DNA of 64,000 nucleotides. Source: Squalus acanthias (lineage: Eukaryota). Position 1 is the first letter of the stretch. Every line of letters starts with the position of its first letter. This document shows positions 1 through 64,000 of this stretch, one piece after another. The position numbers and the translations under genes were made by a program. The DNA is taken from NCBI GenBank assembly GCA_030390025.1, contig CM059432.1, positions 83,578,001-83,642,000 of the forward strand. Direction: 5' to 3'. The notes below the pieces were generated by a model. That model saw nothing but the letters and a program-made list of their open reading frames with translations, made no database searches and was not told the origin of the DNA.

Positions 1-425
1 TAGAGTGGCACGTCAGTGGAGTGCTGAGTATTGCATTGTTAAAGGTGCCGTCTCTCAGATGAGATGTTAAACTAAGGTCCCATCTGCCTGCTTAGGTGGT
101 GGTAGAAAACCCTGTGCTGCTATTCGAAGAAGAGCTGGGTATTGTGACCCTCTTAACCAATGCCACCAAAGCAGATTATCTGGCTATTTATTCATTTGCT
201 GTTTCTCCTACCTTGTTGTATGCTAGCTTTTGCATTGTGTCAAATTTTGTCTGGTTACACTCCCGTGAAGTGCCTTGTGATGTTTTACTACATTAAAAGC
301 GCTATATAAATGCAAGTTGTTGTTGTTGCTTTTGCCTACTTAACAGCAGTTCTTGCATTTTGAAAGTAACCCGTCGCTTAGTGCTTTGGGACATCATGTG
401 GATGTTGAGGAAACTGTATTGTAAT
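1..425 (+). mobile_element. Decayed Deu-domain-type SINE (SacSINE1/AmnSINE1-like), interrupted by an L2 3' end
   Basis: 1-205 resembles the Deu-SINE core (GGTGCCGTCT..CAGATGAGATGTTAAAC..GAAGAAGAGC..CAGATTATCTGG); a SINE-like tail resumes at ~329-425. Recognised from memory of the consensus, not by alignment. Confidence 0.55.
237..328 (+). mobile_element. L2 LINE 3' terminus with (TTG)n tail
   Basis: Matches the reverse complement of the L2 3' end at 7946-8040 (GTGTCAAAT..TTACACTCC.GTGAAG..CTATATAAAT.CAAGTTGTTGTTG). Confidence 0.8.
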
Positions 426-964
426 ATTACGCTGACAATTGTATTACAGAATTGTATGACTTCAACTAAAAAGTAAAGAGTGTTGTGAGAACAAGTGAAT
501 TTGATTGAGATTCATTACTCCACTCAGTATAGCAAGACCGAGAGATAGGGAAGTGAAAATACCTACATGCCACAAATTAGAACATTTCCAGGAGTCTCAT
601 AGCTGCAGGGTCAAAGGAAGCTTCAATGCCAGAACCATGAGATAATGTCTAGGATCTAAGTTAAAACTGATACCTGAAATATGCTCATTCCTCTCCAACT
701 CCACTTCCCAGCATACATGGATCCAAATGGCAAGGGAGTTTAGTCTGGTAGGAGTAAAATAAGTTCTATCCAAGATTGTAAGGGGGGAATTTTTCAGAGG
801 GTCAGCGGGTGCGTTCGGTGGCGGGTCGGGTGGGAAATTTTTTTTTTGATTGGGTCAGGACCCCACTGTCAACCTGCGCCTTTCTGAGATGTCGGGTCTG
901 TCAGCGCTGAACAGACCCGACATGCAGTGGCGGGGGAGGCAATTCAGGTCATTATGACCTTATT

Positions 965-2986
965 AACATAAGAACATAAGACATAGGACGTAGGAGCAGG
1001 AGTAGGTCATTTGGCCCCTCGAGTCTGCTCCGCCATTCAATAAGATCATGGCTGATCTGATCTGGGCCTCAACTCCACTTCCTGCCCGCTCCCCATAAGC
1101 CTTGACTCTGGGGAAGAGAATTCCAAAGATTCACGACCCTCTCAGAGAAGAAATTCCTCCTCATTTCTTTTTTAAATGGGTGCCCCCTTATTCTGAAATT
1201 ATGCCCCCTAGTTCTAGATTCCCCCACGAGGGGAAACATCCTCTCTGCATCTACCCTATCAAGCCCCTTCAGAATCTTATATGTTTCAATAAGATCCCCT
1301 CTCATTCTTCTAAACTCCAATGAGTATTGGTCCAATCTGCTCAACCTTTCTTCATAAGACAACCCCTTCATCTCCGGAATCAACCTTGTGAACCTTCTCT
1401 GAACTGCCTCCAATGCATGTATATCCTTCCTTAAATAAGGAGACCAAAACTGTACGCAGTACTCCAGGTGTGGTCTCACCAACACCTTGTACAGTTGTAA
1501 CAGGACTTCCCTACTTTTATACTCCATTCCCTTTGCAATAAAGGCCAACATTCCATTTGCCTTCCTAATTACTTGCTGTACCTGCATGGTAACTTTTTGT
1601 GATTCATGTACAAGGACCCCCAGATCACTCTGTACCTCAGCATTTTGTAATCTCTCCCCATTTAAATAACAATTTGCTTTTTTACTTTTCCTACCAAAGT
1701 GGATAACCTCGCATTTTCCCACATTATACTCCATCTGCCAGAATTTTGCCCACTCACTTAGCCTATCTATAGCCCTTTGGAGATTCTTTGTGTCCTCCAC
1801 ACAATTTGCTTTCCCACCTATTTTTGTATCATCAGCAAATTTGGCTACATTACACTCGGTCCCTTCATCCAAGTCATTAATATAGATTGTAAATAGTTGA
1901 GGCCCCAGCACTGATCCCTGCAGTACCCCACTGGTTACAGTTTGACAACCTGAAAATGACCCATTTATCCCGACTCTCTGTTTTCTGTTAGTTAGCCAAT
2001 CCTCTATCCATGCTAATACATTACCCCCAACCCCGTGAGCTCTTATCTTGTACAGTAACCTTATCGAATGCCTTCTGGAAATCCAAATACACGACATCTA
2101 CTGGATCCCCCTTATCCACCCTGCTCGTTACATCCTCAAAGAACTCCAGCAAATTTGTCAAGCTTGATTTCCCTTTCATAAAACCATGCTGACTCTGCTT
2201 GACTGTATTATGATTTTCTAAATGTCCTGCTACCACTTCCTTAATGATGGACTCCAGCATTTTCCCAATGACAGATGTTAGGCTAACTGGTCTATAGTTG
2301 CCTGCTTTCTGTCTCCCTCCTTTCTTAAATAGGGGCGTTACATTTGCAGTTTTCCAGTCCGCTGGGACCTCTCCAGAATCCAGGGAATTTTGGTAGATTA
2401 CAACCAATGCATCCACTATCTCTGCAGCCACCTCTTTTAGGACCCGAGGATGCAGGCCATCGAGTCCAGGGGACTTGTCCACCTTTAGTCCCATTAGTTT
2501 GCCTAGTACTTTTTCTCTAGTGATAGTGATTGTTTTAAGTTCCCCCCCCAACCCCAATAGCCCCTTGATTATCCATTATTGGGATGCTTTTAGTGTCTTC
2601 TACCCGTGAAGACCAATACAAAATATTTGTTCAAAGTCTCCGCCATTTCCCTGTTTCCCATTATTAAGTCGCCAGACTCATCCTCTAGGGAACCAACGTT
2701 TACTTTAGCTACTCTCTTCCTTTTTATATACCTGTAGAAGCTCTTACTATCTGTTTGTATATTTCTTACTAGCTTACTCTCATAAGCCATCTTCCCTCTC
2801 TTTATCATTTTTTTAATCGTCCTTTGCTGGTTTTTAAAAATATCCCAATCCTCTGGCCTTCCACTATTCTTCGCAACATTGTATGCCTTTGTTTTCAATT
2901 TGATACCATCCTTTACTTCCTTAGTTAGCCACGGATGGTTCATCCTTCTCAGAGTCTTTCTTTTTCACTGGAATATATCTTTGCTG
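965..2986 (-). mobile_element. 5'-truncated CR1-clade LINE nested in the Harbinger derivative
   Basis: (TTCTTATG/TCCTA)-like 3' tail at 965-990. RT motifs KSPGLDG, GNYRPVSLTS, LDFQKAFDKV, QGSVLGP, KFADD, RPHLEYC. Possible TATT TSD. Confidence 0.95.
1069..2943 (-). pseudogene. CR1 ORF2 (RT) remnant, frameshifted into three ORFs
   Basis: ORFs 2590-2943, 2021-2557 and 1069-2097 are consecutive pieces of one RT in different frames. Confidence 0.92.
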
Positions 2987-5037
2987 TATTTTGAGCACAC
3001 CTTTACATTTTACAAGGTCGCCCACAGGGTCCACACTGCTCGGGGATCATGTCAGGTAAGGAGGTCGGGGGTTGTATGACCATGGAATCATCTCATTACT
3101 TGACAGCTGCAAATGTGCTATAAAAGCTCCCATCTCACATCTGTTCACTTTCCAAGCTCAGAAGCTGTTGCTCACTGCATTTGGAAGACAGATTGAGCTT
3201 TATGCAGGTTGCAAGTGTTTGGAGTAAACGCTCTATCCAGTGTCACCTCATTGGAACAACCTCTTTCACCATTGACAGATTGCTTCTGCCATCTCAAGTT
3301 TACCTGCCATCTATTAGATTTGCATCGGTGCCCTTGAAACTATCTCACCTTGGTCCTCAGAATCCCACCATGATCAGCCCCAACACCAGGGGCACCAGGC
3401 AGACCAGCAGCACCAACAACAACACCAACCTTCTCTGCAATCAGCTGGTGCTGCACAGGACACAGGGCATCATCACCTGACCACATTGCTGGCTGGGAGG
3501 CCAGGGATGGCCTCACCATAACCAGATTTACTTCACTTGATGCTGTACACCCTGGCTGCCACATGATGCGCCAGGTTGGCACCACCCCACACCAACACCA
3601 TAAAGTATTCTTACAATGCCCAAGCCATTCCTTTCACACTCACCACCATTGTGGGGGGTACTGTTATGTCTCACCATTCACTCCAATTCACTAAGCCACT
3701 TCCAAAGGCGCACACAGATAAGTCCAAGAACGCAAAGTGTTGAAAATAAAGGTTTCAATGTTTGACACCACGTTAACAGAAACTTTACATGAACATTGCA
3801 TAAAACAGTCTTGTGTATTGTTAGTTGGTATGATTGGACTAGGATGAGGGTGAGTGTGAGGGGTGGCTAGTGAGATGGGGATGTGATAATGTAGATAGCG
3901 AGGTGCAAGGTAAGTTGGTATGAGTAAGGATGTGCAGGAGTAGGGAAGGGAAGGCAGAGTGATGTGAATGTGATGAGTGGCACAGCAGGATGCGGTTAAG
4001 TGTGGCTTTGTACTAACGTTTCGTGATCTACTGAAATCATTGAAAGGTTTGCGCCACTGCAGCCTGGTCCTCCTGACGACATCCCTGCTTGTGCCCTCCT
4101 ATGCAATGTGCAACCAGGCTGCGTTGGTCTGCTGCTTCTGCTCGTCAGTGTTTGCATCACCTCAATGCTGTAGAACAATGACAGCACAACTGTCAAAATC
4201 AATTTGCGCATGGTCCCTTTAAGGAAACTGGCTGATGACGCGTCATCAAATGATGTCATCAGACCCGCTTCCTTCAATTGGCCGGCAAACTCGCTGGGCA
4301 GGCTTAACAAGCCCAATCAGGGGAAAATCATTTTCGACAGTGGGCTGGAGCCAGCAGCGGAGTCAGGACCCGCCACTGACTCCACCCGCCACGGACCTGC
4401 CGAGGTTGGGGAAATTGCGGCCTAAGATCCTGATGGCAGTTGTACATAATGACCCTGTAAAGAACCATCCATATGTCTTCCCACTCCTCTGAATCTTGTG
4501 CAGACTAAATGGAATAAAATATAGAAACTATGGCCTAGAAATTCAGCCGTTTAACACCATTCATTACCGCCATAATTGGTGGCGGACAAATGGTGGTGGC
4601 CGCTCATCCGCCAGCTGGCGGCAGGTCCCGCGACGGCCCTCATTTTGGGATGGCTGGCAGCGCTGCCGATAGAAGCGATCGCTGAAATGATTGAGATTAA
4701 GCATATTGTGACGTCAGTGAGTGTGCAACGATCACTTGACGCCGGATCTGCGACACCGGATTTCGCCGCTGCACTTACCGGCATGCCTTAACAATGACAA
4801 GCTGAGCAAGCGTTGAGAAGCAGGAAGGAGGCTCCCGCTGTGGTATTTAAAGGGATCATCAGCAATCACTTGCACCTGACATGGTTATGCAGTTTGACTG
4901 GCTCTGTGCTACTTTCTGCAACTCCACCAGTGTTATTGACTTTGTTCAAGGTTCTAAAGTAACAGGGAATATTGTAGAAGTGCAGAATGCCTTCATTATC
5001 TTTTAAAGGCTTCTGCTCACAACACTTGCTCACAGTC

Positions 5038-5962
5038 ATGGGGGCTGTACTGGCAGTCGACCTCGCGCTCCAGGATCTTTGGCAGAGGGAGCAGAGGCAG
5101 CGAAGAAGAGGAGAAGATGCTCGCAGAGGGAGGAGGATGAGGGCCAGGAGGGTTCTCAACAGGAGGCCTTACCCAACTAGGGTCTTCTGAGAGCACTTCT
5201 CCTACCTCCACTTAAGCGATTAGTAGTGTATTAGGAGGCTATGCTTCACCAAGGAGCTGGTCACAGAACGCTGCCGCCTGCTGGAACCAGACCTGTAGCC
5301 TGAGAGCTGGGCGACCACAGCTTTCCCAGTGGCAGTCCAGGTCACCGTGACCCTCAATTTCTTTGCCAGCAGATCCTTCCAATCTGCAGTGAACTGTGAG
5401 ATGTTAGCTGTGTCTCCTGAGCAGAGCGCAGGACAAGCTTTGCCAAGATAACGGGCTTCCCCATGGTGGGCGGTGCGCATAACAATCCTGAGATCCTCCG
5501 TAACCGCAAAGGCTACCACTCATTTAATGTGCAGTTGGTGTGTGACCATGCACAGCGATTCTTCAATGTCAATGCCCACCCTCCTAGCAGCAGCTATGAT
5601 GCCTTCATTCTGCATCAGCAATCTTCCAGCCACCACAGCAAACTCGAGGGTGGCAGCTCGGACACCTGGCTCATGACTCCCCTCCGCAAATCCACCACTC
5701 ATGCCCAGCACTCATATAATGGTTCCACCAGGAACATCATCGAGCAGACAATTGGGCTACTGGCGGAGCAGATGCCCATTTTGTGGTGGTCTGCTGCATG
5801 CTTCACAACTTGGCCATCATAAGGGCGCAGCCCTTGCCACCAGGGATTGCAGCACCATCTCAGAAGGAGGAAGAGGAAGAGGAGGAAGGGAGGAGGCAGG
5901 CAGCCAATCTCCCTTCCAGACGGGTTGTCCATGAATGGCTCATCAGACTCCGATTCCAATGA
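5038..5962 (+). pseudogene. Harbinger transposase remnant (HARBI1-like DDE)
   Basis: MGAVLAVDLALQDL..RRPYPTRVF; NRKGYHSFNVQLVCD; WLMTP; TRNIIEQTIG. Has stops, frameshifts and internal deletions. Confidence 0.88.
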
Positions 5963-6139
5963 ATGAAACCCCAAGTCTCTGTTGCTCACCACATTCCCAT
6001 CATACCATCCCTCTGTCATGTAATATCACAGAGTCGTCCTGGGCACAAAGCTGAAATGAGAGACACCACAAATGACTCCAAACAAAATTAATAAATTTAT
6101 CAAAAATCAGTGAACACATATTTACAGGAAAAATATTAA

Positions 6140-7197
6140 CTAATCACCCCTGTGCAATCCCTTAGTGCCTGTCGTTCGGGTGCCCTTTCCTGATCTAGTG
6201 CTCCTACGGAGTGCACCCCAAGTGGCTGCAGAATGGCTGGTGGAAGGCTGCTCAGTTTCCGTGCGGGAGACTTCAGATGGCCTTGGAGAATGACCCCGAG
6301 AAGGCCCAGCTGTAGACTGCACCACCTCAGCATGGGGCGGCAGCAGTCTAGGCTGGCTGGCTGATAGGCAGCGGCAAGCACAATGCCGGAGTGGCAGTGG
6401 TGGCATCTAGAATGCTGTCGTCTTGAGAGAGGATAGCAGGGTCTTGCTCCACTGACCCACTGCCACTCCCCCGGGGCGATGCCTTAGCATTCCTAGCAAT
6501 CTGATGGAGCACAGATTGATGGGATGCTTCGACACCCTGGAAGCCTCGGTCAACGGTGGGAAACCCAGCCATGATGGCAACAGTCAGAGCTTGGGTGGCA
6601 TTAAGCTGAGACTGTATGAGAGCAGTCTGAGTTTCCACTGCATTGGGTCGCTTTCGCCTGTGCTGCAACGGAAGCTGCGACATCGCCCATCATGTGCACC
6701 ATCACGTCTGGGTCGGCATGGTCTCTTTGGGAGAGTACCATCATTTCCAGGCTGGAAATCCTGGGCCCCAAGCTCTGTGCAGAGTCCCGTGCATTGTTGG
6801 AGGCGAACACCTCTATGCTCCTTGACATTACTGAGATGCTCTCTGGCAGGCTTGCCATTGCAATTATAAATTCAGTGTGCCTGCCCATCACCCTTCTTCT
6901 GAAGGCCGCCTCATCAAGTTCCTCATTTGAGTTCTGTGCAACAGAACTCGTGCGCAAGCTCGCCCTCTGGGGAGCTGGCCCCGAGCTACCCTTCCCTTTG
7001 GCCTCGCTGCAGCCCACTTGTGCCCAGTGCCTCACCCTGTGCAGATCCCGCTACTACACTAGCCTCTAAAGTATGTGCAGTGCCAGTTTCTGAGCTGGTG
7101 TCTGCGAGTGACAGATGCAGTGGCGTGGTGTCTTCTTCCTCCTCTTCTTCTCACCCCTCGCTCTTGGGGACAGGCTGCTCCAGTGCTTGTTGATTAA
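6140..7197 (-). pseudogene. Last exon of the Harbinger Myb/SANT partner gene; upstream exons not recognisable
   Basis: Acceptor TGCTTTCAG at 7198-7206 matches that at 49027-49035. ORFs 6601-7035, 6348-6683 and 6140-6406 match 49036-50015 (AFRRRVMG, SQRDHADPD, GSGSGSVEQ, RPSEVSRT). Confidence 0.8.
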
Positions 7198-7945
7198 CTG
7201 AAAGCAGAAAGGCACAAGAGTCGGGTTATGGTGAGGTCAGGGGGAAGCAAAATATGTGTACGGCGAAGGCTCCCTGCCACTTTAGGGGTAGAGTACAGCC
7301 CGCTTCCTCTCCATGGCCACAATGTGTGCCTTCAGAGCTTCATCAGAGAACCTCCTGGCTCTCTCCCTGTTACGACGATCTGTCATTGCTTTCGAGTTTG
7401 CGTTTGTGCTCATTGGGCAGCATAGTTGCAACTGCCCTGACAGTAAGGTACTGCAGTGTCAATCCACCTCCCCTTTAAGTAGCAGAAAAAACCTGTGGCA
7501 CACGTGACTGTGAATTAGACTGGCCCCAATATTGGTCCACCTGTTGAGCGTTAAGCCAATGAGCAGCAGTTTTAGCACTGTAATCATGACTATAATCATG
7601 TTAATGAGGAGTGAGCATGAATTTTGCATGCTACCTAGACCATTTTGAGGTGGCGCAGCTGAACATTGTTTGGCCTTAACACTGCCCATTACGTGGCAAT
7701 ATCCAATTTCTAGGCCAACGATAGGAAACGGTAAAGGGATCCCTGTGCTAAAATAGGACATACCAGAAATATTGGACTTGACAAGCAATGGTGAATCTGA
7801 ACATAATGCTATTTCCCCAATTTCACAAATGAGACTGTTTTTGAAGACAGTCTTAGGAACAGACAACCTTATCTTCCAAAGCTTTTCCTGTCACTTATCG
7901 TACCAGAATGGAATTCTTGTGCACTCCATGGGATGAGAGAACAGA

Positions 7946-9732
7946 CAACAACAACAACTTGTATTTATATAGCACCTTTAACGTAGTAAAACGTCCCAAG
8001 GTGCTTCACAGGAGTGTAATAAGACAAAACATTTGACACCAAGAAGAAATTAGGGCAGGTGACCAAAAGCTTGGTCAAAGAGGTAGGTATTAAGGAGCGT
8101 CTTAAAGGAGGAAAGAGAGGTAAAGAGGCGGAGAGGTTTAGGCAGGGAATTCCAGAGCTTAGGGCTTAGGCAACAGAAGGCACGGCCACCAATGGTTGAG
8201 TGAATATAATCAGGGATGCTCAAGAGGTCAGAATTAGAGGAATGCAGATATTTCGGGGGGTTGTGGGGCTGAAAGAGATTACAGAGATAGGGAGGGGCGA
8301 GGCCATGGAGGGATTTGAAAACAAGGATGAGAATTTTGAAATCGAGGCGTTGCTTAACTGGGAGCGAATGTAGGTCAGCGAGCACAGGGGTGATGGGCGA
8401 ACGGGACTTGGTGCGAGTTAGGACATGGGCAGCCGAGTTTTGGATGACCTCAAGTTTACGTAGGGTAGAACAAGAGTCAAGAGTGTGTTGGAATAGTCAA
8501 GTCTAGAGGTAAAAAAGACATGGATGAGGGTTTCAGCAGCGGATGAGCTGAGGCAAGGGCAGAGACTGGTGATGTTACAAAGGTGGAAATAGGCGGTTTT
8601 AGTTATGCTGCAGGTATGTGGTCGGAAGCTCATTTTAGGGTCAAATATGTCACCAAGGTTGCGAACAATGTGGTTCAGCCTCAAACAGATGTTAGGGAGA
8701 GGGATGGAGTCAGTGGCTAGGGAATGGAGTTTGTGGCGGGGACCGAAAACAATGGCTTTGGTCTTTCCACTATTTAATTGGAGAAAATTTCTGCTCATCC
8801 AGAACTGGATGTCGGACAAGCAGTCTGACAATTTAGAGACTGTGAAGGGGCCGTGAGAAGTTGTAGTGAGGTAGAGCTGGGTGTCATCAGTGTATATGTG
8901 GAAATTGATGCTGTGTTTTTGGATAATGTCGCCAAGGGGCAACATGTGGATGAGAAATAGGAGGGGGCCAAGGATAGATCCTTGGGGGACACCAGAGGTA
9001 ACAATGCGGGAGCGGGAAGAGAAGCCATTGCAGGTGATTCTCTGGCTACGATTGGATAGATAAGAATGGAACCAGGTGACTGCAGTCCCACCCAGCAGGA
9101 CAACGGTGGAGAGGCGTTGGAGAAGGTTGGAGTGGTCAACCGTGTCAAAGGCTGCAGATATGTCAAGAAGGATGAGGAGGAATAGTTTACCTTTGTCATA
9201 GTCACAAAGGATGTCATTTGTGACTTTGATGAGAGCTGTTTCGGTACTGTAGCAGGGTGGAAACCTGGAGTAAACATGGAGTAGCGGGAAAGATGGGCAT
9301 GGATTTGGGAGGCGACAACACGTTCAGGGGCTTTGGAGAGGAAAGGGAGGTTGAAGATGGGGCGGTAGTTTGCAAGGGCGGCGGGGTCAAGGGTTGGTTT
9401 TTTGAGGAGAGGGGTGATGACGGCAGATTTGAGGGAGAGGGGGACAGTACCTGAGGAGAGAGAACTGTTAACAATGTCAGCTAACTTGGGAGCTAGAAAA
9501 GGAAGTTGGGTGGTCAGCAGTTTAGTCGGAATAGGGTCGAGGGAGCAATAAGTGGGTCTCATGGACAAGATGAGCGCAGAGAGATCATGAGGGGAAATCG
9601 GAGAGAAACTGGAGAAAGATGTGAGCTCAGGGCTAGGGCAGGGGGGAACCTTAGAAGAAGTTTGGCCCAGTGGGCTAGGGGAAGGAAGGGAAGTGGCAGA
9701 GGCAGCTGAACTGATGGTTTCAATCTTAGAGG
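7946..9732 (-). mobile_element. 5'-truncated L2-clade LINE with frameshifted RT
   Basis: CSLDPIPTKLL, KPTLDPAALANYRPI, FHIYTDDTQLY, SRLDYSN, GRAF..PKLWNSLP; (TTG)n tail at 7946-7960. Confidence 0.92.
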
Positions 9733-10739
9733 CATGACTTGAACCAGAGTGCAGACTCAGGAAAAGGAGCCAAGATATTGGCATACATCACTAACTGTGG
9801 AATCTCACAAACAATCAGATGGGATCTGACTGGAGATGCGGAGGTGGAATGATGGATCAGTGAATAAGAGAGTTTTTTTAATATGTAGGGATAAGCGGCA
9901 CTCCTGCTTTAGAACGTTAACTCTTCTTAATAGAGACAAAGGAAGGATTGACCATCTGACATAGTCTTCATGAATAGCAAACGTATCAGGAAAAACGGTC
10001 TGATACAAGAGCTTCAGGTCACATGTGACCTCCACTCCTGAATATTTTAGAGCCTAGAGGTTCACTGAAATAGGAACAAAGTCTGAACATTTGATGAACT
10101 CAAATCCACAGACTCAGTCTTGGTATAACTCTGACAGGGCTTCAACCTATTTGATGCAAACAATTATATTCAGGATGGACACATAGACTGTAATTTTCCC
10201 ACTGCGGTGTGCGGAATTGGAGGCAGGTCGGGAGTAAAAGTTGAAATAAATCGGAGCGGGTCGGGAACCCGGCGTTATCCCACCTCCTCACGCCTTTTAC
10301 TCAGACGCGTTTGCCAGCGCGGCCGTGACCCAGCGTGGCCCGAACGGCAGAGGTGGCCAACCTAATTTAAATAATTATTAGGTTGTTGTCAGACCCTTAA
10401 GTGTCTTTTTAACCCTACCTTTGGAATTTCACTGCATGACCATGGGAATCATGCAGCTCGGGAACATCTGTGAACCTGAGGTGAAAATTCAGTGGCCATT
10501 GATGTAACTCATTACTGCATAGCATGGAAAGCACAATAAATACTCCCACCTGATACCTGCTTTCTTTCCTAAGGCAGATGTTGTTGCTGCGTGCATTGTC
10601 AGCGCAGATTTAGGTTTCTGGAGTTTGGAAGTGTTTTCAGCAAATTCAGGAACCACTTTCACCTCATTGCTGCAACCTATCACACCATTGACAAATTACT
10701 TCCCTCATCTCTAATTGACTTGCCATCTATTACATCAGT

Positions 10740-12101
10740 ATGGGTGCTGTTTATACTGTCAAACCTTGGTCCTCAGAATTGGACCATGATGAGCACCGAC
10801 ACTAGCAGCAGCAGGCACACCATCAGCAGCAACAACAACACCAGCAACCTTCTCCTCAACGACTTGATGCTCCACAGGAGAGAAGGCATCAGCATGGGGC
10901 TGCACTACGCTGGAGGCGATACCCCTAACACAGGGTATACAGGCAGAGGATGAGCTTCCTCAACATGACGGAGCAGCAGTGCCAAAGGAGGCTCAGGCTA
11001 TCGTACCAGGTCGTCATAGACATTTGCAGCTTATTGGAGCAAGACCTGAAGCCCAGAGGAACGGGTGGAAACGCCTTATCAGTGGCTGTCAAAGCCACCA
11101 GCGCACTCAACTTCTTGGCCTCAGGCTCCTTCCAGGGATCTGCAGCAGACATTTGCGGCATCTCGCATTCGGCCGCTCACAGATGCATCACACATGTCAC
11201 CGATGCCATGTTTGACAAGTCAGCCAATTATATCAACTTTGCTAGTGTTACTGAGTGGGCGCTCGGCTTTGCTACTCTGGCTGGCTTCCCACAGGTGCAG
11301 GACGTCATCAACTGCACACACGTAGCCATAAAGGCACCACATCATCACCCAGGAGTTTTTGTGAACCGCAAGGGCTTCCACTCCCTTAATGTGCAGCTCG
11401 TCTGCAAGCATAGGAAGATCATCATGCATGTGTGCGCCAAATTCCCTGGCAGCTGCCATGACTCTTTTGTCCTTCGCCAGTCCACCTTCCCTCAACTCTT
11501 CGCACCTCCAAACAGACTTTCTGGCTGGCTGCTTGGAGACAAGGGCTATCCACTGAAGACGTGGCTCATGACACCCTTGAGGAGGCCAAGTACTGAGGCC
11601 AAGGAGAGATATAAGGAAAGCCACATGTCCACCAGATGTGTCATAGAGCAGACAATAGGCATGCTGAAAATGCACTTCAGATGCCTTGACAGATCTGGAG
11701 GAGCCCTTCAGTACGCACCATCCAGGGTCTCCAGTATCGTCGTGGTCTGCTGTGCCCTGGAAAAGATAGCGCAGCAGCGAGGATTAGCGCTGCATGAGGC
11801 GCAAGGCGCTGAGTGCACAGCCTTTTCAGAGGAGGAGGAGGAACATCAGCTGGAAGATGAGGAGGAGGAGCAGGAGGAACCTGCGGACCAGATTTCACCA
11901 GTCCCTGAGCACATTGCTGCCCAGGAGGCCAGGTTGGCACCACCCCCCAGCAACACCATAAAGCATTCCTACAATGACCAAGCCATTCCTTTCACACTGA
12001 CCACCATTGCTGGAGGTAACGTTACTTCTGACCATTCACTCCAACTCGTTAAGTCACTTCCAAAGTTACAGACAAAATTGGCCATGACCGGAAAGTGGTG
12101 A
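10740..12101 (+). pseudogene. Harbinger transposase (HARBI1-like), inactivated
   Basis: Likely true start ATG 10740 (MGAVYT.., Gln/His-rich), in frame with the 383-aa ORF at 10950 but with two stops between. Motifs [27 protein letters not shown]; first catalytic Asp reads Asn (INCTH vs IDCTH in the 51102 copy). Confidence 0.92.
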
Positions 12102-12188
12102 AAATAAGTAGTTTTACCTGTGACATCACAGTAATGGAAGCTTAACACAAACAGTTATTAAAACACCTAAGTGCTTACCCTTGTGCAT

Positions 12189-14048
12189 CTACTTGTGTGT
12201 CATCTTTCTCTTATGCGTGCTTCTACGAGGTACAACCCCTGTGGCTTCAGCAGAAGTAGAGGCAGCTTGCTCATTTCCCTGCTGTGGCTGCACAGACACA
12301 TTTGGCAGACGTCCTCTGGGTGTTGGAGCCTGTGATGGCCCCAAAGTCTGCTCCTCCTGCGACTGTGCAGGGCCAGACTCGGCCATCGCGATCCTAGGAG
12401 GTAAGTGGGGCTCTGACTGAGGGGGATGCAACGGGTGAGAAGTGTGAGCACTTTGAGAGGAGCTCCCACTTCCATGTCCTCTGTCACCGACATCCCTCTC
12501 ATGGGCCACCCGCACTTCCCTTCTAGCAAGGAGCTGGAGAGCACTTTGCTGCACATCAGTGGGGCCACGAAGACCCACTTCTATGTTGACATCCCTCCTA
12601 GAGAGGACGTCTATGAGCCTCTGCCATCTATTCTCCAGAGATACCATGCGCTCATGTGAGTGGCGCATCAGCTGCTCCATGCAGGTGCCATCCTTTCCAT
12701 GGAAGAGCATATAGTTGCCATCGCCTGCAACATGGTGGTGCTCATGTTGGAGATGGACTCCTCCATTCTCTGCACATTTGCAGAGATCGCGGTCACAAAA
12801 TGTGTCAAAGCCTCCTGCGCTTCTTCTTGCACCACCAGGATCTCCCTCTTTCTGGATGCCCCCGAGGCTCAGCGTCTCCATGCAGCTCAGCAGAGCTGTG
12901 AGCGTCCTGCCTCCTCTGGTGAGGAGTCTCCCCGACTGTTCCTGTCTCTACCATCTCCTCTTGCTCACTTGTGACTTGTGACACGCCAGGTGACAACACT
13001 ACGCTATGTCACGTGGGACCCACTGAGGTGTAAGTATCTGCGCTGGTGCTAGGTATGCTTATGTCTGCTTACGGTGCACCCTCTGAGGCTGGAGGCTCCT
13101 CTGAGGAGTCATTTTCCTCTTCCTCCTGGACAGTGGGGTGGACTCTTGATGGACATGCGAGAGAGTACAGAGACGATTTAGAAATGTCATATCAAGAATG
13201 GGTAATGATACCATTATGCACATGATGAACATTCACTGGCTGCTGACATCAGTCACCATATGAGTGACTGCTGTATGCCATGTAGCTGTATGAGATGTAG
13301 TTCTGTCACCTGATTGCTGGGATGTCCTCCTCTCTCCGTCTCCCACTGCCAGCTGCTCTGCAAGTCCTGATACATCTAGGGCGACGTCCTCTGCTGGAGT
13401 TAACGTGGAGAATGACAGAAGGCCATCTCTGGTTCTCTCCCTCTCCTTCTTATTGTGGGCTCTCTTCTCCTGCGAGGAGGGAAAGAAGAGACGGTTGAGT
13501 GAGAGTGATGGAATGAGTGTAAGGAATGGATGGGTTACATCTGTAAAGGGTGACTATGAGGGAGTGGGTTGGCAATGCCAAATGGCCTCCTTGTGTGGTG
13601 TTACTTGGTATAATTGCATTAGGATGAGGGTGAGTGTGAGGGGTGGTTAGTCAAATGGGCATGTGATAATGTAGATAGAGAGGGATGGGTGGGCATGCAA
13701 GGTATGTTGGTGTGAGTAATGATGTGCAGGAGTAGGCTTGGGAAGGCAGAGTGACGGGGATGTGATGAGAGGCACAGCAGGATGAAGTTGAGTGTGGCTT
13801 TGCACTCACCTTTCCTGATCTAATGAGATAATTGAAGCGCTTCTGGCACTGCACCCAGGTCCTCCTCACCACATCCCTGCTGTTCACCTCCTCTGCTATC
13901 TCTAGCCAGGCTCGTTTGGTCTCTTGGGAGGTCTCTTGCACCCATCAGAAGGGAAGAGGACCTCCCTGCGTGCTCTCACTCCCTCCACAAGCATATGGAG
14001 GGAGTCAGCTGAGAACCTGGGTGCAGCCCTCTGCCTCTGTGCAGTCAT
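12189..14048 (-). pseudogene. Three-exon Myb/SANT-like Harbinger partner gene (NAIF1/MSANTD-like domain)
   Basis: Exon 1 14048-13810 MTAQRQRAAPRFS..AWLEIAEEVNS..RTWVQCQKRFNYL then GTGAGT. Exon 2 13469-13310 (CGCAG / GTGACA). Exon 3 from ~13154 (acceptor reads CGCAT) to 12189. Has a frameshift and stops. Confidence 0.85.
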
Positions 14049-14454
14049 GTTTTCAAGGCTTAGCAAGACCCAAATGCTCTAATACAGTGCCTGCACACTC
14101 CTAGATGAACCTTCAAATGCAATGTGGCCAAGGCTCCTTTAAATATCCCTGCTGGAAATGAGTCATCAATTACGTCATCAGACCCGCACCATTTAATAGG
14201 GCCGGGAAATGCGCAGGCCTGCCTTAATAGGCTCCATTAAGCGAAAGTCGATCTGAGGAACGGCATGAAATGAGGAACGGATTTGCGACCCGCCACGCCA
14301 ACTGCCCGCACCCGACCTGCCCAGGTAAACAAAATTCCAGCCATAGTGAATTTTTTTTGATGCTGATCTCCCAATTTAGCTTTGATCCTTACAGTAGAGC
14401 TTCACTGGCCATGGAAAATAATATAGCTGAGGGAAGGTAACCCTGTGGAGTACT

Positions 14455-14670
14455 GCAAAATAACATAGCACAGAAGGAGGCCATTTGGCCCAACATGCCT
14501 GTGCCGGCTCCTTGAAAGAGCTATCCAATTTTTCCCATTCCCCTGCTCTTTCCCCATAGCCCTGCAAATTGTTCCTTATTAAGTAAATATTCAATTCCCT
14601 TTTGAAAGTTATAATTCAGTCTATTTCCACCACTCTTTCAGGCAGTGAATTCTGGATCATAAAAACTCAC
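14455..14670 (-). mobile_element. CR1 3' terminal fragment
   Basis: ORF2 end (NLQGYGERAGEW) and 3'UTR (GGGCCAAATGGCCTCCTTCTGTGCT) match the 3' end at 34030-34135. Confidence 0.8.
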
Positions 14671-15818
14671 ATACAGCCTCTGCATTTAATCACCTAGGGA
14701 GCTGTTTATTATTTCATTCGTTCCAGATCCCAGTACAATGTCATCTACATTTAAAAAATTCAACCTCACATTTAAATTGTTAATGCAGATAACTTTACTC
14801 TGTCAAAAGTCAGTCTCCCACTTAGCCTAATGTTATTTAAACAGCCATCTAACGAGATAGTGCTGAGCATAACAAATAACCTTCCGTTTTCGCTCTACAT
14901 GCGCATTGTACATTAAACGACTCAGCCAAAATACTCTTGGCAAATTCTATATTCATATTTAAACTGTTAGTAACAGCATTTATTATGCTTATATATAGTA
15001 TGAAGTTCCATTTTTTCAGCTCAGTAAGAGACATGTTGGCAAAAGGTATCAGTTATTATGTAAGAAATGGCTAAATCAACTAGTAAATTTGTCTGACTAT
15101 CTTTAAAGTGACATTGACTAAGGTCAAGAACTAATCTGAGATATTATTAATTATTTAATGCTATTTCTTTATTCAAATGGAACTTTTGACCAAACTAAAT
15201 GCATCTCATTGATCTGGCTTTTTAAAATCTGCACTGATGAAATTAGACCCAACCAGTCCAAGTTGGAAGACATTAAAAGCAATAACAGTCAGAATTTATT
15301 ACCGTACATTGTGTATTAATCCCAGGTGCACTTTCCTTGACTCCTGACAATTTTTTCATCAGTATGGAGTGAGCCAACCAGTCAACACCTGTCCAGAATA
15401 GATGATGTGGGCTTGCTCACTGATCGCAGACATTCTTTCATACCTTCCTGTATAACAAGTGATACTTTACTGTCAACTTGACAGCAGAAATTTGTAAACT
15501 CACCAATCTTTGCCAACTCGATTTGGAATCTGCAGATACACTAAAATGTGTTCTCTCAGCAACTTGCAATGCTGATTGCAAAGTTCAACTTTTACACTTG
15601 CAGGGTTATTATGAGTACATGTTGATTAAGTAACAGTCAACTAGATGAAGTAAAACAATTGGTTGGAGTGGAAAGTTTTTTTCTCCCCATTTGATCATAC
15701 ATAGCGTCTCTAACACAGTAAGGTTGTAATCTTGAATGAAAGTGCTAACTGTACCCCAAACTTCTACTTCTACGTGTAATGGCACTTCTTGGATCTCAGC
15801 TGATTATTAGATGTTATG

Positions 15819-16738
15819 GAAGCTAAATTGGATAGCCCCAAAAGCGGGCACGGGGATGGTGATGCACGATTACCCCGCGCCTTTTCAGTGTAATGCAGCC
15901 AGCATGCCAACTTCATGCTGCCTTCTGATTGTAATGATTGCTGTGTGCAGCCAGCGCTAACCGCAATGTTCATTGGCTGCATACATCAGCAGGGTGCCCA
16001 ATATCGTTACTTGCTAGCACTACTTAAAGCTAGCCTGCACTGCTTAAAGCTAGAAATACAAACAGAAAATGCTGGAAATACTCAGCAGGTCAGGCGGCAT
16101 CTGTGGAGAGAGAAACAGAGTTAACATATAAGGTTGATGACCTTTCATCAGAACTGGAAAATGTTACAGATCTAACAGGTTTCAAGGAAGTACAGAGGCA
16201 GGGAAAAGGGGATGGGAGGAAAGAACAAAAGGGAAGGTCTGTGATAGGGTGGAAGGCAGGAGAGATTGAATGACAAAAGGGATGATGGTGCAAGGCAAAA
16301 TGGGGTGGTAATACTACTTAAACTTGCCGCACCTCTTGAAGAGAAGGTGCATTGTGGCTGATGGAAGTGCTGAGATCATTCGGAATAGTGCTGTGCAACA
16401 ATAACCAATGGCTGAGCATGGGAGAGAGCGGGCACCCAGGTCCAATAATAGTGAATATATTACAAGAGAGAGAGAAGTGTGCCAGTGTGTGCCAGGCCTG
16501 GTTCTAGCCTTCCCTGACTACAGGACTACTCTCTTTAATAGCTGGCTCCCAACCTTACTGCTAATGGGGCCAGGTTGAGGAAGTAGCAGTCGCAGCACTG
16601 ATTGACATGAAAATAGCATTGGAGGTCCTGACAATGTCAGTTGACTCCTATTTGAATATTTTAATCAGGCCCCTGATCATCTCACTAATTTCCCATTTAC
16701 TGGTGTAAACAGGGTGATAGGAGATGAAAATTAGCCCC
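15819..16738 (+). mobile_element. Decayed Harbinger-derived non-autonomous element
   Basis: Termini GAAGCTAAATT / AATTAGCCCC. Retains the start of a Myb-partner ORF (MAEHGRERAPR at 16408). Confidence 0.5.
16052..16310 (-). mobile_element. Penelope-related terminal fragment with a degenerate hammerhead motif
   Basis: Minus strand GTT-CTGATGA-A-AGGT-CATCA-ACCT-TATATGTT-AAC (16120-16154), with the GAAA core mutated. Same family as both arms of 55721-55891. Confidence 0.6.
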
Positions 16739-16829
16739 ACAATGTTGCAAGAGTTGTAAAATCATGGAGACACCATTATTGGGACAGTAATCTGACCTCA
16801 AGCCTAATGGAAGGAAGCAGAGAAATAAA

Positions 16830-17722
16830 GGGGGAAAAATTCAGTTGGTTGTGCCTCCCGTTAGCGCCTTAAGAGGGTGCTAATGGGGCGCAAAGCAACT
16901 AGCGCCCAGGCGCGGCGATGTTTGTGCCGCTTGCGAAATTAACTAGACATTTTGCGGCGGCGCTAAACACTACCGCCACGATCTCCTGCGCCGGCAGATC
17001 GTGACGTCAGTCGAGTGCGCAACACCCCGGTATCGCCCCGGAGCGGATATTGAGTGGCGCCCCCTGCCTTACCGCCTGACGCTAGCAACGACAGGTTGAG
17101 GGGAGCGTTTTGCAGTCATGAAGGGACTAGGGGAGCGCTATTTAAAGGCGACCGCTTCCTGCCTTTTATTGTTGGTGCCATTTTTGAACCACGCATTCTG
17201 AGAGAGAGAGAGAGAGACTTCTGGAGAGATTCAACGCTGTGTGAAGGAGTTTTGGGTACTGAGCAGCACTTTGCAGGTTCATTTTGATCTGCCATTCCTT
17301 GTATCGATTTAGAAGAGTCTGTGGGTGTTGCACTCTGAGCTCTTTCCTGGGTACTCTCCATTTTTCTTTACAGCAGATTTGATGTGCAGGTCTCTCCAGG
17401 CAGAGATTCAAGGCTGCAATGAGCAGGATGTGGATGGGAAGCAAGATCAACCCTCCCCTTTAAGAACTGGCCCGCGCCATTGTGTGTGTGTTCCATTGCT
17501 GACTGACATCACATGAGCTTTGCCAGCGCTCTGAGGTAGCGCCTCGCTCCTCGGCCTTTGCGCCTTAAGACAGGTGTGAAGCGCCTGATTTAGCGCTCCA
17601 ATCACCTCCAGGGGCGATAAAAGTCAAGTTTGCAGTCGGTGGCGATAATTAGCGCCAGGCGCTAATCTTTGCGCCCGGCCGATAATTGCGCCCCAAATGG
17701 GGCGATACTGAATTTCTCCCCC
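16830..17722 (+). mobile_element. Harbinger MITE family M1, copy 1 (893 bp)
   Basis: TIR GGGGGAAAAATTCAG / CTGAATTTCTCCCCC with AAA TSD. Near-identical to 39563-40455 and to inverted 56556-57450. Confidence 0.95.
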
Positions 17723-17913
17723 AAATAGTCTAGATAGAACAGGAATAACATAGTGAATTTTCGTAAATTCATTTTCTCCACTATGGCCTTCTGGTGAAAA
17801 CAGTTTCCTTTTGGCATGGAACATAGAAACATAGAAGATAGGAGCAGGAGTAGGCCATTTGGCCCCTCGAGCCTGCTCCGCCACTTAATGAGATCATGGC
17901 TGATCATCCAAAT

Positions 17914-20910
17914 TCAGTACCCTGTCCCTGCTTTCTCCCCATATCCCTTGATCCCTTTAGCCTTAAGAAATATATCTAACTCCTTCTTGAATATATTTAA
18001 TGAATTGGCCTCAACTGCCTTTTGTGGTAGAGAATTCCACAGGTTCACCACTCTCTGGGTGAAGAAATTCCTCCTCATCTCTGTCCTAAATGGCTTACCC
18101 CTTATCTTTAGACTGTGACCCCTGGTTCTGGACTCCCCCGCCATCGGGAACATCCTTCCTGCATCTAGTCTGTCTAGTCCTGTTAGAATTTTATAAGTTT
18201 CAATGAGATCCCCTCTCATTCTTCTAAACTCTAGCGAATATAAGCCCAATCGACCCAATCTCTCCTCATACGTCATTCCTGCCATCCCAGGTATCAGTCT
18301 GGTGAATCTGCGCTGCACTCCCTCCATGGCAAGAAGATCCTTCCTCAGATAAGGCGACCAAAACTGCACACAATACTCAAGGTGTGGTCTCACCAAGGCC
18401 CTGTACAACTGTAGCAAGACATCCTTGCTCCTGTACTCGAATCCTCTCCCTATGAAGGCCAACATACCATTTGCCTTCTTAACCGCCTGCTGCACCTGCA
18501 TGCTTACCTTCAGCGACTGGTGCACAAGGACACCCAGGTCTCGTTGCACTTCCCCTTCTCCCAATCTATTGCCATTCAGATAATAATCTGCCTTCCTGTT
18601 TTTGCCACCAAAGTGGATAACCTCGCATTTATTCACATTATACTGCATCTGCCATGCATCTGCCCAATCACCCAACCTGTCCAAATCATACTGGAGTTTC
18701 TCGGCATCCTCCTCACAGCACACACGCCCACCCAGCTTTGTGTCATCTGCAAACTTGGAGATATTACATCTAGTTCCCTCGTCTAGATCATTAATATATA
18801 TTGTGAAAAGCTGGGGTCCTAGCACCGATCCCTGCGGTACCCCACTAGTCACTGCCTGCCACTCGGAAAAAGACCCGTTTATTCCAACTCTTTGCTTCCT
18901 GTCTGCCAACCAGTATTCTATCCAAGTCAGTACCTTACCCCCCAATCCCATGTGCTTTAACTTTGCACGCTAATTTCTTATGCGGGACCTTATCGAAAGC
19001 TTTCTGAAAGTCCAAATACACCACATCCACTGGTTCTCCCTTATCTATTCTACCAGTTACATCCTCAAAAAATTCCAGTAGATTAGTCAAGCACAATTTA
19101 CCTTTTGTAAATCCATGTTGACTTTGTCCGATCCTGTCACTGTTTTCCAAATGCTTTGCTATTACATCTTTTATAATGGACTCTAGCATTTTCCCCACTA
19201 CCGATGACAGGCTTACCGGTCTATAATTCCCCGTTTTCTCTCTACCACCTTTTTTAAATAGTGGGGTTACACTAGCTACCCTCCAACCCATGGGAACTGT
19301 GCCAGAGTCTATAGAATTTTGGAAGATGACCAGCAATGCATCTACTATTTCTAGGGCCACTTCCTTAAGTACCCTAGGATGTAGATTATCAGGCCCTGGG
19401 GATTTATCGGCCTTCAATCCCATCAATTTCCCGAACACCATTTCCCTGCAAATACTGATTTCATTCAGTTCCTCCCTCTCATTAGACCCTATGTTCCCCG
19501 ACATTTCTGGAAGGTTATTTGTGTCCTCCTTTGTGAAGACAGAACCAAAGTATGTATTTAATTGGTCAGCCATTTCTTTGTTCCCCATTATAAATTCCCC
19601 TGATTCTGACTGCAAAGGGACCTACGCTTGACTTCACCAATCTTTTTCTCTTCACATATCTATAGAAGCTTTTACAGTCAGTTTTTATGTTCCCTGAAAG
19701 TTTACTCTCATACTCTATTTTCCCCCTCTTAATTAATCCTTTTGTCCTCCTTTGCTGAATCCTAAACTGCTCCCAATCCTCAGGTTTGTTGCTTTTTCTG
19801 GCCAATTTATATGTCCTCTCCTTGGATCTTATGCTATCCCTAATTTCCCTTGTTAGCCAAGGTTGCGCCATCTTTTTGTTTTATTTTTATGCCAGACAAA
19901 GATGAACAAATTCTGTAGTTCATCCATGCGATCTTTAAGTGTTTGCCAATGCCTATCCACCGTCAACCCTTTAAGTAACGTTCCCCAATCCATCCTAGCC
20001 AACTCGCCCCTCATACCATCGTAGTTTCCTTTATTTAAAAATTCAGGACCCTAGTCTCTGAGTCAACTACTTCACTCTCCATCTTAATGAAGAATTCTAT
20101 CATATTATGATCGCTCCTCCCCAAGGGGCCTCACACAACAAGATTGCTAATCAATCCTTTCTCATTACATAATACCCAGTCTAAGATGGCCTGATCTCTA
20201 GTTGGTTCCTCGACATTTTGGTCCAGGAAACCATCCCGTATACACTCTAGGAATTCCTCCTCCACAGTATTGTTACTAATTTGGTTAGCCCAATCTATAT
20301 GTAGATTAAAGTCACCCATGATAACTGCTGTGCCCTTATTGCACGCATCTCTAATTTCCTGTTTAGTGCCATCCCCAACCTCAGCATTACTGTTTGGGGG
20401 TCTGTATACATCTCCCACTAAAGTTTTCTGCCCCTTGGTATTTCTCAGCTCTACCCATACAGATTCCACATCATCAGAGCTAATATCCTTCCTTACTATT
20501 GTGTTAATCTCCTCTTTAACCAGCAATGCTACCCCACCTCCTTTTCCTTTTTGCCTGTCCTTCCTGAATATTGAAAATCCCTGGATGTTGAATTCCCAGC
20601 CTTGGTCACCCTGGAGCCATGTCTCCGTAATCCCAATTATATCATATCCATTTACATCTATTTGCGTAGCTCATTCATCCACCTTATTACGAATGCTACT
20701 TGCATTAAGACACAAAACCTTCAGGCTTGTTTTTTTAACACTCTTCGTCCTTTTAGAATTATTATTTACTGTGGCCCTCTTTGATTTACACACTTGATTT
20801 CTCTGCCTTCCCCTTTTGCTTTTCTCCTTCCTGTCTTTTGCTTCTATCCTTGCTTCCCTTTCCTCTGTCTCCCTGCACAGGTCCCCAACCCCATGCCATT
20901 TTAGTTTAAA
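17914..20910 (-). pseudogene. CR1 ORF2 (EN+RT), disrupted
   Basis: ORFs 20671-21069, 20131-20526, 19566-19871, 18935-19615 and 17914-18951 are successive pieces. Confidence 0.93.
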
Positions 20911-20913
20911 CCC
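20901..20913 (-). promoter_or_regulatory. Candidate -1 frameshift site G-GGU-UUA-AAC-UAA at the ORF1/ORF2 junction
   Basis: ORF1 ends ..VGEGLN*. The -1 frame reads GFKLKWHG.. without Met or stop to LKVLCLNASSIRNK. Confidence 0.6.
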
Positions 20914-21974
20914 TCCCCAACAGCACCAGCAAACACTCCCCCTAGGACATTGGTCCCGGTCCTGCCCAGGTGCAAACCGTCCAGTTTGTACAGGTCCCAC
21001 CTCCCCCAGAACCGGTTCTAATGTCCCAGGAATTTGAATCCATCCCCCTTGCACCATTCCTCTAGCCATGTATTCATCTGAAATATCCTTCTATTTCTAC
21101 TCTGACTAGCACGTGGCATTGGTAGCAATCCTGAGATTACTACCTTTGAGGTCCTATTTTTTAATTTACCTCCTAACTCCCTATATTCAGCTTTTAGGAC
21201 CTCATCCCATTTTTTACCTATATCGTTGATACCTATATGCACCACAACAGCTGGCTGTTCACCCTCCCCCTCCAGAATGCCCTGCAGCCGCTCCGAGACA
21301 TCCTTGACCCTTGCACCAGGGAGTCAACATACCATCCTGGAGTCTCGTTTGCGGCCGCAGAAACGCCTATCTATTCCCCTTACAATAGAATCCCCTATCA
21401 CTATAGCTCTCCTGCTCTTTTTCCTCCCGTCCTGTGCAGCAGAGCCACCCATGGTGCCAGGAAGTTGGCTGCTGCTGCCTTCCCCCGATAAGCCATCTCC
21501 CCCAACAATATCCAAAGCGGTATATCTGTTTGAGAGGGGGATGGCCACAGGGGACCCCTGCACTACCTGCCTGTGCCTACTACTCTGCCTGGTGGTCACC
21601 CATTCCCCTCCTGCCTGTGCAGCCTTTACCTGCGGTATGACCAACTCCCTAAACGTGCTATCCACGATGTCCTCAGCAGAACAAAGCTGGGAGAGCTACT
21701 CAACACAGTGTGCGGACTTCTCTACCGTTCGCATAAACACCATTCCCAACTGACTGACAGACAGGAGGTGCAATTGTTCTACTAGTTTGGTAGAACGTTC
21801 TATAACTGAATGGCTGACAGGAAAGCATTCATCACAAATGCTGTGTAAAAATGAGCGTGTCAGTCACTCAATTGCACTGTCACTCTGGTTATGGAATAAT
21901 ATTCTCACTTAGATTACCAATTGTGCCACTGTTTAAGGATGATTATACAAGGACACAACTAAATCAGAAGAAAA

Positions 21975-22080
21975 GGCAGTGAAATCATGCAATAGTGAAT
22001 ATATCACAGGACATAATGCAAAATCGAGTAATAATAAATACACCATAGGACATATGCACAAACATGCAATAATGAATATA
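21975..22080. repeat. Degenerate ~39-bp minisatellite, left part
   Basis: Units like GTGAATATATCACAGGACATAATGCACAATCATGCAATA. Continues at 27405-27545, with traces at 29085-29135. Confidence 0.7.
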
Positions 22081-22155
22081 GATACATAGAAGAGTACAGC
22101 ACAGTACAGGCCCTTCGGCCCTCGATGTTGTGCCGAGCATTGTCCGAGACCAAGA

Positions 22156-25100
22156 TCAAGCTATCACACTCCCTATCACTCTGGTGCGCTCCATGTGCTT
22201 ATCCAATAACCGCTTGAAAGTTCCTAAAGTGTCCGACTCCACTATCACAGCAGGCAGTCCATTCCACACCCCAACCACTCTCTGAGTAAAGAATCTACCT
22301 CGGCCATCCCTTCTATATCTCCCCCCATGCACCTTATAGTTATGCCCCCTTGTAACAGCTGCCTCTACCCGAGGAAATAGTCTCTGAACATCCACTCTAT
22401 CTATCCCCCTCATCATCTTATAAACCTCTATTAAGTCGCCTCTCATCCTCCTCCGCTCTAAAGAGAAAAGCCCCAACTCCCTCAATCTTTCCTCATAAGA
22501 CCTCCCCCCCAAACCAGGCAGCATCCTGGTAAATCTCCTTTGCACTCTTTCCAATGCTTCCACGTCCTTCCTATAGTGAGGTGACCAGAACTGCACACAA
22601 TATTCCAAATGCGGTCTCACCAAGGTCCTGTACAGTTGCAGCATAACCTCACGGTTCTTAAACTCAAACCCTCTGTTAATAAACGCCAACACACCATAGG
22701 CCTTCTTTACTGCTCTATCCACTTGAGTGGCAACCTTCAGAGATCTGTGGATATGAACCCCCAGATCCCTCTGCTCCTCCACGTTCCTCAGAACCCTGCT
22801 GTTGACCCTGTAATCCTTATTCGAATTTGCCCTACCAAAATGAATCACCTCGCACTTATCAGGGTTAAATTCCATCTGCCATTTTTCGGCCCAGCTCTGC
22901 ATCCTATCAATGTCTCTTTGCAGCCTACAACTGCCCTCCACCTCATCCACTACTCCACCAATCTTGGTGTCATCAGCAAATTTACTGATCCACCCTTCAG
23001 TCCCCTCCTCCAAGTCATTGATAAAAATCACAAACAGCAGAGGACCCAGCACCGACCCCTGTGGCACACCGCTGGTAACTGGTCTCCAGTCCGAAAATGT
23101 TCCATCCACCACCACCCTCTGCCTTCTATGAGATAGAGAGGTCGCACAACACCAGGTTATAGTCCAACAGTTTTATTTGAAATCACAAGCTTTCGGAGCT
23201 ATCACTCCTTCCTCAGGTGAAGTAAATTGGATACAGAATCGCCAGAGCATATATAGATGGAAAAAAAAGCATGTGTACTTTACAATTGCAGACCAATAAA
23301 TTAAATCATCCTGACTATCTGCCGAGGTGTGATAAAGTTAATTAAGTCAGCCAGGAAGGTACCACATCAAAAGACATAGCAAGATACAACTGAGACAATG
23401 AGGTGTAGTCGCAGGGGTTCCAACGTGTCAAAAGCTGCCGTCTGTATGTAAAACGAAAAGCTTTAAAAAAAAAAAATTTACTTTTTTACTGGGAAAATTT
23501 TTACTTTTTTACTGGGAATCACATCTGTGAACAAGCTAACGACGACTCGAGTCCGGATCACGTCATGTATCGTGACATAAACCCAAGATCCCGATTGAGA
23601 CCGTCTTCATGAGTTCGGAACTTGGCTATCAGTTTCTGCTCGATGATTTTGCGTTGTCGTGTGTTTCTAAGGTTGCCTTGGAGAACGCTTACCCGCAGAT
23701 CCGAGGCTGAATGTCCTTGACTGCTGAAGTGTTCCCCGACTGGGAGGTAACAATCCTGCCTGGCGATTGTTGCGCGGTGCTCGTTCATACGTTGTCTCAG
23801 TGTCTGCATGGTCTCGCCGATGTACCATGAGATAGCCAGTTACTTATCCAATCGGCCAAATTTCCCTCTATCCCACAACTCCTTACTTTCTTCATGAGAC
23901 GACCATGGGGAACCTTATCAAACGCCTTACTAAAATCCATGTATACGACATCAACTGCTCTACCTTCATCTACACACTTAGTTACCTCCTCAAAGAATTC
24001 AATCAAATTTGTTAGGCAAGACTTACCCTTCACGAATCCGTGTTGACTATCCCTGATTAAGTTGCCCCTTTCCAAATGGTCATAAATCCTATCCCTCAGG
24101 ACCTTTTCCATTATCTTACCAACCACCGAAGTAAGACTAACCGGCCTATAATTACCAGGGTCATTCCTATTTCCTTTCTTGAAGAGAGGAACAACATTCG
24201 CCACTCTCCAGTCCTCTGGCACCATCCCCGTGGACAGTGAGGACCCAAAGATCAAAGCCAGAGGCTCTGCAATCTCCTCCCTTGCCTCCCAAAGAATCCT
24301 AGGATATATCCCATCTGGCCCAGGGAACTTATCGACCCTCAGGTTCTTCAAAATTGCTAAAACATCTTCCCTCAGAACATCTACCACCTCCAGCCTATCC
24401 ACCTTTATCACACTCTCATCCTCAAGAACATGGCCCCTCTCCTCGGTGAACACTGACGAAAAGTATTCATTCATCACCTCTCCTATCTCTTCTGACTCCA
24501 TGCACAAGTTCCCACTACTGTCCTTGACCGGCCCTACCCTCACCCTGGTCATTCTTTTATTTCTCACATAAGAGTAAAAAGCCTTGGGGTTTTTCTTGAT
24601 CCGACCCGCCAAGGACTTCTCATGCCCCCTCCTAGCTCTCCTAAGCTCTTTTTTTAGCTCATTCCTTGCTACCTTGTACCCCTCAATCGACCCAACTGAA
24701 CCTTGTTTTCTCATCCTTACATACGCTTCCTTTTTCCTCTTGACTAGACATTCAACCTCTTTTGTGAACCATGGTTCTCTCACTCGGCCATTTCCTCCCT
24801 GCCTGACAGGGACATACCTATCAAGGACACGCAGTAATTGCTCCATGAAAAAGCTCCACTTTTCGTTTGTGCCTTTCCCTGATAGTTTCTGTTCCCATCT
24901 TATACTCCCTAATTCTTGCCTAATCGCATCATAATTACCCCTCCCCCAATTATAAACCCTGCCCTGCCGTATGGCCCTATCCCTCTCCATTGCAATAGTG
25001 AAAGTTACCGAATTGTGGTCACTATCTCCAAAGTGCTCTCCCACATACAAATCAAACACTTGGCCCGGTTCATTACCCAGTACCAAATCCAACGTGGCCC

Positions 25101-26679
25101 CACCTCTTGTTGGCCTATCCACATATTGTGTCAGGAAACCCTCCTGCACACACTGTGCAAAAACTATCCCATCCGAACTGTTTGACCTATAAAGGTTCCA
25201 ATCAATATTTGGAAAGTTGAAGTCACCCATGACAACTATTCTGTGACCTCCACACCTATTCATAATCTGCTTTGCAATTTCTTCCTCCACATCTTTATTA
25301 CTATTTGGGGGCCTGTAGAAAACTCCTAACAACGTGACCGCTCCTTTCCTATTTCTAACTTCAGCCCATATTACCTCAGACGGCAGATCCCCCTCGAACT
25401 GCCTTTCTGCCGCTGTTAAACTATCCTTGATTAACAATGCTACTCCTCCACCTTTCTTACCAACTTCCCTACTCTTACTGAAACATCTATACCCCGGAAC
25501 TTCCAACAACCATTCCTGTCCCTGTTCTAACCATGTCTCCGTAATGGCCACCACATCGTAGTCCCAAGTACCAATCCACGCTCCAAGTTCTCCTACCTTA
25601 TTCCGGATGCTCCTTGCATTGAAGTAGACACACTTCAAGCCATCTTCCTGTCTGCCGGTACATTCCTGCGACCTTGATACCCTCCTCAGTACCTCCGTAC
25701 ACTCACCACTGGCTCGTGGACTACAGCCCTTTTTCCCATCCCCCTGACAAATTAGTTTAAACCCCCCCCGAAGAGCCGTAGCAAATTTCCCTCCCAGGAT
25801 ATTGGTGCCCCTCTGGTTCAGGTGCAAACCGTCCTGTTTGTACAGGTCCCACCTTCCCCAGAATGTGCTCCAATTATCCACATAACTGAAACCCTCCCCG
25901 CTACACCATCCCTGCAGCCACGTGTTTATCTGCACTCTCTCCCTGTTCCTCAACTCGCTAGCACGTGGCACCGGCAACAAACCAGAAATTACAACATGGT
26001 TTGTACTGGCTCTCAGCTTCCAACCTAGCTCCCTAAATTCCTGTTTTAAATCCCCGTCCCTTCTCCTACCTATGTCGTTGGTACCGATGTGTACCACGAC
26101 TTGTGATTGTTCCCCTTCCCCTTTGAGGATTCTGAAAACACGGTCCGAGACGTCACGGACCCTGGCACCCGGGAGGCAACATACCATCCGTGAGTCTCTT
26201 TTGCTGCCACAGAACCTCCTATCTGTCCCTCTGACTATTGAGTCCCCAATAACTATTGCTCTCCTGCTCTCCCCCCTTCCCTTCTGAGCCACAGGGACGG
26301 ACCCAGCGCCGGAGATCCGGTCACCGTGGCTTACCACTGGTAAGTCGTCCCCCTCAACAGTATTCAAAGCGGTATACCTGTTACTGAGGGGAATGACCAC
26401 AGAGGATCCCTGCACTGACTGCTTCCTCCTAGCCCCTCTCACCGTCACCCATCTATCTTCATGCTTTGGAGTAATTACATCCCTGAAGCTTCTATCTATG
26501 ACCTGCTCTGCCTCCCGAATGATCCGAAGTTCATCCAGCTCCAGCTCCAGTTCCCTAACACGGTTTTCGAGGAGCTGGAGATGGGTGCACTTCCCACAGG
26601 TGTAATCAGCAGGGACACCTACGGCGTCCCTCACCTCAAACATTCTGCAGGAGGAACATTTCACTGCCTCCCCTGCCAT
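22156..26679 (-). CDS. CR1 ORF1-ORF2 in a single frame (CxxC zinc finger, leucine zipper, SGNH esterase, APE endonuclease, RT), interrupted by a Penelope insertion
   Basis: The 960-aa and 319-aa ORFs join in frame (..SNWLSH|RRQRVVVDG..) once 23137-23826 and one ATGAGATAG copy are removed: 2853+972 nt = 1274 aa plus stop. Confidence 0.9.
23137..23826 (-). mobile_element. 5'-truncated Penelope-like element (GIY-YIG C-terminus plus 3' end)
   Basis: YIGETMQTLRQRMNEH..VGEHF..RKIIEQKLIAKF..GLNRD; AATAAA at 23172-23177; 9-bp duplication ATGAGATAG (23128-23136, 23827-23835). Confidence 0.92.
23183..23220 (-). ncRNA. Minimal type I hammerhead ribozyme
   Basis: UCAC-CUGAGGA-A-GGAG-UGAUAG-CUCC-GAAAGCUU-GUGA: stem I UCAC/GUGA, CUGANGA and GAAA cores, stem II GGAG/CUCC, palindromic AAGCUU in place of stem III. 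Confidence 0.8.
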
Positions 26680-26875
26680 CCCCTCCAGCTAACTTGCAGA
26701 TTAAACTAGAACAAAAAAGAGCTTACCTGATAGTCACTCACCTCCTTTAGGTTACAGGAGGAGGAAGGGTGGGGGACACTACAAGTGTAGTGTCTCGGGT
26801 TTAGGAACCGCCCAACTTATATACAGGTAAAAATTAATCACCTACCCAGCAACCACTGCGTCCCACACTTTAAAA

Positions 26876-27402
26876 GCCTCTGTGGGCCTACCTGGTCGCC
26901 GCCGCCTCTTGAGTCCTCCGCCTCGCCGCAGCCGCTCCACCGCCTCTGTGGGCCTACCTGGTCGCCGCCGCCTCTTTAGTCCTCCGCCTCGCCGCAGCCG
27001 CTCCACCCCGGTCCGCCGCCTCTGTGGGCCTACCTGGTCGCCGCCGCCTCTTTAGTCCTCCGCCTCGCCGCAGCCGCTCCACCCAGGTCCGCCGCCTCTG
27101 TGGGCCTACCTGGTCGCCGCCGCCTCTTTAGTCCTCCGCCTCGCCGCAGCCGCTCCACCCAGGTCCGCCGCCTCTGTGGGCCTACCTGGTCGCCGCCGCC
27201 TCTTTAGTCCTCCGCCTCGCCGCAGCCGCTCCACCCAGGTCCGCCGCCTCTGTGGGCCTACCTGGTCGCCGCCGCCTCTTTAGTCCTCCGCCTCGCCGCA
27301 GCCGCTCCACCCCGGTCCGCCGCCTCTGTGGGCCTACCTGGTCGCCGCCGCCTCTTTAGTCCTCCGCCTCGCCGCAGCCGCTCCACCCAGGTCCGCCGCC
27401 GC
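26876..27402 (-). repeat. GC-rich 76-bp tandem array (7 units) in the CR1 5'UTR
   Basis: TGTGGGCC recurs at 26881, 26947, 27023, 27099, 27175, 27251 and 27327 (one 66-bp spacing, then 76 bp). Confidence 0.97.
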
Positions 27403-27404
27403 TG

Positions 27405-27545
27405 TGAATATATCACAGGACATGACACGTTATCATGTAATAGTGAATATATCACAGAGAAAGATGCACAATCATGCAATAGTGAATATATTACAGGACA
27501 TAATGCACAATTGTGTAACAGTGAATATATCACAGGGCATGATGA
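27405..27545. repeat. Degenerate ~39-bp minisatellite, right part
   Basis: GTGAATATAT(C/T)ACAG recurs four times at 39-bp spacing. Confidence 0.8.
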
Positions 27546-27639
27546 TAATGACAAAACTTATTATATCAGTAGAGCTGAGCCAGACTGATGATGGAATGAG
27601 ATTGTAGCACAATGAGAACTATTTTTTCTTATTTAAGGG

Positions 27640-29050
27640 AATTAGTACTGAGGGAGTTAGAGTTAGAGATTTGAATGGAGGAGTTTATCTATAAAGGATC
27701 GAGGAGGCACATGTATCTTAACTGGGAGGATAAATAATTGGAAAAGATATAAACTAAGGAAATGGAGGGGCGGGGTGCAAATAATAGGTCAAACTAAATA
27801 ATAGGAAGGTGTCCTGTGAATACATTAAGGAGGACCAGGAATGATCTAAAATGTATTTACATGGAACATAAGAAATAACATGGATGAGTTAAAAATGATA
27901 GTAGATAGAAATTTATTAGGTGTCGCAGGAGTTTCTGAAACATGACTTAAGGCAAAAAATTGAATGGGGAATAAATCTACAGAACTATGCATACTTCAGT
28001 AAGGATAGAGAAGGAAAGGAAGGGGTTGGGCTGGCACTGCTTATCAGGAAAGGTTTATATTTTGTTGAGAGGCAGGGACTAGAAATTGGTCCCGTCTCTT
28101 TGAAAAATATAAAGGCGGAAAAAGGTAAGAAGTTAATGGTAGGAGTATATATGAAAGGAGTGAAATGGGAGGAACTATTTAAAAGGATGAATGTGGAGTA
28201 CTTTAAAAGGGTATTTTTTACATTGCAGAGGCATTCTATACCAGAAAAGCTCAAGGACAAAATTGGAGAGTTAAGCTGACATGGGTGAACAGGGAAGTGA
28301 TGGAACGTATTAGGGAGAAAGAAAGGATGCATAAAATTCTGAAAGGTACAGGGCAGGAACAGCATAAGAAGAACTATAAAATGTAATGGAGGAATACTAA
28401 GAATTTGTTAAGAAATGCAATAATAGAACATGGGAGGAATATAGGAGAAAATAAAGAGGACAATAAGAAAGCATTCTTTAACTATATCAGGACCAAGAGA
28501 AGGATACCGAGGGACAGTGAACCATTTATGAGTCACATTCAGGTGGTGGCGTCTGAGGACAGTGGAGTGATGGAATCATTAAATCATTGTGTTGTGACTG
28601 CTTTTATCACTGAAAGTGCTCTGATTTCTAGGCCAGTGTTTTTGGAGGAAGTCCCATAGAGGGCTATGAGGTTCATTCTTGAATTTAGCAAGCTAAATTA
28701 TGAGGAAGAGACGACTGGGGGGAACTTGATAAAGGTGTTTAAGAATTTTATAGGTATGGAGAAATTAGAAAATTCTTCTGTTGGCTACAAGATTCAAAGG
28801 CATGGGGATGTAGTTTAAAGTTAAAGGTATAAAAAGAAAATAGGAAATTTAGGCAATGCTTTTTAGTAAGAAGGCTATAGAATAGTGTGGTTAAACAGAA
28901 AATCATGGCAGGTTTTAAAAAGGATTGAATGAATTCCTGTTGGGATGGTGGATACAGGGATATTATTTATGGTAAGAAAACTAATGGGAGCCTTGGAAGG
29001 GTTGAGTAGATAGATCAATGGTCTTACCCTGCCTAAAACATTACTATGTT
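27640..29050 (+). mobile_element. Highly decayed, internally deleted CR1
   Basis: EN remnants (LKCIY..IRNNMDEL; FSKDREGKEGVGLALLI), NKKAFFNYIRTKR, and an RT C-terminus/3'UTR-like end. Confidence 0.7.
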
Positions 29051-30669
29051 ACTAAATAGCACGGTTTGGCAGACAGTGATGTAACAGTGAATGTATCACA
29101 CAACATGATGCGCAATGACACAACATTGAATATGGTGGAGTTTTTAAAAGACATTTTTGGGATATGATTCTATACACTGTTTAGAAAATGAATATCTTAT
29201 TTTTGGGATTGTGATTAAATATTGGATTTGTAACTATTCTCTGCAGATTCTAAGACGAAAAGACTTCTGTCCGATAATCAGTCAGCTTCACATCAAGAAG
29301 CATTAGTGCTATCTGGCTTTGGTACTTTGCTATAGATGCAAATAACTGGGTTTTCTTTATTATGTGTTAGGGAAATGAAATTAAAACACAACCTTAACTG
29401 AGCCCATCAGCATTTTCCCTGACAACTTCCATCACACAGAATATCTACGGAGTAATTGGACTTGAGCTGCTGATTGTGTTTATGTGTATAAGTGGTCTGT
29501 GCAAACTATGATGTGTATATGATGATTAGGTAGTGCAGTGGATTAGAATACTGTTCACCTCTGGGACTTTAAATCCAGTTCAACCAGATGGATGAAGGTC
29601 TTCTCTCTCCCTCTCTCTAATGGCTATTAAGGATTCCAAATTAAATTAGTCCTAGCAGTTTCAGCATAATCACAATGGATATGAATCCACAGTAATTAAA
29701 TTACCCCAAGAATTTGGCACAAAAATTGCCATTAATTGAGAAACTGTAGGCGAGGTAAAAAATGGAAAAGAAAGTCACGCTACTGCTGTTAGCGGCTCTT
29801 CAGATGTCAGTGTTGAGGTGAATTTTCAGAGAAATTGAAGGCCAGCATTGGACCTGGTTTACAATATATTTGACCATGGATTCCTTTCTGCTGTTCCTAG
29901 GTGTAAAGTAGGATACTCCATATGGCTATCCCTTCCCTTGAAGCTGTTGCTGAAATCAATGGTAGTAAGGAATATGTATAAGATTATCTTGTCTAGAAAC
30001 AGATCAAGGAAGAGGCAACAGCAAGCAAAGAACAACAGACAGATTTCTTCCTTTCCTTCTTATTTCCAAAATATCATTAGTTCTCGTTCAGTGCGTGTTA
30101 ATCCACTTTGTGCTGTCCATTTTGAGAAATGTTAACATTCGCAATGGTTTAATAACAAATACATTTTAATACTCAAATCAATCAGCACATGTTTCTGAAT
30201 AGGTTGGGTTCAGGAATTGAAAAAGAGTGGAGCTGAAGAAATGTAGCTTTAAGCCTAATCTTAGTAGCACTTAGATTGTTGTACACATTTAAGGTAATTT
30301 GACAATCTCAGGATTTTCATATCTGCTTTATTATCTTAAAAATAAAGGCAAGTGAACAATAAAATATCACTTACAAGCACAGTTGTCTAACTTAAATAAA
30401 TCTGACTCCAGTATTCAAAATTTCATCTCTAAATCAAACCCCTTATTTTTCATGCAGTTATGCTCCTAATCATTACCTCTCATCATCATCATTAGGAAGG
30501 CTTTTTGCTTCAGCAATAATTAAATCAAATATGTTTTAAGCATACATTCAATAAGCTTAAATCCCAAAGGAAGACTTTATGTCAACCTCATATCTTCTTA
30601 TTTTTAAATAAACAATGGAAGTCATTAGACATCTCTACTATTGAATTTGTTCTTTTCTGCAGCTCTATT

Positions 30670-31010
30670 GCATAGAGTTACAGAGAATGTATAGCACAGA
30701 AACAGACCATTGGCCCAACTGGTCCATGCCGGGTTCAATGTACCATGTTACTCTTTTTTTGATGTGTGGTTCCTTTAACTGGCTGCGCAGTCCAGTCAAA
30801 GTTTCGCGCATGCGTGGTTTCTCCCATATAAAAGCAGGTGAGCGGCCTGCGTGGGACCTCCAGACCGCTACACAGCCACTTAGCGGGATCGTTGCCGGGG
30901 TTTATGCTCCACACGAGTCTCCTCCCACCCCTTTTCATCTAACTCTAACAGCATAACCTTTTATTCCTTTCTCCCTCATGTGTTTATCTAGCTTCTCCTT
31001 AAATGCATCT
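30670..31010 (-). mobile_element. CR1 3' terminal fragment interrupted by a MITE
   Basis: ACAGAAACAGACCATTGGCCC 3'UTR plus CTTCTCCTTAAATGCATCTA ORF2 end. Confidence 0.7.
30736..30894. mobile_element. Small MITE, possibly hAT-type
   Basis: Ends CAATGTACC / GGGATCGTTG. Flanking 8-mers GCCGGGTT / CCGGGGTT match 6/8. It splits the CR1 tail. Confidence 0.5.
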
Positions 31011-33494
31011 AGTCTCCTTTATTTAGCATTAAACTTTCTTTTCTGGTGCCAGGGAACAGACTGCTGTTATTTTGGTGCTTGTGCACATAACAACAGTCAC
31101 TGTACCTCAAAAGAAATTCAGTGTGTAATGTGCTGAAATATTTTGATGTGATAAAGCACTATATTTATTATTATTACTCTTTTTGACTAGATTCCAAGCA
31201 TTGTGCTTGTATTTAGCTTGACTACCAATTACCATTTTTATTATGTATTGATAATTTCAAGAAGACCTATTTTCCCATTCTTGTGAGGCTACTTGTTTCC
31301 GGCAAACGATCTCTTCTTTGCCATGCTCATTTCCATGTCTGTCAGCAGCAAACTAAACAAGACCATTTGAGGTATTTTGGTACAAAGTACCCCACAATTT
31401 ACCCTAATCTTTGACAAATTCCACCTCCAGAAATTCTCCAGAACCAAGCAGCCTCAAGTTAGGTGAATGAATGAGCTTGTATTATATAAGATCTTTATTG
31501 CATTTATATGTGAGCACAATTGACTTCCCCTTTATCACAAGCCAGCATTCATCCTCTGTCATAAATTCTATGTGTTGTAATTCTATGCGATTCTGCGTCA
31601 ACTACATCTAGTACAGTGTTTCACCTATAGCACATTAAACTGGTCCAAGCACACCCACCATTCCAACAAGTGCATTCTTCCTACATATTAACAATTCCAC
31701 GTGAAGTAATCTGTTCAGGCCAGACATAAACTGTCGAAATTGGTCATGCTAGTTTCGAAGATGGGCCCAATTTCTGTACATTGTCTAAACATGGTCAGCA
31801 ATTTAGCTGTGCTTCAATTATCAACTTTATTTCATTTTGTTTCCATACTTTATTCCATGTGGGTCTCTATGAATAACAAGTATCCAACTCTCCTGCTACG
31901 GCAGTGCTTTTAAAAATATTCCCAAAATGGGCGTGAAGTCAGCAGAGCAGTCACTTTGCCCATCCAAAGCCAGTATCAGGAGGCCTGAACCATATTCAAG
32001 TTCGGGCCTTAATTGAATGCATCCAGTGAGCTGCAGGACGGAACGGGCGCTCTGCTGCAGCTCGCTGATTGTGGGAGGGTGGATAATCGACTGGCTCCTA
32101 TGAATTTAGTAACTCTACATTTGACTATACTTGTGGGATTAGTCATTCACAACAGAGTCACTAGACAATGTTTTTGAGCTTTCATCTTGCATTATAAATA
32201 TTTTTCATTATTCTTCAGCTAGAATTTTTTTTTTATTCATGATGACACCATGAATTTTTTTCAGTTGTGGTTGTCACTCAAATCCAAGTCAGTGGATAAG
32301 GTTTTACATCTCAGAGGAAACTGATGCTCCAGTTTTCTCATTCTGTGGTAAATTCTTTATTGGAGTCCCAAAGGCACACTGGATAGCACTGAGAATTTAA
32401 TTGTCCTACTGCCAGCACAAAAATACACAGGGACTACAGGAATGAAATGCAAATTGAAGTGTTTTTTTTATAGTATTTTAGCTTTCTGTGATAGTCTTAA
32501 ATATTCTTGCTATTTACAACATGTGATGCTTTAAGTAACTTGAATACCAAAAACTTTAAAAATACTTAAGAACATACCAAACACTGGATTCTTAAAATAC
32601 AACTGGCATTCACATAAGCACTTTCTTAAATATTTTCTTGATTGTATCCATCTATTTTAGGGAGAACTACAGAAGGTTGTGCGTAATATTTCAATCAAAC
32701 CACCTGACATATTAAAGTAACCCACCCGGTAAGCAAATCCTTGCAGTGATTTGGCTGTTTCAGGTAACACTTCAACAATGTAATGTATAATTTGTGTAAA
32801 AAGAATTATAAAAGTGCACAAAGCACAGTGTTTGCAGTATATTTGGATATTCAATTGGTTGACCAACCAATGACTATCTTCCTTGGAGGGGAGGTAAGCA
32901 GGGTCTCTTTTGGGTCAGTTGGCTTCAAGGTGATGTGCCTGGTGATGGGAAATTGGAACTGAGCCAATCTTATGTGGCAGATTCAGTAAACCTACACTTG
33001 AGCCAGACAGTTCCATAGTACTCCAGGGTACTATTGATGATTGACCAGTCAGCCTGCATTATTGATGGGACCCGGAGGGGTAGACCTGTCACTCAGGCCT
33101 GAAATTCTTTCCACTCACCATCAGAGAACTCTGTAAGCCAGTGCATTAGGAAATAAGGTGTTGCTAGCTGGACAAGTAACAGGAAACTTACCAGTGTCTT
33201 GGTATTGGTAAGCTGCAAGGTTTTTGCTGGTTAAACTGTAGCAGTACACCTGCACACACCTGGGAATCCCTATCACTTAGCTCTTTGCATATGCAGAGGG
33301 CCTAATGCTTGTTTCAGGCATGGGCACTGAATGCCGATATTTTGACCTTTACCAATATGGTGGGCGGCACACTTCCAGCTCGTAATGAGCATGCGTGTCC
33401 TGCCCGCCATATTGGAGGTTTAGGAGGTCATTCAGCACTCAAAGAATGGGCCAATGTGTGTCTTTATTGGCACTCCATCTTAGATAAACAGAAA

Positions 33495-34152
33495 CAGTGG
33501 TTAAGAAGACATACGGGATATTTGCCTTTATTAGCCGAGGCATAGAATATAAGAACAGGGAGGTTATGCTTGAACTGTATAAAACGCTAGTTAAGCCGCA
33601 GCTAGAGTACTGCATGCAGTTCTGGTCACCACATTACAGGAAAGATGTGATTGCACTAGAGAGGGTACAGAGGAGATTTACGAGGGTGTTGCCAGGACTG
33701 GAGAATTTTAGCTATGAGGAAAGATTGGAGAGGCTGGGATTGTTTTCTTTGGAACAGAGGAGGCTGAGGGGAGACCTAATTGAGGTGTATAACATTATGA
33801 GGTGCCTAGATAGAGTGGATAGGAAGGACCTATTTCCCTTAGCAGAAGGGTCAATAACCAGGGGCCATAGATTTAAAGTAATTGGTAGGAGGTTTAGAGG
33901 GAATTTGAGGAGAAATTATTTCACCCAGAGGGTGGTGGGGGTTTGGAACTCACTGCCTGAAAGGGTGGTAGAGGCAGATACCCTAATCACATTTAAAAAG
34001 TACTTGGATATGCACTTGAAGTGCCGTAACCTACAAGGCTACGGACCAAGTGCTGGAAAGTGGGATTAGGGTGGATAGCTCTTTGTTGGCCGGCACGGAC
34101 AAGATGGGCCGAATGGCCTCCTTCTGTGCTGTAAACTTCAATGATTCTTCTA
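33495..34152 (+). mobile_element. 5'-truncated CR1 (RT C-terminus plus 3'UTR)
   Basis: 190-aa ORF with KPQLEYCMQFWSP, RRLRGDLIEVY, VWNSLP; TCTATGA-type tail. Confidence 0.93.
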
Positions 34153-35171
34153 TGAAACTCTAATTATATGGATTTCTCAATATTTTGATTTGGAAACTCT
34201 TAAGCACAGTGGTTTTCTGTATGTGTCAGACACTTAGCAGACCAAAAATATTCAATTGGTGATTTATAAGCTGAGAAATGTAGTTATCTGAATGAGTATA
34301 GCTGCACACTGAAGACCAGGGAATTAGTTAAAACTAATTTGACACTAACTTAACAGACCTCTATTTGGCTCCTATATCCAACATAAATTTCAATATGGAT
34401 GCAAAATTGATTCCATGCTCTAGTTTGGCCCATTGAGTTGGTATTTATGCTGGATTCACATTAATTAAGTGAATCTTGTGTAAACCCCATGACAAATGTT
34501 ATTGTAATAGCTCAGCTCAGAGTGAAATGATATTAGTTCACCTATAATTAAACCAAGCAAACATCAGTGAGATTACTCATTCACCCTTTCTGTGGATATT
34601 CCAAGTCAATAAAGATTTTCTGGGCTTTATGTGCATGTGCAGCCATTTGTCATACGTTCACAAATCACCTATGCCAAGTGAAAATGCAAATTCAGGTTAA
34701 CAGCTGTATTTGTGGCCAAATCCAGGTTCCATTCAGTTTGCTTGTGGTTAATGTATTCCCCTGACAGGTTTGTTCATTTTTATTGCCAATTGGAATTTTG
34801 TAATACTACGAGTAATCACAGAATGAACAACTGGGAGTTTGGTAAGTGTGGGAGTTCGGTGAAGTGGGGGAAGGAGGTGCTTGCCTTTCCTAACTTCTCC
34901 CGCAGAGTGGCGGTGGACCTGAGCGGGAGCAGACCGAGGCCCCAGAGCGGGGATAAAAGCAGCAGCAGGCCTGCATCAACAAGAGAAAACAGCAGTGTGA
35001 CGTCATAGGTAAGGCAGGTAAGTGATTGGTAGTGACTGTGGGCTAAGTTTTAAGTTAACATATAACATATAACTAAATTTTAAAAACTAAACTTAATGTA
35101 ATTAATTTAATAAACTAAACGAGGTAAATAATTTGATTAATATTAAACTAATTAATTAAATAAATAAAATA

Positions 35172-36125
35172 ATGGGAGAACAGGAGATGTGTTGCTGCTG
35201 CAATATGTGGGAGCTTGTGGACATTTTTGTCCAGGGTGACTTCATCTGCTGTAAGTGTCTGCGGCTCGAGGAGCTTTGGCTCCAAGTTGAGGAGCTGGAG
35301 TCCGAGCTGCAGACATTGCAAGACATCAGGGAGGGAGAAAGTTACCTGGACCTTTTGCTCCAGGAGGCAGCCAGACCCCTTAGATTAAATACTTTAGAAT
35401 TGACACATGGTCAGGGACAGGAGGGTGTGACTGCAAGTGAGGCAGGTACGGGGATCCAGGAGGTAGTATTGCAGGAGCCTCAGTCCCTGCACTTGTCCAA
35501 TAGATTTGAGGCTCTTGCAACCCTTGTGGACCAGTGCAGGGACTGCAGGGAGGACGAGCAAACTGACCACGGCACCGTGGTACAGGAAGCCGTTCAAGTG
35601 GGGGGAGTAAAAAGGAAGGTGGTTGTAGTAGGTGACAGTATAGTGAGGGGGATGGACACTTTTCTCTGCAGCCAGGAGTGTGAGTCCCGAAGGCTATGTT
35701 GCCTACCCGGTGCCAGGGTAAAGGACATCTCCTCCGAGCTGGAGAAGAACTTCGAGTGGGAGGGGGAGGATCCAGTTGTTGTGGTCCATGTAGGTACCAA
35801 AGACATAGGTAGGACAAAGAAAGAGGTTCTGCTGAGAGAGTTTGAGCAGCCAGGGACTAAATTAAAAAGCAGAACCACAAAGGTCATAATCTCTGGATTA
35901 TCACCGGAGCCACGAGCAAATTGGCATAGGGTCAACAGGATCAGGGAGATGAATGCGTGGCTCACAGATTGGTGTGGGAGAAGTGGGTTTCAATTCGTGG
36001 GGCACTGGCACCAGTACTGAGGAAAGAGAGAGCTGTTCCGTTGGGACGGACTACACCTGGACCATGCCGGGACCAGAGTTCTAATTAATCGAATAACTAG
36101 GGAGGTAGATAGGGCTTTAAACTAA
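35172..36125 (+). pseudogene. CR1 ORF1 (zinc finger, leucine zipper, SGNH esterase)
   Basis: CCCC..CCKC, LEEL..VEELESEL, LSNRF, VVGDS, HVGTKD. After a premature TGA (36018-36020) the frame continues DGLHL..EVDRALN*. Confidence 0.9.
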
Positions 36126-39117
36126 ATAAGAGGGTGGAGAGAAATCTAGAATGCTAAAGAGAAAAGACAAGGAAGCAGTGCAGGAAAGTGATTGGGGTAA
36201 GGATAACCAGATTGTGTCAGGAAGGGACAGAGCATACAAACAAAGGAGTGCACTAACAAATAGGGTCCGGGTAAGAAAAAATGGTAATAAGACAAATAGG
36301 GCCATAGTACAAAAAAATGTCAGGATGTCTAAAAATGTTAAAAAGACAAATCTAAAGGCACTGTATCTGAATGCACGAAGCATTCGTAATAAGGTAGATG
36401 AATTAACAGCGCAAATAGATGTAAACGGATACGATATAATTGCGATTATGGAGACATGGCTGCAGGGTGACCAAGGCTGGGAGCTGAATATCCAAGGCTA
36501 TTCGATATTTAGGAAGGACAGGCAAAAAGGAAAAGGAGGTGGGGTGGCGTTGTTAGTAAAGGATGAAATCAGAGCAATAGTGAGAAAGGATATTGGCTCA
36601 GAAAATCAAGATGTGGAATCAGTCTGGGTGGAGCTAAGAAGCATCAAGGGGCAGAAAACATTGGTGGGAGTTGTCTATCGGCCTCCAAACAGTAGTGGTA
36701 ATGTAGGGAATGGTATCAAACAGGAAATTAGAGATGCATGTAACAAGGGTACTACAGTAATCATGGGTGACTTTAATCTACTGGCCAAACCAAATTAGCA
36801 ACAATACTGTGGAGGATGAATTCCTGGAGTGTGTACGAGATGGTTTTTTAGACCAGTACATTGAGGAGCCAACTAGGGAACAGGCTATCCTAGATTGGGT
36901 ATTGTGCAATGAGAAGGGGTTAATTAATAATCTTGTTGTGCGGGGTCCTTTTGGGAAGAGTGACCATAACATGATAAAACTCTTCATTAAAATGGAAAGT
37001 GAAGAAGTCCAATCCGAAACTAGGGTCCTAAATGAAGGATACTACGAAGGTATGAGTGAGTTGGCAATGATAGATTGGGGAGCTTCATTAAAAGGCATGA
37101 TGGTGGATAGGCAATAGCTAACATTTAAGGAACGAATGCATGAATTGCAACAGTTATACATTCCTTTCTGGCGCAAAAACACAAAAAGAAAAGCGGCCCA
37201 ACCATGGCTAACAAAAGAAATTAAGGATAGTATTAGATCCAAAGAGGAGTCATATAAAGTTGCCAGAAAAAGTAGCAAGCCTGAGGATTGGGAGCAGTTT
37301 AGAGTTCAGCAAAAAAGGACCAAGAGATTGATTAAGAGGGGAAAAATAGAGTATGAGAGTAAACTTGCAAGGAACATAAAAGCAGATTGTAAAAGCTTCT
37401 ACAAGTATGTAAAAAGAAAAAGATTAGTGAAGACAAATGTAGGTCCCTTACAGTCAGAAACGGGAGAATTTATAAAAGGGAACAAGGAAATGGCAGAGCA
37501 ATTAAGCAAGAGGACACAAATAACTTTCCCAGAAATGCTAGGGAACCAAGGGTCTAGTGAGAAGAAGGAATTAAAGGAAATTAGTATTAGTGAAAAAATA
37601 GTGCTGGAGAAATTAATGGGACTGAAAGCCAATAAATCCCCAGGGCCTGATAATCTGCTTCCCAGGGTACTAAAAGAGGTAGCCATGGAAATAGTGGATG
37701 CATTGGTTGTCATCTTCCAAAATTCTATAGATTATGGAACAGTTCCTGCAGATTGCAGGGTAGCAAATGTAACCCCACTATTTAAAAAAAGAGGGAGAGA
37801 GAAAACCGGGAACTACAGACCGGTTAGCCTAACATTAGTAGTAGGGAAAATGTCTACTATAAAGGATGTGATAACAAGACACTTCGAAAATATCAATGGG
37901 ATTAGACAAAGTCAACATGAATTTATGAAAGGGAAATCGTGTTTGACAAACCTACTGGAGTTTTTTGAGGATGTAACTGGTAGAATAGATAAGGGAGAAC
38001 CAGTGGATGTAGTGTACTTGAATTTTTCAGAAGGCCTTTGATAAAGTTCCACATAAGAGATTAGTGTGCAAAATTAAAGTACGTGGGATTGGGGTAATAT
38101 ACTGGCATGGATTGAAAATTGGTTAACAGACAGGAAACAGAGAGTAGGAATAAATGGATCTTTTTCGGGGTGGCAGGCGGTGACTAGTGGGGTAATACAG
38201 GGATCAGTGCTTGGGCCCCAGCTATTCACAATATATATGAATGATTTGGATGAGGGAACCAAATGTAATATTTTCAAGTTTGCTGACGACACAAAACTAG
38301 GTGGAATTGTGAGTTGTGAGGAGGATACAAAGAGGCTTCAAGGCGATTTAGACAAGTTGAGTGAGTGGGAAAATACATGGCAGATGTAGTATAACGTGGA
38401 TAAATGTGAAGTTATCCACTTCGGTAGGAAAAGCAGAAAGGCAGAGTATAATTTAAATGGTGATAGAGTGGGAAATGTTGATGTACAAAGGGACCTGAGT
38501 GTCCTTGTACACCAGTCACTGAAAGCAAACATGCAGGTGCAGCAAGCAGTTAGGAAGGCAAATGGTATGCTGGCCTTCATTGCAAGAGGATTTGAGTACA
38601 GGAGCAAGGCTGTCTTACTACAGTTATACAGGGCCTTGGTGAGACCACACCTGGAGTACTGTGTGCAGTTTTGGTCTCCTTACCTAAGAAAAGATATACT
38701 TGCTATAGAGGGAGTGCAGCGAAGGTTCACCAGGCTGATTCCTGGGATGGCAGGACTGTCGTATGAGGAGAGATTGGGTCGACTTGCCTATATTCACTAG
38801 AGTTTAGAAGAATGAGAGGGGATTTCATTGAAACGTATAAAATTCTGACAGGGCTAGACAGACTGGATGCAGGGAGAATGTTTCCCCTGGCTGGGGGGTC
38901 TAGAACGAGGGGTCATAGTCTCAGGATACGGGGTAGGACATTTAGGACTGAGATGAGGAGAAATGTCTTCACTCAGAGGGTGGTGAACCTGTGGAATTCT
39001 CTACCACAGAAGGCTGTGGGGGCCAAGTCACTGAATATATTTAAGAAGGAGATAGATAGATTTCTAGACACAAAAAGCATCAAGGGGTATGGGGAAAGAG
39101 CAGGAATATGGTATTGA
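36116..39117 (+). pseudogene. CR1 ORF2 (EN+RT), disrupted
   Basis: LNARSIRNK, YRPPNS, MGDFN, SDH, GNYRPVSL, KFADD and RPHLEYC spread across six ORFs. Confidence 0.93.
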
Positions 39118-39215
39118 GATAGAGGATCAGCCATGATCATATTGAATGGTGGAGCATGCTCGAATGGCCTACTCCTGCTCCTATTTTTCTATTTCTATGT
39201 TTCTATGTTCCTAAT

Positions 39216-40873
39216 GGCCCGTATTTTCCGATCGCAGGCCTCCCGCGGGCGGAGGCCTGCGATCTGGAAAAATCTACGCCCTTACCTGAGGGCTCCCGGG
39301 ACGCACACGCTTCTGCTCCTGGGCCTCTCCAAACTGCAAGTGTGCAGGGCCCACGTATCCCAGAGGCGCATGTAGTTCGCAGTGTCCCTGGGATCACGTG
39401 GGCCATGGGGAGCCAATCACAGAAGGGAATCTCCCTTCATACACTTGACAGGAAGACCGGTCAAATATCTGAATGGAGATCACCCCAAAAACATAGTAAA
39501 ACTTTAAATAATTTTTTTTTTAAATCACATTTTTAAAATGACTTGAAATTACAATAAATTAAGGGGGAAAAATTCAGTTGGTTGCGCCTCCCGTTAGCGC
39601 CTTAAGAGGGTGCTAATGGGGCGCAAATCATCGAGCGCCCAGGCGCGGCGATGTTTGCGTCGCTCGCGAAATTAACTAGACACTTTGCGGCGGCGCTAAA
39701 CACTACCGCCACGATCTCCTGCGCCGGCAGATCGTGACGTCAGTCGAGTGCGCAACGCCCCGGTATCGCCCCGGAGCGGATATTGAGTGGCGCCCCCTGC
39801 TTTACCGCCTGACGCTAGCAACGACATGTTGAGGGGAGCGTTTTGCAGTCATGAAGGGACTGGGGGAGCGCTATTTAAAGGCGACCGCTTCCTGCCTTTT
39901 ATTGTTGGTGCCATTTTTGAACCACGCATTCTGAGAGAGAGGGAGAGAGTCTTCTGGAGAGATTCAATGCTGTGTGAAGGAGTTTTGGGTACTGAGCAGC
40001 ACTTTGCAGGTTAATTTTGATTTGCCATTCCTTGTATCGATTTAGAAGAGACTGTTGGGGCTGCACTCTGAGCTCTTTCCCTGGTACTCTCCATTGTTCT
40101 TTCCAGCAGATTTGATGTGCAGGTCTCTCCAGGCCGAGATTCAAGGCTGCAATGAGCACGATGTGGATGGAAAGCAAGATCAACCATCCCCTTTAAGAAC
40201 TGGCCCGTGCCATTGTGTGTGTGTTCCGTTGCTGACTGACATCACATGAGCTTCGCCAGCGCTCTGAGTTAGCGTCTCGCTCCTCGGCCTTTGCGCCTTA
40301 AGACAGGTGTGAAGCGCCTGATTTAGCGCTCCAATCACCTCCAGGGGCGATAAAAATCAAGTTTGCAGTCGGTGGCGATAATTAGCGCCAGGCGCTAATC
40401 TTTGCGCCCGGCCGATAATTGCGCCCCAAATGGGGCGATACTGAATTTCTCCCCCCAAGTATTTTAAACAAAAATTAAATTTTTTGAAAAAAGTAATGAA
40501 AGTTTTTTACAGGGCTAAAAATAAACGTACCTTTTTTTAAAAGTATTTTTAAATGATAAATCAGTGAAAATTATTTTATTTTTTTCACTTTTTTCTACTC
40601 TTATCCTGGTAAAAGCAGGCCTTACACCTGCTTTTACCAGGCGTAAGAATTGTAAGGGTTCTCTGCGGGCGGAGGGTCTGCAAAAAGCGGAACTATCCGC
40701 CTGCAGAGGCCCTTCTCCAGGGCAGCCGAAGGATCTGTCAAGACCATTCTTGACAGATCGGAAATGCCGGTTTTCAGCGCATGCACTGTGCATGCCTGAA
40801 ACCGGCATTTCCGATGTCCCTACGGGTGGGTACACAGCACGTACACGCCCGTAGGGATCGGAATATCTGGGCC
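39216..40873 (-). mobile_element. Harbinger-type MITE family M2 (762 bp without the nested M1)
   Basis: TIR GGCCCGTATTTTCCGATC / GATCGGAATATCTGGGCC with AAT TSD. Inverted homologue of 61461-62225 and 62313-63077. Confidence 0.9.
39563..40455 (+). mobile_element. Harbinger MITE family M1, copy 2 (893 bp)
   Basis: Same TIRs and body as 16830-17722; TSD TAA/CAA. Confidence 0.95.
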
Positions 40874-41234
40874 AATATCTTTAAGAATGGCTCTGGCAGC
40901 ACCTTTTATTTTCCAACTTACTGGAGTTGACACCGGAACCTTTCTTAATAATGAGGATTCTGTGGCAGTGTGGGTTAGAATGCCAGTCCCAGTTCTGTGA
41001 GACCAGTAAAATTTGTGCTGGGAATGTTGGCTTCAAGTCAATTTTGTGATCTCTATTTATTTGAATAAGTAGCATAAACTCCCACCTTTGGCTTTGTGCT
41101 GGCAGCAAGGTTAATGAAGGCTGCACAAAATCTGAACAGCAGCTCAAATTTAAAGTGATGTATGCATTTGGAGACTGAGATACCACAGGTGATGGTGCAT
41201 TTGTCCCAGTGCATTCTGCATTTCCGATGCATAG

Positions 41235-42419
41235 TGTAAGCGGTTTTGATCCTAGCCCAATTGCTAGACGGACGGTTCGAATCGCCCCCGCCTTACGAAA
41301 GTTCTATACCCGGGAATTATTATTCAGAGTGTAAATGAAATAAGTCACGGACAGGAATGCTTCGGTGAAAAATCGTACTTATATTTATTTGGTCTAACAT
41401 ACACTGGCTAAAACATGCACTACTAAACGAAATCACTGTCTCTGTGGAGAATAAAAATCCAGGTTATAAACAACATACATACAGTACCCAACTGGGGACT
41501 ATAACAAGCAGTAATTCCCTTGTTGCTATGGTGGACTCTAATTCCACCCCTACCAACGAATTACCCAGTTGCATAAGCCCCTTCGCCTGGCTGAACCAAA
41601 CGAAGCTCCCACCCCGGAATAGCCCAAAAGCTTCACTTCTGAGAAAAACCCTGAGCTCTTTACACCTCACCCAGCTCGCCTGGGATATCTGGTTACTGGC
41701 TTGGGACACTCGAGACCATACTTACCACCACACACAGTCGGTCTCGATCGCTCCGCTTAGCTGCTTCTTCCTCTGGTACTTCTTCTTGTTAGGTCGATCT
41801 TGGTGCAGCGAGAGCGAGAGAGAGAGAGAATGGTGGGAAAGGGTCTATCTTGAGAGGAGTCTCGCTACCCCTATCTTTCCCGCCAATCTTTAAAATCCTT
41901 TTGTTTCTAAGCACTCCGGTGCTTAATCAGTGATGGGTCATCCTCAGACCCTTGAGTATTCCGAGATTGGACTAATGGCCCTAAGTCTGGGACATCTCTC
42001 GGTCTTTGTGTTGGGAAAAACTGGCTCCTCTCCGGCTGGCTAGGCCAGTGGGTTCATTGTTCTGCTTCTCTTCTGAGATGGAGGTGAGAAGTGCTTTTGC
42101 ATATTAGAGTGGCTTTCTAACAGGTTCAAGTTCAACGGGTCAATGGCCCCCTTCCCCTTTTCGAGGACTGTCGGGGGAACCCATTCGGGATGACTGACAG
42201 TTGTTTTGTCACAGCCAACTGCCATGCGTTCTCTGAAGTTTTAACAAACCAGTTTTTCACATATCTGCACAGGGTGATCCCATCACAGGGAAAATACCCT
42301 CATAAAAATCCCATAAAGTCCACAAAATATTCTCGACTGAGTCCATTCTTCAAACAGAGACTTTGCGATCTCTTCAATCGAGGGGATCTGCATGGGTTTT
42401 CCAAAGTCCTTCATTTACA
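41235..42419 (-). mobile_element. Probable solo LTR (~1185 bp)
   Basis: TGTAA...TTACA termini. On the minus strand, in order: CCAAT (41966-41970), TTTAAA TATA-like (41889-41894), (CT)n tract, AATAAA (41384-41389). More CpG than the flanks. TSD imperfect (CATAG/CACTG). Confidence 0.65.
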
Positions 42420-42928
42420 CACTGCTGGTGCGCTCTCAGTGTGATGCATGTCACGTACTAGGAATGTGGAAGCTGGGGGTTGGGGCAGGATTTCTTGGGA
42501 TGGAGCATTAATGTGCATATACAGCTCCTTAAAGTTGCACCGGCACTTCTTATTGACTGCAAATTCTGCTTCTTCTGTAGTGTATTGTGCTGAGATGATC
42601 GAGGAGTTTGCGGTTGGCTGGAGGGCGGGAGGACAGCTTCCACTGTTTTCTGGAAAGCTCTAGCAGTCATGCTGACAGAGATGATGGCAGAGAGGTGTTC
42701 CATTTGTCGATACGAGGGCACTTTCTTCAGCAAGCTGCAGTTAGGGATGCTGAGGAAAAGGTGGCCAAACAGATGAATGCAGTTTCTGCAATAAAATGCC
42801 CGCTCCCTGACCCTCCTCCGTTAAAACCAGAAGTGGGCAGCTTCGAGGTGGGTCGAGTTTGAAATCTTAAAGATTTTCATTTCTTACCTGACCCAAACCC
42901 ACCTGTTTTGGGGGTTAAAATTACCCCC
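42420..42928 (+). mobile_element. Decayed Harbinger-derived remnant
   Basis: Myb-like remnant (REVF..RDAEEKVAKQMNAVSA) and terminus AAAATTACCCCC. Confidence 0.5.
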
Positions 42929-44268
42929 TATGTGTCCATAACAAACATTAATTATAGTAACTTTTTAAACTATTGAACTAACTTCTGATCATCTCAACTT
43001 ACGTATCTGAATTATTGGAAGATAATATGCAAAGGATACTGCAGTGTATTATGGGATTTATTTCATATGGAAGGACTTAGTAGCACAGATTTAAAAGAAT
43101 TGTAAGATGCTTTCACAAATTAAATAACTAAGAAACTCTATTTACTATAAATATGGTGTAGTTATTAAATTATTCACACATTGTGAGGTGTGCAGGATTT
43201 ACAGAATATCTTTTCACCATGATCCTTTGTGCACACTGGTTCGCGTTCATATTCTAGACTTGCCAGTTTTTCTTCTTTCAATGACCTTGTTATGCTTTTA
43301 GAGTAGGCAGATCACATTATTTGCAAATGTTAGGAGATTGGCACATTTCCCAGTGTCCTTTCATTTAGAATAGGCGTGGCAAAATAAAAGACTGGATCAA
43401 CTACCATTAATTTAGGACATCATTCTTTGTAAGTCACGTATAGTGTTCTGGGTTATATTTCATTGGACTCAATTCCAACCTCAATCATATGGTACATACT
43501 AACCAATATAGGATGAATGGTTGTAATATGCTATCCTCAGTGGTGAGCCGCATATTCAAATTGTAGATGTACAGTTCCACTCAAATAACTTCTGCTGTTA
43601 TGTATCAAGCAAAATGATTTCCCTCAGTGCGTGTCTGGTCTATTCCTACTTGAATGCAATGTAAATGGAATATGGTATAAGAACTTATGCAAAGGTTGCA
43701 AAACTAATTATTGCTGTATTTAATATACACATGTCTGAAGGAATAAAAATATCAATGAAGAAGTAAAACAGTTTGCTATATAACTTCAGAATTTGTTGGT
43801 ATTCTGCTGAATGATTCCTGTTTTGATCCCTTGTTCTACTTAGTTTATTTCCAATACTATTTGAAGTGGTTAGTTGAATCTTTCATGTGTAAAATGTCTG
43901 GATTCAGAACTCTAGATTAGACTTTAATCACACTCCTGATTTATTTATACTGATGCCAACTGCTCCAGCAAAAACATTCCTTCCTTTTATAGCTTCCTAT
44001 TTCTTCTTTCAAAGACATACAGAAAGCAAACAATTTCTTTTACTTTTATTTCCTCCCCTTTTTCTCCCTATGGGATTGCTTACCACCATGGATTCTTGTT
44101 CAGGCAGTCAAGCAGACTGGTCTTGGATCAACCAGTAGGAAGTGCCATTCCAGCGCTGGCCACTATTTAGTCTTTTCTTTGTCGTGGAAAGTGATAACAT
44201 TAAGACCAATTTTAACATTTCTGGTTTACAACGAATAAATTCTTCGAGATAACTTTCGTCAGTTTATT

Positions 44269-45031
44269 GGTCCGTAATTTGAAGTTGGGATAATGGCAAA
44301 CTGGCAGCGTTCGCCGTCATTCCGCCTTTGAAACTGACCCTAACTTCGGGATTTGGCGCAGGCGCAGGCGCAGGCACATGCAGAAACCCCGAAGTTGCAG
44401 TCTGTCATTAACAGCCCCGAAACAGGCAGCGCTGTGCCCACCCCGCGCCCCACCCCAGAGCCAGCAATCTGTGTAATCAGCCAAATCAGGGAAACTGACG
44501 AAAACTTTGGCTCTTTCACAGTAATTACACTGTTAAATTCCCCACTAAAAGTTAGACCCAAACGGATTAGGTGTAACTGGGGTTTTAACAGCATTATTAC
44601 TGCTAAACAAATGTTAAGGGCCTGGAAAACTAATCTTAATTTTGTGCAGTGTGAAATTTGTCCATTTTAATAAAAATTAAAATTTTTAAGAAACTTTTCA
44701 AAAAATTAAAAAAACTTTTTTTTAATTTGTCCATCTTTATTTCAGGTTTGCATTTTCCCCATGTGAGAGCCCCAATCTTTGTTTTGGTCTCTCTAACATT
44801 TTTTAAAAGTTAGAATTTTAACAGCTTATTCACTTCCTTGTTTGCTGTCTGTGAGAATTCTGCGTTTTGATTGGCTGCTTAGACAGCTTGTTGACGTCAC
44901 CGCAGTTTGCACAAGGGGATCCTCACTATACTTTGTTGATTTGAATTGAAGGCCGAAGTTCTCGACACAGGGATCGCGAGATCCTTGCACGGAGTGTACT
45001 TCGCTTAGCTGCTGACCGCAAATTCTGGGCC
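44269..45031. mobile_element. Harbinger-type MITE family M3 (763 bp)
   Basis: TIR GGTCCGTAATTTG / CAAATTCTGGGCC with ATT TSD (44266-44268, 45032-45034); GC-rich arms and AT-rich centre. Confidence 0.85.
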
Positions 45032-45364
45032 ATTGCGTTTTACAGCAGTTTCTGTTGGAAAATCTACAACCCAGAATGTGTGTGATTTTGAGATTCCAAA
45101 ATAATAATATTTAAGTGAAATGTTAAACAGTTGCTGTCAGACATGTGTTCATCAGCAGATACTACTTCCTGCTATTTCATTTTCATACCTGATCATTACC
45201 ATCACAGTCAGTAATTTCACTACGCAAACAAAATACTGCAGATTGTGCTAAAAATATTAGATAGATTACAAACTTCAATGTATTTATATTGCATGATGAA
45301 AGTAGATTGGGATCCTTCCTCAGGACTGTGCAGCAAGCATGATCCCAGTCTTATAGGCCTTCTG

Positions 45365-45745
45365 TTACAAGGAAAGACTGGAGAAACCTGGGCTCTTCAG
45401 CCTTGAAGGGAGATGTCTGAGAGGAGAGGTGATCTTATAGAGGTATTTAATATTGTAAATGGTATAGAAAAGGTAAATCTGGAAAGTTACTTTAAACTGC
45501 AAGCGTAGGACAAACAGCGACAGGTTTAAACTAGTAAAAAGCAAATTTAGGACTGATATCAGGAAGTTTTTCTTCCACAAAGAGTGATCAATACATGGAA
45601 TGGATTCTGCATAGAGTAATGGAAGCTGAAGTTCTTGAATCATTTAAGAACCAAGTTGAAACCCTGTGGGAGGATTTTAGCATCATTCTGTGTAGATGAA
45701 TTAAAAAGAACTGAATGGCCTTCTTCATCTGTCAAGATCCTGTAA
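45365..45745 (+). mobile_element. Old CR1 3' fragment
   Basis: ERLEKPGLFSLE..GDLIEVF..FFFHKRVINTWNG remnants and GAATGGCC 3'UTR. Confidence 0.8.
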
Positions 45746-45859
45746 TCCTGTAAAAATAGATTAGAGTTCTAGTTGCAATTTTAATCTCATTGCTGCTAGA
45801 ATTCCAATCTATTCTCCTTCAATTTACCACAGTCATACCTTTATCCATGTTCAAGAACA

Positions 45860-47630
45860 GGGGTAGAGAATCCACTCCCAGGGCTGGGATTTTGCTCACC
45901 TGGGTGGGTCCGGGCCGGGCGATGTTGGTGGCAGGTCGCGGCCCCGCTGCTGGCTCCATCCCGCTGTCTAAAATGAATTTGCATTAATAGGGCTTGTTAA
46001 GCCCGCACAGTACATTTCCCGGCCCAATTAGAGGAAGCGGGTATGGTGATATCATTCATGACATGTCATCGGCCGGTTTCCTTAAAGGGACCATGGCCAA
46101 CTTTCTTTTGACATTTGTGCTGTCAGTGTTCTACAGCATTGAAGTGTTGCAAACACTGACAAGCACTGCACAGAGGCAGAGGGCTGCACCCAGGCTCTCC
46201 CATATGCTTATGGTGGGAGTCACAGCACGCAGGGAGCTCCTCTTCCCTTCCGATAGGCGAAAGAGACCTCCCCAGGAGACCAAATCAGCCTGGTGCACAT
46301 TGCACAGGAGGGCACAAGCAGGGGTGTGGTCAGGAGGACCTGGGTGCAGTGCCACAAATGTTTCAATGATCTCAGTAGCTCACGAAACGTTAGTACAAAG
46401 CCACACTCAACTTCATCCTGCTGTGCCACTCATCACATCCCCATCACTCTGCCTTCCCTACCCTACTCCTGCACAGCATTACTCACACCAACTTATCTTG
46501 CACCTCCACCCATCCCTCTCTATCTACATTGTCACATCCCCATCTCACTAACCACCCCTCACGCTTACCCTCATCCTAGTGCAATCATACCAACTAACAA
46601 CACACAAGGGTAGGCAATTGGGTGTTTTATCCAATGTTTATGTAAAGTTTCTATTAAAGTGCTGTCAAACATTGAAATCTTTATTTTCAACACTTTCAAG
46701 TCTTGGACAGATCTGTGTGCACCTTTGGAAGTGTCTTAGTGAGTTGTAGTGAATGGTGAGACATAACGGTACCCCCCGCAATGGTGGTGAGTGTGAAAGG
46801 AATGGCTTGGACATTGTAGGGATGCTTTATGGTGTTGGTGTGGGGTGGTGCCAACCTGGCGCATCATGTGGCAGCCAGGGTGTACAGCATCAAGTGAAGT
46901 AAATCTGGCCATGGTGAGGCCATCCCTGGCCTCCCAGGCAGCAATGTGCTCAGGTGCTGGTGCCCTCTGTCCTGTGCAGCATCAGGTGATTGTGGAGAAG
47001 GTTGGTATTGTTGTTGGTGCTGCTGGTGTGCCTGGTGCTGCTGGTGTTGGGGCTGATCGTGTTTGGATTCTGAGGACCAAGGTGAGACAGTATAAAGGGC
47101 ACCCATGCTGATGGACTAGATGGCAGGTGAAGTACAGATGACAGAAGCGATCTGTCAATGGTGAGAGAGGTAATGTGGTGAGACTGGATGGAGACTTGTG
47201 TAAAGACTTGCAGCATCCTGAATCTAGTGCAAATGCAGTGAGGAACAGCTTGTGGCTGAGGAAAGTGATCTTGTCAAGTGGGAGCTTTTACTGTACATTT
47301 GAAGCTGTCAAATAATCAGCTGGAGCAATGGCCACTGAACTCCCACCTCAGGTTGACAGACGTGGTTATCGAACAGCGTAGTTCCCGTGGCCATGAAGTT
47401 AAAGTTAAAAAGTAAGGTAAAAAAGCCTGTTAGGGGTCTGGTAAGTACATTATAATTAGTTTAATTGGGTTGCCCGCCGCTGCTTGTCGGGTCTGCTCAG
47501 CGCTGACAAAATCGACATTGGGAAAGGCGCGTTACGGCGGGTTGACAGCGGGTTCCCGACCCACTGTCAAAAAAAAACAGTTTCCCACCCAACCCGCCAC
47601 CAATCCCGCCCGCTGACACCCCAGGTCTCT
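45860..47630 (-). mobile_element. Non-autonomous Harbinger derivative, same family as 782-4422, inverted
   Basis: Myb exon 1 remnant (TAQRQRAAPR..RRELLFPSD..) and fused transposase N/C-termini (MGALYT..). Right terminus eroded. Confidence 0.85.
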
Positions 47631-48041
47631 GCCAATATTATTGATTCAGCTTCTCGAAGATCAATCAAGAGTATTGGAAAACATTAAGGGGTATGGAATT
47701 AGGTGGAGGATAGAAAAGCGGATTAAAAACTAATTAGAAGGAAGGAAACAGAGAGTAGCGGGGAGAAATTCATTATAGCCCAGGAATGGGCGCTAACTTT
47801 GGAAAAGTTTGAGATTTAGCGCCAGGCGCTAATGAATTTCGCTGCACGCAAAATTCAGTATCATCGCTCAAAGAAAGGATGGGAGCGCTAAATCAAGCGC
47901 TAACGATCTAGCTCAGTGACGTTAGACTCAAAGCGCTCAGCAATTTCAGGTGCAGTCTAGTCGCTAGTCATCATTGCCACAGGCTCTTTCCAGTTCTTAA
48001 AGGGGAGGTTCAATTATGCTGCAGAACCTCATTCTCTGTGT

Positions 48042-48172
48042 GAGAAAGCAGGGATAGGGTACTGGATTTGGATGATCAGCCATGATCGTATTGAATGGTG
48101 GAGCAGGCTCGACGGGCCGAATGGCCTACTCCTGCTCCTAGTTTCTATGTTTCTATGTTTCTATGTTTCTAT
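48042..48172 (+). mobile_element. 130-bp CR1 3' end inserted upstream of the Myb gene
   Basis: GAGAAAGCAGGGATAGGGTACTG..GGCCTACTCCTGCTCC(TTTCTATG)n, matching 53982-54096. Confidence 0.9.
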
Positions 48173-48248
48173 TGCTGGTTCTGCATCTGTCTCATGAAGC
48201 AGCAGAAGGCCAAAGAGAAGGAACCGAACCACTGAAGGAGGTGTCATT

Positions 48249-50015
48249 ATGCAGATCAACGGCCCAGGGAGAGAGCTGGCAGATTCTGCGACCAGGCATT
48301 GGAGGCATTGGTCTTCACTGTGGGGAGACGGAGGGCGGTTCTGTACCCGGCAAGTGGCAGATGGCCCTCGCCGCAAGTCTTCCGCGCCATATGGAGGGAG
48401 GTAGCCCAGTAGGTCTCGGGCAGTACTGTGGTCCCCAGGACCTACACACAGTGCAGGAAGAAATTTAACGACCTCACTCGGGTGGTCAGGGTGAGTCAAT
48501 GCTTCAACAAATGCTACATACCACCATCTGAACCTTAGTCTGCACACACTGCCCAAAGTACCACACCCCCAGCACTCACCCACCAACAATCTCCACCTAC
48601 CAACACTCATAGCCACATCACACACCTTGCACACAATGACAGCTATTCAACTATGGCAGGCACATCTCCCAAACACATTGCTCCACACTCACTCACACAC
48701 TTTCCTCTCTCTTGCAGGCCAAGGTCGCTCAAAACAGGAGGGAGCAGGAGCCCACAGGCGGGGGACAAGCTGACACCCAACCACTGTCTGCGCTGGAGGA
48801 AAGAGTGCTGCAAATCATTGGGCACCAGGTGGTGGGCGCCGTGGCCACCGGCGACGTTGATCCACTTGGGGACAACAACGGTATGTTCATCCCTACTCCT
48901 TCTTCTCACAGTCCACTTCCTCCTCACCCCACAAGCCTTTCCCACTTTCCAGCTAATCATGCTGTATGCATGCCTTTCTCCCTTCCTGACCCCTCCCCTC
49001 ACCTTAACCCGACTCTTGTGCCTTTATGCTTTCAGATAATGAGCAAACAGCTGAGCAGCCTGTCCCATAGAGAGCGAGGCGTAAGAAGAGGAGGACGAAG
49101 AACACAACGCGTCACTGCCTGTCTCACCCGTAGGCACCAGCTCAGATGCTGGCACTACGCGTTCTTTAGAGGCTAGTATGGTAGCGGGATCGGCACAAGG
49201 TGATGCACCGGGGACGAGTCGGCTGCAGCAAGGCCAGGGGGGAAAGGGCAGCTCAGGGGCCAGCTCCCTGGAGGGCGAGTTCGGGCGTAAGATCTGCTGC
49301 ACAGGACTCAGATGAGGACCTCGATGGGTTGGCATTTAGAAGAAGGGTGATGGGCATGCACACGGAGATGATAGGTGCAATTGAAGGGTGCTTGAGATCC
49401 TCTCGGCAATGGTAAGGAGCGTGGAGGAGACCACAACATTGCACAGAACTCCGCGCACACCGTGGAGCCCATCATTTGCAGTCTGCAAAAGATGGTGGAC
49501 TCGCAGAGAGACCATGGTGACCCAGACCTCATGCTGCGTGTGATGGGCGATCTGGCAGCTTCCACTGAAGCACAGGCGGGAGCCACGCAACGTCTTAGTG
49601 CTGTAATGCAGTCTATGCTTGGTGCCATCGATTCTCAGGCTGCTCTCATGCAGTCTGAGTTTGATGCCACGCAAGCTCTGACTGCTGCCACGTGACTGGG
49701 TCTACCACCGTCGACTGGGACTTTCACTGTGTCGCAGCAGGCCAGCAATCTGTGCTCCAGCAGATTGGTAGTGATGCTGAGGTGCTGCCCCGGGGGAGTG
49801 GCAGTGGGTCAGTGGAGCAGGAACCTGCTGTCCTCTCTCAGGATGACAGTATTCCTGCTCCCACCACTGCCACTCCGCCATTGCCCTTGTCGCTGCCTGT
49901 CATCCAACCAGCCCAGACTGCTGCCACCCATGCTGAGGAGGTGCAGTCTACAGCCGGGACTTCCAGTCCCAGAGCTGGTCGAGGGCGTCCTGCAAGGCCA
50001 TCTGAAGTCTCCCGT
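48249..50015 (+). pseudogene. Three-exon Myb/SANT Harbinger partner gene
   Basis: Exon 1 48249-48490 (RERAGRF..WREVAQ*V..RTYTQCRKKFNDL, GTGAGT); exon 2 48718-48880 (TTGCAG / GTATGT); exon 3 from 49036 (TTTCAG). Has stops and frameshifts. Confidence 0.87.
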
Positions 50016-50019
50016 ACGG

Positions 50020-51102
50020 CCGATTCAGTGGCTGCCTCCTTCCTCGCCCTTGTTCCTCCTCCTCATCGTCCTCTTCCTCCTCGTCCTCATCTTCCTCCTC
50101 CTGGTGGCAAGGGCTGGGCTCTCATGCTGGCCAGATTGTGGAGCATGCAGCAGACCATGACGAAATGGGACACCCGCTCAGCCGAGTACTGGAGGGCCCC
50201 TCCCGAGTGGTCAAGGCAGTGGAACCGTTGCTTGAGCACTCCGATGGTCTGCTCGATGATGTTCCTGGTGGCAGCATGGCTCTCATTATATGAGTGCTGA
50301 GCAGGAGTGTTGGGGTTTCGGAGGGGAGTCATGAGCCAGGCGGAGAGCGGATAGCCCTTGTCTCCCACCAGCCAGCCACGAGCTTGATGCGGTGGCTGGA
50401 AGATGCTGGCACAGGATGAAGGCATCATGGCTGCTGCCAGGGTAGCGGGCATTCACATTGAGGATTCGTTGTCTGGTCGCACACCAACTGCACATTAAGT
50501 GAGTGGTAGTCTTTGCGGTTTCAGAAGACCTCAGGATTGTTATGCGGTGCCCGCAAAGCCACATGGGTGCAGTCAATGGCGCCCTGCACCATGGGGAATC
50601 CCGCTATCCTGGCAAAGCCACATGCATGTTCGTCCTGCTTCTCTCTGGCAATGGGGAAGGAAATGTAGTCTCTTCTCCTACTGTAGAGAGCCTCTGTGAC
50701 CTCCCGGATGCAGCGATGGACGGTGAACTGCGAGATGTTAGCTATGTCTCCTGTTGCAGACTGGAAGGAACTGCTGGCGAAGAAATTGAGGGTGACGGTG
50801 ACCTTGACTGCCACTGAGAGAGCCGTGGTCGACCTGATCTGAGGCTGGAGGTCTGGTTGCAGGAGGTGGCAGAGTTCTGTGACCACATCCTTGCTGATGC
50901 AGAGCCTTCTAATGCACTGCTCCTCGCTTAATTGGAGAGAGGAGAAGTGCTCTCGGAATACCCTCGGAGGGTAAGGCCTCCTGTTGAGAGCCGTGATGGC
51001 CCTCCTCCTCCCTCTGGCCACATCTTGCAATCTTTCTCGCTGCCTTCGCTCCCACCGCAGTAGATCCTGGAGGGCAAGGTCGACTGCCAGTACAGCCCCC
51101 AT
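50020..51102 (-). pseudogene. Harbinger transposase (HARBI1-like), disrupted
   Basis: MGAVLAVDL..QGAIDCTHV; GSSHD; GDKGY; IEQTIG..CCMLHN. Stop at 50521 and frameshifts. Confidence 0.92.
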
Positions 51103-52000
51103 TAATGTAACCAAGTGTAGCACTTTGAAATTTTGTCAGAATAAATGTAAGAAATTTTTAGCAGCCACAACACTCCCGATACTAAAGAACCTTTAAATGA
51201 CTGAATTAAACTCTTGCATAATTGCAAACTGACAAGAGGCAGTGAGACAGCACTAACCTGAGAGCAGCGACTGATCCCTTTAAATATCGGCCCTGGAGCC
51301 GCCATGCGACTGCTTCACGCCTCCTCTTCCTGTTGTTGTCAGGGCAAGACGTTAAGGCAGGGGGCAATAATCAATTTGGCAGATCGGGCGCTGAGTGAGT
51401 GTTGCACGCTCACTGACATCACGATCTGCCTGGCGCTAAAGCCCCAGGCACTAACTGTTAGTGGCGGCGCTAAGGGATGACTGGAATTGGCGTGCGGCGC
51501 TGGATTCGCCGCGCCCTGGTGCTACTTCATTAGCGCCCCATTAGCACCCCCGCCAGGTGCTAATGGGAGGCGCTAACCAATTGAATTTCTCCCCCGAGGA
51601 GTTGGGGCAGTTTCTCAGAGTGGTTGGAAGTGGGTAGTGGTGTCCCACAGGTTTCTGTTCTGAGACTGCTTCTGTTCACTGTGTATATCAATGATTTGGA
51701 TATAGGGCTAGATGGTGTGGTGTCCAAATTTGCAGACGATACTAAAATAGAAGGCATCGTAAATAATTCTGAGGACCAAAGAAAGTTGCAAGGGGGTATT
51801 GATAAGATGGTAGAATGGACAAAAAAGTGGCAGAGGAAATTCAATGCCAGTGAATGTGAGGTGGTACATTTTGGTCAAAGAAAGGAATAATGGGGGAAAA
51901 CTGGGTGAATTGGAAGAGCAGAAGGATTTGTTGGTTCAGGTTCATAAGACATTAAAAGCAACACCTGCAACAAGTGCATAAGGCCATAAAAAAAGCTAGT

Positions 52001-53492
52001 TGCTAGAATTTGATGTCAAAATAATGACGAGGCTAATGGCGCTGTTATCCATGTGTAAATGGAACACCAACTTCAGGCGAGGAGCAGATGTGCGGTTAAA
52101 TGCCAATATCCAAAAGCTTCACTATTGACATGCATTGAATGTCGTGAAGTTGCTGTATTTGCAGATATGAACTAAACTCATAGGAACATAGGAACAGAGG
52201 AACAGGAGGAAGCCATTTAGCCCCTCGAGCCTGATCTGCCATTCAATGAGATCACAGCTGATCTGCGACCTAACTCCATATACCCACCTTTGGCCCATAT
52301 CCCTTAATACCTTTGGTTAACAAAAATCTATCAATCTTAGATTTAAAATTAACAATTGATCTAACATCAATTGCCGTTTGTAGAAGAGAGTTCCAAACTT
52401 CTACCACCCTTTGTGTGTAGAAGTGTTTCCTAATTTCACTCCTGAAAGGTCTGGCTCTAATTTGTAGACTATGGCCCCTAGTACTAGACTTCCCAACCAG
52501 CGGAAATAGTTTCTCTCTATCTACCCTATTTGTTCCCCTTGATATCTTGAAAACTTCGATCAAATCACCCCTTAACCTTCTAATTCCAGGGAATACAGCC
52601 CTAGTTTCTGTGTAATCGCTCCTTGTAATTTAACCCCTGGAGTCCAGGTATCATTCTGGCAAACCTACGCTGCACTCCCACTAAGGCCAATATATCCTTC
52701 CTAAGGTGTGGTGCCCAGAACTGCTCACAGTACTCCAGGTGTGGTCTAACCAGGGCTTTGTATAGCTGCAGCAAAACTTCTACCCCCTTGTATTCTAGAC
52801 CTCTAGATATAAAGGCCAGCATTCCATTAGCCTTTTTGATTATTTTCTGTACCTGTTCATGATATTTTAATGATCTTTGTACCTGGACCCCCAAGTCTCT
52901 TTGGACCTCCACTGTTTTTAGCTTTTCACCATTTAGAAAGTACCCTGTTCTATCCTTTTTAGGTCCAGTGGATGACCTCGCATTTGCCTACAGATCTAAG
53001 CAAATGTGAGGTCATCCAACTCGCCACAGAAAGTTTAGTCTTATCAGTACAAGAGTAAGTACCCTTTTAATGATGTGATAATTATTATTAATTGCTGCTA
53101 ACCCACCTCTCTGGCACTTAAAATTAACTATTACAAGTGTAGAGTCTCATTCCTTCATCTTTTGAATTTTTATGGGGCATTTAAAAAATGTCAAATGTTA
53201 AACTTTAAATTTTTTTCTTTTTTTCCATTCTATCTCTTTTTTCTCTCTCTCTTAATCCAGTCTTTCTTTCCCTCTCTTTATTTCTCTTTCTGTACCTGAT
53301 TTGACAGTGAATTCACAAGGAGATACCCTGTTGGTTGCCCTGTTCACTCAGGCCCCAGATGCCCTGTTTCCCTCGCTGTGCCGTTATCAGCTTGCACTTT
53401 CACCAACTTTCTGGGCAAAAATCTTTTGAGCTGAAGGATGCAGGGGCTCGTCTAACTAACAGCAGATGCCCTGCTACAGCAGAATCTGGCCC
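52001..53492. mobile_element. Harbinger-type MITE interrupted by a CR1
   Basis: Ends TGCTAGAATTT / AGAATCTGGCC, flanks AGT/AAT. It splits the old CR1 at KKA|NGIL. Confidence 0.65.
52180..53015 (-). mobile_element. 5'-truncated CR1
   Basis: ORFs 52601-52912 and 52270-52563 (RPHLEYC, VWNSL); (TTCCTATG)n tail. Confidence 0.92.
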
Positions 53493-53621
53493 AATGGAAT
53501 ACTTGTTTTTATGGCAGTATCAAAGTTCATATAATAGTGAATCTAACTAAAACCTCAGTAAGACCACAGTTGGAGTATTGTGTGCAGTTTTGGGCTCCAC
53601 ACTATAGGAAGGATATTAAGG

Positions 53622-54225
53622 CCTAGCAAGCCACTCAGTTGTACCAAACCGCTACAAAGAAGTATAACAGCACTGTGGGAGTATATATATTCGCTAGAGT
53701 TTAGAAGAATGAGAGGGGATCTCATTGAAACTTATAAAATTCTAGACAGACTAGATGCAGGAAGGATGTTCCCGATGGCGGGGGAGTCCAGAACCAGGGG
53801 TCACAGTCTAAGGATAAGGGGTAAGCCATTTAGGACTGAGATGAGGAGGAATTTCTTCACCCAGAGAGTGGTGAACCTGTGGAATTCTCTACCACACAAG
53901 GCAGTTGAGGCCAATTCATTAAATATATTCAAGAAGGAGTTAGATATATTTCTTAAAGCTAAAGGGATCAAGGGATATGGGGAGAAAGCAGGGACAGGGT
54001 ACTGAATTTGGATGATCAGCCATGATCTCATTAAATGGCGGAACAGGCTCGAGGGGCCGAATGGCCTACTCCTGCTCCTATCTTCTATGTTTCTATGTAC
54101 CTTCACCACACGGACTGCAGCGGTTCAAGAAGGCGGCTCACCACCACCTTCTCAAGGGCAATTAGGGATGGGCAATAAATGTTGGCCTTGCCAGTGACAT
54201 TCACATCCCGTAAACAAATTAAAAA
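53622..54225 (+). mobile_element. Short element sharing the 3' tail of the 59893-61248 LINE, interrupted by a CR1
   Basis: AACAGCACTGTGGGAGTA|CCTTCACCACACGGACTGCAG..CATCCC matches 61102-61229. The 5' 45 bp differ (SINE-like). Confidence 0.75.
53685..54096 (+). mobile_element. Young CR1 3' fragment
   Basis: Nearly identical to the reverse complement of 17820-18243; possible GTA TSD. Confidence 0.93.
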
Positions 54226-55720
54226 CATTTAGATATAAGATTAAATGTAAGAGATTTAGGACAGAGAGTAGGAGATTTTTTACACAGAGAGTTGTAAGGT
54301 TGTGGAATGCACTACTGGAGTTAATGATTGAAGCAGAGATCATGCCAACTCTTAAAAATAGGTTAGATAGGTGGTTGAAGGAAAGGAGAATAAAATGATA
54401 TGGGAATAGAGCAGACACATGGGATTAGGACTAATGCTCATATGGAGAATAAACACAAACATTGATTGGTTGGGCCAAATGGCCTATTTCCATATTGTAA
54501 TTTCTATGTAATGAAAATGACCTGGGATTGCTTGCCTGCTAGTTCCCCATTCTTTGTTTGAGGAGATACTTCTGGCTAGTGCTCAGTGCCTGCTCCTGAC
54601 AGCACAAAAAAGATGAAGAACCACCGTATGAGGAATTGTTAGCCTGCACACACTTTCCGCTGCTCCCCTACAGAGTGCATTGGAGTTCCATCATGCAGCC
54701 TGAAGGAACAGGGCCTTTTGCCTTTTCAATATAAAAGAGGGTTCTATTTAAAGCAAGCAAGCTCATATACCTCTGTCACTTTGCAGAAATATAAATGTAA
54801 TCACATTTTTGAGCACTTCTGCAATGTAAGGTGTCAGAGCTTGCCAAGTGATGCAGGCTGGTACAAGCATCTTAAAAAAATTCTGCACAATAGTTCCTGT
54901 GAACACCAAACATGACCTCAAACTTGAAACTAATATTGTACTTAATGTGGAAGATTTTCTTCTTCATCCAGCAAATACTTAATGAATACTTGATGTGCGC
55001 TTATAATTATTTTGGACGAGCAAATTTTCTGTGGCGTGCTCATGAAAAGTTGGATGATACACTGCTTTATAATGACCAGAGTCATGTCATTCACGGTGTA
55101 TTATTCTGCTTCCAATTGCAGGGAGGATTACAGACTGCTGGCTCCGAGTCAGAAGAAACCAGCACAAGATGATTATGTTTCTTCTTTTTTATACTTTTGA
55201 TAATGTGAGGTGTGACATCTATAGATAGACAGATGTCAACCCAGTGGCAGTTTGCTGTTAGTTATTCCAGAAGAAACTGAAGAAAAAATAAAGATGGAAA
55301 ATGGATCAATTAAGTCATTCAAAATATTTTTTCCAAAACTATTGTCTACAATTTTTCTTTATCCAAATCTCAAATATCCAGAGCTTAAATTAAAGTTTCT
55401 AACATAAAATCATTAAAATTATATATTTTAAATACATGTAAATTATCTTTTGTGTTTTTCAGCAGCTTCATCAATATTTTTACTCAGAGACCTCAAACTC
55501 TCTGGAAAGTTTAGATTTGCAGTTGATGTTCTCCCCAGAGCTATCAACCTTTTAGCCGGTAACAGCTATGCAGCAATTCCCAGAATGCTCTAGCCTATAT
55601 GTTCCGATACTATAACAGGAATTCTGAGTTCCTTTGTTTCAAATGATCAAAAAAGCCTCAGGCTGAATTTTCAAAGGTTTTTGAAGTAAAGTTTCACATG
55701 AAAGCACTTATTAACTGTTA

Positions 55721-55891
55721 GAAACACTCAGCAGGTCAGGCAGCAACTGTGGAGAAAGAAACAGAGTTACCATCAGAACAAAAGGTTTTCAATCTGAACC
55801 ATTAGCCTTACCTTCCTCTCTCCACAGATGCTGCCTGATCTTTGTTTACAGCATTTTCTGTTTTTATTTCAGATTTCCAGTATTTTGCTTT
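55721..55891. repeat. Fold-back repeat of the same family as 16052-16160
   Basis: Left arm TCAGGCAGCAACTGTGGAGAAAG pairs with right arm CTCTCTCCACAGATGCTGCCTGA. Confidence 0.7.
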
Positions 55892-56059
55892 GTGACTTAT
55901 CAACTGTTTTATTTTACTTCAGAGACAATAGCCCCGATTTTAACTCCAGGCGAGTGGTGAGCATAGGACCGGTGGGTCGAGCATCAAGGTCACTCCGGCT
56001 CGCCATTGTGAGGTCCCGACCATTTTAACTCCCAGGCATCATTTAAATACACCAGGCTC

Positions 56060-57520
56060 GACTCCCATAAAACCCCATGATACCCAACCCAGTGTTGTGA
56101 AACCCCTGGACTTCCTCAGTATAGAAAAACCTCTGTTGCCTCATTGCACTGCTGGAAAACCATAGGATTATCCTCTCATTTCTGCCAAACCTCAGGGGCC
56201 ACTCTCATGTTGCTAAACCCACCTGCCCAATGTTTGAAAATTTCAAGATCACCTTTGCAGTGCTGTCAAACTCCAAGACTCCCATCCCAATATTGTCAAA
56301 TTCTAGGATCACCCTAACAGTAATACCAAACACCAGGACACCTCTCCTATGTTGCCAAGCACCAGGACTCTGACTGCAATGTTGCCAAACCCCAGGACTA
56401 TCCCTTTAATGCTGCCAATCATCTGGTGTTCCCTCACATGGTGTTAAGTACCAGTATCCTACTCCCCTAATGCTGCAACATTTCAGAACCTTTTCAGGAC
56501 CGTCACCCCAGTTCTGCCAACTCCTAGGAGCAGCTCCATGACTACCAAAGATCAGGGGGAAGAAATTCAGTATCACCCCATTTGGGGCGCAATTATCGGC
56601 CGGGCGCAAAGATTAGCGCCTGGCGCTAATTATCACCACCGACTGCAAACTTGGCTTTTATTGCCCCTGGAGGTGAGTGGAGCGCTAAATCAGGCGCTTC
56701 ACACCGGTCTTAAGGCGCAAAGGCCGAGGAGCGAGGCGCTACCTCAGAGCGCTGGCGAAGCTCATGTGATGTCAGTCAGCAATGGAACACACACACAATG
56801 GCGCCGGCCAGTTCTTGAAGGGGATGGTTGATCTTGCTTTCCATCCACATCCTGCTCATTGCAGCCTTGAATCTCTGCCTGGAGAGACCTGCACATCAAA
56901 TCTGCTGGAAAGAACAATGGAGAGTACCAGGGAAAGAGCTTAGAGTGCAGTCCCCACAGTCTCTTCTAAATCGATACAAGGAATGGCAAATCAAAATGAA
57001 CCTGCAAAGTGCTGCTCAGTACCCAAAACTCCTTCACACAGCGTTGAATCTCTCCAGAAGTCTCTCTCTCTCTCTCTCTCAGGATGCGTGGTTCAAAAAT
57101 GGCACCAACAATAAAAGGCAGGAAGTGGTCGCCTTTAAATAGCGCTCCCCCAGTCCCTTCATGACTGCAATTCGCTCCCCTCAACCTGTCGTTGCTAGCG
57201 TCAGGTGGTAAGGCAGGGGGCGCCACTCAATATCTGCTCCGGGGCGATACCGGGGCGTTGCGCACTCGACTGACGTCACGATCTGCCGGCGCAGGAGATC
57301 GTGGCGGTAGTGTTTAGCGCCGCCGCAAAGTGTCTAGTTAATTTCGTGAGGGGCGCAAACATCGCCGCGCCTGGGCGCTAGATGCTTTGCGCCCCATTAG
57401 CGCCCTCTTAAGGCGCTAACGGGAGGCGCAACCAACTGAATTTTTCCCCCCAGGGGTTTAGCCCAGTGCTACTAAACTCCACAACACTTTCTGCCAGTGT
57501 TACTAAATGCCAGTTTCCAT
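56060..57520. repeat. Degenerate 30-bp tandem repeat split by MITE M1
   Basis: Consensus approximately CCCAGTGTTGCCAAACCCCAGGACxxxCTC, repeated through 56060-56550 and resuming at 57454-57520. Confidence 0.7.
56556..57450 (-). mobile_element. Harbinger MITE family M1, copy 3 (895 bp, inverted)
   Basis: Reverse complement of 16830-17722; CAG TSD (56553-56555, 57451-57453). Confidence 0.95.
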
Positions 57521-58192
57521 ACTTCGAACCTGATAAATGTTTCCTACTGCCTTAATTTATATCTTGGGCTTTTAAAAAGGTAAGCGATAAAATTGGAGTA
57601 CAGAGGTACAGGAACACATAATAATAATTAAGGCCACCGACAGAGTTTTTTAAAATAGAAAATGGAACACAATTGCAGAATTCAACCTGCAAAACATTAG
57701 TTAAAAATCCCAGGTTACCATGTAATAAAAACGCAGTTTGAATTATTCAGTCCCCACAAATCAGTGACCTTGATAATAATACATACACTACATGGCATCA
57801 CATCCCAGTTATTGTGAAACAGCATATCCTACGATTCACCATGAGTAACGTCACAGGAGCTCAGCTAATTCATATAAATATAATATAAATTAATAATAAC
57901 AAACCAGTAGTTGATACAGGCTCCAAAAGAAATACTTCTTTTAAATTCAGCTGAACTAGTATACATAGAGTTAATTAAGTCATAATATAACATTCATCCA
58001 GTTGGCTTCAATTTTCCTAGCTAGACGCACAGATAATGCAGGTAACTTCTCCTCAATTTTTTTATATTTGTTAATATTAGAGTCATATTTACTTAAGTGA
58101 GATGATATCTGTGTGCTAACCATAAAAATCATAAGTTGAATCACAATTAAATATATATGCTGCCAATCTCTACTGAAGCACCATCGAAAGAA

Positions 58193-58566
58193 GCCTTGAA
58201 ATTAGTGATGGCCCGTTTTTGGGTACATAACCAATGGCGCACAAATAGCATGCGCCCCAACTGGGAGGCCCAAGGCCTGCCTGAAATTGGGCCTTGGACT
58301 TCATTTACATTACTTGCTTAGGCCGCAGCGACCGCTTAATAATCCTGAGTGTAGCAGGCCCGTTTCCTGCTCAACTGTGCGATATCCAATTTAACAGAGG
58401 GGTCCTAAAACAGATGTTGGGACTCTTACTTTCATATATAAGGGGCCTAACACCTGTTTTAAGTGGCTGCCAGGGATGCCTGAAAAATTTCCCAATATTG
58501 GAATATTGGGCCGGACATCTTTCAGGCATCCTTGGGGCACAGGACGTTGGTCCCCGAAATTGGCCC
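58193..58566. mobile_element. Small Harbinger-type MITE
   Basis: GC-rich island with ends GCCTTGAAATT / GAAATTGGCCC. Confidence 0.45.
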
Positions 58567-59892
58567 TAATAGCGCCCTTTTTACATCTATAAAATGGATT
58601 CAATTAGGTCTAATTTCTACTCCAGAGTGTCTGGGTTAGCTTGACCCTGAAGTTCCTCCCTACAACATAGTTCAGAATGCGATGACTGTTTTTAATTGCT
58701 AGTGACTGCATCAATGGAAATCATGGAATTGCCAGTTTTCTGACTGAATTAATGAAGTCTCATTTTGTTTCTTTAGAGCAAGTTAATGGAGTAAAGTGAT
58801 GCAAATGAAAATGTACTTTGGTTTCTGCTGTATTTTGTCTGTTTGCTGAGAAATCCATCCACAAGCATCCAAAAGCAATTTCATATGCTAATCAGATAGC
58901 ACGAGTCATTATTTGTCCTTGCCAGGATAAGGCATGTTTGAAATTTTGTAGGACAAATGGCTCCAATACAACAATGGGTTAAAAATGCAATATTTATTCA
59001 GTTCAGTAGTTCATCATGAGCTCAGACTTAGGTAGCCAGGGAACTTCACAAGTCGAGGCTTGCATTATGTGCACCATGATCAAGGCACTGATTTATGGTA
59101 ACTGAATAAGTCCATTTCTGTTTTTAGTATGCAAGATTCCGTTTCTTTTTTTAACCAGTGTTTTGGGAATTAGGTTCCATGATTCCATCCCTTCATAATT
59201 AGGGCCACCAGTGACTGCTAAGTCAAATTTCACTTTTATTACATGGAATTATGGGATTTTTACCAGTGTATTGGGATCATAATCTGCTGTTCTATCCAAA
59301 ACTTCAAACCAATGGTCTTGATCATGATTCAATTCCAACTGACAGTGAGGCAAAAGGGATAAAAGTTTGAACACAGGCAGAATCGGTCAATCGAAAAACT
59401 ATTATCCAAAGACATTTCTCAAAAACAATACTTTAACCATGGTAGATTTTGTTCATTATACTTAAGTCTAATATTTGTGCATGATGATATTTGCTGAATT
59501 ATTATGTGCTTCGGAGTTCCATTGAATTATAAATATTTTAGTTGCTTTACCTGTAAAAACACTAGTCCATGTTTAATATTCTGCCATTTCATACTCTCGA
59601 CACCATCCAGGACAAAGCAGCCGGCTTAATTGGCACCCCATCCACCACCTTAAACATTCACTCTCTTCACCACAGTACAATCTGTTTTTCATCTAGTAAA
59701 CAGATTGGGATAGATTTTCATCTTTATTACCCGGGTATTAAGCACCCCCTGTGTACAGAAAGAAAATGTGGCCAGGAGGATCGCAGGTCCTCACAAAACC
59801 TGTTGGATTTTTCTTTCATTAATTTCAGTGGAAGGAAAGCCAGGTGGGCTCTGTGTGTGAATCTTCCGACCAGATTTTCCTTTTTGCCCGAT

Positions 59893-61248
59893 ACTCAATC
59901 ATCAGCAAAGTGGTGGAAGGTGTCATCGACAGTGCTATCAAGCAGCACTTAATCACTAATAACCTGCTCACTGATGCCCAGTTTGGGATCCGCCAAGACA
60001 ACTCGGCTCCCGACCTCATTACAGCCTTGGTCCAAACATGGACAAAGGAGCTGAATTCCGGAGGTGAGGTGAGAGTAACTGCCCTTGACATCAAGGCAGC
60101 ATTTGGCCGAATGTGGCATCAAGGAGCTCTAGTAAAACTGAAGTCAATGGGAATCGGGGGAAAACGCTCCACTGGCTGGAGTCATTCCTAGCATAAAGGA
60201 AGATGGTTGTGGTGGTTGAAGGTCAATCATCACAGCCCCAGGATATCGCTGCAGGAGTTCCTCAGGGCAGTGTCCTAGGCCCAACCATCTTCAGCTGCTT
60301 CATCAATGGCCTTCCCTCCGACATAAGGTCAGAAATGGGGATGTTTGCTGATGACTGCACAGTGTTCAGCGCCATTCACATCTCCTTAGATAATGAAGTC
60401 CATGCCTGCCTGCAACAAGACCTGGACGAAGTTCAGGCTTGGGCTGATAAGTGACAGGTAACATTCGCGCCACTGAAGTGCCAGGCAATGACTATCTCCA
60501 ACAAGCGAGAGTCTAACCATCGCCCCTTGACATTCAACGGCATTACCATCGCAGAATCGCCCACCATCAACATCCTGGGGGGGTCACCATTGACCAGAAA
60601 CTTAACTGGACCAGCCACATAAATACTGTGGCAACAAGAGCAGGTCAGAGGCTAGGTATTCTGTGGCGAGTGTCTGACCTCCTGACTCCCCAAAGCCTTT
60701 CCACCATCTACAAGGCACAAGTAAGGACTGTGATGGAATACTCTCCACTTGCCTGGATGAGTGCAGCTCCAACAACACTCAAGAAGCTTGACACCATCCA
60801 GGACAAAGCAGCCCGCTTGATTGGCACTCCATCCACCACCTTAAACATTCACTCCCTCCACCACCGGCGTACCGTGGCTGCAGTGTGTACCATCTACAAG
60901 ATGCACTGCAGCAACTTGCCGAGGCTTCTTTGGCAGCACCTCACAAACCCATGACCTCTACCACCTAGAAGGACAAGGGCAGCAGGCGCATGGGAACACC
61001 ACCACCTCCAAGTTCCCCTTCAAGTCACAAACCATCATGACTTAAAAGTATATCGCCATTCCTTCATCGTCACTGGGTCAAAATCCTGGAACTCCCTCCC
61101 TAACAGCACTGTGGGAGTACCTTCACCACACGGACTGCAGCGGTTCAAGAAGGCGGCTCACCACCACCTTCTCAAAGGCAATTAGGGATGGGCAATAGAT
61201 GCTGGCCTTGCCAGCGACACCCACATCCCATAAATGAATTAAAAAAAA
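59893..61248 (+). mobile_element. 5'-truncated LINE of a second CR1/jockey-group lineage
   Basis: QFGIRQ..DIKAAF, GVPQGSVLGP, MFADD, VRTVMEYSPLAW; 3' end with A-rich tail. Divergent from the other CR1 copies. Confidence 0.9.
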
Positions 61249-61460
61249 CAGGTAACCTTTAATACCCAGGTAGTATAAACAAAAATCGTCCCCTTTGTAC
61301 CAATTAAGGTAATTGCTCATCCTTGGTGTCATACAATTCTGAAAGAAAAGATTTGCTGAAAGGTACAATTTTCACATCATCGGGGTCAAGGGCTGCTTAC
61401 AGGAAATGCTGTGAAATCACTGAACAACAACTTGCCTTTACATGGTGCCTTAAACATAAT

Positions 61461-62225
61461 GGGCCAGAAATTAGGCACTTGCCGGGTGAGTACGCGCTAT
61501 GTACTCACCCGTAAGGCCTCCTGAAGTGCCGGTTTCCTGCATACACTGTGCATGCGCGGAAAACCGGAACTTCCGGTTTCGTGAAGGGAGGGGTTCAGAG
61601 GTGAACCGCGTGCACGGGAGAGGCTGCGCACACGCAACGAACTTAGTTTTTTTTTCAGGTTTCTCCGGGAGGGTAAGTATTGAAGAAGCTGCGCTTTTAA
61701 AAAGGAGGCGCAAGACCCGTTTTTAACAAAGTAAGTGGTTAATTAATTACAATTAAAAAAAAATTCAACAGGTTTATCTTTTTTAGATACTTTAAAGAAA
61801 GGTAAGTTTATTTTTAGCACTGTTAAAAAGTATTTTAATTTTGTCAAAAATTTAAATTTTTGTTTAAAGTAGTTAATTTATTTAACTTATAGTTATTTTA
61901 AAAATGTGATGGTTTTAAAAAAAATTTATTTGAAGTTTAGGTGTTGTTTTGGGGCCGATTTCAATTCATAGATTTGACAGGTCTTCCTGTCAAATCTATG
62001 AATGAAAGATGGTCTGCTGCCATTGGCTCTCCATGGCCCAAGTGATCCCAGGGGACGCATCGCACTAACTACGCCCCTGGGATACACAAGCACTGTGCGC
62101 CGGCAGCTGCAGGAGGCCCAGGAGCTGAAGTCCCCGTGGGCCCAGAGGTCAACAGCAGGCGCGGTAGGTAGGTGCGCGCGGGATCCTTGCACCCACGGGA
62201 AGCCAGGGAGCCTAATTTCTGGGCC
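61461..62225 (+). mobile_element. MITE family M2 (765 bp), inserted in an L2 3' tail
   Basis: TIR GGGCCAGAAATTAGGC / GCCTAATTTCTGGGCC with AAT TSD. Flanks rejoin as AACAACAACTTG..AAT|AAAACGTCCCAAGG (L2 tail, minus strand). Confidence 0.92.
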
Positions 62226-62312
62226 AATAAAACGTCCCAAGGCACTTCATGGGAGCTGAAAGGGAAAATAGTTTCATAAAATACCCCAAATCATAATGAA
62301 GGATAAGATAAT

Positions 62313-63077
62313 GGCCCAAAAATTCGGCCGTTCCCGGGTGAGTACTCAGTGCGTACTCACCCGTATTGCTTTCCGAAGTGCCGGTTTCCTGCATGCACTG
62401 CGCATGCGCGGGAAACCGGAACTTCCGGTATGGTGAAGGGGGCGGTTCCTAGGTGAACCGCGTGCGCGCTAGAGGCTGCGCGCATGCAGCACACTTAGAT
62501 TTTTTTTCAGGTTTCTACGCGAGGGTAAGTTTTGAAGATTCTACGCTAGTAAAAAGGAGGCGTAAGACCCCTTTTGAACAAGGTAAGTGGTTAATTAAGT
62601 ATAATTTAAAACATTTTTCAAGAGGTTTATCTTTTTTAGATACTTTAAAGAAAGGTAAGTTTATTTTTATAACTTTTAAAAAGTATTTTAATTTTTTCAA
62701 AAATTAAAATTTTTGTTTCAAGTGGTTAATTTATTTAACTATAGTTATTTTATAAATGTGATGGTTTTTAAAAAAACATTATTTTAAGTTTAGCTGTTCT
62801 TTTGGGGCCGATTTCAATTCACAGATTTGACAGGTCTCCTGTCAAATCTATGAATGAAAGATGGTCTGCTGCCATTGGCTCTCCATGGCCCACGTGATCC
62901 CAGGGGTTGCATCGCACTAACTACGCCCCTGGAACACGCAAGCACTGCGCGCCGGCCCTTGGGAGAGGTCCAGGACCCGAAGTTCCTGTGGGCCCAAAAC
63001 ACAACGGCAGGCGCAGTGGGTAAGAGCGCGTGCGATCCTTACCCCCGCGGCAAGCCGGCCACGCGAATTTCTAGGCC
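62313..63077 (+). mobile_element. MITE family M2 (765 bp), second copy
   Basis: TIR GGCCCAAAAATTCG / CGAATTTCTAGGCC, TSD AAT/ACT; collinear with 61461-62225. Confidence 0.92.
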
Positions 63078-64000
63078 ACTATCACTTAACAAACTGATAC
63101 CTGTGGAACTGAGTGCAGTGTTTCTATGCTGTGGCTAAAGCCAAGATTTCTTTATGCGATCTGTGAGACTACCAGAGATCCACATGCATTGCTTCTGCGT
63201 GAATTGAGCTAATTTGCACAGAGTGGTGAAGGAGTAGCTCTCCTTCACAAAGCCACCCTGATCATTCCCAATGTTGGTGAATTAAATGAATTATTATGAA
63301 TTTTAAAATGAAGTAGAAACCCAACCAGTAGAAGGTAATTTTTAAATGAATATAAACATGTTAAAATGACAAGATAACTTCAGTGACCTATAAATAAAAC
63401 ATAAACAGGAAGGCACCAGAGGGTGGAAATTCCTGCTTCAGAACTTTCCAAACAAACTTGATATTAAATGGATTAATGCCAACATAAAATAGTGCAAACA
63501 GGAATGTAGCCTGAGTGCATTTAATATTTGCATGTGAAGCTTGTTGATGGGAATGTCTAACTGCTCATATTTAAAACTTCATAGATAAACCAGAAAATGG
63601 TTTGTGACACTAGATATGTGGGGAATACCTGCAATATGCAATGTAAATAATGTAATATTGGTGAACAGGCAATATTTTCATATGCTGGTGACATGTGACA
63701 GTTGCATATGAGATGTACACTATTTGCATAGTTACTATATCAATCAAAAAGCATCACAAATAGACATTGGTTGCTCCACCGCAAGAACAGACTTTCCCGT
63801 CATGTATTACCTGCTTCTCTGCTTTGATGAGCATAGAAGATATCCAACTTAAAGTACCTGTACCAGATACATTCATTATTATATTTGCAATGCGCTATAT
63901 GTTGAAATATGGCTCTCAACAGCAGAAAATTCTAATTAAGTCTGAGCTTTCTCTGAACACATTACATAACTGACTAAAACAAATGAAGTACCTCTGTTAA

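Follow-up and report, generated by a model that had tools for sequence, protein, structure and literature searches.

How LINEs translate their second open reading frame (ORF2) has been called an open question (PMC3894237), and a 64,000-nucleotide stretch of Squalus acanthias DNA (contig CM059432.1, positions 83,578,001 to 83,642,000), referred to here as the window, poses it for the CR1 elements. Among retrotransposons, the CR1 group predominates in most vertebrates (PMC13343379), and its vertebrate esterase-type members (ORF1 type IVB) combine a zinc finger or coiled coil with an esterase in ORF1, and an APE endonuclease (EN) with a reverse transcriptase (RT) in ORF2 (PMC4120745; PMC13343379; PMC3905857). 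Judging by the sequence, programmed -1 ribosomal frameshifting is most probably the route by which esterase-type CR1s translate ORF2, and it would yield a fusion of esterase, EN and RT. For most ribosomes translation would finish at the ORF1 stop, freeing ORF1p; a minority, with UUA in the P site and AAC in the A site, would shift back by one base onto UUU AAA and continue through a variable linker of 40-100 residues into the endonuclease and RT. The product would be a Gag-Pol-like ORF1p-EN-RT fusion, and the slip would set the ORF1p:ORF2p ratio.

Three esterase-type CR1 copies in the window include an ORF1/ORF2 junction and are designated A (20910, minus strand), B (25761, minus strand) and C (36116, plus strand). 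In copy A, the decayed 3' part of ORF1 (20901..21695, minus) translates as an SGNH/GDSL esterase, assigned to the family Lipase_GDSL_2 via copy B, and ends in G-L-N-stop. The slippery heptamer U_UUA_AAC that an earlier note on this DNA had placed at 20910-20904 on the minus strand was confirmed; it lies in ORF1 phase and is followed directly by the TAA (20903-20901) that ends ORF1. The same note was right that the -1 frame is open into the endonuclease with no Met and no stop, as the linker (20695..20910, minus) runs for 66 codons and reaches the first endonuclease motif (20712-20695, minus) at codon 66, while the first stop of this frame, at codon 79, is peculiar to copy A. The remaining ORF2 (17820..20694, minus) comprises decayed endonuclease and RT sequence and a 3' tail near 17834. 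The G-rich tract that had been described downstream was also found: it starts 11 nt past the heptamer (20883..20893, minus), is a candidate 3' stimulator and has the family form G5-N2-G3, with a T in place of the first G of G5 where 29 other copies have G.

Copy B belongs to a very young family and carries its heptamer and TAA at 25752..25761 (minus), with the G5-N2-G3 motif at +11 (25735..25744, minus). One extra G in the run before the heptamer (G8, 25762..25769, minus) joins ORF1 and ORF2 into a single frame of 963 codons (23800..26679, minus) that encodes the esterase, the endonuclease and part of the RT. Its Pfam matches, PF13472 (Lipase_GDSL_2, a GDSL esterase), PF03372 (APE endonuclease) and PF00078 (RT), give the esterase-type CR1 architecture of an SGNH esterase ORF1 followed by APE endonuclease and RT. 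An insertion at about 23170-23800 interrupts ORF2 of this copy inside the RT, which resumes at 23172-22159, and its translation resembles the end of a GIY-YIG nuclease; a tandem repeat, its unit visible in translation, lies in the 5' UTR upstream of ORF1 (26800-27000, minus). Copy C has the heptamer and TAA at 36116..36125 (plus) after an ORF1 ending in A-L-N-stop, but its downstream G-run is partly deleted and its -1 frame closes after 13 codons. The statement that the same sequence recurs at two other junctions thus holds in that both sites are CR1 ORF1 ends, although copy B is fused in frame and copy C is broken. The sequence TTTAAACTAA occurs three times in the window against 0.24 expected under a second-order Markov model, each time at a CR1 ORF1 end, whereas the heptamer by itself occurs about as often as the same model predicts (14 against 13.9). 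The 3' tails at 17834 and 39195 consist of short tandem repeats with no poly(A), as is typical of CR1. ORF1 is 73% identical to a shark protein and 32% identical to a penguin protein, and its closest named relatives are shark and ray proteins. Elsewhere in the window, open frames at 5421-5819, 10929-12098 and 50090-51135 resemble Harbinger/HARBI1-type transposases.

Junctions genome-wide were collected with an anchor consisting of the esterase motif followed by A, G or T 95 bases on, which matched at least 28,900 places against 188 for the control. The heptamer T-TTA-AAC with a stop, in phase at the ORF1 end, is present in 22,404 copies. A first base other than T before Leu/Phe-Asn-stop was seen in 292 copies scattered over many families, a count that covers non-T first bases only. 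A lineage lacking the first T was considered for two suspect families and rejected, T being present in 98/100 copies among the matches listed. When 176 in-phase junctions were clustered, giving 15 clusters of at least two copies with 19 singletons left out, Leu was TTA in 15/15 and Asn was AAC in 14/15, the exception being a tie in a two-member cluster. The codon before Leu (-3) encodes G, A, D or H, yet ends in T in 15/15 clusters, whereas 6, 4 and 4 different codons occur at three other positions where Leu is invariant. The free synonymous change in the Leu-Asn codons that had been named as evidence against frameshifting was therefore not found, and both an X_XXY_YYZ motif in the correct phase and conservation at synonymous positions are present. 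ORF1 codon usage gives a figure of 0.013 per independent lineage. Invariance in the 15 clusters extends to the third bases of codons -9 and -4, so that shared ancestry inflates the cluster counts; in outside loci the -9 position varies and the heptamer does not. A second, overlapping heptamer, G-GGU-UUA, had been proposed as well; it exists where the preceding codon is GGT but is not conserved, being found in only 6/15 clusters. The at least 28,900 CR1 copies that reach back into ORF1 are unusually many for a family noted for heavy 5' truncation.

The spacing between heptamer and endonuclease places ORF2 in the -1 frame. Among copies in which the endonuclease motif was found, the -1 phase was seen in 22/26 of family A and 38/41 of family B. 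It was also seen in 10/13 copies of family E, a young family with an A-L-N end. Hand tallies from coordinates gave -1 spacing in 80/100 of the first matches listed for family F and, for family C, as the commonest spacing (38/100 of the first matches listed, the others being 18, 16, 11, 9, 6 and 2); the family C frame was also checked on 30 loci. Readthrough of the stop codon in A-L-N families, an idea that arose from small samples (family C, 13/28 in the ORF1 frame against 6/28 in -1; family F, 5/8), was rejected when larger listings gave -1 spacing as the mode. In these A-L-N families the G-run past the stop is highly unstable once the element has inserted, the distance from heptamer to ATG ranging from 35 to 73 nt, and the frame of old copies is scrambled as a result.

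Linkers vary in sequence and in length, from about 40 to 100 codons. In 28 representatives, hand-picked and required to carry the heptamer, the -1 frame upstream of the heptamer has no Met (28/28) and is open for 1-8 codons in 26/28. Among the 13 shark representatives with an open linker, 6 have no Met before the endonuclease motif and 7 have one, at differing positions. The first Met of the -1 frame comes at codon 166 in family B, 269 in family A and 255 in family J, in each case past the start of the endonuclease; in family B, the youngest (median divergence 0.4-0.5%), a start at codon 166 would remove the first half of the endonuclease match. The downstream frame is thus open in -1 with no conserved start, some families carrying a non-conserved linker Met, and neither a conserved in-frame ORF2 AUG nor a splice acceptor, both of which the earlier note had named as counter-evidence, was found at these junctions. 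Nor is there a stop/AUG overlap of the SART1 type: the AUG that family A has two bases past the stop is out of frame with ORF2 and is absent in other families.

Human L1 ORF2 is thought to start independently of its AUG (PMC5009743), and a missing AUG alone therefore proves nothing for CR1. The strongest alternative, though an unlikely one, is AUG-independent termination-reinitiation as in mammalian L1, in which ribosomes would terminate at the ORF1 stop and resume in the -1 frame, with the heptamer and G-run serving as a coupling signal. Reinitiation has a precedent in L1 (PMC5009743) and stop-start coupling one in SART1 (PMC3894237), and the CR1 ORF1 stop does overlap the first -1 codon. However, L1-like reinitiation does not predict the exact in-phase X_XXY_YYZ pattern, and the overlapping -1 codon is CUA, since ORF1 stops are TAA or TAG in 15/15 clusters; TGA, which would yield the near-cognate CUG, is unused. 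Initiation at a linker Met, by AUG reinitiation or leaky scanning, with the heptamer as a relic, is very unlikely. Such a Met is present in families C, D, E, I, K and M179 and in the bird-like locus L270, but its position differs (16, 19, 22, 23, 43, 57), family B has none before codon 166, and a relic heptamer would not remain invariant.

Family B junctions genome-wide comprise 1,091 exact seven-G and 46 eight-G matches. A separate active lineage of eight-G fusions was rejected, as 15 shared variants were evenly split between 30 seven-G and 30 eight-G loci (all p >= 0.33). Every haplotype includes eight-G copies, in proportions matching those of the seven-G copies, so that they represent repeated slippage of the G-run, whether in vivo or during assembly, rather than a lineage. 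No family is fused, though two have a slip-prone G-run just upstream, which would fit selection for the ORF1p:ORF2p ratio. Among longer proteins, fused forms gave 2 matches, one of them a ray gene model that runs through the junction in frame; these weigh little either way.

A slippery heptamer with no stimulator usually slips little. Folding z-scores against shuffled sequences for the 28 representatives revealed no conserved stem-loop 3' of the heptamer, with values near 0 except in copy A (-2.7/-2.9) and locus L233 (-3.3/-2.7). By contrast, GGGG within +8..+15 was found in 24/28 representatives against 44/1,165 background windows, usually with GGG two bases further on. Part of this conservation could reflect glycine codons of the linker. 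The ViennaRNA quadruplex module placed a two-tier quadruplex near the site in 9/28, which is weak evidence. The pause behind the proposed slip would arise from the adjacent stop and the G-rich motif at +8..+20 rather than from a pseudoknot, and this motif may be bound by protein or may form a weak quadruplex. In L233 (357-520), a distant esterase LINE, the same heptamer is followed by a 9-bp hairpin (z -3.3) that replaces the G-run.

The junction might instead be conserved as a cis element of another kind, acting in splicing (as branch point or acceptor), in protein binding or packaging, or as a target of an endonuclease or of recombination; this reading has as little in its favour as initiation at a linker Met. 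The ACTAA at the junction resembles a branch point, which speaks for such an element. ORF1 modules have also been swapped between lineages (PMC4120745). The sequence profile of the junction, however, has no pyrimidine tract and no conserved AG. Contigs from 3/4 runs span the junction colinearly in the seven-G form, their status as RNA being a guess, and none of the joints listed in junction contigs has splice-type ends, which is weak evidence and bears against splicing only. Moreover, a DNA or RNA cis site need not preserve reading phase.

Conservation of the junction extends to other animals. A codon-blind scan yielded at least 128 loci from metagenome, viral and prokaryote contigs, with CR1-type loci assigned by tblastn. 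Among the matches listed, the exact heptamer was present in 11/16 CR1-type and 0/112 other loci (Fisher p 1.8e-12), the remaining 5/16 CR1-type matches having one or two heptamer changes; 11 of the 16 outside CR1 matches listed come from one record set and are hence not independent. The 112 non-CR1 matches listed include 6 bacterial SGNH esterases, and 8 carry the AAT variant. The bird-like L270 shares 98% identity with an ORF1 named from penguin, L236 has an ORF1 end nearly identical to one named from sturgeon, and L233 is more distant; the -1 frame is open into the endonuclease in all three. CR1 sequence also lies inside records labelled as bacteria (P0006, L355), which is probably vertebrate contamination of those assemblies.

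At the protein level, an L-N C-terminus is found in ORF1s named from sharks, rays, eel, sturgeon, frogs, penguin, turtles, a snake and a monitor lizard. The anchor motif was found in 86 of 136 new 50%-cluster representatives, and 40/86 end in L-N, with tails of 25-39 residues past the catalytic motif; as this end occurs at varying tail lengths, L-N tracks the stop and not the fold. Conservation of the protein end L-N alone, with codons shared by descent, is thus the least probable reading of all and is already largely refuted, since bacterial SGNH esterases can end in L-N at the same spacing (6 matches among those listed) but non-CR1 matches never do so with the heptamer (0/112 among those listed), L-N follows the stop at five tail lengths, and other Leu codons turn over freely. 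Among 79 relatives with tails of 20-40 residues, 39 have no L-N end, and of those 14 end in N, including 9 in G-N and 8 in Q-G-N (binomial p 3e-9 against 5%). The Q-G-N ends belong to distant full-length esterase ORF1s (P0168, P0170, P0171, P0184, P0186, P0203, P0212, P0233) and would fit a shift site G_GGA_AAC; no DNA for these proteins was found in viral contigs, phages, plasmids or the collected loci.

The proposal of -1 frameshifting in CR1 is thus supported, at the level of sequence, by in-phase constraint on nucleotides across subfamilies and in other vertebrates. A broader and more doubtful possibility is that the esterase CR1s of jawed vertebrates have kept one -1 frameshift site for more than 400 million years, driven not by folded RNA but by the adjacent stop and a linear motif, rich in G and some 11 nt downstream, acting as a natural quadruplex or as a binding site for a host factor or ORF1p, and that more distant esterase retroelements follow the same principle with a different classic heptamer.

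Coronaviruses use a 3' pseudoknot, and CR1 differs from them in having no conserved fold, a G-run instead, and a stop directly after the heptamer. The likeness to coronavirus ORF1a/1b (IBV site, PMC5009743) lies in the identical heptamer, the -1 direction and a polymerase in the -1 frame, and U_UUA_AAC is listed with the heptamers most prone to shifting on mammalian ribosomes (PMC5009743). Retroviral and animal LTR gag-pol genes likewise yield an excess of structural protein and a fused polymerase, with pol in -1 in 28/51 animal LTR elements (PMC5009743); CR1, unlike these, has no protease, and its fusion would therefore presumably stay whole. According to a review, the Dictyostelium non-LTR elements TRE5-A and TRE3-A need a -1 frameshift for ORF2 translation (PMC5911963), which gives the mechanism a precedent among non-LTR elements, although these belong to another clade and host and no esterase ORF1 is described for them in the sections available. 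In the Athena Penelope-like elements ORF1 can be split from RT by a frameshift (PMC8557442), but they represent a different retroelement class and theirs is associated with a pseudoknot. The spacing of the CR1 G-motif resembles that of stimulators bound by trans-acting factors: in arterivirus nsp2 and cardioviruses the 3' stimulator lies 12-15 nt from the site and can be linear RNA bound by such a factor (PMC5009743). The factor there is the viral nsp1beta together with a poly(C)-binding protein, whereas the CR1 motif is G-rich and any factor for it would be putative. That review, from 2016, knew of no natural case of quadruplex-stimulated frameshifting and, in the sections available, does not mention CR1; the word "frameshift" does not occur in the available main text of three papers on these elements (PMC4120745; PMC13343379; PMC3905857). 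No report of CR1 frameshifting was found in the literature searched, and on balance the slip site appears to be unreported, though an earlier remark in primary CR1 papers or in Repbase or Dfam notes is possible.

If the frameshifting reading is correct, annotations that start CR1 ORF2 at the first Met are wrong, and engineered CR1 vectors would need the junction. With over 1,000 near-identical junctions, family B makes frameshifting directly testable. In the G-rich motif these elements may have a natural stimulator of a new kind, and CR1 might then also respond to host factors that influence viral frameshifting. For the elements themselves, CR1 ORF2p would be a fusion protein tethered to an esterase.

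Follow-up and report, generated by a model that had tools for sequence, protein, structure and literature searches.

A CR1 LINE copy on the minus strand of a 64,000-nt stretch of the Squalus acanthias genome (contig CM059432.1, positions 83,578,001 to 83,642,000; hereafter the window, whose coordinates are used throughout) raises a simple question: why does its ORF1, which should end at a stop codon, continue in frame into ORF2 through a run of eight Gs? The fusion could mark a lineage with a single ORF, or a private accident on top of a signal of another kind. We consider it rather probable that the locus is a young CR1 copy, killed in its reverse transcriptase (RT), with one extra G in a G7 run that sits on a conserved -1 frameshift site. 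On its own the G8 copy is unremarkable, an indel in an element that is dead; the junction beneath it is, at the level of sequence, a well-supported candidate for -1 frameshifting in CR1 LINEs.

The element is a young full-length CR1 LINE with an esterase-type ORF1, interrupted by an insertion; it covers 22081..27406, with approximate ends and the same repeat flanking both sides (it and all its features described below are on the minus strand). An array of about seven GC-rich 76-bp units, 92-97% alike and recognized by self-BLAST offsets of 76 bp, occupies 26876..27406 and is probably its 5' UTR. The ORF1 region (25752..26679), whose own stop is out of frame here, shows an N-terminal CX2C-X16-CX2C pattern, a coiled-coil-like stretch and an SGNH/GDSL esterase (aa 144-291, about 26250-25807; Pfam PF13472, E 4.7e-12, above cut-off). 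The zinc finger announced in the preliminary description of this locus is visible as that Cys pattern, C28 being invariant and C31 at least 90% conserved across 34 aligned ORF1s, but Pfam gives no zinc-finger match for it. Then come an APE-type endonuclease (EN; Exo_endo_phos, aa 352-555, 25015..25626; PF03372, E 9e-22) and an RT whose PF00078 match is split in two halves (E 1.2e-17 and 1.9e-14): the N-terminal half (RVT_1 profile positions 5-109) at aa 836-953, 23827..24174, and the C-terminal half (profile positions 107-203) with the end of ORF2, in intact frame, at 22156..23136. Esterase, endonuclease and first RT half all lie within a single frame, of 963 aa from stop to stop (26688..23797) and of 960 aa from the first Met (ATG 26679). 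The 960-aa ORF first described as running from the esterase into EN-RT was thus found, though with only half of the RT inside. The 1274-aa polyprotein advertised along with it was an overstatement: this length is obtained only by dropping 699 bp (the 690-bp insert and one copy of a 9-bp duplication) and exists on paper only. The assembled frame stops at 960 aa, the insertion at 23826-23137 breaks the RT, and the copy, unable to encode an RT as assembled, is dead.

With an SGNH/GDSL ORF1 followed by an APE endonuclease and an RT, the element belongs to the esterase-type CR1 group; the two separate ORFs typical of that group are missing from the fused copy and present in sibling contigs with one G fewer. 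Assignment to the CR1 clade rather than to L2 is suggested by the likeness of ORF1 to bird, frog and shark proteins. The nearest named ORF1 relatives are from elasmobranchs (Mustelus, 73%; Stegostoma, 67%). The rest of the ~3.9 kb coding sequence is free of frameshifts, and its four other runs of 6-7 bases stay in frame. Given two further near-private differences, at positions 25697 and 25900, the copy is young, yet not pristine.

The insert in the RT (23137..23826, minus strand) is bounded by the 9-bp duplication (23835-23827 and 23136-23128). We take it to be the 5'-truncated end of a Penelope-like element, a label based on its peptide and not on a library match; its weak GIY-YIG match (Pfam PF01541, E 0.0045) is under the curated cut-off. 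This 3' fragment has the same orientation as the CR1 copy, and a second copy of it is absent from the 64-kb window. An AT-rich repeat surrounds the CR1 copy, and units resembling TGTGATATATTCAC occur on either side of it; the flanks 21984-22080 and 27404-27529 are alike at 76-79%. The window also holds three copies (16823-17725, 39556-40458 and 56555-57450; 95-96% identity) of a 900-bp repeat.

At the junction the minus strand reads C GGGGGGGG TTTAAAC TAA (25769-25752), exactly the G8-TTTAAAC-TAA order first reported, and the fused frame across it translates as ...ALRGGFKLICQG... The G8 run (25762..25769) has one base more than the sibling contigs that span it, and sets ORF1 in the frame of ORF2. 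It is followed by U_UUA_AAC (25755..25761), a candidate -1 frameshift heptamer that G_GGU_UUA overlaps in the same phase, and directly 3' of this by the TAA (25752..25754) that is the ORF1 stop of the G7 siblings. The 45 codons between the junction and EN contain no Met, as initially noted: in the fused frame none occurs between aa 165 and aa 473, the latter inside EN; past the junction, three ATGs occur within 141 nt, all of them in other frames. How much does the fusion itself say about frameshifting? Upstream of the G run 34 codons of the -1 frame are free of stops, so that any single-base gain there fuses ORF1 and ORF2; the likeness between the G8 product and the predicted -1 product comes only from the position of ORF2 in the -1 frame. 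The mimicry that the preliminary description had pointed out is real in that respect, but any +1 indel in the 34-codon overlap would have produced it. The fusion is therefore no independent evidence for frameshifting, and weak evidence at best.

To see whether G8 is the state of the family, we turned to public sequencing runs, seventeen of which, from at least four coded organisms, contain in their assembled contigs 80-88% of the words of 25300-26700; four (X10, X13, X7 and X11) were aligned on the interval 25350-26150. In X10, X13 and X7 one contig each spans the junction (1375, 2714 and 1253 nt, respectively) at ~99.6% identity, with 2-3 substitutions in ~800 nt and exactly one base missing at 25762, i.e. 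with a G7 run that restores RGGLN-stop. G7 is thus found in 3/3 runs with a spanning contig (organisms B, C and D); these contigs, flat and of low depth, may each be a consensus path through many copies or one single copy, and say G7 either way. The X11 run (organism A) is fragmented, with 15 contigs lacking one base (summed depth 25,281) and 8 lacking two (11,757), which indicates that the G run is indel-prone. Deletions at 25762 amount to only 12% of the summed depth in X11 (25,281 + 11,757 of 300,818). The rest of that depth does not count as G8, since contigs that are short, clipped or from a sister family carry no gap where they end within the run; the figures nevertheless leave room for G8 as a substantial fraction in organism A.

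A few peculiarities of these runs were noted. The summed depth of the G6 contigs in X11 is nearly half that of the G7 contigs: they are either real dead copies or sequencing errors at very high depth. X10, X13 and X7 each gave a bubble-free contig at depth 37-106, against a summed depth near 100,000-300,000 in X11, a contrast that may reflect a small number of copies, a recent transfer or contamination between libraries. The RNA labels of runs X1-X4, X7 and X8 are guesses, and were left out as expression evidence.

On these contigs G7 is best taken as the state of the family. The G8 run is then a homopolymer indel private to this copy or a slip of the assembly, and does not mark a lineage with a single ORF. 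Very probably the extra G is confined to this copy or to a small minority, and arose in assembly or by polymerase slippage, either at reverse transcription or when the copy was later replicated. Two of the causes proposed at the outset, a homopolymer slip and an assembly error, have thus kept their place, and the third, a single-ORF sub-lineage, found no support; among the outcomes then foreseen for a check of the run, mostly G7 (frameshifting plus a private indel) agrees best with the data, with the reservation that X11 yielded no G8 share. That assembly or consensus building added the eighth G to a locus that is truly G7 is a minority possibility that deserves to be kept in mind. Long-read assemblies usually err at homopolymers, no sequencing run contains more than 88% of the sampled words of 25300-26700, and G8 across the G run is seen in none of the 32 contig pieces listed, with 2308 further ones beyond the listing. 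Against it stand the unbroken frame of the remaining ~3.9 kb of coding sequence, its four intact runs of 6-7 bases, and signs that the run varies elsewhere, namely the G6 contigs of X11 and an extra Gly at the ORF1 ends of proteins P0014 and P0034. On account of the intact frames and unaffected runs we lean slightly towards a real slip. An assembly error would change only the origin of the fusion, and thus leave the slippery site untouched.

The evidence on that site comes from other copies. Within the window the same junction is found in two further CR1 copies, at 20910 (minus strand) and 36116 (plus strand), whose ORF1s end in GLN-stop and ALN-stop and share TTTAAACTAA at that point. They belong to divergent families and are devoid of the G7 run (GGGGAGGG and AGGGC), so the early statement that with G7 this junction would read RGGLN-stop like the other copies stands for the stop and the heptamer, and fails for the run. 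TTTAAACTRR occurs four times in the window against 0.84 expected, a number reached in 0/100 shuffles; three of the four sites are ORF1 ends, and the fourth (45525) lies elsewhere. A metagenome scan gave 49 loci, none of them a close shark sibling. The junction set (n = 16) is made up of the three window copies and of the 13 loci out of 50 that reach an LN-type ORF1 end, several of which match bird-type ORF1s; the loci left out are either truncated or distant esterase ORFs whose ends differ. TTTAAAC is present at 15 of the 16 readable ORF1 ends, the exception being GTTAAAC (G_UUA_AAC, locus L002). A stop adjoins the heptamer in 14 junctions (L022 and L034 have none); this stop may be TAA, TAG or TGA, next to a heptamer that stays the same. 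Leu is preceded by GGT, GCT, TCT or TGT, four different codons which make the conserved T a third codon position. The heptamer is in the phase of ORF1 in 15/16 cases and out of phase only in the G8 copy. From the heptamer on, the downstream ORF is open in the -1 frame, over 953-1006 codons in L002, L006 and L011 and over 632 and 438 codons in L007 and L013; in decayed copies the frame stops early. Upstream, it is closed within 1-5 codons of the heptamer in 10/16 junctions. Viral contigs gave no match with either of two ORF1 alignments or with the junction pattern, and GTDB gave a single 531-nt fragment that ends short of the junction. Two other roles for the conserved motif were discarded: a 3' splice site at first inspection (any of TAA, TAG and TGA can serve as the stop, and a pyrimidine tract is absent), and an internal TATA-like element for want of an AUG downstream in the ORF2 frame.

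The C-termini of ORF1 proteins point in the same direction. LN ends 62 of the first 109 proteins, the named ones coming from sharks, rays, frogs, eel and penguin, and the preceding residue, which takes 12 values, is one without a T-ending codon in 1/62. A set of 150 representatives at 50% identity has 71 members with a final N (52 LN, 10 GN, 3 KN and 6 other); the other 79 have different ends or are fragments, many distant esterase ORF1s ending otherwise. E, Q, K, M or W precedes LN in 1/52 cases, against 80/468 in the preceding helix, and Q precedes GN in 9/10 (Fisher p 5e-9, inflated by relatedness); the ORF1 proteins compared are related and so do not count as independent. The LN, GN and KN ends and their upstream residues would fit U_UUA_AAC, G_GGA_AAC and A_AAA_AAC, the last two being the heptamers predicted, from protein only, for the GN and KN families. 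These three heptamers are reported, in the part of PMC5009743 available, to be among the most shifty for mammalian ribosomes.

Two side observations concern the same protein set. P0198, P0222 and P0266 are distant esterase ORF1s ending in FFR or GFR, and may use a U_UUU_UUN-type heptamer. The entries of the close CR1 proteins P0006, P0113 and P0079 name Pseudomonas aeruginosa, Carnobacterium and a monogenean worm as sources; these proteins come from short contigs, and the naming is probably due to contamination with host DNA.

We regard it as likely that the conserved junction is a -1 ribosomal frameshift site through which EN-RT would be made. A stimulatory element was sought by folding. At the CR1 copy the downstream structures are no better than shuffles (z 0.73 and 0.70), six loci gave z values from -1.66 to 1.44, with no significant stimulator, and the seven-locus consensus fold (-2.57 kcal/mol) shows compensatory changes in 0/7 pairs; a 3' stem-loop 5-9 nt downstream was thus not found in single-strand and consensus folds free of pseudoknots and G-quadruplexes. 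This lack of a folded stimulator is one argument for an alternative that we judge unlikely, though a live rival: ribosomes would terminate and then reinitiate at a codon close by, AUG or not, to translate ORF2, and the heptamer would be kept for another reason. Another is that in L005, L006, L007 and L011 codon 5 of the -1 frame is an ATG; some other loci have a Met further into the linker. The ATG in several loci means that Met-less linkers are not general. In a sister shark family (P0277, P0279 and P0281) an ATG lies 29 codons upstream in the -1 frame, where the family of the CR1 copy has GTG. Reinitiation is moreover described for SART1 and L1, and non-AUG codons are tolerated in caliciviruses, according to the sections available of PMC5972666 and PMC3894237. 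However, codon 5 is TGT in the CR1 copy and TGG, TCG or GTG elsewhere, and reinitiation leaves the heptamer and the phase unexplained: it does not call for an ORF2 open in the -1 frame as far back as the heptamer, for constant third codon positions ahead of LN, or for the LN/GN/KN pattern.

An active single-ORF sub-lineage with fixed G8, present or past, in the species would read the fusion at face value, since it is in frame and clean, and the X11 deletion counts would allow a G8 share. It could also call on proteins: in a pattern scan 4/268 read from the esterase into FKL, among them the stingray gene models P0038 (...REGFKL) and P0108 (...RGGFKL), which read through the junction point. P0095 and P0165 were rejected as clean fusions, their frame shifting upstream of the junction although they read into FKL. 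However, P0038, P0108 and P0095 are one-member clusters, short (265-594 aa) and known from protein only. Searches for long fused proteins found esterase, EN and RT together in none of 2 hits (526-2000 aa) and none of 23 (528-1680 aa), which is weak evidence, and a vertebrate-wide survey lists, in the portion available, only ORF1(+) two-ORF and ORF1(-) forms (PMC13343379). With the fusion not common to siblings, as the spanning G7 contigs of three organisms at 99.6% identity indicate, and with the frame broken in the RT, we hold such a sub-lineage to be very improbable. Least probable of all is that RNA polymerase slippage on the G run supplies G8 transcripts for ORF2, from one of which this copy was reverse-transcribed: G7 directly precedes the heptamer and a +1 slip would yield exactly the G8 sequence, but families without the run (GGGCTTTAAAC, GGGGAGGG) keep the heptamer, and cis preference would fix G8 were ORF2 made from G8 transcripts only, yet the siblings are G7.

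If the junction is a -1 site, then in a G7 element most ribosomes would terminate at the UAA and give an ORF1p of about 307 aa, and a minority would slip back by one base on U_UUA_AAC and continue as F-K-L into EN-RT. What ORF2 encodes would then come fused to ORF1, in a low and constant proportion, in the manner of gag-pol. As a speculation, the necessary pause might come from the adjacent stop codon or from a G-rich tract 8-20 nt downstream. The G8 copy would simply hard-wire the frame that is otherwise reached by the -1 slip. Extended to the esterase-type CR1 elements of jawed vertebrates and to their more distant GN and KN relatives, the proposal becomes that EN-RT is obtained as a gag-pol-like fusion with ORF1, through -1 frameshifting at X_XXA_AAC heptamers that can replace one another and with the adjacent stop as stimulator; this seems to us somewhat more credible than its negation. 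In its boldest form, RNAs locked by +1 would retrotranspose in cis by means of their own fusion protein, and G8 would outnumber G6 among young full-length copies. If the conserved -1 site is real, these elements would make their RT joined to the ORF1 esterase, and the annotation of ORF2 would have to change: there would be no start codon to seek. This reading can be tested with a 100-nt reporter cassette, for which the G8 junction provides a natural in-frame control.

How does this compare with what is known? In the mostly open-access literature searched, no paper was found that reports a frameshift in CR1; the 1997 chicken and turtle CR1 papers, or Repbase, may mention one. The available part of PMC11835228 describes CR1 as having two ORFs, without a mechanism, and that of PMC3894237 treats the initiation of LINE ORF2 as an open question and does not list -1 frameshifting. 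As in the termination-reinitiation described for SART1 and L1 (PMC5972666 and PMC3894237, in the excerpts at hand), a bicistronic LINE RNA would give a low ORF2 output; unlike them, the CR1 junction has no UAAUG overlap or spacer, and in the family of this copy AUG is absent in the ORF2 frame before EN. Among two-ORF, APE-type non-LTR elements, TRE5-A and TRE3-A of Dictyostelium are stated to need a -1 frameshift for ORF2 (PMC5911963, from the extract available); they differ from CR1 in clade and have an unrelated ORF1, the likeness depending on this one statement of a review, and the accessible portion of PMC5006619 does not mention a -1 frameshift in TRE elements. Viral X_XXY_YYZ frameshifting (U_UUA_AAC of IBV, retroviral gag-pol) shares with CR1 the heptamer, its phase in ORF1 and an enzyme in the -1 frame (PMC5009743, which in its available part does not mention CR1); unlike viral sites, the CR1 heptamer adjoins the stop, and no hairpin emerges from single-strand or consensus folding, pseudoknots being outside the model. 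In most vertebrates the dominant retrotransposons are those of the CR1 group (PMC13343379, in the text available). The parts available of the main texts of PMC4120745 and PMC13343379, in which the word "frameshift" is absent, describe vertebrate CR1 with a type IV esterase ORF1, from which the Squalus copy differs in having its ORFs joined by one base and its RT interrupted, and with which it shares the zinc-finger-like N-terminus, the SGNH esterase and the APE-RT ORF2.
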